Source of the DNA: an uncultured bacterium
GTDB taxonomy: Bacteria; Patescibacteriota; Gracilibacteria; UBA1369; PNNO01
NCBI GenBank assembly: GCA_963704705.1
Contig: OY969931.1
Location: 60,001-92,000 of the forward strand
DNA: 32,000 nucleotides
Direction of reading: 5' to 3'
A program made the position numbers and the translations under genes. Under the pieces are notes generated by a model. The model saw only the letters and a program-made list of their open reading frames with translations. It was not told the DNA's origin and searched no databases. Of the stretch, positions 1 through 32,000 are shown one piece after another. Each line of letters opens with the position of its first letter. Within the stretch, counting starts at the first letter, position 1.

Positions 1-1
1 T

Positions 2-2965
2 CCTCAGAACTCAAATAATTTATCCAAAATAAAAGAAATAACTTACAACGACCAAAGCCTTCCAAATTACAGCGAGTTAAAGTTGTTTGATTCAAAAAAC
101 GATACGACACCTGTTACATCAAGGTCTTATTTTGATGGAAGAGGAAACGTTATTCAGAACAGATCAACTTCAAATACACCTGGAACTTACATTGTTACTG
201 ACAATTCATATGATGCAAAAGGACAGGTTACAAGAGAATCTCTTCCATATTTTACTTCGGGGACAGCTTATCAAAGCGTTAATTTGGCAAAACCAGCAAA
301 TTTATATACATATGACGTTTTGGGAAGAATCAAGCAAGTGTCAAATGCGCTCGGCACAACATCAACTGATTATAATTTATGGAATTCAACAATTACCGAT
401 CCTTTAAATAATCAAAAAGATTTGATAATGGATGCTTACGGAAGACTTGTTGAGGTACATGAGCACAACGGAGCTGACGAATATATTACTCACTACGAAT
501 ACACTCCACTCGGCCTGCTAAGCAAAATAACTGACCACTATGGTAATTTACGAACATTTACTTATGACGGACTGGGAAGACTTACAATGCAGACAGACTT
601 CCATTTGCCGGCTGATACTTCATACAGCAAATGGTCTTATATTTATGACCAAAATTCAAATTTGCTTACCCAATCTTTCGGCGACGGAAGCAATATAAGA
701 TACTATTATGACCAGCTTAACAGACCACTGAGAGAACATTCTTCAAAAACCGGAAAAGACGAAGTTACATACACTTATGATACAGCACCGTATGGAACAG
801 GTTTACTTGCTTCGATTACAAAAGACGACTGGTCAAATGCTTTTGAATACGACATTAACGGAAATGTAACCAAAGAAACAACTTTAATTAAAGGAGACAG
901 TTATGTAACAAACCGGCTGTTTGATTTACAGGGGAAGATAACAAGACTTATTTCGCCGGACAACAAAATGATCAGATACGCATATAATGATATGGGGCTT
1001 ATTGATAATGTATATTATGGATATTCCATTCTTGCCAATAATTTGGATTATACGCCTTTGGGCCAGATGTCGCATATTGAATTTTCAAACGGTGCAGTAA
1101 CGGATTATGATTATCCGGAGTCTGATTTATTTAGACTAGGTCATATAACAACAACTTTAAATGGCCAGACCATTCAGGATTTGGATTACACATACGATGC
1201 TTTAAACAACCTTACGCATCTTGTTGATAATTCACAGCTGCTTACAACTAAAGTTGCGGATTTTATATATGATGATTTATCAAGACTTACAAGCGCGGTT
1301 GCAACAAAAAATGGGCAGCCGGTTTACAATCAGGCTTATGATTACAATGCCATCGGCAATATTATGAATAAGTCCGATGTCGGCTTATATACTTATGCCG
1401 GAGGGATAGCTTCTTCAGCGCCTTCTGTATATTCAAATCCACACGCTGTGACAGCAGCTGGAGCAGTTAATTATTTATATGACAGGAGAGGTAATGTAAC
1501 CAAAATTAATGATAATTTGACAAGCAAAGAGCTTACATATGATTACAATGATGATCATATAATTTTTAAGAACGGAATTGATGGAGTGAGGTATGGTTAT
1601 GATAATTCAGGCAATAGAGTATGGAAGCAGGAAATTGAATATTTTGCGATTGAGCCTAAAGTTCCTTTGATAACAAATACACTGTTTACGAAAGAAACTA
1701 CTACATGCACTCCGATTTCAGCACCTGTTCGCACAAAAAATACTTTAATAGGTAAAGAATATACTATTCAGTTAAGCTCAAGATATAACTATGACGAAGA
1801 ATGCCGGGCAATAAAAAGTACAGGCACCGAAACTCGCTATGTTGGCGGATTTTATGAAGAAACCCGCGATAAATCAACAACTGTCAAAGGCGGAACAGAC
1901 ATAGTAAAAAGATTAAACATCGACGTCAACGGCATGCAGATCGCCACAATCGAGACAAGGCCAAAAGCTTTTCCGATCGGTTCGGTTGACGTACGCACCT
2001 TCTTCCATCACCGCGACCACCTTGGCAGCGCAAGCATAGATACCTCGGGCGGCAATGTAACAGCCGTTAGCGACTATCTGCCATTCGGAACAACCCTTAA
2101 CGATCAAAACTACGACTCTCTCGGCTACGACAACGCCTATAAATTCACGGGTCAGGAACTCGACGACGAAACCGGCCTGTACTACTACGACGCTCGTTAC
2201 TACGATTCCGACCTGGGAAGGTTTATGGCGGTGGATGGGGCGTATCTGGGAGTGAGCGGGGATAAGGCGATGCTTGTTAATCCGCAGGCCTTAAACAGCT
2301 ACAGTTACGTGCTTAATAATCCGCTAAAGTATGTGGATCCGAGTGGAAATAATTTTGTTGATACATGGAATAGTGGTATGGATATTTTGGAATCTATAGC
2401 TGCAGCAGATGGCCCAGCGCTTTATTTAGATACAGTTGCGGTAGTTTTATCAACAGTAGTTATAGCAGATACTGGAATTGATTATGTTGCAGAAAAGATC
2501 AATGAATCAATAGTACAACCAATATCGAATGCTCATTCTGAAGTTTTATCACAAGCGGAAACAAGTGGAAATGTGGAAAATGGATATGTTACTTTATACA
2601 GAGGTGATGTATCAGGAAAAACTTTTTTTGTATCAAAAGGTTTAGAAAATATCGCAACTTTGGGAGCTGATCTAGTTTTCGGTACAGATTTAAATATGGC
2701 GATTCAAAATCATATAGACTATGTTGATAATAATAAATATTCACCTTTTGTTTCTACAACTTTAAATGAAGCAATTGCGGAAGATTTTGCCAAAGGTCAA
2801 GACGGGAATCAAACTGGCTCAGTTTATACTTTAAAAATACCATCTAATGATATAATGTACCCAGGGAATCCTCAAAATGAAGAAGTATTGATACCAGGAG
2901 TAATAACAAGTGAGAAAATAGTTAATATTAGACCAATATCAGTTAATTTAAATGACAATGATTAA
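2..2965 (+). CDS. RHS/YD-repeat polymorphic toxin, 5'-truncated by the window edge, with a variable C-terminal toxin tip
   Basis: The reading frame is open from nt 2 with no stop before the track's Met at 83, so the gene continues upstream. It has many YD repeats (YDVLGRIKQV, YDGLGRLTMQ, YDQLNRPLRE, YDDLSRLTSA, YDRRGNVTKI). RHS core-end motifs are present: YYDARYYDSDLGRFMAVDG and NNPLKYVDPSGN (DPSGN = nt 2336-2350). About 200 aa of unrelated sequence follow. Confidence 0.9.
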   Translation, partial: PQNSNNLSKIKEITYNDQSLPNYSELKLFDSKNDTTPVTSRSYFDGRGNVIQNRSTSNTPGTYIVTDNSYDAKGQVTRESLPYFTSGTAYQSVNLAKPANLYTYDVLGRIKQVSNALGTTSTDYNLWNSTITDPLNNQKDLIMDAYGRLVEVHEHNGADEYITHYEYTPLGLLSKITDHYGNLRTFTYDGLGRLTMQTDFHLPADTSYSKWSYIYDQNSNLLTQSFGDGSNIRYYYDQLNRPLREHSSKTGKDEVTYTYDTAPYGTGLLASITKDDWSNAFEYDINGNVTKETTLIKGDSYVTNRLFDLQGKITRLISPDNKMIRYAYNDMGLIDNVYYGYSILANNLDYTPLGQMSHIEFSNGAVTDYDYPESDLFRLGHITTTLNGQTIQDLDYTYDALNNLTHLVDNSQLLTTKVADFIYDDLSRLTSAVATKNGQPVYNQAYDYNAIGNIMNKSDVGLYTYAGGIASSAPSVYSNPHAVTAAGAVNYLYDRRGNVTKINDNLTSKELTYDYNDDHIIFKNGIDGVRYGYDNSGNRVWKQEIEYFAIEPKVPLITNTLFTKETTTCTPISAPVRTKNTLIGKEYTIQLSSRYNYDEECRAIKSTGTETRYVGGFYEETRDKSTTVKGGTDIVKRLNIDVNGMQIATIETRPKAFPIGSVDVRTFFHHRDHLGSASIDTSGGNVTAVSDYLPFGTTLNDQNYDSLGYDNAYKFTGQELDDETGLYYYDARYYDSDLGRFMAVDGAYLGVSGDKAMLVNPQALNSYSYVLNNPLKYVDPSGNNFVDTWNSGMDILESIAAADGPALYLDTVAVVLSTVVIADTGIDYVAEKINESIVQPISNAHSEVLSQAETSGNVENGYVTLYRGDVSGKTFFVSKGLENIATLGADLVFGTDLNMAIQNHIDYVDNNKYSPFVSTTLNEAIAEDFAKGQDGNQTGSVYTLKIPSNDIMYPGNPQNEEVLIPGVITSEKIVNIRPISVNLNDND
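1913..2287 (+). repeat. Direct repeat copy 1 (RHS core 3' block inside the full-length gene)
   Basis: Aligns without indels to 3577-3951 at a constant offset of 1664 nt. I count about 12 mismatches by eye over ~375 nt. The near-identical antisense ORFs 1913..2107 and 3577..3771 in the track are by-products of this duplication. Confidence 0.95.
2351..2962 (+). other. C-terminal toxin domain of the RHS protein, ADP-ribosyltransferase-like (R-S-E type pattern)
   Basis: The pattern is TLYRG (Arg codon 2600-2602), then 51 aa on SPFVSTT (S-T-T = 2753-2761), then about 40 aa on PQNEEVLIPG (Q 2873-2875, E-E 2879-2884). Order and spacing match the Arg / STS / [QE]xE triad of C2/C3/VIP2-like ARTs. This is motif recognition only, with no profile search. 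Confidence 0.5.
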
Positions 2966-3512
2966 TATTATTTCCAAAATTACAAATCAATTTGATGTTT
3001 TCAGAATTGATGGCAGAGAAGGCGAAGGGAAGCCTAAAATTCCGGGCAAAATAATAAATGTATTTAAAAATAATATGGGTTTTCAATATTCTTCAATAGA
3101 AGTTTATAAAGATGGCAAAATTTATACAGGAAAAGGAGAATTGACAGACCTTTCTGGCTTAAAAAAACAAATACAAGATGGATGGATAGTCCTAAGATTA
3201 CCCGATAAATGTAAATTAAACATGTATCCATTCGGACAATATGAAATTTCAAGTTCGAATAATTTTATAATGGAAGCAGATTTTATTAAACAAGTTGAAG
3301 ATACAATTAGAATTTTGAATAAAAAACCCACATCTGCTAATATTTGTAGAGATTTATATATTGAATATGTTAATAATCCCTCAGAAGAATTAGAAAATAA
3401 ATTAAAAGTGGCATACTTCAATGTGCCTGAACATAAACGGCAGTTTATTTTAGGCGATATGGACGCAAAAGACGGGCCAATTAAAAAAATTCTTGGACTT
3501 AATAATAGATAA
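2952..3512 (+). CDS. Candidate cognate immunity protein for the ART-like RHS tip (no recognisable family)
   Basis: The 186-aa ORF starts 14 nt before the toxin stop (ATG 2952, toxin TAA 2963-2965). This is the classic translationally coupled toxin-immunity layout. No signal peptide or known domain was recognised. Confidence 0.55.
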   Translation: MTMINIISKITNQFDVFRIDGREGEGKPKIPGKIINVFKNNMGFQYSSIEVYKDGKIYTGKGELTDLSGLKKQIQDGWIVLRLPDKCKLNMYPFGQYEISSSNNFIMEADFIKQVEDTIRILNKKPTSANICRDLYIEYVNNPSEELENKLKVAYFNVPEHKRQFILGDMDAKDGPIKKILGLNNR

Positions 3513-3576
3513 GGCTTAAGTGGTTTTAATAAACCAAATTACCTAGTAAGTTCAAACACTCTCGCTCTTTGTTAAC

Positions 3577-3951
3577 TTAAACATCGCCGTTAACGGCATG
3601 CAGGTTGCCACAATCGAAACAAGGCCAAAAGCTTTTCCGATCGGTTCGGTTGACGTACGCACCTTCTTCCATCACCGCGACCACCTTGGCAGCGCAAGCA
3701 TAGATACCTCGGGCGGCGATGTAACGGCCGTTAGCGACTATCTGCCATTCGGAACAACCCTTAACGATCAAAACTACGACCCTCTGGGCTACGACAACGC
3801 CTATAAATTCACAAGCCAGGAACTCGACGACGAAACCGGCCTGTACTACTACGACGCTCGTTACTACGATTCCGACCTGGGAAGGTTTATGGCGGTGGAT
3901 GGGGCGTATCTGGGAGTGAGCGGGGATAAGGCGATGCTTGTTAATCCGCAG
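3577..3951 (+). repeat. Direct repeat copy 2 (RHS core 3' block heading the orphan cassette)
   Basis: Same alignment as above. Homology starts abruptly at TTAAACATCG (3577), 27 nt after an in-frame TAA (3547-3549), and ends abruptly at AATCCGCAG (3951). Confidence 0.95.
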
Positions 3952-4587
3952 AAATTGAATTCTTATAGTTATGTTTATAATAATCCATTAAAATATACTG
4001 ACCCTTCAGGAAATTGGGGCTTTACAATGACTTGGTCAAATCCTTGGACACTAACTTTGCTAAAAATTCCACTTCCTACTTGGTCTGCACCAACAATGCC
4101 AGTAACTTTGGCGCCTGTATTTGAACCTGTCCCATTAGTTCCGCCTTCAGAACCAGCGAAACCAATACCTTTGGAATCAAGGTTAAATCCGGAATCTACA
4201 ACACCTCCTCCTGGATGGAGCGGAACAAAACCACCGGATGGATGGGATGGATCAAGTCCTCCAGGAGATGGATTTGACAAGAGGGGAGGTGATGACGGCG
4301 GATGGTATAATCCAGATTTACAAGAATCGTGGCGTCCAGATTATACAGAGAACCATAGATTCCATTATGATTATAAAATGAAAAAAGGCGACGGTTACAG
4401 ATATTTCCCAGATTCAGGTACCTGGCAATTAAAAAACGGATGTACAATGGATGTATACAATGATTACATAAATGATATGGAACAATATAATAAAGATATG
4501 CAACAATATCAAAGTGATATGGATAAATATAACCAACAAAAAGAGAAGAATTCAGATAATGAATTTGGTGGTTATATTCAAGGTTAA
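3598..4587 (+). CDS. Orphan rhs-CT cassette: remnant of the RHS core (about 125 aa) fused to a different toxin tip; probably silent until recombined
   Basis: The first ~118 aa are nearly identical to aa ~613-735 of the upstream RHS ORF, including DLGRFMAVDG. The sequence then runs NNPLKYTDPSGN, a Pro-rich linker and a novel ~110-aa C-terminus. The Met at 3598 corresponds to an internal Met of the full-length gene. No Shine-Dalgarno sequence or promoter is evident upstream. Confidence 0.75.
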   Translation: MQVATIETRPKAFPIGSVDVRTFFHHRDHLGSASIDTSGGDVTAVSDYLPFGTTLNDQNYDPLGYDNAYKFTSQELDDETGLYYYDARYYDSDLGRFMAVDGAYLGVSGDKAMLVNPQKLNSYSYVYNNPLKYTDPSGNWGFTMTWSNPWTLTLLKIPLPTWSAPTMPVTLAPVFEPVPLVPPSEPAKPIPLESRLNPESTTPPPGWSGTKPPDGWDGSSPPGDGFDKRGGDDGGWYNPDLQESWRPDYTENHRFHYDYKMKKGDGYRYFPDSGTWQLKNGCTMDVYNDYINDMEQYNKDMQQYQSDMDKYNQQKEKNSDNEFGGYIQG

Positions 4588-4602
4588 TTAACTTTTTTAA
4601 TT

Positions 4603-5250
4603 ATGAAATTTCAAAAAATGCAACTGGATCATAAGGCAATTGAATATATCAAAACAATACTGAAAGAAATGAAAATGGATGTGTTTTTTGATATAAAAAA
4701 TCTCAATGAAGGTTCAGTTTTCACATATTTACCTTTAAATGTTGGAAAAAATTTAGTAAACAAATTTGATCATGGAGGCATTGTTAAAGTGCCCGAAAAG
4801 AAGATTCATGTCGATGGTGGTTATTTTGTTAAAGTTCCTGATAATGCTTTTAAATATTTAGCAGAAGAAATTTATATCTACATCAATAGTGATAAGAATA
4901 ATATTTGCTTTCAAAGATCTGGTTGGTGGAAAAAAGACGATAAATGTGTTAAGGAACAAATAAATAAATTTCCTTTATATTTTTATAATCACTATACATA
5001 TGATTTTTTATTAGAGTCCTATAGTCGTAATAAGATTAGAAATTTTTTAGATATGGATTTTCGACATACATTTGGAGTAATGACAAAAATTAATAAAAAA
5101 ATGAGTTTTTTAACTAAGGACAGGCAAGATATTTCAAAAGAAGATATGCAATTTTTCATAGATCATATTCAGAAGCTTTTTGTGGTTGCCTACGACGGTG
5201 AAGGATTTATTATTTGGGAGAAATCTAAACATATTCCCCCCACTCCATAA
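4603..5250 (+). CDS. Candidate immunity protein for the orphan toxin tip (no recognisable family)
   Basis: The 215-aa ORF starts 15 nt after the orphan toxin stop on the same strand. Its last 26 nt overlap the 3' end of convergent carB. Confidence 0.5.
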   Translation: MKFQKMQLDHKAIEYIKTILKEMKMDVFFDIKNLNEGSVFTYLPLNVGKNLVNKFDHGGIVKVPEKKIHVDGGYFVKVPDNAFKYLAEEIYIYINSDKNNICFQRSGWWKKDDKCVKEQINKFPLYFYNHYTYDFLLESYSRNKIRNFLDMDFRHTFGVMTKINKKMSFLTKDRQDISKEDMQFFIDHIQKLFVVAYDGEGFIIWEKSKHIPPTP

Positions 5251-8200
5251 TCTCCAAATCTTCGAGCTTGTACTTTGCAAATGCTTCTATAAGCATTTTT
5301 GCAACCTGCACATTTGTAAGCAGAGGAATGTTCATGTCGATAGCTGTACGTCTTATAATGTAGCCATCTGTTTGTTCCCGGCGAGTATAGTTTTTTGGGA
5401 TATCTATTACCAAATCGAGTTTTTTCTGCTCGAGATAATCGAGAAGATTTGGGGATTTGCCGGTAGAAACTTTGTGAACAAGCGAGTTTTTAACTCCATT
5501 TTCATTTAAAAATTTGGAAGTTCCTTCTGTAGCAAATAAATTGTAATCAAGATTCTGTAAAATTTTCGCTGATTCCAAAAGTTCAGCTTTATCTTCTATG
5601 CGACCAACAGAAAGCAAAATATTCTTTTTTGGAATTGTGAAACCTACCGAGATCATTGCTTTAAGTAGTGCGGCTTGTAAAGTCTTCCCAAAGCACGCCA
5701 CTTCGCCCGTAGAGGCCATTTCAACTCCAAGTACGGGGTCAGCACCTTTAAGGCGTGAGAAGCTAAACTGAGGGGCTTTAACGCCAACGTAATCAAGGTC
5801 CAGGGTTTTATAGTCGGTGCGGTTTAAATCTTTAGCGTCTCGCATGTTTAACATTGCTTTTGTAGCGATCTCAATAAAGTTGTAACCTGTAACTTTTGAT
5901 GAGAACGGGAAAGAGCGTGAAGCGCGCAGGTTACATTCGATTACTTTTACCTCGTTTGCTTTGGCTAAAAACTGAATGTTAAACGGTCCTGAAATATCGA
6001 GCTCTTTTGCTATTTGTTTGGTTATATTTTTAATACGTCTAATTGTTTCGATGTAGAGTTTTTGAGGAGGCAATACAATTGTAGCGTCACCACTGTGAAC
6101 CCCAGCATGCTCAATGTGTTCTGCGATTGCGTAAATTACCAAACGGCCTTTATATGCAACCGCATCTATTTCAATTTCTTTTGCCCCAATCTCAAACTTG
6201 CTTATAACAACAGGAGCGTCGGGTGAAACGCGGGTTGCTGTTTCTAAGAAATCGATTAAAGATTCCTTATTATGAGCAACCCGCATTGCAGCACCGCTTA
6301 AGACATAAGACGGTCTAACCAACACCGGGTATTTCACCTTCTTTGCAAACCTGATTGCTTCAGGCATGCGATTTAGCTCTTTCCACTGAGGTTGATCAAC
6401 TTTTAGTTTATCAAGCATTTCCGAAAATTTATGGCGGTTTTCCGCTCTGTCGATATTTTTCGGATCAGTGCCGAGCACTTTTACTCCGGCTTCTTTTAAT
6501 TTTGTAGCTATATTATTTGGAATTTGCCCTCCGGCTGAGAGTATCACGCCATCAGGCTTTTCTTTTTCATAAATATCAAGAACCCGTTCAACACTAAGTT
6601 CATCAAAATATAATTTGTCTGATATATCATAATCCGTTGAAACAGTCTCGGGATTGTAATTGATCATGATTGTTTCGTAGCCCTGCTTGCCAACTGTTTG
6701 CAAGGCGGTTACACAGCACCAGTCAAATTCAACACTCGAACCAATTGAGTACGAACCGCTTCCCAGAACAATAACTTTTTTGCGTTTGCTTGGTTTAACA
6801 TCATCTTTGTCACCATGATAAGTCAAATACAGATAATTGGTTTTAGCAGGCCATTCAGCAGCCATTGTATCGATTTGTTTAATCACAGGTTCAATGCCAA
6901 GCTGCTTTCGCAGTTTGCGAATATCATGCTCATTATTTTTTGTTAGATTCGCTATTTGCGCATCTGAAAATCCCTGTTTTTTTGATGTCAATAAAAGTTC
7001 TTTATCTAATTTTCGTTTATTTTTTAGCTTTTCTTCAGTATGAACAATATTCTTCAGCTTTTCCAAAAACCATGGATCAATTCCTGAAAGTTTATTTATC
7101 CTTTTAACTGTCCAGCCTTTTCTTAAAGCTTCAGCAATTGCGATTATTCTTTTTGGAGTTGGGACAGCTATTTCTTTTGCCAGATTTTTGGTTTTAAGCT
7201 CAACATGTTTATTAGCAACAAGTCCATAGAAGCCAACCTGAAGCATTCGTAAACCTTTTTGCATAACCTCTTCAAAGCTTCTTCCAAGAGCCATAATCTC
7301 GCCAACAGACTTCATCTCGCTTGTAATTTCCTGAGAAACTCTTTGAAATTTTTGCAGATCCCATCTCGGAATTTTTAATGCAAGATAATCAAGCGCAGGT
7401 TCAAAACACGCAACCGTGGTTTGGGTAACCGCGTTTTTCAACTCCGGCAGCGTATAGCCAAGAGCAAGTTTTGCTGCGATGTGAGCCAATGGATAGCCAG
7501 TCGCCTTACTTGCCAATGCAGATGATCTCGAAAGTCTGGCATTCACTTCAATCACGCGATAATCTTCGGATTCCGGATCAAGTGCAAACTGAATGTTACA
7601 TTCTCCGATTATTCCAAGGTGCCGAATTGTTTTTATAGATAAATCTCTTAACTTATGATATTCGCTGTTTGTTAAAGTCTGCGATGGAGCAACAACAATA
7701 GATTCGCCTGTATGAATTCCGAGCGGATCAAAATTCTCCATATTACAAACCGTAATACAGTTATCTGCTTTATCGCGAACAACCTCATATTCAACTTCTT
7801 TCCAGCCTTTTAAATTTTCTTCAACTAAAATCTGGGGAGAATATGCAAAAGCTGTTTTTAGCAGAGCTTTTAGTTCCTGTTTGTTATAAGCAAAGCCGCT
7901 GCCTTTTCCGCCAAGAGCAAATGCAGCACGTATTATTAAAGGATAACCAATTTTTTCAGCAGCTTTATACGCCTGATCTTCATTGGTGCAAGCCACACTT
8001 TTTGGCATTTTAACGCCGATTTTTGTAAGTTCTTTATTAAAAAGTTCGCGGTCTTCGGTATTTTGAATTGTTTCAACCGGAGTTCCCAAAACTTTAACAT
8101 TGTGTTTTTTAAGCACTCCGTTTTCAAATAATTCAACCCCGCAGTTCAAGGCTGTTTGTCCGCCAAATGCAAGTAAAATTCCATCAGGATTTTCTTTGGC

Positions 8201-8437
8201 AATCACTTTTTCTACAAAATATGCGTTAACAGGCAAAAAATAAATTTTATCAGCAAGTTCTTTTGAAGTTTGATTTGTAGCAATATTGGGATTAACCAAA
8301 ACCGTTTTAATCTTTTCTTCACGGCATGCTTTTATGGCTTGCGCTCCGGAATAATCAAACTCCCCTGCTTCCCCTATTTTTAGGGCTCCTGATCCAAGGA
8401 CCAAAACTTTTTTTATTTTGTGTGATTTTGTCGGCAT
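5225..8437 (-). CDS. carB: Carbamoyl-phosphate synthase large subunit
   Basis: 1070 aa. The N-terminus is KKVLVLGSGALKIGEAGEFDYSGAQA. Two ATP-grasp halves are present (second: KKVIVLGSGSYSIGSSVEFDWC), followed by a C-terminal MGS-like domain. Length and motifs are canonical. Confidence 0.97.
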   Translation of the reverse strand: MPTKSHKIKKVLVLGSGALKIGEAGEFDYSGAQAIKACREEKIKTVLVNPNIATNQTSKELADKIYFLPVNAYFVEKVIAKENPDGILLAFGGQTALNCGVELFENGVLKKHNVKVLGTPVETIQNTEDRELFNKELTKIGVKMPKSVACTNEDQAYKAAEKIGYPLIIRAAFALGGKGSGFAYNKQELKALLKTAFAYSPQILVEENLKGWKEVEYEVVRDKADNCITVCNMENFDPLGIHTGESIVVAPSQTLTNSEYHKLRDLSIKTIRHLGIIGECNIQFALDPESEDYRVIEVNARLSRSSALASKATGYPLAHIAAKLALGYTLPELKNAVTQTTVACFEPALDYLALKIPRWDLQKFQRVSQEITSEMKSVGEIMALGRSFEEVMQKGLRMLQVGFYGLVANKHVELKTKNLAKEIAVPTPKRIIAIAEALRKGWTVKRINKLSGIDPWFLEKLKNIVHTEEKLKNKRKLDKELLLTSKKQGFSDAQIANLTKNNEHDIRKLRKQLGIEPVIKQIDTMAAEWPAKTNYLYLTYHGDKDDVKPSKRKKVIVLGSGSYSIGSSVEFDWCCVTALQTVGKQGYETIMINYNPETVSTDYDISDKLYFDELSVERVLDIYEKEKPDGVILSAGGQIPNNIATKLKEAGVKVLGTDPKNIDRAENRHKFSEMLDKLKVDQPQWKELNRMPEAIRFAKKVKYPVLVRPSYVLSGAAMRVAHNKESLIDFLETATRVSPDAPVVISKFEIGAKEIEIDAVAYKGRLVIYAIAEHIEHAGVHSGDATIVLPPQKLYIETIRRIKNITKQIAKELDISGPFNIQFLAKANEVKVIECNLRASRSFPFSSKVTGYNFIEIATKAMLNMRDAKDLNRTDYKTLDLDYVGVKAPQFSFSRLKGADPVLGVEMASTGEVACFGKTLQAALLKAMISVGFTIPKKNILLSVGRIEDKAELLESAKILQNLDYNLFATEGTSKFLNENGVKNSLVHKVSTGKSPNLLDYLEQKKLDLVIDIPKNYTRREQTDGYIIRRTAIDMNIPLLTNVQVAKMLIEAFAKYKLEDLEIMEWGEYV

Positions 8438-8441
8438 TTAT

Positions 8442-9866
8442 TTAAAAAATTAAAATAAGCAGCAAAGGAATAATAGCAAATCCTGCGATATATTTTAGAA
8501 TATTCCCTCGCCTCATTTTAATAACATGGGTTGATAAATATTTTGTAGTTTTGTATATAAGTGTGCATCCATAATTTCCAAAAATAAAAATTACCCCAAC
8601 AGCTGCAATCATCGAAAGTACAACACCTCCCGCAATTGCATAAGGCTGAGAATTTGCGAATGAAGCGAATAAAACATCAATAAAAGTTGCAACCGAGGTC
8701 CCTATCAAATAAGGAATTGCCTGTTTTAATTTTACTATTTGGGCAACCGCAAGCGGAACCATAATCGTTGTTAATAATGATGCACTTGGAATTATTATTG
8801 TAAGTCCAAGCCCGATTCCAAATGCTTTCCAGTGATTTCCCAAGAATTTTTCCATAATCGCACGGGCGTGTTTTCGGCCTCCCAAAAACACAAATACACT
8901 TTTTCCAACCCTTCCCAAACTAAAGATCAAAAGCCCTATACCAACAAGTATTCCAAGAGGGATCGGCCATAAATCAAACCGCACTAAACTAAGTAAAGGT
9001 GCCGTGATCACTGATAATAGATCAGGAATTTCTCTGAATGCCGGAAAATTCGTAGCCCATCTCGCAATAACCTCTCCTGAATTCGTAAAAAATCCGGTTG
9101 GAATTTCAATTAATAAAACTATTATCGTTAAAAATATTGAATAAACAATATTGGCAAGTCCCAGCTCAAAACCCCTTCTTAACTGCCAGTGGTCTTTTGT
9201 TTTTATTACCAATGAAGCAAGCACAGGGGTTAATGGGTTTCCAAGTGAAATTCCAAGAAGTATATAAAATCCTATATCAAATGACATAATTTTTGCGCCC
9301 ACCAAAGAATTTGCGAGAATAGCTATTACAGAGCCGGATTGAACTATGACGGTTGTTAGCCAGCCAGCACCAAACGCACTAACATCATTATTAACCGTAT
9401 ATGTAATTGCTTCAATAGTGCCCGAGCTTAAAGCCAATGCAACTTCTTTTATTATAATTACCGATAAAATAAACAAATATAGAACCCCTACCAATTCCAA
9501 AAAATTGATAATTTTTCTTCTTGTTGAATAAACCCGTGCTTTTACTGAAATTAATTCATTTCTTGCTTTCGCAATTTCCGCAGCGGTTGCTTTTTCAACA
9601 TTTTTATTGGCTTTTTCCGCTTCTTTGTTGATTTTTACCTGTTTATTTGTAAATATTTTCCATACTTTTTTGGCTTCTTTTTCAATCTCTTTAAGTGCCT
9701 CATCTTTTTTTTCTTCTACTTCTTTAAGCTTATTAACTTTTTTATTTTCGATTTTGTTTTTTGTTTTTTCCAATACAGACTTGGCTCTAGCAGTAACCTT
9801 TGCCAATTCTTCTTTCTTTTCAGCAAGCTCTTCTACTAATTCTTTTTTAGTTTTTTTATTATTCAT
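8442..9866 (-). CDS. Na/Pi-cotransporter-family-like membrane protein with a ~120-aa Lys/Glu-rich N-terminal extension
   Basis: Two internal repeats resemble the Na_Pi_cotrans signature: GAGWLTTVIVQSGSVIAILANSLVGA...LLGISLGNPLTP and GLGLTIIIPSASLLTTIMVPL...LIGTSVATFI. The protein is polytopic. Its stop lies 5 nt upstream of the carB start. Confidence 0.6.
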   Translation of the reverse strand: MNNKKTKKELVEELAEKKEELAKVTARAKSVLEKTKNKIENKKVNKLKEVEEKKDEALKEIEKEAKKVWKIFTNKQVKINKEAEKANKNVEKATAAEIAKARNELISVKARVYSTRRKIINFLELVGVLYLFILSVIIIKEVALALSSGTIEAITYTVNNDVSAFGAGWLTTVIVQSGSVIAILANSLVGAKIMSFDIGFYILLGISLGNPLTPVLASLVIKTKDHWQLRRGFELGLANIVYSIFLTIIVLLIEIPTGFFTNSGEVIARWATNFPAFREIPDLLSVITAPLLSLVRFDLWPIPLGILVGIGLLIFSLGRVGKSVFVFLGGRKHARAIMEKFLGNHWKAFGIGLGLTIIIPSASLLTTIMVPLAVAQIVKLKQAIPYLIGTSVATFIDVLFASFANSQPYAIAGGVVLSMIAAVGVIFIFGNYGCTLIYKTTKYLSTHVIKMRRGNILKYIAGFAIIPLLLILIF

Positions 9867-9868
9867 GA

Positions 9869-10273
9869 TTACGCGGCATTTTTATCAGACTGCAACATTC
9901 CAAAGGTATTTCCTTCTGTATCCTGGACAACAGCATTCCATCCAATCCCTTTTATCGGCATTTTAGGCATTAAAACAGTACCTCCAAGCTCTTCAAGTTT
10001 TGCCAGATATTTATCAATATCCTCAACTGAAATATAATTTATTATTCCTGTGCTTGGATTTTCCTGCTTCATCATACCGCCATTTATACCCCGCCCCTTA
10101 ACCATATTGTTTTCATCAACAGGCAAAGTATAAACCATTCTGTAATCTTCAAATCCAGGAGCAGATTTTATGTCCCATCCAAATAATTGTTTATAAAAAT
10201 TAGTCGCCCTTTCCATATCACTTGCGGGAATCTCGAAGTGAACGGGCGAATGTAAGGGTTCTTGAGGATTCAT
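9869..10273 (-). CDS. VOC (glyoxalase/bleomycin-resistance/dioxygenase) family protein
   Basis: HFEIPASDMERATNFYKQLFGWDI is a typical VOC N-terminal beta-alpha-beta motif. I prefer the internal start MNPQEPL (ATG at 10273) because the track start at 10327 runs into the tRNA terminator region. Confidence 0.75.
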   Translation of the reverse strand: MNPQEPLHSPVHFEIPASDMERATNFYKQLFGWDIKSAPGFEDYRMVYTLPVDENNMVKGRGINGGMMKQENPSTGIINYISVEDIDKYLAKLEELGGTVLMPKMPIKGIGWNAVVQDTEGNTFGMLQSDKNAA

Positions 10274-10331
10274 AGTAATTGAATTAAGTTCGATTATTAT
10301 CTTAGCTTTTTTGTGGATTTTTCTCAATAAA

Positions 10332-10359
10332 CAAAAAAGAGCTCGCTTTCACTCGCTCT
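10332..10359 (-). terminator. Possible intrinsic terminator downstream of tRNA-Ser
   Basis: On the minus strand, directly after the tRNA 3' end, lies AGAGC-(12 nt)-GCTCT followed by TTTTTT. The stem is short, so this is a weak call. Confidence 0.3.
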
Positions 10360-10361
10360 GG

Positions 10362-10454
10362 TGGCGGAGAGGGGGGGATTCGAACCCCCGCGGCAACATA
10401 AGTCACCCTACAAGATTAGCAATCCCGCCTCTTCAGCCACTTGAGTACCTCTCC
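10362..10454 (-). tRNA. tRNA-Ser (anticodon GCU), type II with a long variable arm and encoded CCA
   Basis: Folded by hand from the reverse complement. Acceptor GGAGAGG/CCUCUCC; D arm CUC-AAGUGGCUGAA-GAG; anticodon stem CGGGA/UCUUG with loop UUGCUAA. The variable arm is about 21 nt with GGUGAC/GUUGCC pairing. T arm GGGGG-UUCGAAU-CCCCC; discriminator G; CCA. Confidence 0.9.
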
Positions 10455-10521
10455 GCGATAATCAAAATGGATTGCATAAAGAAGTCTACTTATAGAAGGG
10501 ATAATTGTAAAGATTAAGCTT

Positions 10522-10869
10522 CTAAAAAGTGCTTAAGCGGCTAATAACATCATTACATAGACTTGAAAGTTCACTTTCATGAACAGCAAAGCAGCTACTA
10601 AAAGTTTTAATTTGAATAATTAATTGTTGAAAAAATACTGCAAATTTAGTTTTGTCTGTTTTTTCTTCAAACATTGAGTCTAATACATCAAGTGAATTAA
10701 CTAACTTACGGGCAAGTTCAACGTTCTTGTTGGCAAGCCGTGGACAAATTGTATTTAAATCCTTAATTATTTTAGCAACTTTTTCAATGTCAGTTTCGCT
10801 GAGCGATCCATTCTCTGTCGGCACTTGAGCTAGTTCTGTTGCAAATTCAGCTGATCTTCCTGTAAACAT
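10522..10869 (-). CDS. Hypothetical small helical protein
   Basis: 115-aa ORF filling the gap between the tRNA and the aminotransferase. No recognisable motif. Confidence 0.5.
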   Translation of the reverse strand: MFTGRSAEFATELAQVPTENGSLSETDIEKVAKIIKDLNTICPRLANKNVELARKLVNSLDVLDSMFEEKTDKTKFAVFFQQLIIQIKTFSSCFAVHESELSSLCNDVISRLSTF

Positions 10870-10934
10870 ATATCATATCAAATTATAGAAATCTAATTAT
10901 GACAAAAGGATGACAATTTGTCAATGAGTAAATT

Positions 10935-12116
10935 TTAAAATCTTTTCATGTAGTCCCCAATATGATTGCAGGCTTTTTCAAGTACATTTTCATTTGGAAG
11001 CAAAACTATTCTAAAATGTCTGGGGCACCCGAATCCGCTTCCGTGCACTGTAACAACTCCTGTTTGTTCAATTAAACCTTCAACCCATTTTTTATCATCA
11101 ACGTTCCGTTCAATTTTAGGAAAGGCATAGAACGCGCCTTTTGGACTTACGCAGCTTATGCCATCAATTCCATTAAGTATGTCCATACTTATGTTGCGTC
11201 TTTTTTCAAGCTTATCAATGGCTTCTTTTATATGATCCTGAGGCCCTTCCAAAGCTGGTTTTATTGCAAACTGCATAGGATGATTTGAACATAAACGCGC
11301 ACGCGTAAATTTATTTATTGCATTTGTGTAATCTTCACAAATTTCATTTGGACCACTAACTATTGCCCATCCGATGCGCCAACCCGGAGCCATATAATTT
11401 TTTGAAATCCCATTAAAAGTTACAAAACAAATATCGTCGGCTAATGAAGCTATCGAGATATGCTCAGCACCATCAAATAAAAGACGATCATAAATTTCAT
11501 CGCTGTAAATAACCAAATTGTGTTTTCGGGCCACTTCAATAATTTGCATCAAAGTTTCGCGGCTGCAAACCGAACCAGTTGGATTATTTGGATTAATCAA
11601 AACAATACCTTTTGTACGATCGTTGATTTTTGATTCCATGTCAGCAACATTTGGCTGCCAGTCATTTTCTTCGTCAAGTTTATATTTTATTTCTTTTCCT
11701 TCCAACTTGTTTATAATAGCTTCGTATAAAGGGTATCCTGGCGAAGGTGTTAATATATTATCACCGGGATTTAAAATTGAAGTCAGGCAAATTTCAATTG
11801 CTTCGCTTCCTCCATTTGTTATCACGACATCCTGAATATTTTTAATACCCTGACTTTCAGCACGCCTTTTAATTGCATCTAAAGCTTCATCGATTCCACT
11901 TGAATCTGAGTAACCGTTAAAACCTTCGTTCATGGCTTTACTCACTGCTTCTATCATGTGCATAGGAGTTTTAAAATCGTATTTTAGAGGGTCGCCAATG
12001 TTTAACCACATCATTTCTTTGCCCAAAGCAGCAGTTTTTTTTGCCAGCACAACAATATCCCGAACAGCGTAAGTTACGTTTTCGGTTCTGTGTGAAGGGA
12101 TTATTTTAGAAGGCAT
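10935..12116 (-). CDS. Class I/II pyridoxal-phosphate aminotransferase (alanine/aspartate aminotransferase-like)
   Basis: 393 aa with LINPNNPTG, the PLP-lysine context FNGISKNYMAPGWRIGW, and a typical fold-type I length. Confidence 0.9.
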   Translation of the reverse strand: MPSKIIPSHRTENVTYAVRDIVVLAKKTAALGKEMMWLNIGDPLKYDFKTPMHMIEAVSKAMNEGFNGYSDSSGIDEALDAIKRRAESQGIKNIQDVVITNGGSEAIEICLTSILNPGDNILTPSPGYPLYEAIINKLEGKEIKYKLDEENDWQPNVADMESKINDRTKGIVLINPNNPTGSVCSRETLMQIIEVARKHNLVIYSDEIYDRLLFDGAEHISIASLADDICFVTFNGISKNYMAPGWRIGWAIVSGPNEICEDYTNAINKFTRARLCSNHPMQFAIKPALEGPQDHIKEAIDKLEKRRNISMDILNGIDGISCVSPKGAFYAFPKIERNVDDKKWVEGLIEQTGVVTVHGSGFGCPRHFRIVLLPNENVLEKACNHIGDYMKRF

Positions 12117-12166
12117 AAAATTCAGGTTATTATACTAACCCAAATATACCAAATTAAATTTTAATA

Positions 12167-12412
12167 CTAAAGCTCAGGTATTTTTTTAACCTTTCTGCCC
12201 TTAAGTATAACCTCGGCTTCTTGCCTTGTACGTCTTAATTCTGCAATCAATTTATCATGTCGGGGGTTATCATGCAGGGTTTTTTCAAGTGATTCTTTTT
12301 CACTTATTAATTTAAGCAATTCATTGTTACTCATCTTTCTAAATGGATGACTTCTGTCCGGGTTGATCTCTTCAAGAGGACCGTCGAATTTAGGAGTGCC
12401 TTTATCTTTCAT
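12167..12412 (-). CDS. Hypothetical small charged protein
   Basis: 81-aa ORF with no recognisable motif. Confidence 0.45.
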   Translation of the reverse strand: MKDKGTPKFDGPLEEINPDRSHPFRKMSNNELLKLISEKESLEKTLHDNPRHDKLIAELRRTRQEAEVILKGRKVKKIPEL

Positions 12413-12477
12413 ATCATGAGGTTAAATACAAGGTTAGTATTTTATTGAAAAAAAACTTTAAGTCAATCTTTTTTGAA

Positions 12478-12505
12478 TTTGACTTTACTAATCCAGCTTA
12501 TATAA
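12478..12505 (+). promoter_or_regulatory. Putative sigma70-type promoter for the 12531 gene
   Basis: TTGACT (12478-12483), a 16-nt spacer, then TATAAA (12500-12505), 25 nt upstream of the ATG. The AT-rich background makes chance matches likely. Confidence 0.3.
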
Positions 12506-12530
12506 AATCAAAACTCTAACTAAATAAATT

Positions 12531-13313
12531 ATGGAAAAATCAGGGGATGAGATCTATGATGGCCAGGTCGTTTTGGTTGCACAAGGAGACATAGAGAAAA
12601 GTGACGCCAGATATTATCATCGAGGAATTGCGATTACAGAAGTATATAAGACTTTAAATCGCTCAAAAGATTTACTTAGAATTGAGCAACTGGGCTTAAG
12701 TCCTGAGCTTGTCCAAGGATTATTTCCTAAACTCGACAAACAAATCAAGGCTCTAAAACACGAGCTTGGAGAAGAGGTCGTTGATATTCTTTTAAAAGGC
12801 AGACTTAAAGTCTTGGTTTTACTGGATTCGCCTGCTGGAATAATTGCCAGTTCTGATCATCGCAAGGAATTGCTTAAAATGATTCAAAGAAGAGAAGGAG
12901 CCAAAGGAAGTGTTGATGCTTATTTAAAGTATGCTTCCGGAGGTGCAGCTGAAATATTTTTACAATCGGATGAAAGAATAATTACGCCTGATTCTTTGCT
13001 TTGCCCATCTTTTTATACCAAGGGAGACGAAGAATTTAATGAGTCAAGAAATTTTGATTTAAGCCTTGCTATGACAGCAAAAGCTCCCAGCAACATTCGT
13101 GGTGATTTGGAGACAAGAATAAAAGAAATTCTTGAAAACAAATACGGCGGTGATTCAATGCTTTTTGATGCGCAAGAAATGATGCATTTTGGTCTTGCAA
13201 CAAAGACCGTGGATTCATTAAGAGAAGAGTTTGTGAAAAGAAGTGGAATTACATTGCTTCCTGACAAATTATCAGGTGAGTTTGAACAGAAGGTTAATCA
13301 GTTTTTTCGATAA
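12531..13313 (+). CDS. Hypothetical protein
   Basis: 260-aa ORF with no recognisable domain. Its 3' end overlaps the convergent SRAP gene by 20 nt. Confidence 0.6.
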   Translation: MEKSGDEIYDGQVVLVAQGDIEKSDARYYHRGIAITEVYKTLNRSKDLLRIEQLGLSPELVQGLFPKLDKQIKALKHELGEEVVDILLKGRLKVLVLLDSPAGIIASSDHRKELLKMIQRREGAKGSVDAYLKYASGGAAEIFLQSDERIITPDSLLCPSFYTKGDEEFNESRNFDLSLAMTAKAPSNIRGDLETRIKEILENKYGGDSMLFDAQEMMHFGLATKTVDSLREEFVKRSGITLLPDKLSGEFEQKVNQFFR

Positions 13314-13989
13314 GCTCTTTATAAGTAAATGGCTTTAATACTTCAGAAACATTCCTATCAACACCCCTAGTTGTAATAAGTTTTGAAACAGTGTGAGCTG
13401 TCAAATTGTCGCCTTTATATGGGACTAATTCTACATCGCCTTCAAGCCAGATTCTTTCATTTTGAGTAGTCAAAATAACTGGCATTCGTTTTTTTGTATT
13501 GTGGATTTTTGCTAAAAGTTCATTAGCTTCGCATGTAATTATAGTGAAAGTTTTTTTGATTTCACCAGTTTGAGGATTTGTCCATGGCTCCCATAAACCC
13601 GCCAAAGCAAAGGGTTCTTCATTTTTCATAAAAATATAATATGGATATTTTTTCCCATTTACATCTCGCCATTCAAAAAATCCATCTACAAGAACAAGGC
13701 AATGATTATGTTTAGCCGCATGTTTAAACGAAGGTTTACTGTAAATAGTTTCAGCTCGTGCATTGCAGGTGTGATTCTGAATATCTTCATCTTTTGCCCA
13801 TGGCGGAATAAGTCCCCAATTTGCCATTTGAATTATCGTGGAATTCTCATTTAAAATAACCGGATGATTTGGATGATTGAATGCATTGGAATAAAAAATT
13901 GTTTTAATATTTTTTGGTTCTGCGAATTTAGCATTGAATCTTTTCTCGGTTTTCTTTTGAGAAGATTTTAGGGATACCGTAAAGCACAT
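13294..13989 (-). CDS. SOS response-associated peptidase (SRAP/YedK-like abasic-site processing protein)
   Basis: Met-Cys at the N-terminus (MCFTV), giving the catalytic Cys2. Also FNARAET-like NARAETI, GFFEW, PFALAGLWE and RMPVIL motifs, with a typical ~230 aa length. Confidence 0.8.
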   Translation of the reverse strand: MCFTVSLKSSQKKTEKRFNAKFAEPKNIKTIFYSNAFNHPNHPVILNENSTIIQMANWGLIPPWAKDEDIQNHTCNARAETIYSKPSFKHAAKHNHCLVLVDGFFEWRDVNGKKYPYYIFMKNEEPFALAGLWEPWTNPQTGEIKKTFTIITCEANELLAKIHNTKKRMPVILTTQNERIWLEGDVELVPYKGDNLTAHTVSKLITTRGVDRNVSEVLKPFTYKELIEKTD

Positions 13990-14053
13990 AAACTTGAAAG
14001 TAAGGTTAATTTATTATAGTATAATGACCTGAAAAAATTAACCTAAAATAATC

Positions 14054-14608
14054 ATGAAAAAATTAGTATCATTATTACTCTTTGTATTTATTTTAAGCGC
14101 TTGCGGCCCTACGGAACTTAAGGTGGGGCAGGTAATAGATTCCACTGCAAAAATAACAAGAAAGACTTACGAGCATCCGATTGATCCGCCATCCGGCTAC
14201 CAATTTGCAGCCTATGTAAGATTAAACGGCGAAGAAACTGTTTTTTATTCAAAAGATCCAATTAAATGTAGCTTGGGCCAAGATATTAAATTCAACGGAA
14301 GAGTACGCGATGCAAAAGCCATACCAGAAGGATCAGACAAACAAAAGGAAGAATTACATATTGTTTTAAACAGCTTTGAATGTACCGGGACCCCATATGA
14401 ACCTGAATCAACAGGTATTAATGTAAATGAAGTTGAAAATATATTTAAAAATAAAGTGGTTTATGGTACAGGTCTTGATGACCAGGATCCAAAACCATAT
14501 AAAGAAAACTGTGAAGCAAGAGGAGGCACTTTTAACGCGTGTGGCTCACCTTGCGACCCTGAAGCGGGAATTTGCGAAGAAGTATGTGCTTACACTTGTG
14601 ACTTCTAA
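14054..14608 (+). CDS. Lipoprotein with a Cys-rich C-terminus
   Basis: Signal peptide with lipobox MKKLVSLLLFVFILSAC. The C-terminus is CEARGGTFNACGSPCDPEAGICEEVCAYTCDF. Confidence 0.7.
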   Translation: MKKLVSLLLFVFILSACGPTELKVGQVIDSTAKITRKTYEHPIDPPSGYQFAAYVRLNGEETVFYSKDPIKCSLGQDIKFNGRVRDAKAIPEGSDKQKEELHIVLNSFECTGTPYEPESTGINVNEVENIFKNKVVYGTGLDDQDPKPYKENCEARGGTFNACGSPCDPEAGICEEVCAYTCDF

Positions 14609-15162
14609 GCACAATGATAAAAACTTATACAACTTTTTAATTTAGGATCATCTTGATCCATTTGTTCAATCTGTTCCTTAAGTGAATTTAATTTTTTTGC
14701 ATCACGAGCCATGTGCAAAGGTTTATTCAGCTTCTCAAACATGTCCAGAGTTCTCTGAATGCCTAATAAACAAAGAGCTTTGAACATTTCGTTTGGGATA
14801 GACCTTTGTATATTTGTAGCTTCTGATTCAGTTAAAGGGAAAATAAAACCTTTCCCGCCATCTTGCTTATTAATATCGTGCCCGTCATCCAACCCAAATT
14901 TAAGAGATTGATTTTCTTCTTGCAAAGCTATTCTGTTAACGCAAATCGATATTTTATCAAAATACAATTTTAAATATTCAAAATAATTTATTCGTGGATC
15001 ATCTGGGCTAAGTTTTCTCTGAAGAGAAGATAGTCTGAATTCAAGCCATTTTATTGTGGCTCTTTGTAATTCAACACATTCAATTTCATTATCCCTGCCC
15101 TGTTCCATATTTATTTTATAAAGGGATGTATCTTGAATGGTTTGCCAAATTTTGTCAAGCAT
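14605..15162 (-). CDS. Hypothetical helical protein
   Basis: 185-aa ORF with no recognisable motif. It overlaps the convergent lipoprotein gene by 4 nt. Confidence 0.55.
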   Translation of the reverse strand: MLDKIWQTIQDTSLYKINMEQGRDNEIECVELQRATIKWLEFRLSSLQRKLSPDDPRINYFEYLKLYFDKISICVNRIALQEENQSLKFGLDDGHDINKQDGGKGFIFPLTESEATNIQRSIPNEMFKALCLLGIQRTLDMFEKLNKPLHMARDAKKLNSLKEQIEQMDQDDPKLKSCISFYHCA

Positions 15163-15185
15163 TCTTTGGATTTATGAAAAAAGCA

Positions 15186-15992
15186 TTAAAGCTCATCTGG
15201 GGTAACCAAATCTTTATTAAGCAAAACCCCAAAATCCTCAAATGGAATATCCACATTAACGGGTCCAAGTGCATATGGCCCCACCTGATAAGGATCAAAA
15301 TTTATTGTAATTCCATTTGGACTAATCGAATAGCTTTGGAAATTTGCAGGATCAGCTCCTGCACCTTCTTCGATCCAATCACTGATAACGCCTGCATCAA
15401 CTTCCAATATTTCATATAATTTTGGTTTAACCAGTTCCGATAACACCATTGGAATATTTTGATCTCCGACAATAATATCAGTCCATTCAATTTTTTTATT
15501 ATTTTGGACATCCCAATTTACTGTTATTGAATATGTCATTGGATGCGCAGCCCCTACTGAATAAGTTTGATTCTGGAAGAGAACACTTATTATTTTAGAG
15601 TCATTTCTGATAATTCTATAATAATTTTCAAGATAACTTCGACTTATGCCCTCTGGTACCTCAAAATTTTCATCATTATATATGTCGGCAACCTGCTTTT
15701 TGAAAGCATCTACTTCGGTAATAGCAATATTTTTTAATAATTCATTTAATGTATCCTGGCCATCAAATTTTGGAAATTGAACATTGATGGAGTATTGATC
15801 TGTATCTTCGGTTATCGCACTTGTTATTGCCTGCCCATTATTAATAACGTCCGAAACAAATACATTCTCAGGATCAGGGGTCGCTGCAGTATCTTCGATT
15901 GTAACCTGCGTGTTGCTAATTTCTGTTTCAGGAACCGGCGTACATCCGATAAAAATAAATAATGCTGCGATTAATAAAATTAATTTTTTCAT
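15186..15992 (-). CDS. Lipoprotein, DUF4163/DUF3298 (RsiV/PdaC-like) type
   Basis: Lipobox MKKLILLIAALFIFIGC. The central YSVGAAHPMTY resembles the GxAHG signature of DUF3298 domains. Confidence 0.6.
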   Translation of the reverse strand: MKKLILLIAALFIFIGCTPVPETEISNTQVTIEDTAATPDPENVFVSDVINNGQAITSAITEDTDQYSINVQFPKFDGQDTLNELLKNIAITEVDAFKKQVADIYNDENFEVPEGISRSYLENYYRIIRNDSKIISVLFQNQTYSVGAAHPMTYSITVNWDVQNNKKIEWTDIIVGDQNIPMVLSELVKPKLYEILEVDAGVISDWIEEGAGADPANFQSYSISPNGITINFDPYQVGPYALGPVNVDIPFEDFGVLLNKDLVTPDEL

Positions 15993-16366
15993 GGCAAATT
16001 TGTTATTTTAATAATTCTATTATAGCTACACTGCAACAAAATGCGAATTTTTTCGTTATAATATAATGCGCTCACAAATTTTTTTATGGACACATTCACA
16101 TTCCAAAATTTTTGTTTTTATAAACGGCATTGGCATTTTAAGTGCCAAATGCCGCTGTAAATAATTTTAATATAGCAAGCGGCTCATAGCACTTATTTTT
16201 AGCTTAAATAAGCTGTTTTTTATATTATTTAATTTTATTTACCATGAGTAACTCAAATAGGGATAATACTCAAATCATCACAATTATAATTTTACTTTTA
16301 GAAATATTATATTCGATACTTGTTAAAATATTTGCTGCAACTAACTGAAAAACGTATAGTTACAAT

Positions 16367-17281
16367 ATGAAAATATTAGTTACCGGCGGCGCCGGATTTA
16401 TAGGTCATCATTTAATAAAACGATTGCTTGATCAGGGGCATAAAGTTATTTGTGTTGATAACCTTGTAACAGGCAAACGTAAAAATTTAAAAGGTTTTGA
16501 AATCGAATTTATTGAGCAGGATATTTGCGAACCTTTAAACCTGGAATGTGATCAGATATACAACCTCGCGTGTCCTGCATCGCCTGTACAATTTAAGAAA
16601 AACCCCTTGTTAATTAGCAAAACCTGCACTCTTGGCAGTTTAAACATACTCGAACTTGCCAAGCAAAATAAAGCCAGAATTTTGCAGGCTTCAACATCCG
16701 AAGTTTATGGAGATCCAAAAGAACATCCTCAAAAAGAAACATATTTGGGTAATGTTAATCCAACAGGCCCGCGTGCCTGTTACGATGTTGGCAAGCGCTT
16801 GGCTGAGTCAATGTTTATGGATTATCACCGCAAGCACAACCTTGATATTAGGATAGTCAGAATTTTTAATACTTATGGTCCAGGGCTTGCAAAAGATGAC
16901 GGAAGAGTTGTTTCAAATTTTATAGAACAGGCTTTAAAAGGCGAAGATTTAACTGTTTATGGCGACGGAAGTCAAACCCGCAGCTTTCAATATATCGACG
17001 ATTTAATCGAAGGGCTTATTATGATGATGAATCAGGATGATTTTATAGGGCCGGTTAATATGGGGAATCCAAATGAAATAACAATCAATGAACTGGCTGA
17101 AAAAATAATTGAACTAACCGGCTCAAAAAGCAAAATTACTTATAAAGATTTGCCTCAGGATGATCCTGCGCGCAGACAACCGGATATAACTTTGGCAAAA
17201 CAAAAACTTGGGTGGGAGCCAAAAATCAGTTTAAGCAGTGGTTTGAAAAAAACTATTCTGGAATGGCCAAAATCTGATTAG
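16367..17281 (+). CDS. UDP-glucuronate decarboxylase (UDP-xylose synthase), SDR family
   Basis: [14 protein letters not shown] Rossmann motif, [33 protein letters not shown] (YxxxK), and the C-terminal [17 protein letters not shown]. This matches UXS-type enzymes closely. Confidence 0.88.
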
Positions 17282-17708
17282 TCAGCTTCATCATTGTTTG
17301 AAAATCGCGTTCTGATTTGTGCTCATAGCCTAAAATATGAAGCACGCCATGAACAAATAAAAATTTTAATTCATCCAAAACTTCCATATCATTTTCTTCA
17401 GCTTGTTTTTGCGCTGTTTCAAAGGAAATAAAAATTTCACCTATCATATCTTGTTCAGGAAATTCTTCATCGCCCAAATAACTTAATGAAATTACATCAG
17501 TTGGCTTATCTATGCCCCTTTGTTCTTTGTTGATTGTGTGAATTATTTCATCATCAACAAGCGTGAGTGTGATAAAGTGCTTTTTGCGCTTATCAAATTC
17601 CTTTGGAAAAATTTCTTTAAAATCATTGGTTATCAAATCCAGTATTTTTTCGAAAACATGACCCGATAAGGGAACTATTGTGTCATTGTAATATTCAAGA
17701 TTGAGCAT
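17253..17708 (-). CDS. ybeY: rRNA maturation endoribonuclease YbeY
   Basis: [11 protein letters not shown] zinc-binding motif and ~150 aa length. Overlaps the TrmH-family gene (14 nt) and the convergent UXS gene (29 nt). Confidence 0.85.
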
Positions 17709-18246
17709 TGTTTTGTTGATACTTGTTTAATAATTGATATACAGCAATTCCATAGGCTGTGGCAACATTTAATGAGTTTGCGTGTCCCAACATTGGTATT
17801 GAGATTGATAAATCAGCCATTTCCATAACTTCATCTTTTATTCCCTCGATTTCATGGCCCAATACCAAAGCAACCGGAAAATCAAAATCAGTTTTAGCAT
17901 AGTGATGCGAAGGATCCGATAATTCCAAGGTTACAATCTGCACCCCTTTTTCTTTAAGTTCGCGCACAACATCAATTGCGTTTTTTCGATATTCCCATGG
18001 AACTGTCTGGTCTGCTCCAAGCGAAGTTTTTGTGATCTCGCGTCTTGGCGGCATTCCTGTCATCCCGCATAAATAAATTTTTTCAATTAATGCACCGTCG
18101 CTGGTTCTGAAAATCGCACCAACATTATATAGACTTCGAATATTGTCGAGCACAACATAAATAGGTGTTCGTTTCGATTTTTTCACTTCCTGCACGGATT
18201 TTTTTGTGAGCTGTATTTCTTCGGGAGTAAGCTTGCGATATTTCAT
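17695..18246 (-). CDS. SpoU/TrmH-family RNA 2'-O-methyltransferase
   Basis: SpoU motifs are present: LDNIRSLYNVGAIFRT, LVLGHEIEGI and IPMLGHANSLNVATAYGIAVY. Confidence 0.85.
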   Translation of the reverse strand: MKYRKLTPEEIQLTKKSVQEVKKSKRTPIYVVLDNIRSLYNVGAIFRTSDGALIEKIYLCGMTGMPPRREITKTSLGADQTVPWEYRKNAIDVVRELKEKGVQIVTLELSDPSHHYAKTDFDFPVALVLGHEIEGIKDEVMEMADLSISIPMLGHANSLNVATAYGIAVYQLLNKYQQNNAQS

Positions 18247-18331
18247 AAAGGTTTTATTGTAAAACCACTTGCCAAAATAGACAAATTAGTGTAAATTTAT
18301 TTCCAATTAATCATAATGACTCAAATTAATC

Positions 18332-18841
18332 ATGTCAACTCAAGCTCAGAAAACATTTAATTTAAGCCGTAAAGAGGCCGCAGATATAATGAAGGTGTCT
18401 ACCCGCACTCTGGACCGCTATATTAAGTCAAAAAAGCTGTCTAGTAAGAGTATTGCTGGCAGAATTATGTTGAGCAGTGATGAAATTGCAGGCATTGGGA
18501 ATAAACGTCCTCACAGAAAAGTAAGTAAAAGTACGGGTCAGAAAAAAGTTTATGAAATCAACACGTCTAATATTGAAACTAACGATACCGAAGAAAAAGT
18601 GTATAGAAAATTATATGAAGAATTAAAAATGGAAGTTAAAATATTTCAGCAAAGACTTGAAGGTGCGAATTATAGAGTCGGGCAATTGGAATCTCAGGTA
18701 AAAGCATCAGTACCATTACTTGATCACCAAAAAGTCCTTACAGAAGCTAAAAAAGATAAGTACAACAAAAAAGTCCTTTATATAATATTGGGGATTATAT
18801 TGGTTCTTCAGCCTTTATGGCTTATTTTGGCCTATTTTTAA
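18332..18841 (+). CDS. Helix-turn-helix protein with coiled coil and a C-terminal transmembrane anchor
   Basis: LSRKEAADIMKVSTRTLDRYIKSKKL is excisionase/MerR-like HTH. The C-terminal VLYIILGIILVLQPLWLILAYF is a TM helix. Confidence 0.6.
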   Translation: MSTQAQKTFNLSRKEAADIMKVSTRTLDRYIKSKKLSSKSIAGRIMLSSDEIAGIGNKRPHRKVSKSTGQKKVYEINTSNIETNDTEEKVYRKLYEELKMEVKIFQQRLEGANYRVGQLESQVKASVPLLDHQKVLTEAKKDKYNKKVLYIILGIILVLQPLWLILAYF

Positions 18842-19491
18842 ACCTTTTTCATTTTAATCAACTCTCTTTTTTCAAGAGTATAATTGAAGTTTTCAATTGA
18901 AGCTTTCATTTTATCCAGAAGGCCATATGAACTTTCAAGCGCCTGTTTTAATGAATTGCCATCACCTATAGCAGCAAAAGTATAAGGTGGTATTAAAATT
19001 GCGCCATTTACCATAATTTGACCATTAGGAAGCGTATCAAAACCAATACTTGAATCTGTAAGACGAATATTGTTGATGCTTATTGCCTCGGCACCTGAAG
19101 CAAAAAGTTCATTTACGATATCAGTAAACCAAATATCTTTAATTACGTTGTTAATCTCAAAAACAATTCCGGAACCCGATACATCAACTTCACCTGCAAT
19201 TATTTTGTTTTTAGTGATTTCTTTTTCAATCGATTTAAGCGCTTCCGCCTTTGTAGAAACTTCTTCCAGCTGCATTTCAAGTGACGTTATTTCATCTTTT
19301 AATTCATCATTTGATGTTTTTAGAATTTGAATTTTTCTGAAAACATTTTCAGTTGAATCACGTCCTACAGATGCAACATAATTAGTGAAATATTTAGACT
19401 GGGTTATCACGAGTGCACCAAGAATAATACCTGTTATTAACATTAGAATCATTTGTGTTGTTTTATCTGTTAATTTAAATTTCCTGTTCAT
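18838..19491 (-). CDS. DUF881 family membrane-anchored protein
   Basis: N-terminal TM helix, a coiled coil, then GSGIVFEINN...ASGAEAISINNIRL...NGAILIPPYTFAAIGD, the typical DUF881 pattern. Confidence 0.75.
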   Translation of the reverse strand: MNRKFKLTDKTTQMILMLITGIILGALVITQSKYFTNYVASVGRDSTENVFRKIQILKTSNDELKDEITSLEMQLEEVSTKAEALKSIEKEITKNKIIAGEVDVSGSGIVFEINNVIKDIWFTDIVNELFASGAEAISINNIRLTDSSIGFDTLPNGQIMVNGAILIPPYTFAAIGDGNSLKQALESSYGLLDKMKASIENFNYTLEKRELIKMKKV

Positions 19492-20203
19492 CTAATGGAT
19501 TTAAATAATTAAGTCTGAATTGGCCGTTGTAAACCGGTAAAACAACGTATGGCGATTCTTCGGTTGAAAATTGGATTCCGTTTTCTTTTACTCTTTTTTG
19601 CAGATCAGGCAGAACAGTCGGATCAGAAAGCCTTATTAAGAAAGAAGGATAATCACCGATAGCTGAAATAGTAAATGGGGGCGCGAGATTTGAGTTATTA
19701 ACCAAAATAGTATTGCCAACCGAAGTTATTGAACTGGTGGCTATTAACCTTTGTTCGTTAATTGAAATTCCCTCAACACTGTTTGCGCGCAGAAGATTAA
19801 CGATATCGCGGATATCAGCAGCGTATACAATTCCTTCTTCTTCTTCGGTGATATTTTCACGATCAATATATGGGCTGTCATTTAAATGGATTATATATCC
19901 CGGACCTTTAAGTTCTGTTAATCCTATTTCTTTTTTTAATGAATTTAATATTTCGAGATTGCTGGTTTGACTAACCAAAGCGTTTTGTTCGAGGCTTTTA
20001 TCGATTTTTTCACGAAGCGTAGTGATTCTGCTTTTTAAAGAGGCTTCATCATCAATATAGCTCTTAATTAGTTCTTTTTGAGCTTCAATTTGGTCAATTG
20101 CATATGAGCTTCCGATGGGCACAATTGTTCTGAACTGAGCCATAACAAGCACGCCAACAAATATGCCTGCAACAATCGAAATCAGTTTTAGTGAATATTT
20201 CAT
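19475..20203 (-). CDS. DUF881 family membrane-anchored protein (paralogue)
   Basis: GPGYIIHLND...ANSVEGISINEQRL...NNSNLAPPFTISAIGD. I prefer the start MKYSLKLISIVAG (ATG at 20203). The track's longer N-terminus is hydrophobic junk and would leave only 20 nt to the divergent gene. Confidence 0.75.
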   Translation of the reverse strand: MKYSLKLISIVAGIFVGVLVMAQFRTIVPIGSSYAIDQIEAQKELIKSYIDDEASLKSRITTLREKIDKSLEQNALVSQTSNLEILNSLKKEIGLTELKGPGYIIHLNDSPYIDRENITEEEEGIVYAADIRDIVNLLRANSVEGISINEQRLIATSSITSVGNTILVNNSNLAPPFTISAIGDYPSFLIRLSDPTVLPDLQKRVKENGIQFSTEESPYVVLPVYNGQFRLNYLNPLDEQEI

Positions 20204-20310
20204 AACACAAAGTAGCTTTATACAACGGTATTCTACAAAAATAAAGATGTAATGTCTATGCTGTATTGACATTATAAATAATGGATTCATAATTTTTATA
20301 TAGAAATAAT

Positions 20311-20709
20311 ATGAAAAATATGCAATTAGGCATGAACAGAAATACGCAAGAGCTTGTCAGGGGTATTAAAGATCCTGATGATGTGTTGGAGCGAAAAATG
20401 CAAAAGTACGAGGAGGATTTACCTCTTATTGTAAGTGCAGATATTTTTGCTAAAGGCGCAAAACAATCACGCTTGGAAGTATTAAAAAGCAAGTTGGATA
20501 GATTAGCTCAGGAAGTAAGGGAAGAACAACGTAAAATCAGAGAAAAAATAAACGAAACCATTGACAGCCTTTCGTTAGAAGAACTCGCCAACACATTGGA
20601 ATCGGATGATGTTAGTGAAGTTCGCGAAAGAAGATTAATACTTATTCAGCACAGAATAGTGACTTTACGAAAAGAGATACAAGATGCAGTGTCAAGCTTA
20701 ATTGACTAA
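20311..20709 (+). CDS. Hypothetical coiled-coil protein
   Basis: 132-aa charged helical ORF with no recognisable motif. Confidence 0.5.
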   Translation: MKNMQLGMNRNTQELVRGIKDPDDVLERKMQKYEEDLPLIVSADIFAKGAKQSRLEVLKSKLDRLAQEVREEQRKIREKINETIDSLSLEELANTLESDDVSEVRERRLILIQHRIVTLRKEIQDAVSSLID

Positions 20710-20734
20710 TTAATAAAGATTAATCTATTTAAAT

Positions 20735-21244
20735 ATGAAGGAAAATAAAGAAGCAGTAGAAATTCGCGATGCCTTATCGGAATTAAGAAAACTTGAAACC
20801 GAATTACAGCAGGCAGTTTCAAATGTAGCAACAATTACAGTTGTAACCTGGAATGAGATGGTCAATTTTAGGTCAGGATCTAAAAATACAAAAAAAAATG
20901 TGAAAGAGATAGATGATTTAAGAACCCGAACTGCTGAAATTTACTCGTCTTTATCTCTATTACTCGAAAAAGTTAAAGCAGGATTAAAAAATGAAGGAAC
21001 GGAAAATGGCATAGCTATTGATGCAATAAATAATTTGCCTGAATTGCTTGAAAAATTATTAAAAGAAGCCGGCGATTTAAGATTACACTTGTCAATGATC
21101 CAAAATTCATTAGAAAAAGTCAGATGCCCAGCTAGAATTATCAGAAGAAAACTTGCTCAGGTATTATTAATGCCAACTGTTGGCACTGATGATTTGATTC
21201 TTCAAATTAGTAGCTCCACACAAAGTGATTTGAATGATAAATAA
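20735..21244 (+). CDS. Hypothetical coiled-coil protein
   Basis: 169-aa ORF, 25 nt after the previous one on the same strand. No recognisable motif. Confidence 0.5.
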   Translation: MKENKEAVEIRDALSELRKLETELQQAVSNVATITVVTWNEMVNFRSGSKNTKKNVKEIDDLRTRTAEIYSSLSLLLEKVKAGLKNEGTENGIAIDAINNLPELLEKLLKEAGDLRLHLSMIQNSLEKVRCPARIIRRKLAQVLLMPTVGTDDLILQISSSTQSDLNDK

Positions 21245-21322
21245 GATGATCGGAAAGATTTTGAAATCCCCTTTCATTCCAAAGCAATTAAAGGTTAAAT
21301 ATTAAAGTACTAATTTGTTGTT

Positions 21323-22120
21323 ATGATTGGTGTTTTTGATTCAGGTTATGGCGGACTTACAGTGCTAAAACCTTTTTTGGAAAAGCTGCCACAATACGAT
21401 TATATGTATCTCGGTGATAATGCGCGAACCCCTTATGGACCGCGTGGCGCTGAAACAGTACAAAAATACAGCGAAGAAGCTGTTGAATTTTTGTTTGAAA
21501 AAGGTGCAAACTTGGTTATTATTGCGTGCAATACCGCCTCAGCGCTTGCTTTACGCCATTTACAACAAAAATATCCTGATAAAAAAATTCTGGGTGTAAT
21601 TTTTCCATTGGTTGAAAAAGCAGTTGAATCTACCAACAACAAAAAAATTGCAATGGTCGGAACAAAAGGTACGGTCAATTCAAAAGCTTACGATAAAGAA
21701 ATCGAAAAGTTGGACCCTGAAATTAAGGTTTTTAGCAGGGCATGCCCTTTGCTTGTGCCAATAATCGAAGAGCATTGGCATCATAAACCAGAAGCCTTAA
21801 GCATTCTTAAAAAATATTTAAAGCCCATAAAATCATATAATTGCGATACGCTTATTCTTGCGTGCACACATTATCCTTTAATGTATAAGCATTTTAAAAG
21901 GTACATGGGCAAAAAAGTTCAGGTGCTTGATTCAGGGAATGTTGTTGCCGATAGTTTGGCAGATTATTTAAATCGTCATCCAGAAGTTGAAAAGCAGCTT
22001 ACACGAAAAGGAGAACGACATTATTTAACTACTGACTGCCCTGAAACATTTAAAAATTTTGCAAATCAAGAACTTAAGCTTAATATAAAAGAAGTTCAAA
22101 CCGTTAAGTTATGGGCCTAA
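21323..22120 (+). CDS. murI: Glutamate racemase
   Basis: IGVFDSGYGGLTVLK, the catalytic-Cys contexts IIACNTASA and LACTHYPL, and 265 aa length. Confidence 0.92.
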   Translation: MIGVFDSGYGGLTVLKPFLEKLPQYDYMYLGDNARTPYGPRGAETVQKYSEEAVEFLFEKGANLVIIACNTASALALRHLQQKYPDKKILGVIFPLVEKAVESTNNKKIAMVGTKGTVNSKAYDKEIEKLDPEIKVFSRACPLLVPIIEEHWHHKPEALSILKKYLKPIKSYNCDTLILACTHYPLMYKHFKRYMGKKVQVLDSGNVVADSLADYLNRHPEVEKQLTRKGERHYLTTDCPETFKNFANQELKLNIKEVQTVKLWA

Positions 22121-23283
22121 AAAAAGCAAAAAAAATCGCGATCCTCGGCATGCTGGCAATTGCTGTATCGTTCTTTTTTGATGAATATATTTTTACGTTT
22201 TTTGAATATATTCAAAACGACATTCTTACTGTTTTAATGAATTTTGTTACCGACTTTGGATTTTTGTTTTTAATGGGCATAATCGGCGCTGTCGCACTTT
22301 GGCGAAAAAAATACAGACTATTAATGTTTATGGTTATTTGCTCCCTGATTGCTTTTGAGAGCGCTTTTTTATTAAAATTAATTTTTCAGGTTCCGCGTCC
22401 TTATGTGCTTGGTTATGAACAACCCATGTTTTTGGCTAGTGGATACGCTTTTCCAAGCATACATGCCGCATTTATTTATTCTTTGATTCCTTTTCAGAAA
22501 GTTTTATTTAATAAAAAACGAAACCTTATTTTAATTTATATAGTGATGATCGCTGTTGTATTTAGCAGGGTTTATCTTGGAGTTCATTCAATTAGTGATA
22601 TTATTGCGGGTATTGTTGTTGGATATATTGCAACTTACACATTCTTGGGAGCTGAGCAGAAGTACGGACTCATTGAATGGTTTAAGTCACGTGTAACTGA
22701 CAAATTTGAATTAAGAAGGCAGTCTGCCCATTTGTTTATTGGTTTATCAATAGTTTTTTTACTTAAACTCCAGCTTTTGAATACCCAGATTTTATTTATT
22801 ATTACTGTGGTTGGGGGAATTTTAGTTTTAATTGCACGTAAAGTGCGTCTGCCTTATGTCCATGATGTTTTGGAATATTTTGAAAGACCCCATCACATTG
22901 CGCGATTTCCTGGGCGCGGATCATTTTTTATGATTCTGGGAGCTGCATTAAGTACTTTGATTTTTGAAAAGGATGTAGCAATGGCAGCTATTATTATTAT
23001 GGCCGTAGGCGACAGTGTAACCAATATAATCGGTAAACATTTTGGGAAAATAAAGAATCCATTTAATGCAAAAAAGAATATAGAAGGAACTTTTTGGGGA
23101 ATTATTACTGCGACATTGGGAGCATTGTTGTTTGTACCGTTTTGGCCTGCATTCTGGGCGTCAACAATAGCAATGCTTATCGAGTCTTTAGATTTGGGAT
23201 GGAAAAAAAGAAGTATAGAACTTGACGACAATACGCTAATTCCTCTTGTTGCGGGCGCGATAATGACAATCTATTTACTCTAA
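22111..23283 (+). CDS. Fusion protein: N-terminal PAP2 (type 2 phosphatidate/undecaprenyl-diphosphate phosphatase) and C-terminal polyprenol/dolichol-kinase-like CTP-transferase-family domain
   Basis: All three PAP2 motifs are present: KLIFQVPRP, PSIHAA, SRVYLGVHSISD. The C-terminal half has GDSVTNIIGKHFGK...KKNIEGT, as in dolichol/phytol kinases. The start overlaps the murI stop by 10 nt. Confidence 0.7.
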   Translation: MGLKKAKKIAILGMLAIAVSFFFDEYIFTFFEYIQNDILTVLMNFVTDFGFLFLMGIIGAVALWRKKYRLLMFMVICSLIAFESAFLLKLIFQVPRPYVLGYEQPMFLASGYAFPSIHAAFIYSLIPFQKVLFNKKRNLILIYIVMIAVVFSRVYLGVHSISDIIAGIVVGYIATYTFLGAEQKYGLIEWFKSRVTDKFELRRQSAHLFIGLSIVFLLKLQLLNTQILFIITVVGGILVLIARKVRLPYVHDVLEYFERPHHIARFPGRGSFFMILGAALSTLIFEKDVAMAAIIIMAVGDSVTNIIGKHFGKIKNPFNAKKNIEGTFWGIITATLGALLFVPFWPAFWASTIAMLIESLDLGWKKRSIELDDNTLIPLVAGAIMTIYLL

Positions 23284-25098
23284 TTACTCCCACTCAATTG
23301 TTCCTGGGGGCTTATTAGTTAAATCATAAAAGACCCCGCTTATTTCAGGCATTTCTCTGAATCCATCAACAAGTTCGTCTACCCATTTCCATTCCATCGG
23401 GTAAAAATTCGCAGTCATTGCTTCTTCTGATTGAATCGGTCTTAAAACAATACATTCGCCTTCTTCGCTGTTTAGGCTAAGTGGCAGAAGTACAGTAGGA
23501 AACTGCCAAATCTCCTTATACATTTTGTGATATTTGATGAACTGCGTAACCCTGTAATCAGCTTTTTGTAAAACCTCAATTCTGTCGCGACTTATATAGC
23601 CGGGTTTAATTTCTACATCAATAATTCCACGTGGATCTAATAGAAGTAAAACGCGATTTATTGTATTAAATCTGTTTGTTATGTCAGTTGATATTTCCCC
23701 GAGTTTTTCCCAATTTCGCTTTGCATCCTTATGCATTTTTATGGCAAACGGATGCCTGTAAGTCCTCGCATCTCCCTGAACTCCCACACTTTTTATAGGC
23801 AGAATTTTGCCCATAACATCATATTTTTTTGTTAAATAATCATTAATTTCACGTTCGAGCTTTTCATGATTTTCAGGATAGTCTTCAGCTTGAGCACAAA
23901 GGCATCTAACTCCAAGCCCCGGGCCAGGAAAAGGATGTCTGTCCACAATATCATCAGGGATTCCGAGTTGTCTGCCAACTTCACGAACCTCGTCTTTATA
24001 AAGTTGGGTAAGCGGCTCAATAACCTTGCCCGCTTCAATTAATTTTTGAATTTGTTCAACACGGTTATGATGCGTTTTAATTTTATCTGAATGTTTTGTT
24101 CCGCCGGTTTCAATTGTGTCAGGGTAGATTGTCCCCTGTCCGAGCAGCCATTCATCAGGATTTAAATTCAGGTCAGTAATTGCCTTTTTTTGTACTTCAA
24201 TAAAAGTGTCGCCGATTATCTGGCGCTTTTGCTCAGGTTCATAAACATTTTCAAGCTTTGTATAAAATTCATCGGAAGCATAATAGTAATGTACATTTTC
24301 AATACCAGCTTTTTTATAGGCTTCTTCGACTTCTTCTTTTTCAAGTTGTCTAATTAAACCAGTATCAACAAAAAGCCCATAAGTGTTTTCAGGCCCAATT
24401 GCATTTTGAATAAGTTTGTAAGCAACAGTTGAATCAACACCTCCGCTAATAAGCATAAAAACTTTGTTTTTAGAGACCTTATTTTTTATCTGATTGATTT
24501 CGTGCTCAACAAATCTTTTCAAATCCCAATCTCTGTTTGCACCCGTAATCTTCACAAAATTTTCCAAAATAGTCATACCATGCGGTGTGTGTGTTACCTC
24601 CGGATGAAACTGTACACCGTAAATTTTAAGCTCATTATCAGCGATTGCAGCAAATTTACAATCAGAACTAGAACCAACAATTTCCATGCCATCCGGAAGC
24701 TCTTTAACCTCATCACCATGGCTCATCCACACGGTTTCGTCGTCCATCAGGTCTTCAAAAATCCCCACTTTTTTATCAAAATGAACATTCGCCAATCCGT
24801 ATTCTTTAACCTCGCCCTGGGCAACCTTTCCTCCCCTTTTATAAACCATTAATTGCAATCCATAACAAATTCCTAAAACAGGTATGCCAAGGTAAAAAAT
24901 TTGCGGATCACAAGTCGGAGCCCCTTCTTCATATACACTTTTTGGACCACCGCTCATTACAATGCCTTTGTATTCTTTAAGTTGATCAGCCGGAGTATCC
25001 GAATCCAATATTTCAGTGTAAACATTAAGCCTTCTTATTCTATTTGCAATGAGATGTGCATACTGCCCGCCAAAGTCTAAAACCGCGATTTTGTCCAT
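23284..25098 (-). CDS. guaA: GMP synthase (glutamine-hydrolysing), long form
   Basis: GATase domain (LGICYGLQ, QFHPEV), ATP-PPase P-loop ISGGVDSTV, and C-terminal KPPGTIEWE. I prefer the start MDKIAVLDFGGQY (ATG at 25098). At about 604 aa it is longer than typical ~520-aa bacterial enzymes. Confidence 0.95.
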   Translation of the reverse strand: MDKIAVLDFGGQYAHLIANRIRRLNVYTEILDSDTPADQLKEYKGIVMSGGPKSVYEEGAPTCDPQIFYLGIPVLGICYGLQLMVYKRGGKVAQGEVKEYGLANVHFDKKVGIFEDLMDDETVWMSHGDEVKELPDGMEIVGSSSDCKFAAIADNELKIYGVQFHPEVTHTPHGMTILENFVKITGANRDWDLKRFVEHEINQIKNKVSKNKVFMLISGGVDSTVAYKLIQNAIGPENTYGLFVDTGLIRQLEKEEVEEAYKKAGIENVHYYYASDEFYTKLENVYEPEQKRQIIGDTFIEVQKKAITDLNLNPDEWLLGQGTIYPDTIETGGTKHSDKIKTHHNRVEQIQKLIEAGKVIEPLTQLYKDEVREVGRQLGIPDDIVDRHPFPGPGLGVRCLCAQAEDYPENHEKLEREINDYLTKKYDVMGKILPIKSVGVQGDARTYRHPFAIKMHKDAKRNWEKLGEISTDITNRFNTINRVLLLLDPRGIIDVEIKPGYISRDRIEVLQKADYRVTQFIKYHKMYKEIWQFPTVLLPLSLNSEEGECIVLRPIQSEEAMTANFYPMEWKWVDELVDGFREMPEISGVFYDLTNKPPGTIEWE

Positions 25099-25166
25099 TT
25101 TATAAATTTTGAAATAAATCAATTATGTTATATCATACTTTTAAAGTAACTTTTAACGTATTTTCT

Positions 25167-25409
25167 ATGTGCAACATTAAGAATCCATTTTTGCGACTTC
25201 TTATTTATGGGTTAGGAGCTGCTATTGTTGGAATTGTTGGGGGTTTCGTGTTGGGACTTGGAATTTGGGGACTACAATCAATAGTTTGTTTAATTGATGG
25301 GAATGCCAATTGTAGCGGTATGATAAATGCTGCCACTTTTATGGGAAGCGGCGCAGGTGCTGTTATTGGTGCTGTTTTTGGAGGAATTACTGCTTTGAAG
25401 AAAAAATAA
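25167..25409 (+). CDS. Small glycine-zipper membrane protein (hypothetical)
   Basis: Two hydrophobic Gly-rich segments: GLGAAIVGIVGGFVLGLGIWG and GSGAGAVIGAVFGGITAL. I prefer the internal Met at 25167 because the track start at 25125 is only 26 nt from the divergent guaA. Confidence 0.45.
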   Translation: MCNIKNPFLRLLIYGLGAAIVGIVGGFVLGLGIWGLQSIVCLIDGNANCSGMINAATFMGSGAGAVIGAVFGGITALKKK

Positions 25410-25427
25410 ATCACTTAGTGATCTTGG

Positions 25428-25458
25428 ATCACTCGGTAATCCTACATTACCGAGTGAT
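25428..25458 (+). terminator. 12-bp-stem hairpin plus T-run: intrinsic-terminator-like and also a REP-like element 5' of the RAYT gene
   Basis: ATCACTCGGTAA (25428-25439), loop TCCTACA, TTACCGAGTGAT (25447-25458), then TTTTTTT. The arm CCGAGTGAT is the same half-site found in the downstream 18-bp array. Confidence 0.5.
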
Positions 25459-25510
25459 TTTTTTATATTTATTTAATAAAAATTTAATTTTTTTATGCAA
25501 AAATGTCCTC

Positions 25511-25933
25511 ATGAGAAAACCATCATTGAAGACAAATACGGCTTACCACATTTATAATCGAGGTGTTTCAAAAATGAAAATTTTTAAATCAGATGCAGAT
25601 TATAAATATTTTCTATACATTCTCTCGAAGTATAAGAAAAAATATGAAATTGAAGTTATTACTGCCTGCCCGATGCCAAATCACTTCCATTTGTTGATAC
25701 GCTCGGAATTTGACTATAAAAAGATTCCAAAATTTATGAAAGATTTGCAGGTCTCTTACTCTTGTTATTTTAATCGTACCTATAGACATAAAGGGCATGT
25801 CTTCGAGGGATCATATAGGCATAAAGAGATAAATTCTATCGAATATTTAGCGCAAATTATTGACTATATAGCACAAAATCCTGTGAAAGATAGACTAGTA
25901 AAAAAATCACAGGATTGGCCCTACTTAATATAA
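25511..25933 (+). CDS. IS200/IS605-type Y1 HUH transposase-like protein (REP-associated tyrosine transposase, RAYT-like)
   Basis: AYHIYNRG...IF, the HUH motif in CPMPNHFHLLI, FNRTYRHKGHVFEGSYRHKEI, and the Tyr context IIDYIAQNPVKDRLV...DWPY. I prefer the start MRKPSLK (25511) because the track's N-terminal 31 aa are read through the hairpin. Confidence 0.8.
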   Translation: MRKPSLKTNTAYHIYNRGVSKMKIFKSDADYKYFLYILSKYKKKYEIEVITACPMPNHFHLLIRSEFDYKKIPKFMKDLQVSYSCYFNRTYRHKGHVFEGSYRHKEINSIEYLAQIIDYIAQNPVKDRLVKKSQDWPYLI

Positions 25934-26184
25934 ATCACTTAGTGATCGTTAATCACCGAGTGATCGTTAATCACCGAGTGATCGTTAATCACCGAGTGAT
26001 CCGCAATCACCGAGTGATCCGCAATCACCGAGTGATCCGCAATCACCGAGTGATCCGCAATCACCGAGTGATCCGCAATCACCGAGTGATCCGCAATCAC
26101 CGAGTGATCCGCAATCACCGAGTGATCCGCAATCACCGAGTGATCCGCAATCACCGAGTGATCCGCAATCACTTAGTGATTCTC
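25933..26184. repeat. Tandem array of 14 x 18-bp units, each with a 13-nt palindrome ATCAC-NNN-GTGAT (mini-hairpin/REP-like)
   Basis: Counted directly. Unit 1 is AATCACTTAGTGATCGTT. Units 2-3 are AATCACCGAGTGATCGTT. Units 4-13 are ten identical copies of AATCACCGAGTGATCCGC. Unit 14 is AATCACTTAGTGATTCTC. There are no spacers between units. Confidence 0.97.
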
Positions 26185-27851
26185 TGAACCAAAGTAATCT
26201 CTTTCGGCTCTGGCTCTATTGAATTTCCGTGTAGGTCTGAGCCGTTTTTTATTGTGAGTTTGTAGAATTCTTCGGGTTGCAAAGTCATACCTTCAGTTTC
26301 GATTGTAAGATCGCGAAAATTAACCTGTGCATTTTTTATTTTAATTGTGTCATGATGTTCTTTATCTTTTTCATCCATGTCTTCGATCATTAAATTCAAG
26401 CTGTCTGCGATTTTTGGGTCGATTCTTTCATTAAACACAACCATTATTTTGTTGAGGTCTGTGATTTCGGAATAGGCTATCCGTGGGCCGATACGGTCAG
26501 GCAAAGCACGTAAATCCAAAGAAACATCCCGAACTAAACCACCTTCCCATATCCCGAAATTTTCACGGCTTTCAAAATCATCAGAATAAATAATCATGCC
26601 TTGCGGGCCTTCAACAATTATCGAGTAATTATCAGAATCAGTTCCTGCCTGTTTTGGAATATCAATGTGATATCGATCGTTTTTAAAAATAGAAGAAGGA
26701 ATTTCATAGTTAAATTCAAAGCTTTTTCGGTCACCCGGATTTAACTTAACGATTTTTCCAAAAACCGTATAGTCAGAAAGATTTTCAACATGGATATCCG
26801 GATCCGGATTTTTAAGTGTTGCGCCTTTTGGTGCATATACACGTAAATATCCGCTATATGCTCCGCTAATTGGCACATTGTAGTCGCCAAAGTGTTCCAT
26901 TGTTACAGTTGTTTTTGCTGTCAAAGTATAGTTATCCTGGCTGTTTTCAAAAATTTCCAGACGATAATCCACATCACGACTTATGTATCTGTCGGATTTC
27001 ATTCCAGCCAGATTTGATTCAACAACCGCAAGAAAATCACCGGTTGTTTTTGGCCATGTACCGCTCCATCCTTTTTCACGAATCGCATTTTGAAGTGATG
27101 TATTGAAAAAGTGGAACTGAATTTGCTTTTCGTTTAAGTTGCGCACGATCATATCACTGATTTCACGCCATTTTAAAGGCGAAAACAAACTTTTTTTAAT
27201 CAGTTCTTTTGCAAGTGGTCCAAGAATATTTTTACGTTCGCTTACCTGTTCAACATTATGATAATCAATATTATGCAGACTGTATTCCAAAAGTTCAAAA
27301 ACATTTCCCGAAGTGAATTCATAATCCCAAACCTTAACTTTGCCTAAAATTTCCAGCAAATCCTGAAGATTTTTTAAATTTATTGCAATAACTCCGTCAA
27401 AGTTAGTGTCACTATCAGTCAAACGATATAAGCGCATAAGCTCGCTTACACTCTGCGGAAAATCAGGGTACCAATTGGCATCCCTAAAAGTATAACCCTG
27501 GTAAAATTGGCCGTCCAAAAGCTCTTTTTGAGGATATGGCGGATCAATATATTCATGGTCGGCAATATCACCAAACACATCTTTTACTTCAATTCCATTA
27601 AAGAATCCATTTTTAAATTTTGCGATTCCGTAAGCAGAAATAAAGCCTCCTGTAGGCCTGAGCTCATTATCATTCTGAAACAAAACCAAGTAATTTTTTT
27701 CACTAAATGGGCCGCCCGCTATATCAAAATATCTTGGCATAAAAAACCGCAAACCGCTTAGGGAAGACAAAATATATAAAAAGAAAAACAACACTACAAA
27801 TAAAGCGATATATAGGTAAAGCCTGAATTTCCTTTTTCCGATTTTACTCAT
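26169..27851 (-). CDS. DUF4012-family membrane-anchored protein with C-terminal Ig-like region
   Basis: N-terminal TM helix followed by YLVLFQNDNELRPTGGFISAYG, the hallmark DUF4012 motif. The last five codons and the TGA stop lie inside the final unit of the 18-bp array. Confidence 0.8.
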   Translation of the reverse strand: MSKIGKRKFRLYLYIALFVVLFFFLYILSSLSGLRFFMPRYFDIAGGPFSEKNYLVLFQNDNELRPTGGFISAYGIAKFKNGFFNGIEVKDVFGDIADHEYIDPPYPQKELLDGQFYQGYTFRDANWYPDFPQSVSELMRLYRLTDSDTNFDGVIAINLKNLQDLLEILGKVKVWDYEFTSGNVFELLEYSLHNIDYHNVEQVSERKNILGPLAKELIKKSLFSPLKWREISDMIVRNLNEKQIQFHFFNTSLQNAIREKGWSGTWPKTTGDFLAVVESNLAGMKSDRYISRDVDYRLEIFENSQDNYTLTAKTTVTMEHFGDYNVPISGAYSGYLRVYAPKGATLKNPDPDIHVENLSDYTVFGKIVKLNPGDRKSFEFNYEIPSSIFKNDRYHIDIPKQAGTDSDNYSIIVEGPQGMIIYSDDFESRENFGIWEGGLVRDVSLDLRALPDRIGPRIAYSEITDLNKIMVVFNERIDPKIADSLNLMIEDMDEKDKEHHDTIKIKNAQVNFRDLTIETEGMTLQPEEFYKLTIKNGSDLHGNSIEPEPKEITLVQRITK

Positions 27852-29361
27852 TTGGTCTAAGTAGCGGGAATAATACCACGTCTTTTAAGTTTTCCTGTTG
27901 GGTAAGCAAAGCAACTATTCTGTCGATTCCCATGCCCCATCCTGCCATTGGCGGGAACCCGTGTTCCATTGCCAGAACAAATTCATCGTCTTTGCTGTGC
28001 GCTTCTTCATCACCTTTCGCTTTTGCTTCAGATTGCGATTTAAAGGCTTCTGCCTGCTGCAAAGGGTTTATTAACTCTGAATAGGCATTTACAATTTCCC
28101 ATCCGTTCACTACCAATTGGAATCTGTCAGTTATTTTTGGATTATCATCGTTTCGGCGTGCAAGCGGTGAAAGCTCGGTTGGATGATTCATCAAAAAGAC
28201 CGGGTCAACAAGCTTTGGCCTTGAGACCTTTTTGTACAAATGATCAATCAGATTACCCAAACCTAATTTGTCAGCATCTTCGATCTCAATATTTTTGGCT
28301 TTAATTTCAGCTAAAAGGCCTTTCGCGTCATCATATTTGTTTATATCAATTCCACAGTCTTTTTTAATAAGATCATGCATTGTGTGGCGAGGCCACGGTG
28401 TTTTAAAATTAACTTTTCTTAAATTACCTTCTCTGTCTTTGATCTCAACTTCCAGGCTGCCAATTGTTTCTTTTAGTAAATATTCAAACATTTCTTCTGT
28501 GAATTTCATAAGATCTTCATAGTTCCAGTAAGCATGATAGAACTCATTCATAGTAAATTCCTGCAAATGAGACGGATCCATTCCTTCATTTCTGAAAACT
28601 CTTCCCAATTCAAATGTTTTTTCGTAGCCACTGGCAATAAGCTCTTTTTGATATGTTTCTCCGCCTGCAATTCTTAAATAAAAATCGTGATCTAAAGCAT
28701 CGTGATGCGTTACAAACGGCTTAGCCAAGGCACCTGAGGCTGAAGACGCCAAAATAGGAGTTTCAACTTCCATAAATCCATGCTCATGATAAAAATCTCG
28801 AAGTTTTTTAATAAATTCAGATCTAAATTCAAACCTTTTTTTGGTATCAGGATTCATAATAATATCCAGATACCTTTGCCTGTATAAAGTTTCCTGATCT
28901 TTAAGCCCGTGAAATTTTTCAGGTAGAGGCCGTAAAGCTTTTGACAATAATTCATAAGCTGTAACCATTAGCGTAATTTCGCCGTGCTTTGTTTTAAAAA
29001 GTTCACCTTCACAACCAATAAAATCAGCAACATCGATTTTTTTCAAAAATTTATATAAATCATTCCCTATAACATCCTGCATAAAACAAATTTGAATTCT
29101 TCCGGAACTATCCTGCAGTTGTCCAAAGCTTATTTTCCCGTGTGACCTAAATGACATGAGCCTGCCACAAAGTTTAATTTCGCTCTTTGGTTTCGCCATA
29201 ATTTCTTCGGTTTCCCTTGTGCCTTTTTTTTCTCCCATTTCCTTTGCTTCAAGGCATTTGTGAGTTCTTTCACATCTGTCTTTATAAGGGATTTTGCCTG
29301 ATTCTTTTAAATCATTTAATTTTTGTAAACGATCTTTATATTCGGTTGATGTTTCAGTCAT
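27844..29361 (-). CDS. lysS: Lysine--tRNA ligase, class II
   Basis: OB-fold anticodon-binding N-domain (CGRLMSFRSHGKISFGQLQD). Class II motifs are present: FRNEGMDPSHLQEFTMNEFY and GFPPMAGWGMGIDR. Confidence 0.95.
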   Translation of the reverse strand: MTETSTEYKDRLQKLNDLKESGKIPYKDRCERTHKCLEAKEMGEKKGTRETEEIMAKPKSEIKLCGRLMSFRSHGKISFGQLQDSSGRIQICFMQDVIGNDLYKFLKKIDVADFIGCEGELFKTKHGEITLMVTAYELLSKALRPLPEKFHGLKDQETLYRQRYLDIIMNPDTKKRFEFRSEFIKKLRDFYHEHGFMEVETPILASSASGALAKPFVTHHDALDHDFYLRIAGGETYQKELIASGYEKTFELGRVFRNEGMDPSHLQEFTMNEFYHAYWNYEDLMKFTEEMFEYLLKETIGSLEVEIKDREGNLRKVNFKTPWPRHTMHDLIKKDCGIDINKYDDAKGLLAEIKAKNIEIEDADKLGLGNLIDHLYKKVSRPKLVDPVFLMNHPTELSPLARRNDDNPKITDRFQLVVNGWEIVNAYSELINPLQQAEAFKSQSEAKAKGDEEAHSKDDEFVLAMEHGFPPMAGWGMGIDRIVALLTQQENLKDVVLFPLLRPNE

Positions 29362-29500
29362 TTTAATAAGTTACTTTCGCGAAATACTATACACAAAATC
29401 CGATTGACTTTCTATATATCTTTTTAAAGAGTAAATATGTTGACAAACCTTAATAAAATCTTTAAACAGAAAGTGGCTTTTTACTTTTAAAATTTTTTAT

Positions 29501-29824
29501 ATGACCGATTTAAACAATGTTTTAGTTCCATTAGTGTTAATAAATCCAACTCCTGAACAAAAACAATACGATGATCTTGAGATCAAATTCCCGTATTCAG
29601 AGGGCATTGCATCACAAGTTTTATGTGTTTTATGCGGATCAGGTATACCAAATGAAAGCGCTGAAATAAATATAAAGAATAATATGGTAACCGTAAGAGG
29701 TTTAAACAGAGAACCTGCATCTTTGGTTCATGCTGTAAAAGCTTCTGCGCTTTCAGTATTTGGCGAAGAATCTGATATACCAGACAAACTAATCTTTAGA
29801 AGAATCCCTAAAAATAAGCTTTAA
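29501..29824 (+). CDS. Hypothetical protein
   Basis: 107-aa ORF with no recognisable motif. Overlaps the convergent dnaB 3' end by 4 nt. Confidence 0.5.
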   Translation: MTDLNNVLVPLVLINPTPEQKQYDDLEIKFPYSEGIASQVLCVLCGSGIPNESAEINIKNNMVTVRGLNREPASLVHAVKASALSVFGEESDIPDKLIFRRIPKNKL

Positions 29825-31191
29825 TTAGCTATGGCATAATCTTCAGCTTTACGCTGCTTATCTATACTTATGAATTTCATTTGTTCTTTTTTGAATCCAA
29901 GTTCAATGTGGCCGGTTGGACCGTTTCTGTGTTTTCTTATATAAATATCGGTTATTCCTGCGCGGTCTGAATCTTCTTCATAGTAATCTTCACGGTAAAG
30001 CATCATAACAACGTCAGCATCCTGCTCAATTGCACCTGATTCCCTTAAATCTGAAAGTTGAGGGATTTTGCTTGGCCTTAACTCAACTGCACGCGAGAGC
30101 TGCGATAACGCTATAACAGGCAAGTGTAATTCACGGGCAAGGCTCTTTAATGCGCGTGAAATTTCTGAAATTTCCTGAACTCTGTTTGTTTGTCCAAAGT
30201 TGGCTTTTCCTGCGCTCATAAGCTGCAAATAATCCACAATAAGAAGATCAAGACCGTGTTCCATTTGAAGTCTGCGTGCTTTTGCTCTAAGCTCAGCGAT
30301 TGATCCGCCAACGGAATCATCTATAAATAATTTCATAGAATTTAGTTCGTCCATAATTCCACCGATTTTTGCAAAGTCTTCATCAGTTAATTTTCCGGTT
30401 CGCATTTTCCAAGAATCAACTCCCAAAAGCGAACAGAACATTCTTTCAACCAGTTGTTCTTTGGACATCTCCAGCGAAATTATACCAACCGATTTTTGGT
30501 TTTTAGCTATATTTTCAGCTATATTAAGCGCAAAAGCGGTTTTACCCATTGAAGGGCGGGCAGCGATAATTACAAGATCAGCTGGCTGCAAACCACTTAA
30601 AATATTATCGAGGTCGCGATATCCGGTTGGAATTCCGCGGTATTTATCTTTGCTTTCAGGGTCGTGAAGGTCAGCAAGTTTTTCGTATGTCTGGCTTAAA
30701 ATTTCTTTTACATGAACAAATCGGTCTTTAATAAAAGTCTGTGAAACATTGAATAATGATTTTTCAGCTTCTTCTAACAAATTTTCGATTTCTTCTGTTT
30801 CGTTAAATCCAAGGCCTTTAATTGTATCGCCGGCTTTAAGCAGTTTCCTTAAAATAGATTTTTGTTTAACGATTGTTGCGTATTGGAAAATATGGCTTGC
30901 AGTAGGCACTTCTGTTGTTAGCTCCGCGATATAAGAAGCTCCGCCCACCTGCTCAAGCTCTTTTTTATCTTCAAGGTGCGAAGTAACTGTTAGCACATCA
31001 ATAGGATTTCGTTTTTCAAAAACTTCCATGATCGTCCTATAAATCATTTCATGCTTTTCATGGTAAAAATCTTCCGGCGCAATTATGTCAGCGATTTTAA
31101 TAATTGCGTCTTTGTCGATTAAAAGCGATCCGAGGGTTGACCTTTCGGCCTCCAGACTGTGTGGGGGTACTTTTGAGATATCCTGATTCAT
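29821..31191 (-). CDS. dnaB: Replicative DNA helicase
   Basis: PPHSLEAERSTLGSLL N-terminal motif, Walker A ARPSMGKTAF, Walker B LLIVDYLQL, and SQLSRAVE. At 456 aa there is no intein-sized insertion. Confidence 0.95.
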   Translation of the reverse strand: MNQDISKVPPHSLEAERSTLGSLLIDKDAIIKIADIIAPEDFYHEKHEMIYRTIMEVFEKRNPIDVLTVTSHLEDKKELEQVGGASYIAELTTEVPTASHIFQYATIVKQKSILRKLLKAGDTIKGLGFNETEEIENLLEEAEKSLFNVSQTFIKDRFVHVKEILSQTYEKLADLHDPESKDKYRGIPTGYRDLDNILSGLQPADLVIIAARPSMGKTAFALNIAENIAKNQKSVGIISLEMSKEQLVERMFCSLLGVDSWKMRTGKLTDEDFAKIGGIMDELNSMKLFIDDSVGGSIAELRAKARRLQMEHGLDLLIVDYLQLMSAGKANFGQTNRVQEISEISRALKSLARELHLPVIALSQLSRAVELRPSKIPQLSDLRESGAIEQDADVVMMLYREDYYEEDSDRAGITDIYIRKHRNGPTGHIELGFKKEQMKFISIDKQRKAEDYAIAN

Positions 31192-31297
31192 GTCCTTATT
31201 AATTAAGGGCTTTCAATATACTTAAAGTTATGAAAAATTTCAAAATTTTTTATGTTTTTTTAATACTTTTTTAATGATTGTTTGTTAGATTTGCTTT

Positions 31298-31657
31298 ATG
31301 AAGAATATGCAGACTGGCAAAAAAGGGGAACAGCATGCGGCTTTTTATTTAAGATCGTGTGGTTATGAAATATTAACAACAAATTATAAAGTGCTTGGCG
31401 GCGAGATTGATATTATTGCGCGGTATAATTTGGAACTTGTTTTTATCGAGGTAAAAACAAGACACGGCAGAAGTTTTGGGTTGCCTGAAGAAGCCCTGAC
31501 TTATCACAAAAAGAAGAATTTAAAATATGCCATCATTAAATTTATGCATGAGAATTATCATCGCGGCCCTTTTAGATTTGATATGATTGCGATTGAGTTA
31601 AGCGATATTGATGAACTTTTACATTTAAGGCATTATAAGAATGTTCAATTAATCTAA
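31298..31657 (+). CDS. YraN/UPF0102 family endonuclease-like protein
   Basis: GEQHAAFYL...GYEIL..NYK...GEIDIIA....VFIEVKTR is the PD-(D/E)xK pattern typical of YraN. 119 aa. Confidence 0.8.
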   Translation: MKNMQTGKKGEQHAAFYLRSCGYEILTTNYKVLGGEIDIIARYNLELVFIEVKTRHGRSFGLPEEALTYHKKKNLKYAIIKFMHENYHRGPFRFDMIAIELSDIDELLHLRHYKNVQLI

Positions 31658-31662
31658 AAAAT

Positions 31663-32000
31663 ATGCATGACCAGGATAAAGAGCGATTCCTCGCCATAGT
31701 AGTGATTGTTGTTATTATTCTAGGTGCGCTTGGATACTTTTTATGGAATTTTGCTTTAAATAAAGGAACCATTACATTTAACGGCAAACCGCCATATATT
31801 ATTACGGTTGATGAAAAAGAATATAATTGCGATATCGAAAGTTGTGAACTTGTTATTCAAGAGGGAACTCATACATATAAAATTACAAAACAAGGTTACA
31901 ATTCTTTAAGCGGTTCAATCACAATTGCGCGCAGCCAGCAGTTAACAATTAATGCTGAACTTACCTATATTCCAATACTGTCACAGCCGCAAACATATAC
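31663..32000 (+). CDS. Membrane-anchored PEGA-like domain protein, 3'-truncated by the window edge (not in the ORF track)
   Basis: The ATG at 31663 opens a frame with no stop to nt 32000: MHDQDKERFLAIVVIVVIILGALGYFLW (TM helix), then ...LVIQEGTHTYKITKQGYNSLSGSITI, which resembles the PEGA motif (G.H.v.v.K.GY). Confidence 0.5.
   Translation, partial: MHDQDKERFLAIVVIVVIILGALGYFLWNFALNKGTITFNGKPPYIITVDEKEYNCDIESCELVIQEGTHTYKITKQGYNSLSGSITIARSQQLTINAELTYIPILSQPQTY

Follow-up and report, generated by a model that had tools for sequence, protein, structure and literature searches.

The window analysed here, a stretch of 32,000 nucleotides from a Patescibacteria-type genome of 1.37 Mb (one contig, 99.4% complete), opens within an RHS toxin gene, and all of the features described below lie on the plus strand. 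The genome shares its phylum with a Candidatus Saccharibacteria MAG. The toxin reading frame appears in the ORF list as a 5′-open ORF (2..2965), of which positions 1..2350, up to a DPSGN cleavage-type motif, hold the C-terminal two fifths of the RHS shell gene (Pfam RHS_repeat, E = 2.8e-21). The full shell gene spans positions 56570-62965 of the genome, starting about 3.4 kb upstream of the window, and encodes 2131 aa in the order Sec-type signal peptide, SpvB (5.6e-19), FG-GAP (FG-GAP_3, 5e-17), TcdB_toxin_midN (5e-18), RHS repeats and core. The DPSGN motif (2336..2350), read from the sequence, is an Rhs core-end motif of the DPxG type, after which the variable tip begins. With its RHS repeats, DPxG-type core end, variable tip and small downstream ORF, the locus belongs to the Rhs/YD-repeat polymorphic toxins, and the finding of RHS repeats, core and DPSGN bears out the original prediction that the tip is carried by such a toxin. 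From the signal peptide through to the variable tip, the shell resembles the TcB/TcC-type RHS cocoon and the WapA-like Sec-dependent RHS toxins, a likeness which extends to an orphan tip-immunity cassette behind a repeated core block.

This core block, which is GC-rich (49-54% in the composition profile), lies at 1913..2332 and has a second copy at 3577-3996 with 93% identity, as found by a BLAST of positions 1-2400 against their own genome. For the downstream orphan tip, the repeated block provides the handle for recombination. The orphan copy, near-identical to the main core, matches TIGR03696 (Rhs_assc_core) at E = 1.2e-19 and belongs to an ORF (3598..4587) that continues into a different C-terminal tip, with a Pro-rich linker and an unclassified domain for which no Pfam family was matched. 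It is followed by a 215-aa ORF (4603..5250), presumed to be the orphan immunity gene, which matched no family in Pfam, NCBIfam or PADLOC. The orphan cassette is context and stands outside the pair considered below.

The tip after DPSGN comprises 204 residues, and reading its sequence revealed no cysteine. It begins with a pre-toxin linker (2351..2575), defined from the sequence and the alignment, which bears a hydrophobic helix-like stretch, ALYLDTVAVVLSTVVIADTGI. A hydrophobic segment occurs at the matching place in the relatives L003, P0002, P0005, P0011 and P0012, and the stretch may serve as a membrane-translocation aid. There follows an ADP-ribosyltransferase (ART)-like toxin domain of about 130 aa (2576..2962), placed by a sub-threshold Pfam Scabin-like match, the PDB match to TreX, hhalign and family conservation. 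It contains the Arg of LYRGD (AGA, 2600-2602), a conserved His (2711-2713), the S-T-T of SPFVSTT (2753-2761, 51 residues past the Arg) and, about 40 residues beyond the S-T-T, the Q-N-E-E of PQNEEVLIPG (2873-2884); the toxin stop is TAA (2963-2965). Sequence reading confirmed all of the coordinates originally given for DPSGN, the hydrophobic stretch, the Arg, the S-T-T and the Q-N-E-E. In the alignment of the tip family, Y-R-G, the His, S-P and the catalytic Glu show no or almost no variation. The proposal that the E-E pair forms a [QE]xE motif was, on the other hand, corrected by this alignment, which gives the ARTT motif as N-x-E, with Asn at 2876-2878 in the first position and the second E (2882-2884) as the nearly invariant catalytic Glu. 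The Asn aligns with the first Glu of E-x-E in most relatives, and N-x-E is common to the tip and its three closest relatives (P0002, P0003 and L003).

None of the Pfam ART families was reached at its gathering score by the tip. The best of them was Scabin-like (PF22596), with E = 1.4e-3 for the tip alone and 5.6e-4 for the trimmed domain, a score of 19-20 bits against a gathering cut-off of 27. The best match among solved structures was TreX (8s2m_B), whose similarity to the tip as a single sequence is low (E = 0.018, sub-threshold). An 11-sequence profile made of the tip and 10 relatives gave E = 1.6e-7 for TreX and 1.9e-6 for 2kxi_A in the PDB, and hhalign of the tip-family profile against three Streptomyces Scabin-like proteins gave a probability of 92.8% (E = 4e-7), with the Arg, the S-T-T and the catalytic Glu in shared columns. 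The LYRGD of the tip aligns to YRGD of TreX and LYRAD of the Scabin-like proteins, and its SPFVSTT to SDFVSTT and SPYVSTT, respectively. Since the Scabin-like and TreX matches and the profile and hhalign scores agree, the motif pattern goes beyond chance. Judged from its sequence, the tip is a rare and divergent homologue of the R-S-E ARTs in the TreX/Scabin superfamily; the homology appears to reach the superfamily level and to fall short of membership in a curated family. Hence, the predicted R-S-E ART held at the level of profiles but passed no Pfam threshold, and its proposed kinship with C2, C3, VIP2 and iota gave way to one with TreX and the Scabin/pierisin group, no ADPrib_exo_Tox match having been found for the tip in Pfam searches. 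The AlphaFold2 model of the tip is of low confidence (pLDDT 37.7), agreeing with an ART fold only in that R84 and S135 are placed on predicted strands, and its Foldseek matches are noise. Relatives of the tip are very rare (10 matches in 1.84 billion representative proteins), and the type occurs in one of 301 genomes of the host phylum. They are themselves C-terminal tips after Rhs-type DPxG motifs, and the genes downstream of them are unrelated.

Scabin and ScARP are pierisin-family guanine- and cytidine-specific ARTs of Streptomyces. The Scabin-like proteins share with the tip S-P-[FY]-V-S-T-T and, after the catalytic Glu, E-V-x-[IF]-P-G, and one of them from Streptomyces, L096, which passes the Pfam threshold, also has N-x-E (reading N-K-E). 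Scabin and ScARP, which have Q-x-E, are small proteins secreted in free form, whereas the tip is RHS-borne with N-x-E. The Scabin clade is typified by a C-terminal disulfide from two Cys (PMC11606950), and the cysteine-free tip falls outside it on this feature. TreX, which with its immunity protein TriX forms an Rhs-borne T6SS ART toxin pair in Xenorhabdus bovienii (PDB 8s2m) and requires the helper protein TrxA (PMC11606950), is likewise a cysteine-free Rhs C-terminal tip of the R-S-E clade (both about 130-140 aa), aligned with the tip at YRGD, FVSTT and the catalytic Glu, and in both systems a small non-hydrolase protein is encoded directly downstream. However, TreX is an arginine-specific E-x-E enzyme that ADP-ribosylates FtsZ and is carried by a T6SS Rhs, while the N-x-E tip is carried by a Sec-exported TcB/TcC-like protein in a Patescibacteria-type genome.

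The 186-aa ORF (2952..3512), the candidate immunity gene, begins at ATG 2952 and overlaps the last codons and the stop of the toxin (TAA, 2963-2965) by the 14 nt originally reported. Its product had been called unclassifiable, but it is a clear member of DUF7638+DUF7639: it matches DUF7638 (PF24644) at E = 4.9e-19 (68.8 bits) and DUF7639 (PF24645) at E = 3.3e-15 (56.3 bits), each above the Pfam cut-off of 27 bits and in the usual N-to-C order. Thus, the Pfam check that had been proposed classified this protein and left the tip with a sub-threshold Scabin-like match. Both DUFs are Pfam families without an assigned function, for which we found no published mention in the literature searched, and the combination has 147 relatives in species-representative genomes. 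As predicted, Pfam revealed neither an ARH nor a macro domain in the 186-aa protein, nor a NADAR domain, and none of the three was found anywhere in the host genome. The model of the protein is confident (pLDDT 82.9) and had no structural match in the PDB, the best Foldseek E-value being 0.8, with TriX absent; phmmer and a 20-sequence profile yielded nothing in the PDB below E = 0.27. No similarity in sequence or fold, the latter predicted, was found to TriX or Tri1. Residues R18, D54, D117, C132, R163, D169, D171 and D174 of the module are strongly conserved across phyla, and the protein retains them (R18, D54-G55, D117, C132, R163 and the D169/D171/D174 loop), although the nearly invariant I-D-C-W-G motif is lost, with I-Y-T-G-K-G-E instead. 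These conserved polar residues are at least as compatible with an enzyme or a site that binds a ligand as with an inhibitor specific to the toxin.

NADAR acts on nucleobase-linked ADP-ribose and ARH on arginine-linked ADP-ribose. In 68 of 80 genome loci, mostly from Streptomyces, DUF7638+DUF7639 is fused to a NADAR-like C-terminal domain, which was above the Pfam threshold in the four fusion proteins checked. The fusions occur in actinomycetes and Ktedonobacterales, with the module as the N-terminal half. At another locus, L016, a standalone module is followed 13 nt downstream by an ADP_ribosyl_GH gene (E = 5e-34). NADARs reverse the guanine and cytidine ADP-ribosylation made by ScARP and Scabin (PMC11543638, PMC12945103). 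Within 5 kb of the module, no ART or recognisable toxin was found in the 80 genome and four metagenome loci, and the locus described here is the only one found in which a toxin gene precedes the module. A pairing observed only once counts against the proposed toxin-immunity pair, as do the unrelated genes behind the relatives of the tip. Tri1, the immunity protein to Tre1 of Serratia proteamaculans, combines an active-site plug with an ADP-ribosylhydrolase (PMC11606950). It offers a conceptual parallel only, in that the NADAR fusions and the module-ARH pair of L016 resemble a binder joined to an eraser, whereas the 186-aa protein has no hydrolase domain and no homology to Tri1, and the eraser is an ARH in Tri1 but NADAR in the fusions.

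We consider it fairly likely that the locus encodes an ART tip on an exported RHS shell, with the DUF7638+DUF7639 protein as its protector. The Sec-exported TcB/TcC-like shell of about 2131 aa would carry the tip, whose release or delivery into a neighbouring cell would let it ADP-ribosylate an essential target with NAD+. The overlapping 186-aa gene would presumably be co-translated with the toxin and its product would protect the producer, most likely by direct stoichiometric binding. As the genome is devoid of NADAR, ARH and macro hydrolases, the protein would have to suffice alone. A non-enzymatic immunity protein has a precedent in TriX, which acts by occluding the active site of TreX (PMC11606950). 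It is plausible that the 186-aa protein represents a new family of ART immunity proteins that are not hydrolases, and the NADAR fusions and the adjacent ARH elsewhere lend this indirect support. Against the overall reading speak the missed Pfam gathering scores and the low-confidence model of the tip, its N-x-E motif, and the finding of no similarity between the 186-aa protein and TriX or Tri1. As for the acceptor, the first ARTT position is Glu in TreX, Gln in the two Scabin-like proteins that most resemble each other, and Asn in the tip; this Asn, being neither Glu nor Gln, suggests that the tip probably does not modify protein arginine by the classical E-x-E route. Our preferred guess would be that it acts on a nucleobase or nucleotide, as Scabin and ScARP do.

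The same substitution allows for another activity, since without the canonical first Glu or Gln the tip could have a changed transferase activity or retain no more than NAD hydrolysis. TreX-type enzymes require the first Glu for transfer and use the second both for that step and for NAD+ hydrolysis (PMC11606950), and the sharing of N-x-E by the tip and its three closest relatives would suit a tip that acts as an NAD+ glycohydrolase, or has changed in some other way, and that kills by NAD+ depletion. We regard this as rather improbable: the N-K-E of L096 shows that the variant occurs inside a transferase family, enzymes with Q-x-E have acceptors other than arginine, and the partners of the module elsewhere are enzymes that remove ADP-ribose from their substrates. 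Less improbable, though still unlikely, is that the pairing is real but DUF7638+DUF7639 is itself an enzyme, either an ADP-ribosyl hydrolase of a new type or one that reverses the modification or processes ADP-ribose in another way. Protection would then come from taking the modification off, with the toxin itself left unblocked. Its polar residues (D54-G55, D117, C132, R163 and the acidic loop G-D-M-D-x-K-D-x-P) are near-invariant across distant phyla in standalone and fused forms alike, and immunity proteins that co-evolve with variable toxins are not usually so conserved. Moreover, most members of the module are standalone and far from toxins, as would suit a general repair or defence enzyme, and ADP-ribose hydrolases of two different families occur in association with it. 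Yet no known hydrolase fold or family resembles it, a NADAR fusion would then carry two erasers on the same chain, a less economical arrangement than a binder plus an eraser as in Tri1, and the copy here lacks the nearly invariant I-D-C-W-G.

The least probable reading, to which we give very little weight, is that the 186-aa gene does not encode the cognate immunity protein at all, but is an unrelated passenger or orphan or makes a helper or chaperone for the toxin, with protection provided by export alone or by another gene. The absence of a toxin next to the module in the 84 other loci speaks for it, as do the dependence of TreX on TrxA (PMC11606950) and the Sec export of a toxin enclosed in an RHS shell. 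It sits poorly with the same-strand 14-nt overlap with the toxin stop, which is the standard toxin-immunity layout, and with the second downstream cassette, which repeats the order of tip and small ORF. The tip and the 186-aa gene are also alike in their very low GC content (27-32% in the composition profile), and the module is independently tied to NADAR and to ARH, which speaks for a part in ADP-ribosylation biology.

Taking a protective role of the DUF7638/DUF7639 partner further, it is possible, if somewhat doubtful, that DUF7638+DUF7639 is a widespread and unrecognised anti-ADP-ribosyltransferase module, that its NADAR fusions are Tri1-like, and that the tip is directed at nucleic acids or nucleotides and used against other bacteria. 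If so, the standalone module would neutralise ART toxins of the TreX/Scabin type, by inhibiting them or by a new activity that reverses their effect, and the NADAR fusions of actinomycetes and Ktedonobacterales would defend in two ways, like Tri1, against ARTs that target nucleobases. The N-x-E tip would be a weapon of a Patescibacteria-type, possibly episymbiotic, bacterium against other bacteria, and the fusion proteins abundant in actinomycetes would be the means by which recipients defend themselves against such weapons. The uncharacterised DUF7638 and DUF7639 would hence gain a first testable candidate role, that of an anti-ADP-ribosyltransferase protector.

We examined the RHS toxin gene that enters the window from upstream. 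Its 3′ part appears in the ORF list as a long plus-strand ORF open at the 5′ window edge (2-2965), and the whole gene, which starts at genome position 56570, encodes a product of 2131 aa. This protein has a Sec-type signal peptide (MNYFKKYSAALLCCTVLFSIVLPGTVFAQD), and Pfam detected SpvB, FG-GAP and TcdB_toxin_midN within its N-terminal 1300 residues and RHS repeats in the window-borne portion; the carrier is a TcB/TcC-like RHS shell protein. The genome is a single contig (1,374,545 bp, 35.5% GC, 99.4% complete) and is Patescibacteria-like, since the genomes of the host phylum measure 0.8-1.4 Mb and include a Candidatus Saccharibacteria MAG. A GC-rich, 420-nt Rhs core block (1913-2332) recurs at 3577-3996 with 93% identity, where it heads an orphan core fragment, whose core matches TIGR03696, with a different tip (3598-4587). 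A 215-aa ORF follows (4603-5250), and its end overlaps the convergent carB gene (5225-8437, minus strand) by the last codons. Neither the orphan tip nor the 215-aa ORF matched any family, a promoter and terminator scan of 2300-5400 gave nothing above the shuffled background, and no PADLOC defence model matched.

The motifs originally described for the toxin tip are all present when the plus strand is read in the frame of the RHS ORF, as is the overlapping 186-aa ORF. DPSGN (2336-2350) precedes the Arg of LYRG (2600-2602), the S-T-T of SPFVSTT (2753-2761) and the Q-N-E-E of PQNEEVLIPG (2873-2884), with 51 residues from Arg to Ser and about 40 from Ser-Thr-Thr to Glu. On its own, the C-terminal 204-aa tip gave a Pfam Scabin-like match under the cut-off (E=1.4e-3, 19 bits, cut-off 27) and a PDB match to TreX, the Rhs-borne ADP-ribosyltransferase (ART) toxin of Xenorhabdus bovienii (8s2m_B, E=0.018), with YRGD, FVSTT and the Glu in register. 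Word-based searches returned almost no relatives for the toxin or the immunity protein, and relatives were retrieved by exhaustive phmmer for the tip and by pattern scans of genomes for the immunity protein. Among 1.84 billion representative proteins, just 10 tip relatives were found at E<=1e-3; in four of them the domain is preceded by recognisable Rhs-core or DPxG-type sequence, in one it follows a Hint-like module, and the others are short fragments. A three-sequence tip alignment used as a locus query retrieved a single locus from metagenomes and none from genomes. Of the 301 genomes sampled from the phylum, the window's own is the only one in which the subfamily was found.

The tip-family alignment shows little or no variation at Y-R-G, a His, S-P and the catalytic Glu. 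The profile of these 11 sequences matched TreX (E=1.6e-7) and an uncharacterised NMR structure (2kxi_A, E=1.9e-6) in the PDB, and a profile-profile comparison with three Streptomyces proteins above the Pfam Scabin-like threshold gave 92.8% probability (E=4e-7). No family member exceeded any Pfam ART threshold, the sub-threshold matches being DUF7587 (5/11), NarE (two) and Scabin-like (one). From the profile matches, the conserved residues and the Scabin-like comparison, homology of the tip to the TreX/Scabin branch of R-S-E ARTs, as a distinct rare subfamily, is well supported at the sequence level. The C2/C3/VIP2/iota kinship of the original prediction has to be abandoned, as no such Pfam match was found and the nearest relatives lie in the TreX/Scabin branch. 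An AlphaFold2 model of the tip, built from a four-sequence alignment only, reached a pLDDT of 37.7, and Foldseek on it returned noise.

A hydrophobic, transmembrane-like segment directly follows the DPxG cleavage-type motif and precedes the ART domain, both in the window (2351-2575) and in relatives from unrelated lineages (L003:794-940 on a metagenome contig, and proteins P0002, P0005, P0011 and P0012), and may be a translocation element. On the metagenome contig with the nearest toxin relative (region L003:359-4227), the ART tip is joined to a short Rhs core fragment with a signal peptide (342 aa in all); two small ORFs and a second, full-size SpvB/FG-GAP RHS gene come next, in a layout resembling that of the window. 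Since Rhs-borne ART toxins are already known to come with small immunity proteins (Tre1, TreX, Tre23 and RhsP2), the toxin counts as a rare and divergent example of an established kind.

We then aligned the ARTT motif, the region with the catalytic Glu, in the register set by the conserved E-[VFY]-L-[IV]-P. The N-E-E of the tip aligns to E-R-E, E-G-E, E-Q-E, E-Y-E or E-H-E in most relatives and to N-G-E or N-E-E in its three closest ones. The two Glu residues of the proposed E-E pattern are where they were placed; the motif itself is thus better read as N-x-E, with the second E (2882-2884) as the catalytic Glu and Asn at the first ARTT position. TreX cannot transfer to arginine without the first Glu, and it needs the second for NAD+ hydrolysis as well as transfer (PMC11606950). 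TreX is also reported to depend on TrxA. The Scabin-like comparison proteins have Q-x-E in two near-identical cases and N-K-E in the third, a Streptomyces protein above the Pfam Scabin-like threshold (L096:1246-1965), so that N-x-E is not confined to the tip subfamily of the window. Given the role of the first Glu in TreX and the Scabin-like motifs, N-x-E argues against classical arginine specificity, and it does not indicate the acceptor itself. The tip lacks cysteines and in this resembles the TreX-like clade, whereas the Scabin clade has a disulfide.

The downstream ORF starts at 2952 and overlaps the toxin gene, which ends in a TAA stop (2963-2965, plus strand), by 14 nt. Its 186-aa product, previously considered unclassifiable, consists of two Pfam families matched above threshold, DUF7638 (E=4.9e-19) and DUF7639 (E=3.3e-15), and a literature search found no paper mentioning either. 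AlphaFold2 gave a confident model (pLDDT 82.9, pTM 0.79), with a predicted β-sheet and one helix N-terminally and then a five-helix C-terminal part. Foldseek of this model found nothing below E=0.2 in the PDB or BFVD, and searches of the PDB by sequence and by a 20-sequence profile found no relative. The expectation that the protein is neither an ADP-ribosylhydrolase (ARH) nor a macro domain was borne out, as Pfam, PDB and Foldseek comparisons showed no resemblance to either; the Foldseek and profile searches also ruled out TriX-like and NADAR identities. Its closest relative (L014:4134-4700, 45% identity), in a 27%-GC MAG labelled Gammaproteobacteria, has two in-frame TAA stops, neighbouring genes also end in TAA, and this copy is probably a decaying orphan.

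We next looked at the DUF7638+DUF7639 module in species-representative genomes, where a pattern scan gave 147 relatives, of which 80 loci were fetched. The hosts are mostly Streptomyces and other Actinomycetota, besides Ktedonobacterales and other Chloroflexota, Nostoc, Pseudoalteromonas, Verrucomicrobiota, Clostridia and a Saccharibacteria MAG. Of the 80 loci, 68 encode a fusion protein of about 370 aa in which the module makes up the N-terminal half and the C-terminal ~200 residues are NADAR-like. All four fusion proteins checked passed the Pfam NADAR threshold. Such fusions (among L022-L093, from Streptomyces, other Actinomycetota and Ktedonobacterales) include L045:4959-6080 and L026:1880-3004. 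NADARs hydrolyse ADP-ribose that ScARP and Scabin have linked to guanine and cytidine, and bacterial NADARs are described as mostly free-standing (PMC11543638, PMC12945103); hence, the DUF7638-DUF7639-NADAR architecture seems undescribed. The studied NADAR SCO5665 appears, from its residue numbering, to be a single-domain protein. In a Verrucomicrobiota MAG (L016:657-2145), a standalone module gene is followed after 13 nt by an ADP-ribosylglycohydrolase gene (PF03747, E=5e-34). Thus, the module is tied three times to ADP-ribosylation, through the ART toxin of the window, the NADAR fusions and this ARH neighbour. A different module architecture occurs in a Paraflavitalea protein (L063:1145-2173), in which DUF7638 is present twice ahead of a single DUF7639 and the N-terminus resembles a signal sequence.

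The pairing of toxin and module is seen once, and a lesser rival explanation is that the 186-aa gene is not the immunity gene. In the 80 genome loci and in four metagenome loci, the DNA up to 5 kb from the module holds no ART-like ORF, and the Scabin-like genes present in three of five Streptomyces genomes are megabases from the module or on another contig. Conservation of the immunity family along with the toxin family was rejected, as the genes downstream of toxin relatives encode at least two other proteins, unrelated to each other and without a significant PDB match (none for one; weak for the other, E=0.04 and 0.1). Module neighbours are mixed: the flanks of the fetched loci (L014-L093) often hold resistance or detoxification genes (GNAT acetyltransferases, glyoxalase/bleomycin-resistance, APH, DinB_2, AlkZ-like glycosylase), besides MFS genes and seven phage-type integrases, which hint at variable or mobile regions. 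On the other side, the module of the window occupies a classical toxin-immunity position, the only one among the loci found.

We infer that the RHS protein would be exported and its tip delivered into another cell, where, at the expense of NAD+, it would ADP-ribosylate a target; this modification would probably not be of the classical arginine type. The DUF7638+DUF7639 protein would protect the producer. A second lesser rival is that the tip is a NADase only. As no NADAR, ADP-ribosylglycohydrolase/ARH or macro domain was detected in the 99.4%-complete 1.37-Mb genome, the DUF7638+DUF7639 protein would have to protect alone. Stoichiometric inhibition of the toxin is favoured, by analogy to TriX, the active-site-occluding partner of TreX, and to the binding part of Tri1. 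The chief competing explanation takes the module itself for an enzyme that reverses the modification. Polar residues kept across phyla (R18, D54-G55, D117, C132, R163 and the loop G-D-M-D-x-K-D-x-P) fit a fixed functional site, which could belong to an enzyme, bind a ligand or plug the conserved ART cleft. If the module inhibits stoichiometrically, the NADAR fusions would combine a binder with an eraser.

In summary, the new element of this locus is the candidate immunity gene, which comes from a two-domain Pfam family with neither function nor literature. Its toxin-immunity position, together with the prevalent NADAR fusion and the one ARH adjacency, suggests for DUF7638/7639 a first concrete and cheaply testable role, that of countering ADP-ribosylating toxins. 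The N-x-E variant gives access to the question of how acceptor choice is set by the first position of the ARTT motif, and the locus is a case of a large polymorphic toxin retained by a streamlined 1.37-Mb genome. Beyond this organism, the module survey suggests that two-part NADAR proteins form a large, undescribed class in Streptomyces.

Follow-up and report, generated by a model that had tools for sequence, protein, structure and literature searches.

Organization of the rhs locus

We analyzed a window of 32,000 nucleotides (the whole stretch of DNA under study, GCA_963704705.1 OY969931.1:60001-92000) from an uncultured bacterium whose genome is a single closed 1.37-Mb contig of Patescibacteria type (CPR). 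The left part of the window carries the 3′ portion of a full-length rhs gene, followed in the same orientation by a truncated second copy of the Rhs core that leads into a different C-terminal tip, with a putative immunity gene behind each tip. The features are as follows.

1–2965, plus strand: 3′ part of the main rhs gene, 987 codons
1913–2287, plus strand: repeat copy 1, within the core of the main rhs gene; GC3 0.65
2288–2350, plus strand: final 21 codons of the main gene's core, ALNSYSYVLNNPLKYVDPSGN; 18 of 21 residues shared with the orphan
2351–2965, plus strand: tip 1, weakly ADP-ribosyltransferase-like in Pfam and PDB sequence searches
2952–3512, plus strand: putative immunity gene 1, 186 aa, DUF7638 and DUF7639, overlapping the end of the rhs gene
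3513–3576, plus strand: spacer, with an in-frame stop at 3547–3549
3577–3951, plus strand: repeat copy 2, the core fragment of the orphan, truncated at its 5′ side
3598–4587, plus strand: orphan ORF, 329 aa counted from the first ATG
3952–4014, plus strand: cassette-borne core end, KLNSYSYVYNNPLKYTDPSGN, which travels with the tip in contig L023
4015–4587, plus strand: tip 2, with a Pro-rich linker, an Ntox37-like all-beta domain (about 4234–4437) and a long helical N/Q/D-rich tail
4603–5250, plus strand: putative immunity gene 2, 215 aa, its final 8 codons antisense to carB
5225–8437, minus strand: carB, right flank of the rhs island (right junction 5224/5225)

The main gene starts 3,509 nt upstream of the window and ends at 2965 (G000:C1:56492-62965), encodes 2157 aa and is the only full-length rhs gene in the host genome. 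From N to C terminus, its product comprises a Sec-type signal peptide, SpvB, FG-GAP, TcdB_midN, RHS repeats, the Rhs core and a tip (PF03534, E = 5e-19; PF12256, E = 8e-18; FG-GAP, E = 5e-17; PF05593, E = 2e-21). The RHS repeats and a TIGR03696 core ending in DPSGN place it among Rhs/YD-repeat toxins, and with SpvB, the TcdB middle/N region and the RHS shell on a single chain it resembles BC-type fusions of Tc toxins. Tip 1 matched the Pfam Scabin-like family at E = 0.0015, under the curated cut-off, and its top PDB sequence match was the toxin TreX (E = 0.018).

Repeat search and base-by-base comparison revealed a direct repeat of 375 nt whose copies are offset by 1664 nt and differ by 12 mismatches and 0 indels (96.8% identity); the genome contains no further copy. 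Both copies matched the Rhs-associated core model TIGR03696 (E = 8e-21 for the main gene, E = 1e-19 for the orphan). Weaker similarity runs beyond the repeat to 2350/4014 (62% nucleotide identity, 18 of 21 residues identical) and stops at DPSGN, after which the two tips are unrelated. The orphan begins 611 nt past the stop of the main gene, contains no RHS repeats and is open over 3550–4587 (345 codons), with the in-frame stop in the spacer preceding the start of homology by 27 nt. A deletion of 1664 nt would bring the two frames together, as the orphan ATG at 3598 falls on 1934, in phase with the ORF opening at position 2. All of this agrees with the original prediction, which had described the same-orientation repeat with about 12 mismatches and no indels, a second core end leading into a different tip and its own small ORF, the lack of an N-terminal body with a stop 27 nt upstream, and the 1664-bp deletion arithmetic.

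Repeats of this kind break assemblies, and in relatives some contigs end exactly at the repeat, as might be seen if the tandem layout were an assembly artifact stringing together two strain variants with one tip each. We consider this extremely unlikely, given that the orphan is truncated at its 5′ side and joined to a unique spacer after immunity gene 1 at 3576/3577, a junction that assemblers do not invent, and that the copies differ at 12 sites, have flanks of their own and lie in a single closed contig. Moreover, main and orphan copies occur together within one contig in four relatives (G044, on a 1.3-Mb contig, G047, G117 and G043).

A divergent Ntox37-like tip and its neighbor

Searches with phmmer and with BLASTP linked tip 2 to members of Ntox37 (PF15535; E = 3e-6 to 8e-4, and 6e-6), and it retains the family positions E105, R and H118-x-D120. 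Of 13 aligned domains, 7 matched the PF15535 model; tip 2 itself had no direct match to that model at E up to 10 and matched no other Pfam or NCBIfam family. A search of solved-structure sequences with a profile of the tip domain returned only spurious antibody VH matches. The AlphaFold model of tip 2 had a mean pLDDT of 68, and Foldseek found nothing below E = 0.6 in the PDB. A resemblance to colicin E3 is not supported, because the model matched no solved structure in that search.

Immunity gene 2 starts 13 nt past the stop of the orphan and lies at the very edge of the island, where its native stop codon has been lost. It had no match in Pfam or NCBIfam, nor was Imm32 detected. Tip 2 and immunity gene 2 are also found side by side in contigs L023 and L024; in L024, a homolog of immunity protein 2 (25% identity, E = 8e-8) adjoins an Ntox37 toxin. 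Relative to L023, immunity gene 2 has a dN/dS of 0.22 with neither frameshift nor stop. The immunity roles of genes 1 and 2 are putative and follow from position and co-occurrence. Because immunity genes are linked to it, the main protein appears to target other bacteria.

The island and its relatives

The whole locus is an 8.8-kb insertion between trxB and carB, which abut each other in five relatives. Across 204 other genomes of the same order, 41 contained an RHS core and at least 8 contained main-plus-orphan pairs, with repeats of 67–489 nt at 80–96% identity. Scans of genomes and metagenome contigs with the orphan protein returned only distant RHS cores (33–41% identity) and no close strain variant.

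Recombination footprints in the Rhs core

Synonymous divergence between the main gene and the orphan breaks abruptly at 2287/2288, within the conserved core: identity at third codon positions is 117/124 in 1913–2287 versus 8/21 in 2288–2350 (Fisher p = 9e-9). In contig L023, which belongs to an unrelated Logan assembly, similarity to the orphan sets in at exactly 3952 (91% nucleotide identity over 3980–4032, 77% amino acid identity in the tip and 55% in the immunity protein), while upstream of 3952 the sequences differ. Since L023 shares the cassette from the divergence break, the unit of exchange consists of the last 21 core codons, the tip and the immunity gene.

The repeated block also stands out in composition, with a GC3 of 0.65 versus 0.27 in the remainder of the main gene. 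Bodies and cores of RHS genes in relatives generally have a GC3 of 0.45–0.79, and the body of this gene is lower. As RHS genes of relatives are generally GC3-rich, we do not accept that GC-biased gene conversion by itself produced the block; import from a GC3-rich rhs gene is at least as likely as such conversion. No donor of the block was found, the best relative being G008 at 74% amino acid identity. The divergence break, the GC3-rich block and the cassette held in common with an unrelated contig are footprints of past recombination in the core; on these comparisons, the repeated block is foreign and recombinant, and the cassette boundary lies at 2287/2288. Candidate histories include displacement, tandem duplication with tip replacement, circle integration and gene conversion.

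The 375-nt block might also serve as the working exchange handle of a cassette system common to Peregrinibacteria-type CPR bacteria, an idea that we advance tentatively and regard as rather unlikely. It would involve repeated gene conversion, or circle-type excision and integration of 1.1–2.2-kb units consisting of core handle, tip and immunity gene. The GC3 contrast speaks for this reading, as does the coincidence of the block limits with the limits of homology in both copies; the breakpoint at which the block ends, located between the GRFxxxD and PQxLNxY motifs, is also seen again in relatives. If it were true, ultra-small episymbionts would gain a switchable and horizontally refreshed arsenal.

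A spare toxin module that may be redeployed

Overall, we think it probable that the locus consists of an orphan rhs-CT/immunity module behind the sole full-length rhs gene, one that could be redeployed by recombination. The data demonstrate the anatomy of the module, its place in an island and the recurrence of the design in relatives; how it works is proposed as follows. The main gene product would be a Sec-exported shell of the TcB/TcC-fusion type, enclosing and releasing whatever tip follows DPSGN. The orphan holds 125 core codons that hardly differ from those of the main gene; behind them come 21 final core codons of its own, a divergent domain of the Ntox37 family and the putative cognate immunity gene. 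The orphan toxin would be mostly silent, while immunity gene 2 would be expressed, probably through read-through of the rhs operon, and would protect against Ntox37-type toxins of neighbors. By analogy with Salmonella LT2, a RecA-dependent crossover in the 375-nt repeat would remove 1664 bp and so place the Ntox37 tip on the shell; recA is present in the genome. A point against switching is that immunity gene 1 would be lost in the process, leaving the recombinant sensitive to its siblings. In Salmonella, loss of the first immunity gene on recombination required prior duplication of the locus. No terminator-like site was predicted in the spacer at 3513–3576, and a scan for promoters and terminators (23 promoter-like sites versus 15.7 expected) was uninformative in DNA this AT-rich.

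Translation of the orphan by itself from the ATG at 3598, with its product acting inside the cell together with its partner as a toxin–antitoxin-like pair, as reported for a Salmonella orphan Rhs (PMC7043789), seems to us quite improbable. The ATG is in frame, and short stand-alone proteins that combine a core end with an Ntox37 domain exist elsewhere, such as the 180-aa P0005 of L024. Yet this ATG is the counterpart of a conserved internal Met codon in the main gene, and its 20-nt upstream context falls at the 7th percentile when ranked among true starts and at the 34th when ranked among internal ATGs. For comparison, immunity genes 1 and 2 rank at the 42nd and 79th percentiles of true starts, respectively. 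Homology to the main gene already begins 21 nt upstream of the ATG, and the orphan thus has no dedicated leader. The original prediction had pointed to the lack of an obvious RBS, an argument that carries no weight because Shine–Dalgarno sites are not used anywhere in the genome; for the same reason, a missing RBS does not exclude initiation at 3598. It is the context score that groups this ATG with internal ones.

A silent orphan need not be a reserve: it could be a fossil, the former 3′ end of the rhs gene, displaced by the ART-like tip, never redeployed and retained only because immunity gene 2 is useful or not yet lost. This history is possible, although we consider it doubtful. It would fit the internal-looking context of the orphan ATG beside the good context of immunity gene 2, and the position of that gene at the island edge with its native stop lost suits an older resident end. 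Two conserved positions of the orphan core fragment also show derived residues (N to D and G to S), which could signal relaxed constraint, and in the relative G029 the orphan is interrupted by an in-frame TAG. Decay is harder to reconcile with 345 open codons, with retention of the conserved residues of the Ntox37 family and with the dN/dS of 0.14 between tip 2 and its nearest homolog, in L023, from which it is separated by no frameshift and no stop. In addition, 96.8% identity over 375 nt is ample for RecA-dependent recombination, as redeployment would require.

Comparison with known systems

The closest rhs-main/rhs-CT-orphan locus is STM0291/STM0292 of Salmonella enterica Typhimurium LT2 (Koskiniemi et al. 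2014, PMC3967940; Poole et al. 2011, PMC3150448), in which a full-length rhs gene is likewise followed by a body-less core fragment in the same orientation with another tip and its own immunity gene. There, 522 bp at 95% identity recombine, deploying the orphan toxin (PMC3967940), and the repeat described here is near this in size and identity (375 bp at 96.8%). In both loci, recombination joins, or here would join, the orphan tip to the main body and removes the main tip and its immunity gene. Unlike the Salmonella locus, this one resides in a 1.37-Mb CPR-type host without type VI secretion and encodes a Sec signal and a TcB-like N-terminal half, its homology stops 21 codons short of the DPxG motif and the block that its copies share has a composition foreign to the gene body. 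Switching in Salmonella LT2 is experimental, whereas the present locus is known from its sequence.

The locus also resembles the polymorphic toxin cassettes cataloged by Zhang, de Souza, Anantharaman, Iyer and Aravind (2012), who found toxin cassettes with immunity genes in all major bacterial lineages and described Ntox37 (PF15535), listed in association with RHS repeats, as an all-beta domain in which E, [KR] and Hx[DH] are conserved (PMC3482391). As in those cassettes, a toxin–immunity array lies behind a complete toxin gene, and all of these conserved Ntox37 residues are found in tip 2; unlike them, tip 2 is too divergent for the Pfam model and its immunity partner has no Pfam family. CPR lineages lay outside the 2012 sampling, and a 2018 paper noted a CPR genome in which an immunity gene adjoins an RHS toxin (PMC6031116). 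The suggestion that the arrangement might be new outside Proteobacteria and Firmicutes was thus overstated. In Tc toxins, the TcB–TcC cocoon fusions similarly combine SpvB, FG-GAP, TcdB_midN, RHS-repeat and Rhs-core regions on a single polypeptide, the core being followed by a variable tip; the TcA-type translocator profile PF03538 had no match in this genome, nor in any control genome, the search thus having no positive control.

While the orphan-cassette layout is known, the synonymous break at 2287/2288, the cassette limit in L023, the GC3-rich block, the trxB/carB island and the order-wide pairs are new. As the design is textbook for Enterobacteria, what the locus adds concerns taxonomy and ecology and not concepts. 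Members of the CPR/Patescibacteria are believed to live on the surface of other cells, and to our knowledge little is known about how they compete or treat their hosts. Here, a 1.37-Mb genome devotes 8.8 kb to an acquired RHS toxin, a spare warhead and two putative antidotes, and the main-plus-orphan design is frequent in the order of the host. The sharp footprints provide a clean natural example of a cassette-exchange cut site inside the core.

Organization of the locus

A repeat search with base comparison revealed a 375-nt direct repeat (1913-2287 and 3577-3951, same orientation) with 12 mismatches, no indels and an offset of 1664 nt, just as given in the original prediction (no indels and, by eye, about 12 mismatches). 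Weaker similarity extends a further 63 nt, up to a DPSGN motif at 2350/4014. TIGR03696, the model of the Rhs-associated core, recognizes both copies (E 8e-21 and 1e-19). The locus comprises the following features:

up to 2965: full-length rhs gene (main gene), ending in tip 1
2952-3512: putative immunity gene 1
3598-4587: orphan, a headless core fragment followed by tip 2
4603-5250: putative immunity gene 2, the orphan's partner

The orphan frame is open over 3550-4587, with ATG 3598 as its earliest possible start codon (329 aa), and the stop noted 27 nt upstream of the homology start in the second copy was located at 3547-3549. It had also been proposed that a 1664-bp deletion between the repeats would fuse the RHS body in frame to the orphan; the frames do agree after such a deletion, because 3598-1664 = 1934 falls in the frame of the ORF starting at position 2. 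No third repeat copy or second RHS gene was found in the genome, and scans of genome contigs and metagenome contigs revealed no close variants.

The 2157-aa product of the main gene, whose start lies 3.5 kb before the window, is ordered as follows:

Sec-type signal peptide (MNYFKKYSAALLCCTVLFSIVLPGTVFA); SpvB, FG-GAP and TcdB_midN; RHS repeats; core; 204-aa tip

Based on this domain order, the main protein is a TcB/TcC-type fused shell protein. Tip 1 has a weak resemblance to ADP-ribosyltransferases (Scabin-like, E 0.0015; best PDB sequence match, the toxin TreX, E 0.018), and the 186-aa gene overlapping the main gene encodes DUF7638 and DUF7639. The window occupies G000:C1:60001-92000 of a closed genome (1.37 Mb, 35.5% GC) that contains recA and lacks ribosomal protein uL30; of 14 control genomes, 13 have this protein. 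Genome sizes across the 205 members of the order that were sampled range from 0.7 to 1.9 Mb. A probable Patescibacteria/Peregrinibacteria-like placement fits the nucleotide-synthesis genes (here carB) reported for Peregrinibacteria (PMC4736985).

Footprints of recombination

Only 10 of the 125 repeated codons differ, with a third-position identity of 117/124, versus just 8/21 in the 21 codons after the repeat (Fisher p = 9e-9), where 18/21 residues are nonetheless conserved. This synonymous break indicates that the two core ends diverged anciently and that the preceding 375 nt share recent common ancestry. In a contig from an unrelated Logan assembly (L023), similarity to the orphan sets in precisely at 3952, with different sequence upstream; thus, the mobile unit comprises the last 21 core codons, the tip and the immunity gene.

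The repeated block also stands out by third-codon-position GC content (GC3), at 0.65 compared with 0.27 +/- 0.05 for the rest of the main gene, where every other 375-nt window stays at or below 0.35; the step at 1913 falls on the left edge of the repeat. Since the RHS bodies and cores of relatives have a GC3 of 0.45-0.79, the block looks either like an import from such a GC3-rich gene or as if biased gene conversion between the two copies had raised its GC3. Of four scenarios (displacement, tandem duplication with later tip replacement, integration of a 1664-bp circle, and gene conversion), each accounts for some, but none for all, of the coincident boundaries.

The orphan tip and its partner

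Domain-model searches gave no direct family match for tip 2, and among the 1.84 billion representative proteins searched, no more than 12 relatives reached E <= 0.001. These include several Pfam Ntox37 proteins, some carried on RHS bodies, and 7 of the 13 aligned domains match the Ntox37 model PF15535. Tip 2 retains the E, R and HxD positions given for Ntox37 by Zhang et al. 2012 (PMC3482391). Its AlphaFold model (mean pLDDT 68) consists of a small beta domain and then a long helix, and matched no solved structure.

Homologs of the 215-aa partner protein occur behind a 77%-identical tip in L023 (55% identical) and behind a small Ntox37 protein in another contig, L024 (25% identical, E 8e-8). 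This co-occurrence in three contexts points to a putative toxin-immunity pair, and dN/dS against L023 (0.14 for the tip, 0.22 for the partner gene) gives no sign of decay. The L024 protein (P0005, 255-797) stands alone at 180 aa and combines a transmembrane helix and the Ntox37 domain with no more than ~20 residues from the RHS core end; followed by the immunity protein 2 homolog, it forms a short, self-contained version of the cassette.

Insertion between trxB and carB

In five relatives (four of the same genus and one of the same family), trxB and carB converge so that their stop codons abut or overlap, and none of the five has an RHS match. Here, the two genes are separated by 8.83 kb holding the rhs gene, immunity gene 1, the orphan and immunity gene 2, with junctions at G000:C1:56393/56394 (3.6 kb before the window) and 5224/5225. 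Judging from this gene order, the whole rhs locus is an insertion, within which no mobility gene was found. Homology of immunity gene 2 with its L023 counterpart stops at the right junction; the native stop codon has been lost and eight codons were gained from carB antisense.

Expression

Shine-Dalgarno sites precede 4% of long ORFs versus 8% of random positions and are not used by this genome; sequence upstream of true starts is A/T-rich and G-poor. The lack of an obvious RBS before the orphan, part of the original prediction, is therefore uninformative as evidence. When the 20 nt preceding each start codon are scored position by position and ranked among true starts, the orphan ATG falls at the 7th percentile (34th among internal ATGs), immunity gene 1 at the 42nd and immunity gene 2 at the 79th. 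The spare toxin is likely silent and its antidote expressed.

A terminator scan found no terminator-like site between immunity gene 1 and the orphan. The region's best sigma-70-like match, a consensus match only (4463-4491; ATTACA, 17-nt spacer, TATAAT), lies within the frame of the orphan toxin and precedes immunity gene 2 by 112 nt.

Recurrence in the order and known systems

RHS core matches (E <= 1e-15) were found in 41 of 204 other genomes of the order. At least eight other genomes, from six families (G117, G044, G043, G047, G202, G022, G029 and G023), contain main-plus-orphan pairs with repeats of 67-489 nt, 80-96% identical and 1.1-2.2 kb apart; in four, as at the present locus, the end of homology falls between the GRFxxxD and PQxLNxY motifs.

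Salmonella LT2 offers the closest known case. That the layout might be undescribed outside Proteobacteria and Firmicutes was an overstatement, as cassette arrays have been described from across bacterial lineages (PMC3482391); a Saccharibacteria genome was reported to have an RHS toxin with an immunity neighbor (PMC6031116). Our literature search turned up no account of orphan cassettes in CPR. Overall, the locus is a solid but unremarkable example of a familiar design, found in a lineage that has been little studied, and its recombination footprints are unusually clean.

The closest RHS ortholog (56% amino acid identity; G008:C128:5827-11700, L017/L029) adjoins pilin-like genes, away from the trxB/carB site; it has one in-frame TAA mid-gene and its contig stops just past the RHS core, which may reflect a pseudogene or misassembly. 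On either side of the rhs locus in G047 (C1, stretch L054), four direct-repeat families (277-688 and 8505-8907, ~8.2 kb apart, 72-92% identity) may represent N-terminal parts of two large paralogous genes. In G022 (C39, stretch L015), a further RHS-repeat frame opens at the contig end (3824-4084), past two tip/immunity units, so two rhs genes may bracket the array; its second tip has a HAHH motif, typical of HNH/AHH-type nucleases.

Follow-up and report, generated by a model that had tools for sequence, protein, structure and literature searches.

High-copy dispersal is the hallmark of REPs. It is still debated by what means these sequences are recognised, how they spread and how they stay matched to their RAYTs, with almost all of the work having been done on Proteobacteria. 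The ultra-small genomes of Patescibacteria are usually regarded as repeat-poor. The REPtron concept, the co-evolution of gene and repeats, and the tandem amplification of repeats are already established. In Escherichia coli, BIME-2 elements occur in multiple tandem copies whose number varies between strains, and their amplification has been modelled as strand transfer by TnpA-REP (PMC3333891). Tandemly reiterated REP clusters are also on record, as are head-tail dimers (PMC3733652), and atypical structures without the canonical foot are listed for subclasses 2.6 and 3 of TnpAY1 (PMC6006769). In the literature searched, we found no paper linking RAYTs or REPINs with Patescibacteria.

We analysed a window of 32 kb (the whole stretch of DNA under study), which probably belongs to a member of the Patescibacteria and in which a short gene of RAYT type lies between two sets of small palindromes (Table 1). 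An initial annotation had regarded this arrangement as a departure from RAYT architecture, and had taken REPs to occur just as singlets or doublets. Neither view is supported, as cognate palindromes on both sides of the gene are the REPtron arrangement, and tandem REP clusters have been reported (PMC3333891, PMC3733652). The explanation that we favour, and consider likely, is a REPtron-like locus, in which a single-copy, vertically inherited gene of the RAYT/TnpA-REP type is flanked on both sides by its cognate palindromes. On this reading the locus belongs to the known REP/RAYT system, as a compact variant, and does not represent a new kind of element.

A solitary gene of the RAYT type

The 140-aa protein matched PF01797 (Y1_Tnp; E 5.6e-13) over a single domain formed by residues 8-123, and no tnpB was found among the neighbours of its gene, confirming a solitary RAYT-like Y1 HUH gene with no insertion sequence partner, as first proposed. 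Homologues of 140 aa favour the start codon ATG at 25511 over the recorded product of 119 aa. The HUH motif is NHFH (H58, H60), the catalytic tyrosine lies within Y119-IAQ-N123-P124, and H58, H60, Y119, N123 and P124 were invariant in a family alignment of 19 members, in which a GHVFE/GHVFQ motif was also found (VFE/VFQ in place of the W-Q motif). The C-terminal tail of most relatives is missing from the window protein. Within NCBIfam, NF047646 (REP_Tyr_transpos, an equivalog model) was the best and the sole significant model, with 67.2 bits against a cut-off of 80 bits (relatives scored 69.5-79.5), indicating that the window protein is a relative of this family that does not reach equivalog-level membership.

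An AlphaFold2 model of the protein (pLDDT 94, pTM 0.87), in which the core fold alone is visible, had as its top Foldseek match the E. coli TnpA-REP structure 4er8 (TM-score 0.75, rmsd 3.0, 143 columns). The same structure was the best match in a profile search of PDB sequences (E 3.7e-8). We conclude that the gene, with its catalytic motifs intact, is of the RAYT/TnpA-REP type of Y1 HUH transposases, and probably domesticated.

Around the gene lie those for GMP synthase, LysRS, DnaB and a DUF4012 protein, along with a Gly-rich ORF of 94 aa. Rfam, applied to the whole window, returned one tRNA (10365-10454) only, with no match in the repeat array described below. Close to the RAYT start codon we noted a box, TGCAAAAAT, and relatives have TGCGATAAT or TGCGATGTT equally close to the ATG; a simple promoter scan made no call at the TGCAAAAAT box. 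The box may be a promoter, the transcript of which would be leaderless or near-leaderless.

Table 1. Features of the RAYT locus, in window coordinates
Feature	Coordinates	Strand	Evidence or remark
18-mer ATAAATCACTTAGTGATC, copy 1: stop codon, then first upstream unit	25406-25423	+	
Upstream cluster of three 13-nt units, 18-bp spacing: ATCAC-TTA-GTGAT / CTTGG / ATCAC-TCG-GTAAT / CCTAC / ATTAC-CGA-GTGAT	25410-25458	.	
Predicted hairpin of upstream units 2 and 3: perfect 13-bp stem, 15 pairs with G-T, 5-nt loop, then T-run	25426-25470	+	100% complementary
Putative extended -10-like box TGCAAAAAT, ending 6 nt before the ATG	25496-25504	+	read by eye
RAYT-type Y1 HUH gene, 140 aa	25511-25933	+	PF01797, REP_Tyr_transpos, family alignment, AlphaFold2 model
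18-mer ATAAATCACTTAGTGATC, copy 2: RAYT stop codon, then first array unit	25930-25947	+	
Array block 1: ATCAC-TTA-GTGAT once, ATCAC-CGA-GTGAT twice, spacer CGTTA after each	25934-25987	.	
Array block 2: ten identical ATCAC-CGA-GTGAT with spacer CCGCA	25988-26167	.	amplified part
Terminal array unit ATCAC-TTA-GTGAT	26168-26180	.	
DUF4012 gene, convergent, 3' end inside the last unit	26169-27851	-	context, not part of the element

Palindromic units on both sides of the gene

Tandem Repeats Finder identified a single array at 25933-26180 (period 18, 13.8 copies, 96% matches, score 405). As previously noted, it contains 14 contiguous units of 18 bp (25934-26180), each comprising a 13-nt palindrome and a 5-nt spacer. 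In the 32-kb window, where 0.02 copies of the palindrome ATCAC-N3-GTGAT are expected, we counted 15, all of them adjoining the RAYT gene; for the relaxed form ATYAC-N3-GTRAT the count was 17, with 0.13 expected. There were no copies away from the gene in the window, where two one-mismatch matches compare with 1.3 by chance. The palindrome is likewise absent from the 12.5-kb locus of a paralogue (L001), and high-copy dispersal was therefore not seen in these two stretches. The hairpin of this paralogue, TCGTCGCACGAAC, has no copies in the window.

Two sub-blocks make up the array, distinguished by their spacers (three of CGTTA, ten of CCGCA), with a TTA-centred unit at each end. The first block starts one base after the RAYT stop codon. 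The twelve internal CGA-centred units of the array are co-oriented and, as read from the sequence, pair with one another at 10/13 positions only, and the centres in the second block are oriented as in the 3' arm of the upstream hairpin. The terminal unit contains the TGA stop of the DUF4012 gene (26169-26171, minus strand) together with its last codons, and does so likewise at the orthologous locus L002; the encoded C-terminus is QRITK in the window and QRITE in L002. The 18-mer ATAAATCACTTAGTGATC, which had been reported on both sides of the gene, was found at each place, and both copies open with the TAA stop of the preceding gene, that of the ORF at 25125-25409 standing directly before the upstream cluster.

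The flanks had been described as asymmetric, with a long-stem hairpin on the 5' side and mini-hairpin units on the 3' side. This asymmetry holds in number (three units upstream, 14 downstream) but not in kind, as the two are not separate things: the hairpin arms ATCACTCGGTAAT (25428-25440) and ATTACCGAGTGAT (25446-25458) are themselves two adjacent units, which continue from the unit at 25410 in steps of exactly 18 bp, and the three-unit cluster shares its 18-bp register with the downstream array. The perfect stem measures 13 bp, and not 12 bp as had been stated. The hairpin has a DNA fold energy of -15.4 kcal/mol (z -7.3) and was called as a terminator-like site; a T-run after the upstream cluster is also found in related loci L002, L003 and L153. 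It appears to be the REP-like hairpin of the system, in the form of an intrinsic terminator. A GTAG/GTGG foot (canonical GT[AG]G) is absent from the hairpin (25426-25460) and from the array units.

Flanking units in related loci

Close relatives of ~140 aa, which are from Patescibacteria where named, have one to three units on each side of the gene (upstream plus downstream, 3+3 in L002 and L003, 3+2 in L150, 2+2 in L149 and L151, 2+1 in L148 and 1+1 in L154). We additionally identified 2+2 units with the exact motif in L005, with additional degenerate copies downstream, and two upstream units in L153, again with degenerate copies downstream. The three-unit upstream layout of the window is repeated at the L002 orthologue and the L003 homologue, and in every relative the start codon is preceded, at a distance of ~50 bp, by one cluster. 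Unit spacing in the relatives is strict, at 17-18 bp, and spacer sequence is variable; composites at different sites share spacer types, CCWGG and then CNCAC. In wider, longer homologues, classic REP hairpins with 12-bp stems were found on both sides.

The arm sequences follow the protein. They are ATCAC/ATTAC in the window and L002, ATTAC in L003 and L005, GTAC-type in L148, L151 (GGTAC), L153 and L154 (AGTAC/TGTAC variants), TTTAC in L149 and TATAT in L150; the latter two loci are from one assembly, in which each paralogue has its own motif. Across eleven related loci the arms change with the protein lineage, indicating that the palindromes belong to the gene, as the initial annotation had proposed. 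An ATTAC-type enzyme (P0005) and a GGTAC-type enzyme (P0008) are 76% identical to each other. A scan of metagenome proteins recovered only relatives of at most 47% identity, none of which had the ATYAC motif beside the gene, the sole exact ATYAC match being a singlet in L068, 1.1 kb from the gene; it was these relatives that revealed the classic REP hairpins of the wider family.

An ordinary minisatellite or coding-repeat remnant that has come to lie beside a RAYT gene by chance is extremely improbable, given that the palindrome also stands on the other side of the gene, and that matching units flank the gene on either side in the orthologue and nine more relatives, their arms following the protein. 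Tandem repeats of 18 bp with ATCAC-N3-GTGAT do occur in RAYT-free surroundings in unrelated genomes (for example Bradyrhizobium, Nitrososphaerota and Spirochaetia), and on either strand the array can be read through in open frames; the latter are a consequence of a period divisible by three, and were rejected as a coding signal.

The related loci bear equally on an autonomous element of the IS200/IS605 type, whose palindromes would be left- and right-end hairpins and whose entire cassette would transpose. Such an element would have the Y1 HUH fold (the model has TM-scores of 0.58-0.64 to IS200-family TnpA structures, and 0.62-0.64 to those of IS608 and ISDra2), and could account for the different gene context of the RAYT gene in L153 and its inversion in place in L148. 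We nevertheless consider it very unlikely. The window protein reads YIAQNP, with N at Y+4, and has the Y-x3-NP of class 2 (TnpAY1) and not the Y-x3-Q of IS200 (PMC6006769); transpos_IS200 of NCBIfam did not match it, and scored 18 bits in the relative P0008 against a cut-off of 55. Among recorded sequences there are no identical copies: the paralogue in L001, recorded on a contig of the same length (1,374,545 bp), is 54% identical and differently flanked, and the sequence cluster of each of the two proteins consists of one member. Synteny is kept between the window and L002 and among L003, L004, L005 and L151, both flanks have the same kind of unit without distinct ends, and there is no tnpB.

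Constraint on the unit and the operator reading

The unit centre is Y-N-R in 54/54 distinct units of ATYAC type, the centre having been left free in the search pattern. Within units, pairing across the centre (positions 6 and 8) shows no excess over chance (23 Watson-Crick, 16 G-T and 15 mismatched), and the central position is Watson-Crick between neighbouring units in 10/34 cases, which is the chance level. Because pairing is at chance level, selection for pairing beyond the 5-bp arms is not demonstrable, and the constraint could act on sequence that is read as duplex; mini-hairpin and long hairpin alike are without covariation proof.

These results touch on a further explanation, in which the RAYT or a host factor, as a dimer, binds the 13-bp palindromes as duplex DNA, the phased clusters autoregulate or insulate the gene, and the long array is a titration sink. 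It would fit the constrained half-sites (ATYAC-Y / R-GTRAT) with no pairing excess, the strict spacing with variable spacers, and the presence of a cluster shortly before the start codon in every relative. However, like clusters occur at intergenic sites unrelated to a RAYT promoter, the protein is a bare HUH core with no additional DNA-binding domain, and its solved relatives 4er8, 2vjv and 2xm3 bind single-stranded hairpins. The array length is moreover not conserved (14 units against three in the orthologue and two to three elsewhere), and the 18-bp period is not a whole number of helical turns. We therefore regard this operator or iteron function as unlikely.

Dispersal of doublets and triplets in relatives

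L003, L005 and L148 each have doublets or triplets at 4-6 intergenic sites spread over 16 kb near the gene. In L005, a doublet of 31 bp lies exactly between two convergent stop codons and is absent in L003 and L004, and doublets of GTAC type occupy this site in L151 and L148. The 31-bp doublet is 3' of GTAA and itself ends in GTAA. By analogy, this junction resembles an insertion 3' of a tetranucleotide with seamless excision, and a deletion between direct repeats of 4 nt would explain it just as well.

A pattern scan for two units gave 62 matches in 185,579 species genomes, the genome of the window not being among them. Most of these were set aside as unrelated: collagen-like coding repeats, 18-bp tandem repeats in the three groups named above, and chance hairpins. 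Scattered doublets or triplets were found in two Patescibacteria genomes, and copies in Patescibacteria also occur where the 8-kb locus has no RAYT. The clusters in L011 and L021 (GTDB loci) fall within long frames that run from stop to stop, and may represent coding sequence and not elements. Separately, the DUF4012 gene of L002 was seen to contain an exact unit (1787-1799), which encodes DNYSVI and has a one-mismatch version in the window; as a candidate element it was taken to be a coincidence.

Amplification of the downstream array

In the syntenic orthologue L002, where the RAYT is 86% and the DUF4012 protein ~80% identical, the downstream site has three units in place of 14, and 21/21 other clusters of ATYAC type (at least two units) have two to three units each. 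The ten units of the second array block are 100% identical. As the orthologous site has only three units, the 14-unit array would be a recent, lineage-specific amplification, analogous to that of BIME-2. Three origins had been put forward previously for the array. Storage of the enzyme's substrate and an operator or iteron array are both unlikely as a conserved function, because the other clusters, including those of GTAC, TTTAC and TATAT type, are equally short, and the nearest orthologous site has three units. The array is best read in terms of the remaining option, amplification through slippage or through cleavage and ligation by the HUH enzyme. Between its two routes, we lean towards replication slippage promoted by hairpins, or unequal exchange, as the most likely; enzyme-catalysed addition of units, as modelled for BIME-2, comes second as a tentative candidate.

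The copy number might instead be an artefact of assembly, if reads that fell short of the 248-bp array had led to the inflation of a short cluster or the collapse of a longer one. The repeats show perfect regularity, their total length exceeds a typical short read, and the locus is on record as a single sequence (one member, one contig). Set against this, the differing spacers of the sub-blocks and the distinct terminal units provide internal landmarks, and the 1.37-Mb contig looks like a finished genome, so that we hold an artefact to be decidedly unlikely; even if real, it would change the number of units and not the nature of the locus.

Proposed mechanism and significance

In the REPtron-like system that we propose for this small clade of ~140-aa proteins, the cognate element would be modular, with a 13-nt unit (5-nt arm, Y-N-R centre, 5-nt arm) and a spacer of 4-5 nt, arranged in clusters of one to three. 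Two adjacent units could pair to form a REP-like hairpin with a 13-bp stem. The enzyme would recognise units on transiently single-stranded DNA, and may cut and rejoin them through Tyr119, in the manner of E. coli TnpA-REP on REP and BIME sequences. Such cutting and rejoining would keep the units matched to the enzyme, and doublets or triplets would occasionally be moved to nearby sites just past stop codons. The 14-unit array would represent the expansion of one 18-bp unit of the 3' cluster. The upstream hairpin with its T-run may additionally serve as a transcription terminator, as perhaps may the array, which stands between two convergent genes.

A stronger proposal, which we put forward as doubtful, is that minimal RAYTs (~140 aa), so far in Patescibacteria, form a distinct subclass, the substrate of which is a phased 13-nt module cut at its GTRA end. 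Units of 18 nt would then be added or removed singly, the array would be the footprint of HUH-catalysed tandem amplification, and sites past stop codons would be re-seeded. Were this true, unit turnover would allow the repeats of a genome to switch arms (from ATTAC to GGTAC) with a few changes to the enzyme, as seen between syntenic genomes with RAYTs ~75% identical, and this would be the smallest natural system for mobilising REPs, complete with natural specificity variants.

The presence of these loci indicates that Patescibacteria keep a REP/RAYT-type system, the units of which sit on stop codons and look like terminators. The system is very small, with an enzyme of 140 aa that has no accessory tail, and a repeating unit of 18 nt. 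Since closely related, syntenic genomes have different arms at shared intergenic sites, what determines specificity, and how the repeats turn over, can be tested directly.

Comparison with known systems

With IS608 and ISDra2 (IS200/IS605), the window protein shares a predicted fold and, by extension from the model, a catalytic chemistry, and the 31-bp doublet of L005, 3' of GTAA, may recall a tetranucleotide-adjacent insertion. The locus differs from these elements in its Y-x3-NP signature and in having no tnpB, no distinct ends and no multiple identical copies on record.

TIRtrons and the TIRYT subclass 2.1 (PMC3733652, PMC6006769), compared here by motif and description, have NH[YF]H and F-Q/E, to which NHFH and VFE/VFQ correspond in the window family. 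Their flanking repeats can be wholly self-complementary and closely clustered (as in the ORF 1152 family of S. maltophilia), and their copy numbers are low to moderate. In contrast, members of subclass 2.1 have a median of 238 aa and a C-terminal HTH-like domain, and the window protein neither that length nor that domain; the GGGGWSAS of TIRtron terminal repeats is also missing here.

The REPIN-RAYT systems of Pseudomonas (PMC3116915, PMC5581495) are alike in that what moves is a small composite, with two or three palindromes in place of a single one, and in that the RAYT, which here is probably single-copy, is vertically inherited and co-evolves with its repeats. They differ in that the units described here have a fixed phase of 17-18 bp, with no long REPIN spacer and a far lower copy number, and in that the hosts are ultra-small genomes of ~1 Mb.

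The E. coli REPtron (PMC3333891, PMC3479197) differs from the locus in several respects: the window protein has 140 aa without a C-terminal tail, a GT[AG]G foot is missing from the units, each of which is a self-palindrome of 13 nt and not an imperfect hairpin of 20-40 nt, and the copies found in relatives amount to a handful per tens of kb, and not to hundreds per genome. The amplified units are co-oriented, unlike the REP/iREP alternation of BIME-2. Nonetheless, the two share a Y1 HUH gene, in the present locus probably single-copy, with Y-x3-NP and cognate palindromes on both sides, E. coli TnpA-REP (4er8) is the best match of the window protein in both sequence and fold, and, as in BIME-2, the tandem copy number differs between related genomes, here 14 against three.

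A solitary RAYT gene of the Y1 HUH family

The ORF at 25511-25933 belongs to PF01797, the IS200-like Y1 transposase family (E 5.6e-13). Its neighbours are guaA, a 94-aa glycine-rich ORF, a DUF4012 gene, lysS and dnaB, and no tnpB was found among them, in agreement with the initial annotation of a solitary HUH gene without an IS partner. Nineteen relatives of about 140 aa could be aligned without large gaps, with H58, H60, Y119, N123 and P124 invariant. The motif Y-x3-NP marks TnpAY1 class 2, the home of REP-associated enzymes, whereas IS200 proper has Y-x3-Q instead (PMC6006769). REP_Tyr_transpos was the sole significant NCBIfam model, at 67 bits and thus below its curated equivalog cut-off of 80. 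E. coli TnpA-REP (4er8) was the closest solved structure by sequence, and gave the top superposition (TM-score 0.75) on a high-confidence AlphaFold2 model of the protein (pLDDT 94), with the IS608 and ISDra2 transposases at about 0.6. Among 1.84 billion cluster representatives searched, 46,903 relatives were found; only about 15 clusters, at the top of these, share the short length, and most others have C-terminal extensions.

The public record gives a 119-aa product, whose first residue is the internal Met of MKIFKSD. Because the close homologues are all 140 aa, beginning MRKP..., we favour the ATG at 25511, and the recorded start is probably mis-annotated. A conserved TGCGATAAT-like box ends 6-10 nt upstream of the RAYT start in most family members, including the relatives' loci L003, L005, L148 and L151, a position that suggests a leaderless transcript. 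At the place orthologous to the 94-aa ORF, locus L002 is stop-interrupted and much shortened, and this ORF is perhaps not a genuine or conserved gene.

Palindromic units beside the gene

We identified 15 copies of ATCAC-N3-GTGAT in the 32-kb window, against 0.02 expected, all of which adjoin the RAYT gene: one directly upstream and 14 directly downstream. The window has a single strong tandem array (Tandem Repeats Finder), and the 18-mer ATAAATCACTTAGTGATC occurs on both sides of the gene; in both copies its TAA terminates the gene that precedes it. The array and flanking palindromes first noticed in the sequence are thus real. The relaxed pattern ATYAC-N3-GTRAT adds two units, which are the two arms of the upstream hairpin. 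They are spaced by exactly 18 bp, and the first lies 18 bp past the unit at 25410, so that the upstream side holds a three-unit cluster in the register of the downstream array. The long-stem hairpin originally set apart from the array does have a perfect stem, of 13 bp, but it is not a separate kind of element: it is two adjacent units that are exact complements by happenstance. It is followed by a T-run, and is terminator-like by a simple scan.

The last array unit contains the TGA that ends the convergent DUF4012 gene, and in L002 the last unit likewise supplies this stop codon. Since both loci share the arrangement, the last unit was part of the DUF4012 3' end before the two lineages split. 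Elsewhere in the window, a lone one-mismatch unit may be a decayed copy, although the count is within chance (1.3 expected).

Features of the window and of related loci (L-numbers)
Locus	Feature	Position	Identity to window RAYT	Details
Window	lone one-mismatch unit	3538-3550		AA-ATTACCTAGTAAG; intergenic, after gene ending at 3512
Window	tRNA gene	10365-10454 (-)		sole Rfam match in window
Window	94-aa ORF	25125-25409		membrane-like; between guaA and RAYT cluster
Window	18-mer copies	25406-25423, 25930-25947
Window	upstream hairpin units	25428-25440, 25446-25458
Window	box	25496-25504		TGCAAAAAT
Window	RAYT gene	25511-25933 (+)		140 aa
Window	tandem array	25933-26180		period 18, 13.8 copies, 96% matches
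Window	array unit 1	5' end of array		TTA-centred
Window	next two units			CGA-centred; spacer CGTTA
Window	next ten units			CGA-centred, identical; spacer CCGCA
Window	last unit	26168-26180		TTA-centred; DUF4012 end ...QRITK*
L001	paralogue P0013	2046-2474	54%
L001	P0013 upstream hairpin	1928-1994		13-bp stem, TCGTCGCACGAAC/GTTCGTGCGACGA
L002	orthologous RAYT locus		86%	guaA and DUF4012 neighbours as in window (DUF4012 protein ~80% identical); 3 upstream + 3 downstream units, 18-bp spacing, mixed ATTAC/ATCAC arms
L002	place of 94-aa ORF	~700-790
L002	last unit	1338-1350		DUF4012 end ...QRITE*
L003, L004, L005	RAYT loci		~61%	2 or 3 units each side; ATTAC, 18 bp
L003	box	~9984-9992
L003; L148	region of opposite RAYT orientation	9894-10536; 9864-10451
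L003; L005	convergent junction	13585-13615; 13661-13713
L148, L151, L153, L154	RAYT loci		51-58%	1 or 2 units per side; GTAC-type arms, 17 bp (L148/L151 GGTAC; L153/L154 AGTAC/TGTAC variants); L153 downstream copies degenerate
L149	RAYT locus		50%	2+2 units; TTTAC-YNR-GTAAA
L150	RAYT locus		46%	3+2 units; TATAT-CSG-ATATA
L100	metagenomic contig	6855-10381	28-35%	3 divergent RAYT homologues in 3.5 kb
L017	Bradyrhizobium array	3528-3612
L013; L044	unrelated repeats	1707-1845; 6096-6216		7-8 copies of ATCACCTGGTAATACTCA

Flanking units co-vary with the protein

The RAYT genes of relatives have matching units on their flanks, with an arm type that follows lineage, bearing out the proposal that the palindromes belong to the gene. 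The doublets of L148, L151, L153 and L154 are palindromes of 28-32 nt, perfect or nearly so. L149 and L150 share an assembly, and two paralogues of one genome thus each keep their own motif. The paralogue P0013, recorded on a contig that equals the source contig in length (1,374,545 bp), has a different upstream hairpin, with no copy in the window. Its 3' end overlaps a convergent peptidase M16 gene, and there is no room on its downstream side. Distant, longer metagenome homologues are flanked on each side by classic ~12-bp REP hairpins, specific in sequence to each locus. As related loci carry lineage-specific repeats on the flanks of the gene, the repeats vary along with the protein, in line with what is established for RAYTs and their REPs.

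Although PGM and a CTP_transf_like gene flank the RAYT of L148 as they do in L003, L005 and L151, its orientation there is reversed: the inversion is confined to the gene itself, which lies between two palindromic clusters.

Dispersal of units in relatives

Triplets fill four successive intergenic gaps in L003/L004; L005 has five unit clusters, and L148 six unit sites in 16 kb. Triplets at different sites share one template (unit, CCWGG, unit, CNCAC, unit), which suggests that the composite, rather than the single unit, is what spreads. In a scan of species-representative genomes, two Patescibacteria genomes yielded more doublets and triplets, and a third yielded a single doublet; these were mostly intergenic, and none had a RAYT within the 8-kb locus.

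At a junction where two conserved genes converge, their stop codons stand 1 nt apart in L003 and L004 (...AAGTAATTTAGAA...). L005 carries exactly 31 additional bp, one doublet, precisely between the stop codons, and at this place L151 and L148 have GTAC-type doublets. GTAA stands on both sides of the L005 doublet; this tetranucleotide could be a site of cleavage or a target, or it could reflect a deletion between repeats of 4 nt. L003, L005, L148 and L151 are syntenic (identities: SmpB ~85%, PGM 79-87%, RAYT 67-76%) and differ in arms at orthologous sites, indicating that replacement or conversion of the repeat population has kept pace with the enzyme.

Six Bradyrhizobium species (L009, L017, L019, L020, L045, L056) also have short tandem arrays that match the window's in palindrome and period, as 2-4 exact units of ATCAC-N3-GTGAT plus 5 nt with partial end copies in GC-rich DNA; no RAYT homologue was found within the 8-kb locus. 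Other matches to the two-unit pattern were rejected as unrelated, namely repeats in Nitrososphaerota MAGs (L013, L044) and long repeats resembling collagen-type coding sequence (GATCACAAGGTAATACTG) in the RFVF01 MAG (L050, L051).

Constraints on the units and expansion of the array

All 54 distinct ATYAC-type units have a Y-N-R centre, which was left free in the search, and AA lies directly 5' of 18 of 22 clusters, often within a TAA stop codon. Single-strand folds are strong (z-scores -4 to -8) and degenerate in register. Among the 54 units, pairing of positions 6 and 8 was no commoner than expected, and complementarity between the centres of neighbouring units within clusters was not above chance. 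Hairpin formation is thus plausible, without proof from covariation, and this is the main point for the rival reading, that the units are bound as double-stranded DNA.

The 21 other ATYAC-type clusters of at least two units all have 2 or 3 units, the orthologous L002 cluster has three, and ten of the 14 array units are identical. On these comparisons the 14-unit array is a recent expansion in the window lineage, not a conserved device. Tandem amplification of REP clusters has ample precedent: TnpA-REP strand transfer in vitro can build tandem copies, explicit amplification models have been published, and BIME-2 elements occur in multiple tandem copies whose number varies among E. coli strains (PMC3333891). 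Of slippage and enzyme action, slippage is the somewhat likelier route, because the enzyme is present elsewhere without long arrays having arisen.

Comparison with known RAYT/REP systems

The locus appears to work like a REPtron, a RAYT gene flanked on both sides by cognate REP palindromes, and the catalytic motifs, fold and flanking arrangement support its placement in the RAYT class. It departs from the class in three respects: the score lies under the equivalog cut-off, the units have no canonical GT[AG]G foot, and no dispersal of exact units beyond the flanks of the gene was seen in the 32-kb window of the source genome. A literature search found no paper that connects RAYT or REPIN to Patescibacteria. 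Arm switching at orthologous sites and a clean insertion/excision polymorphism make the system attractive for experiments; the underlying concept is already established, and the interest is moderate. Tandemly reiterated REP clusters are known, as are self-complementary clustered repeats beside related tyrosine transposases (PMC3733652); the repeat module here, a phased 13-nt self-palindrome, is unusual. The protein resembles subclass 2.1/TIRYT in NHFH and F-E/Q, but is without the defining C-terminal domain. Taken together, the locus is best regarded as a new and minimal RAYT/REP variant.
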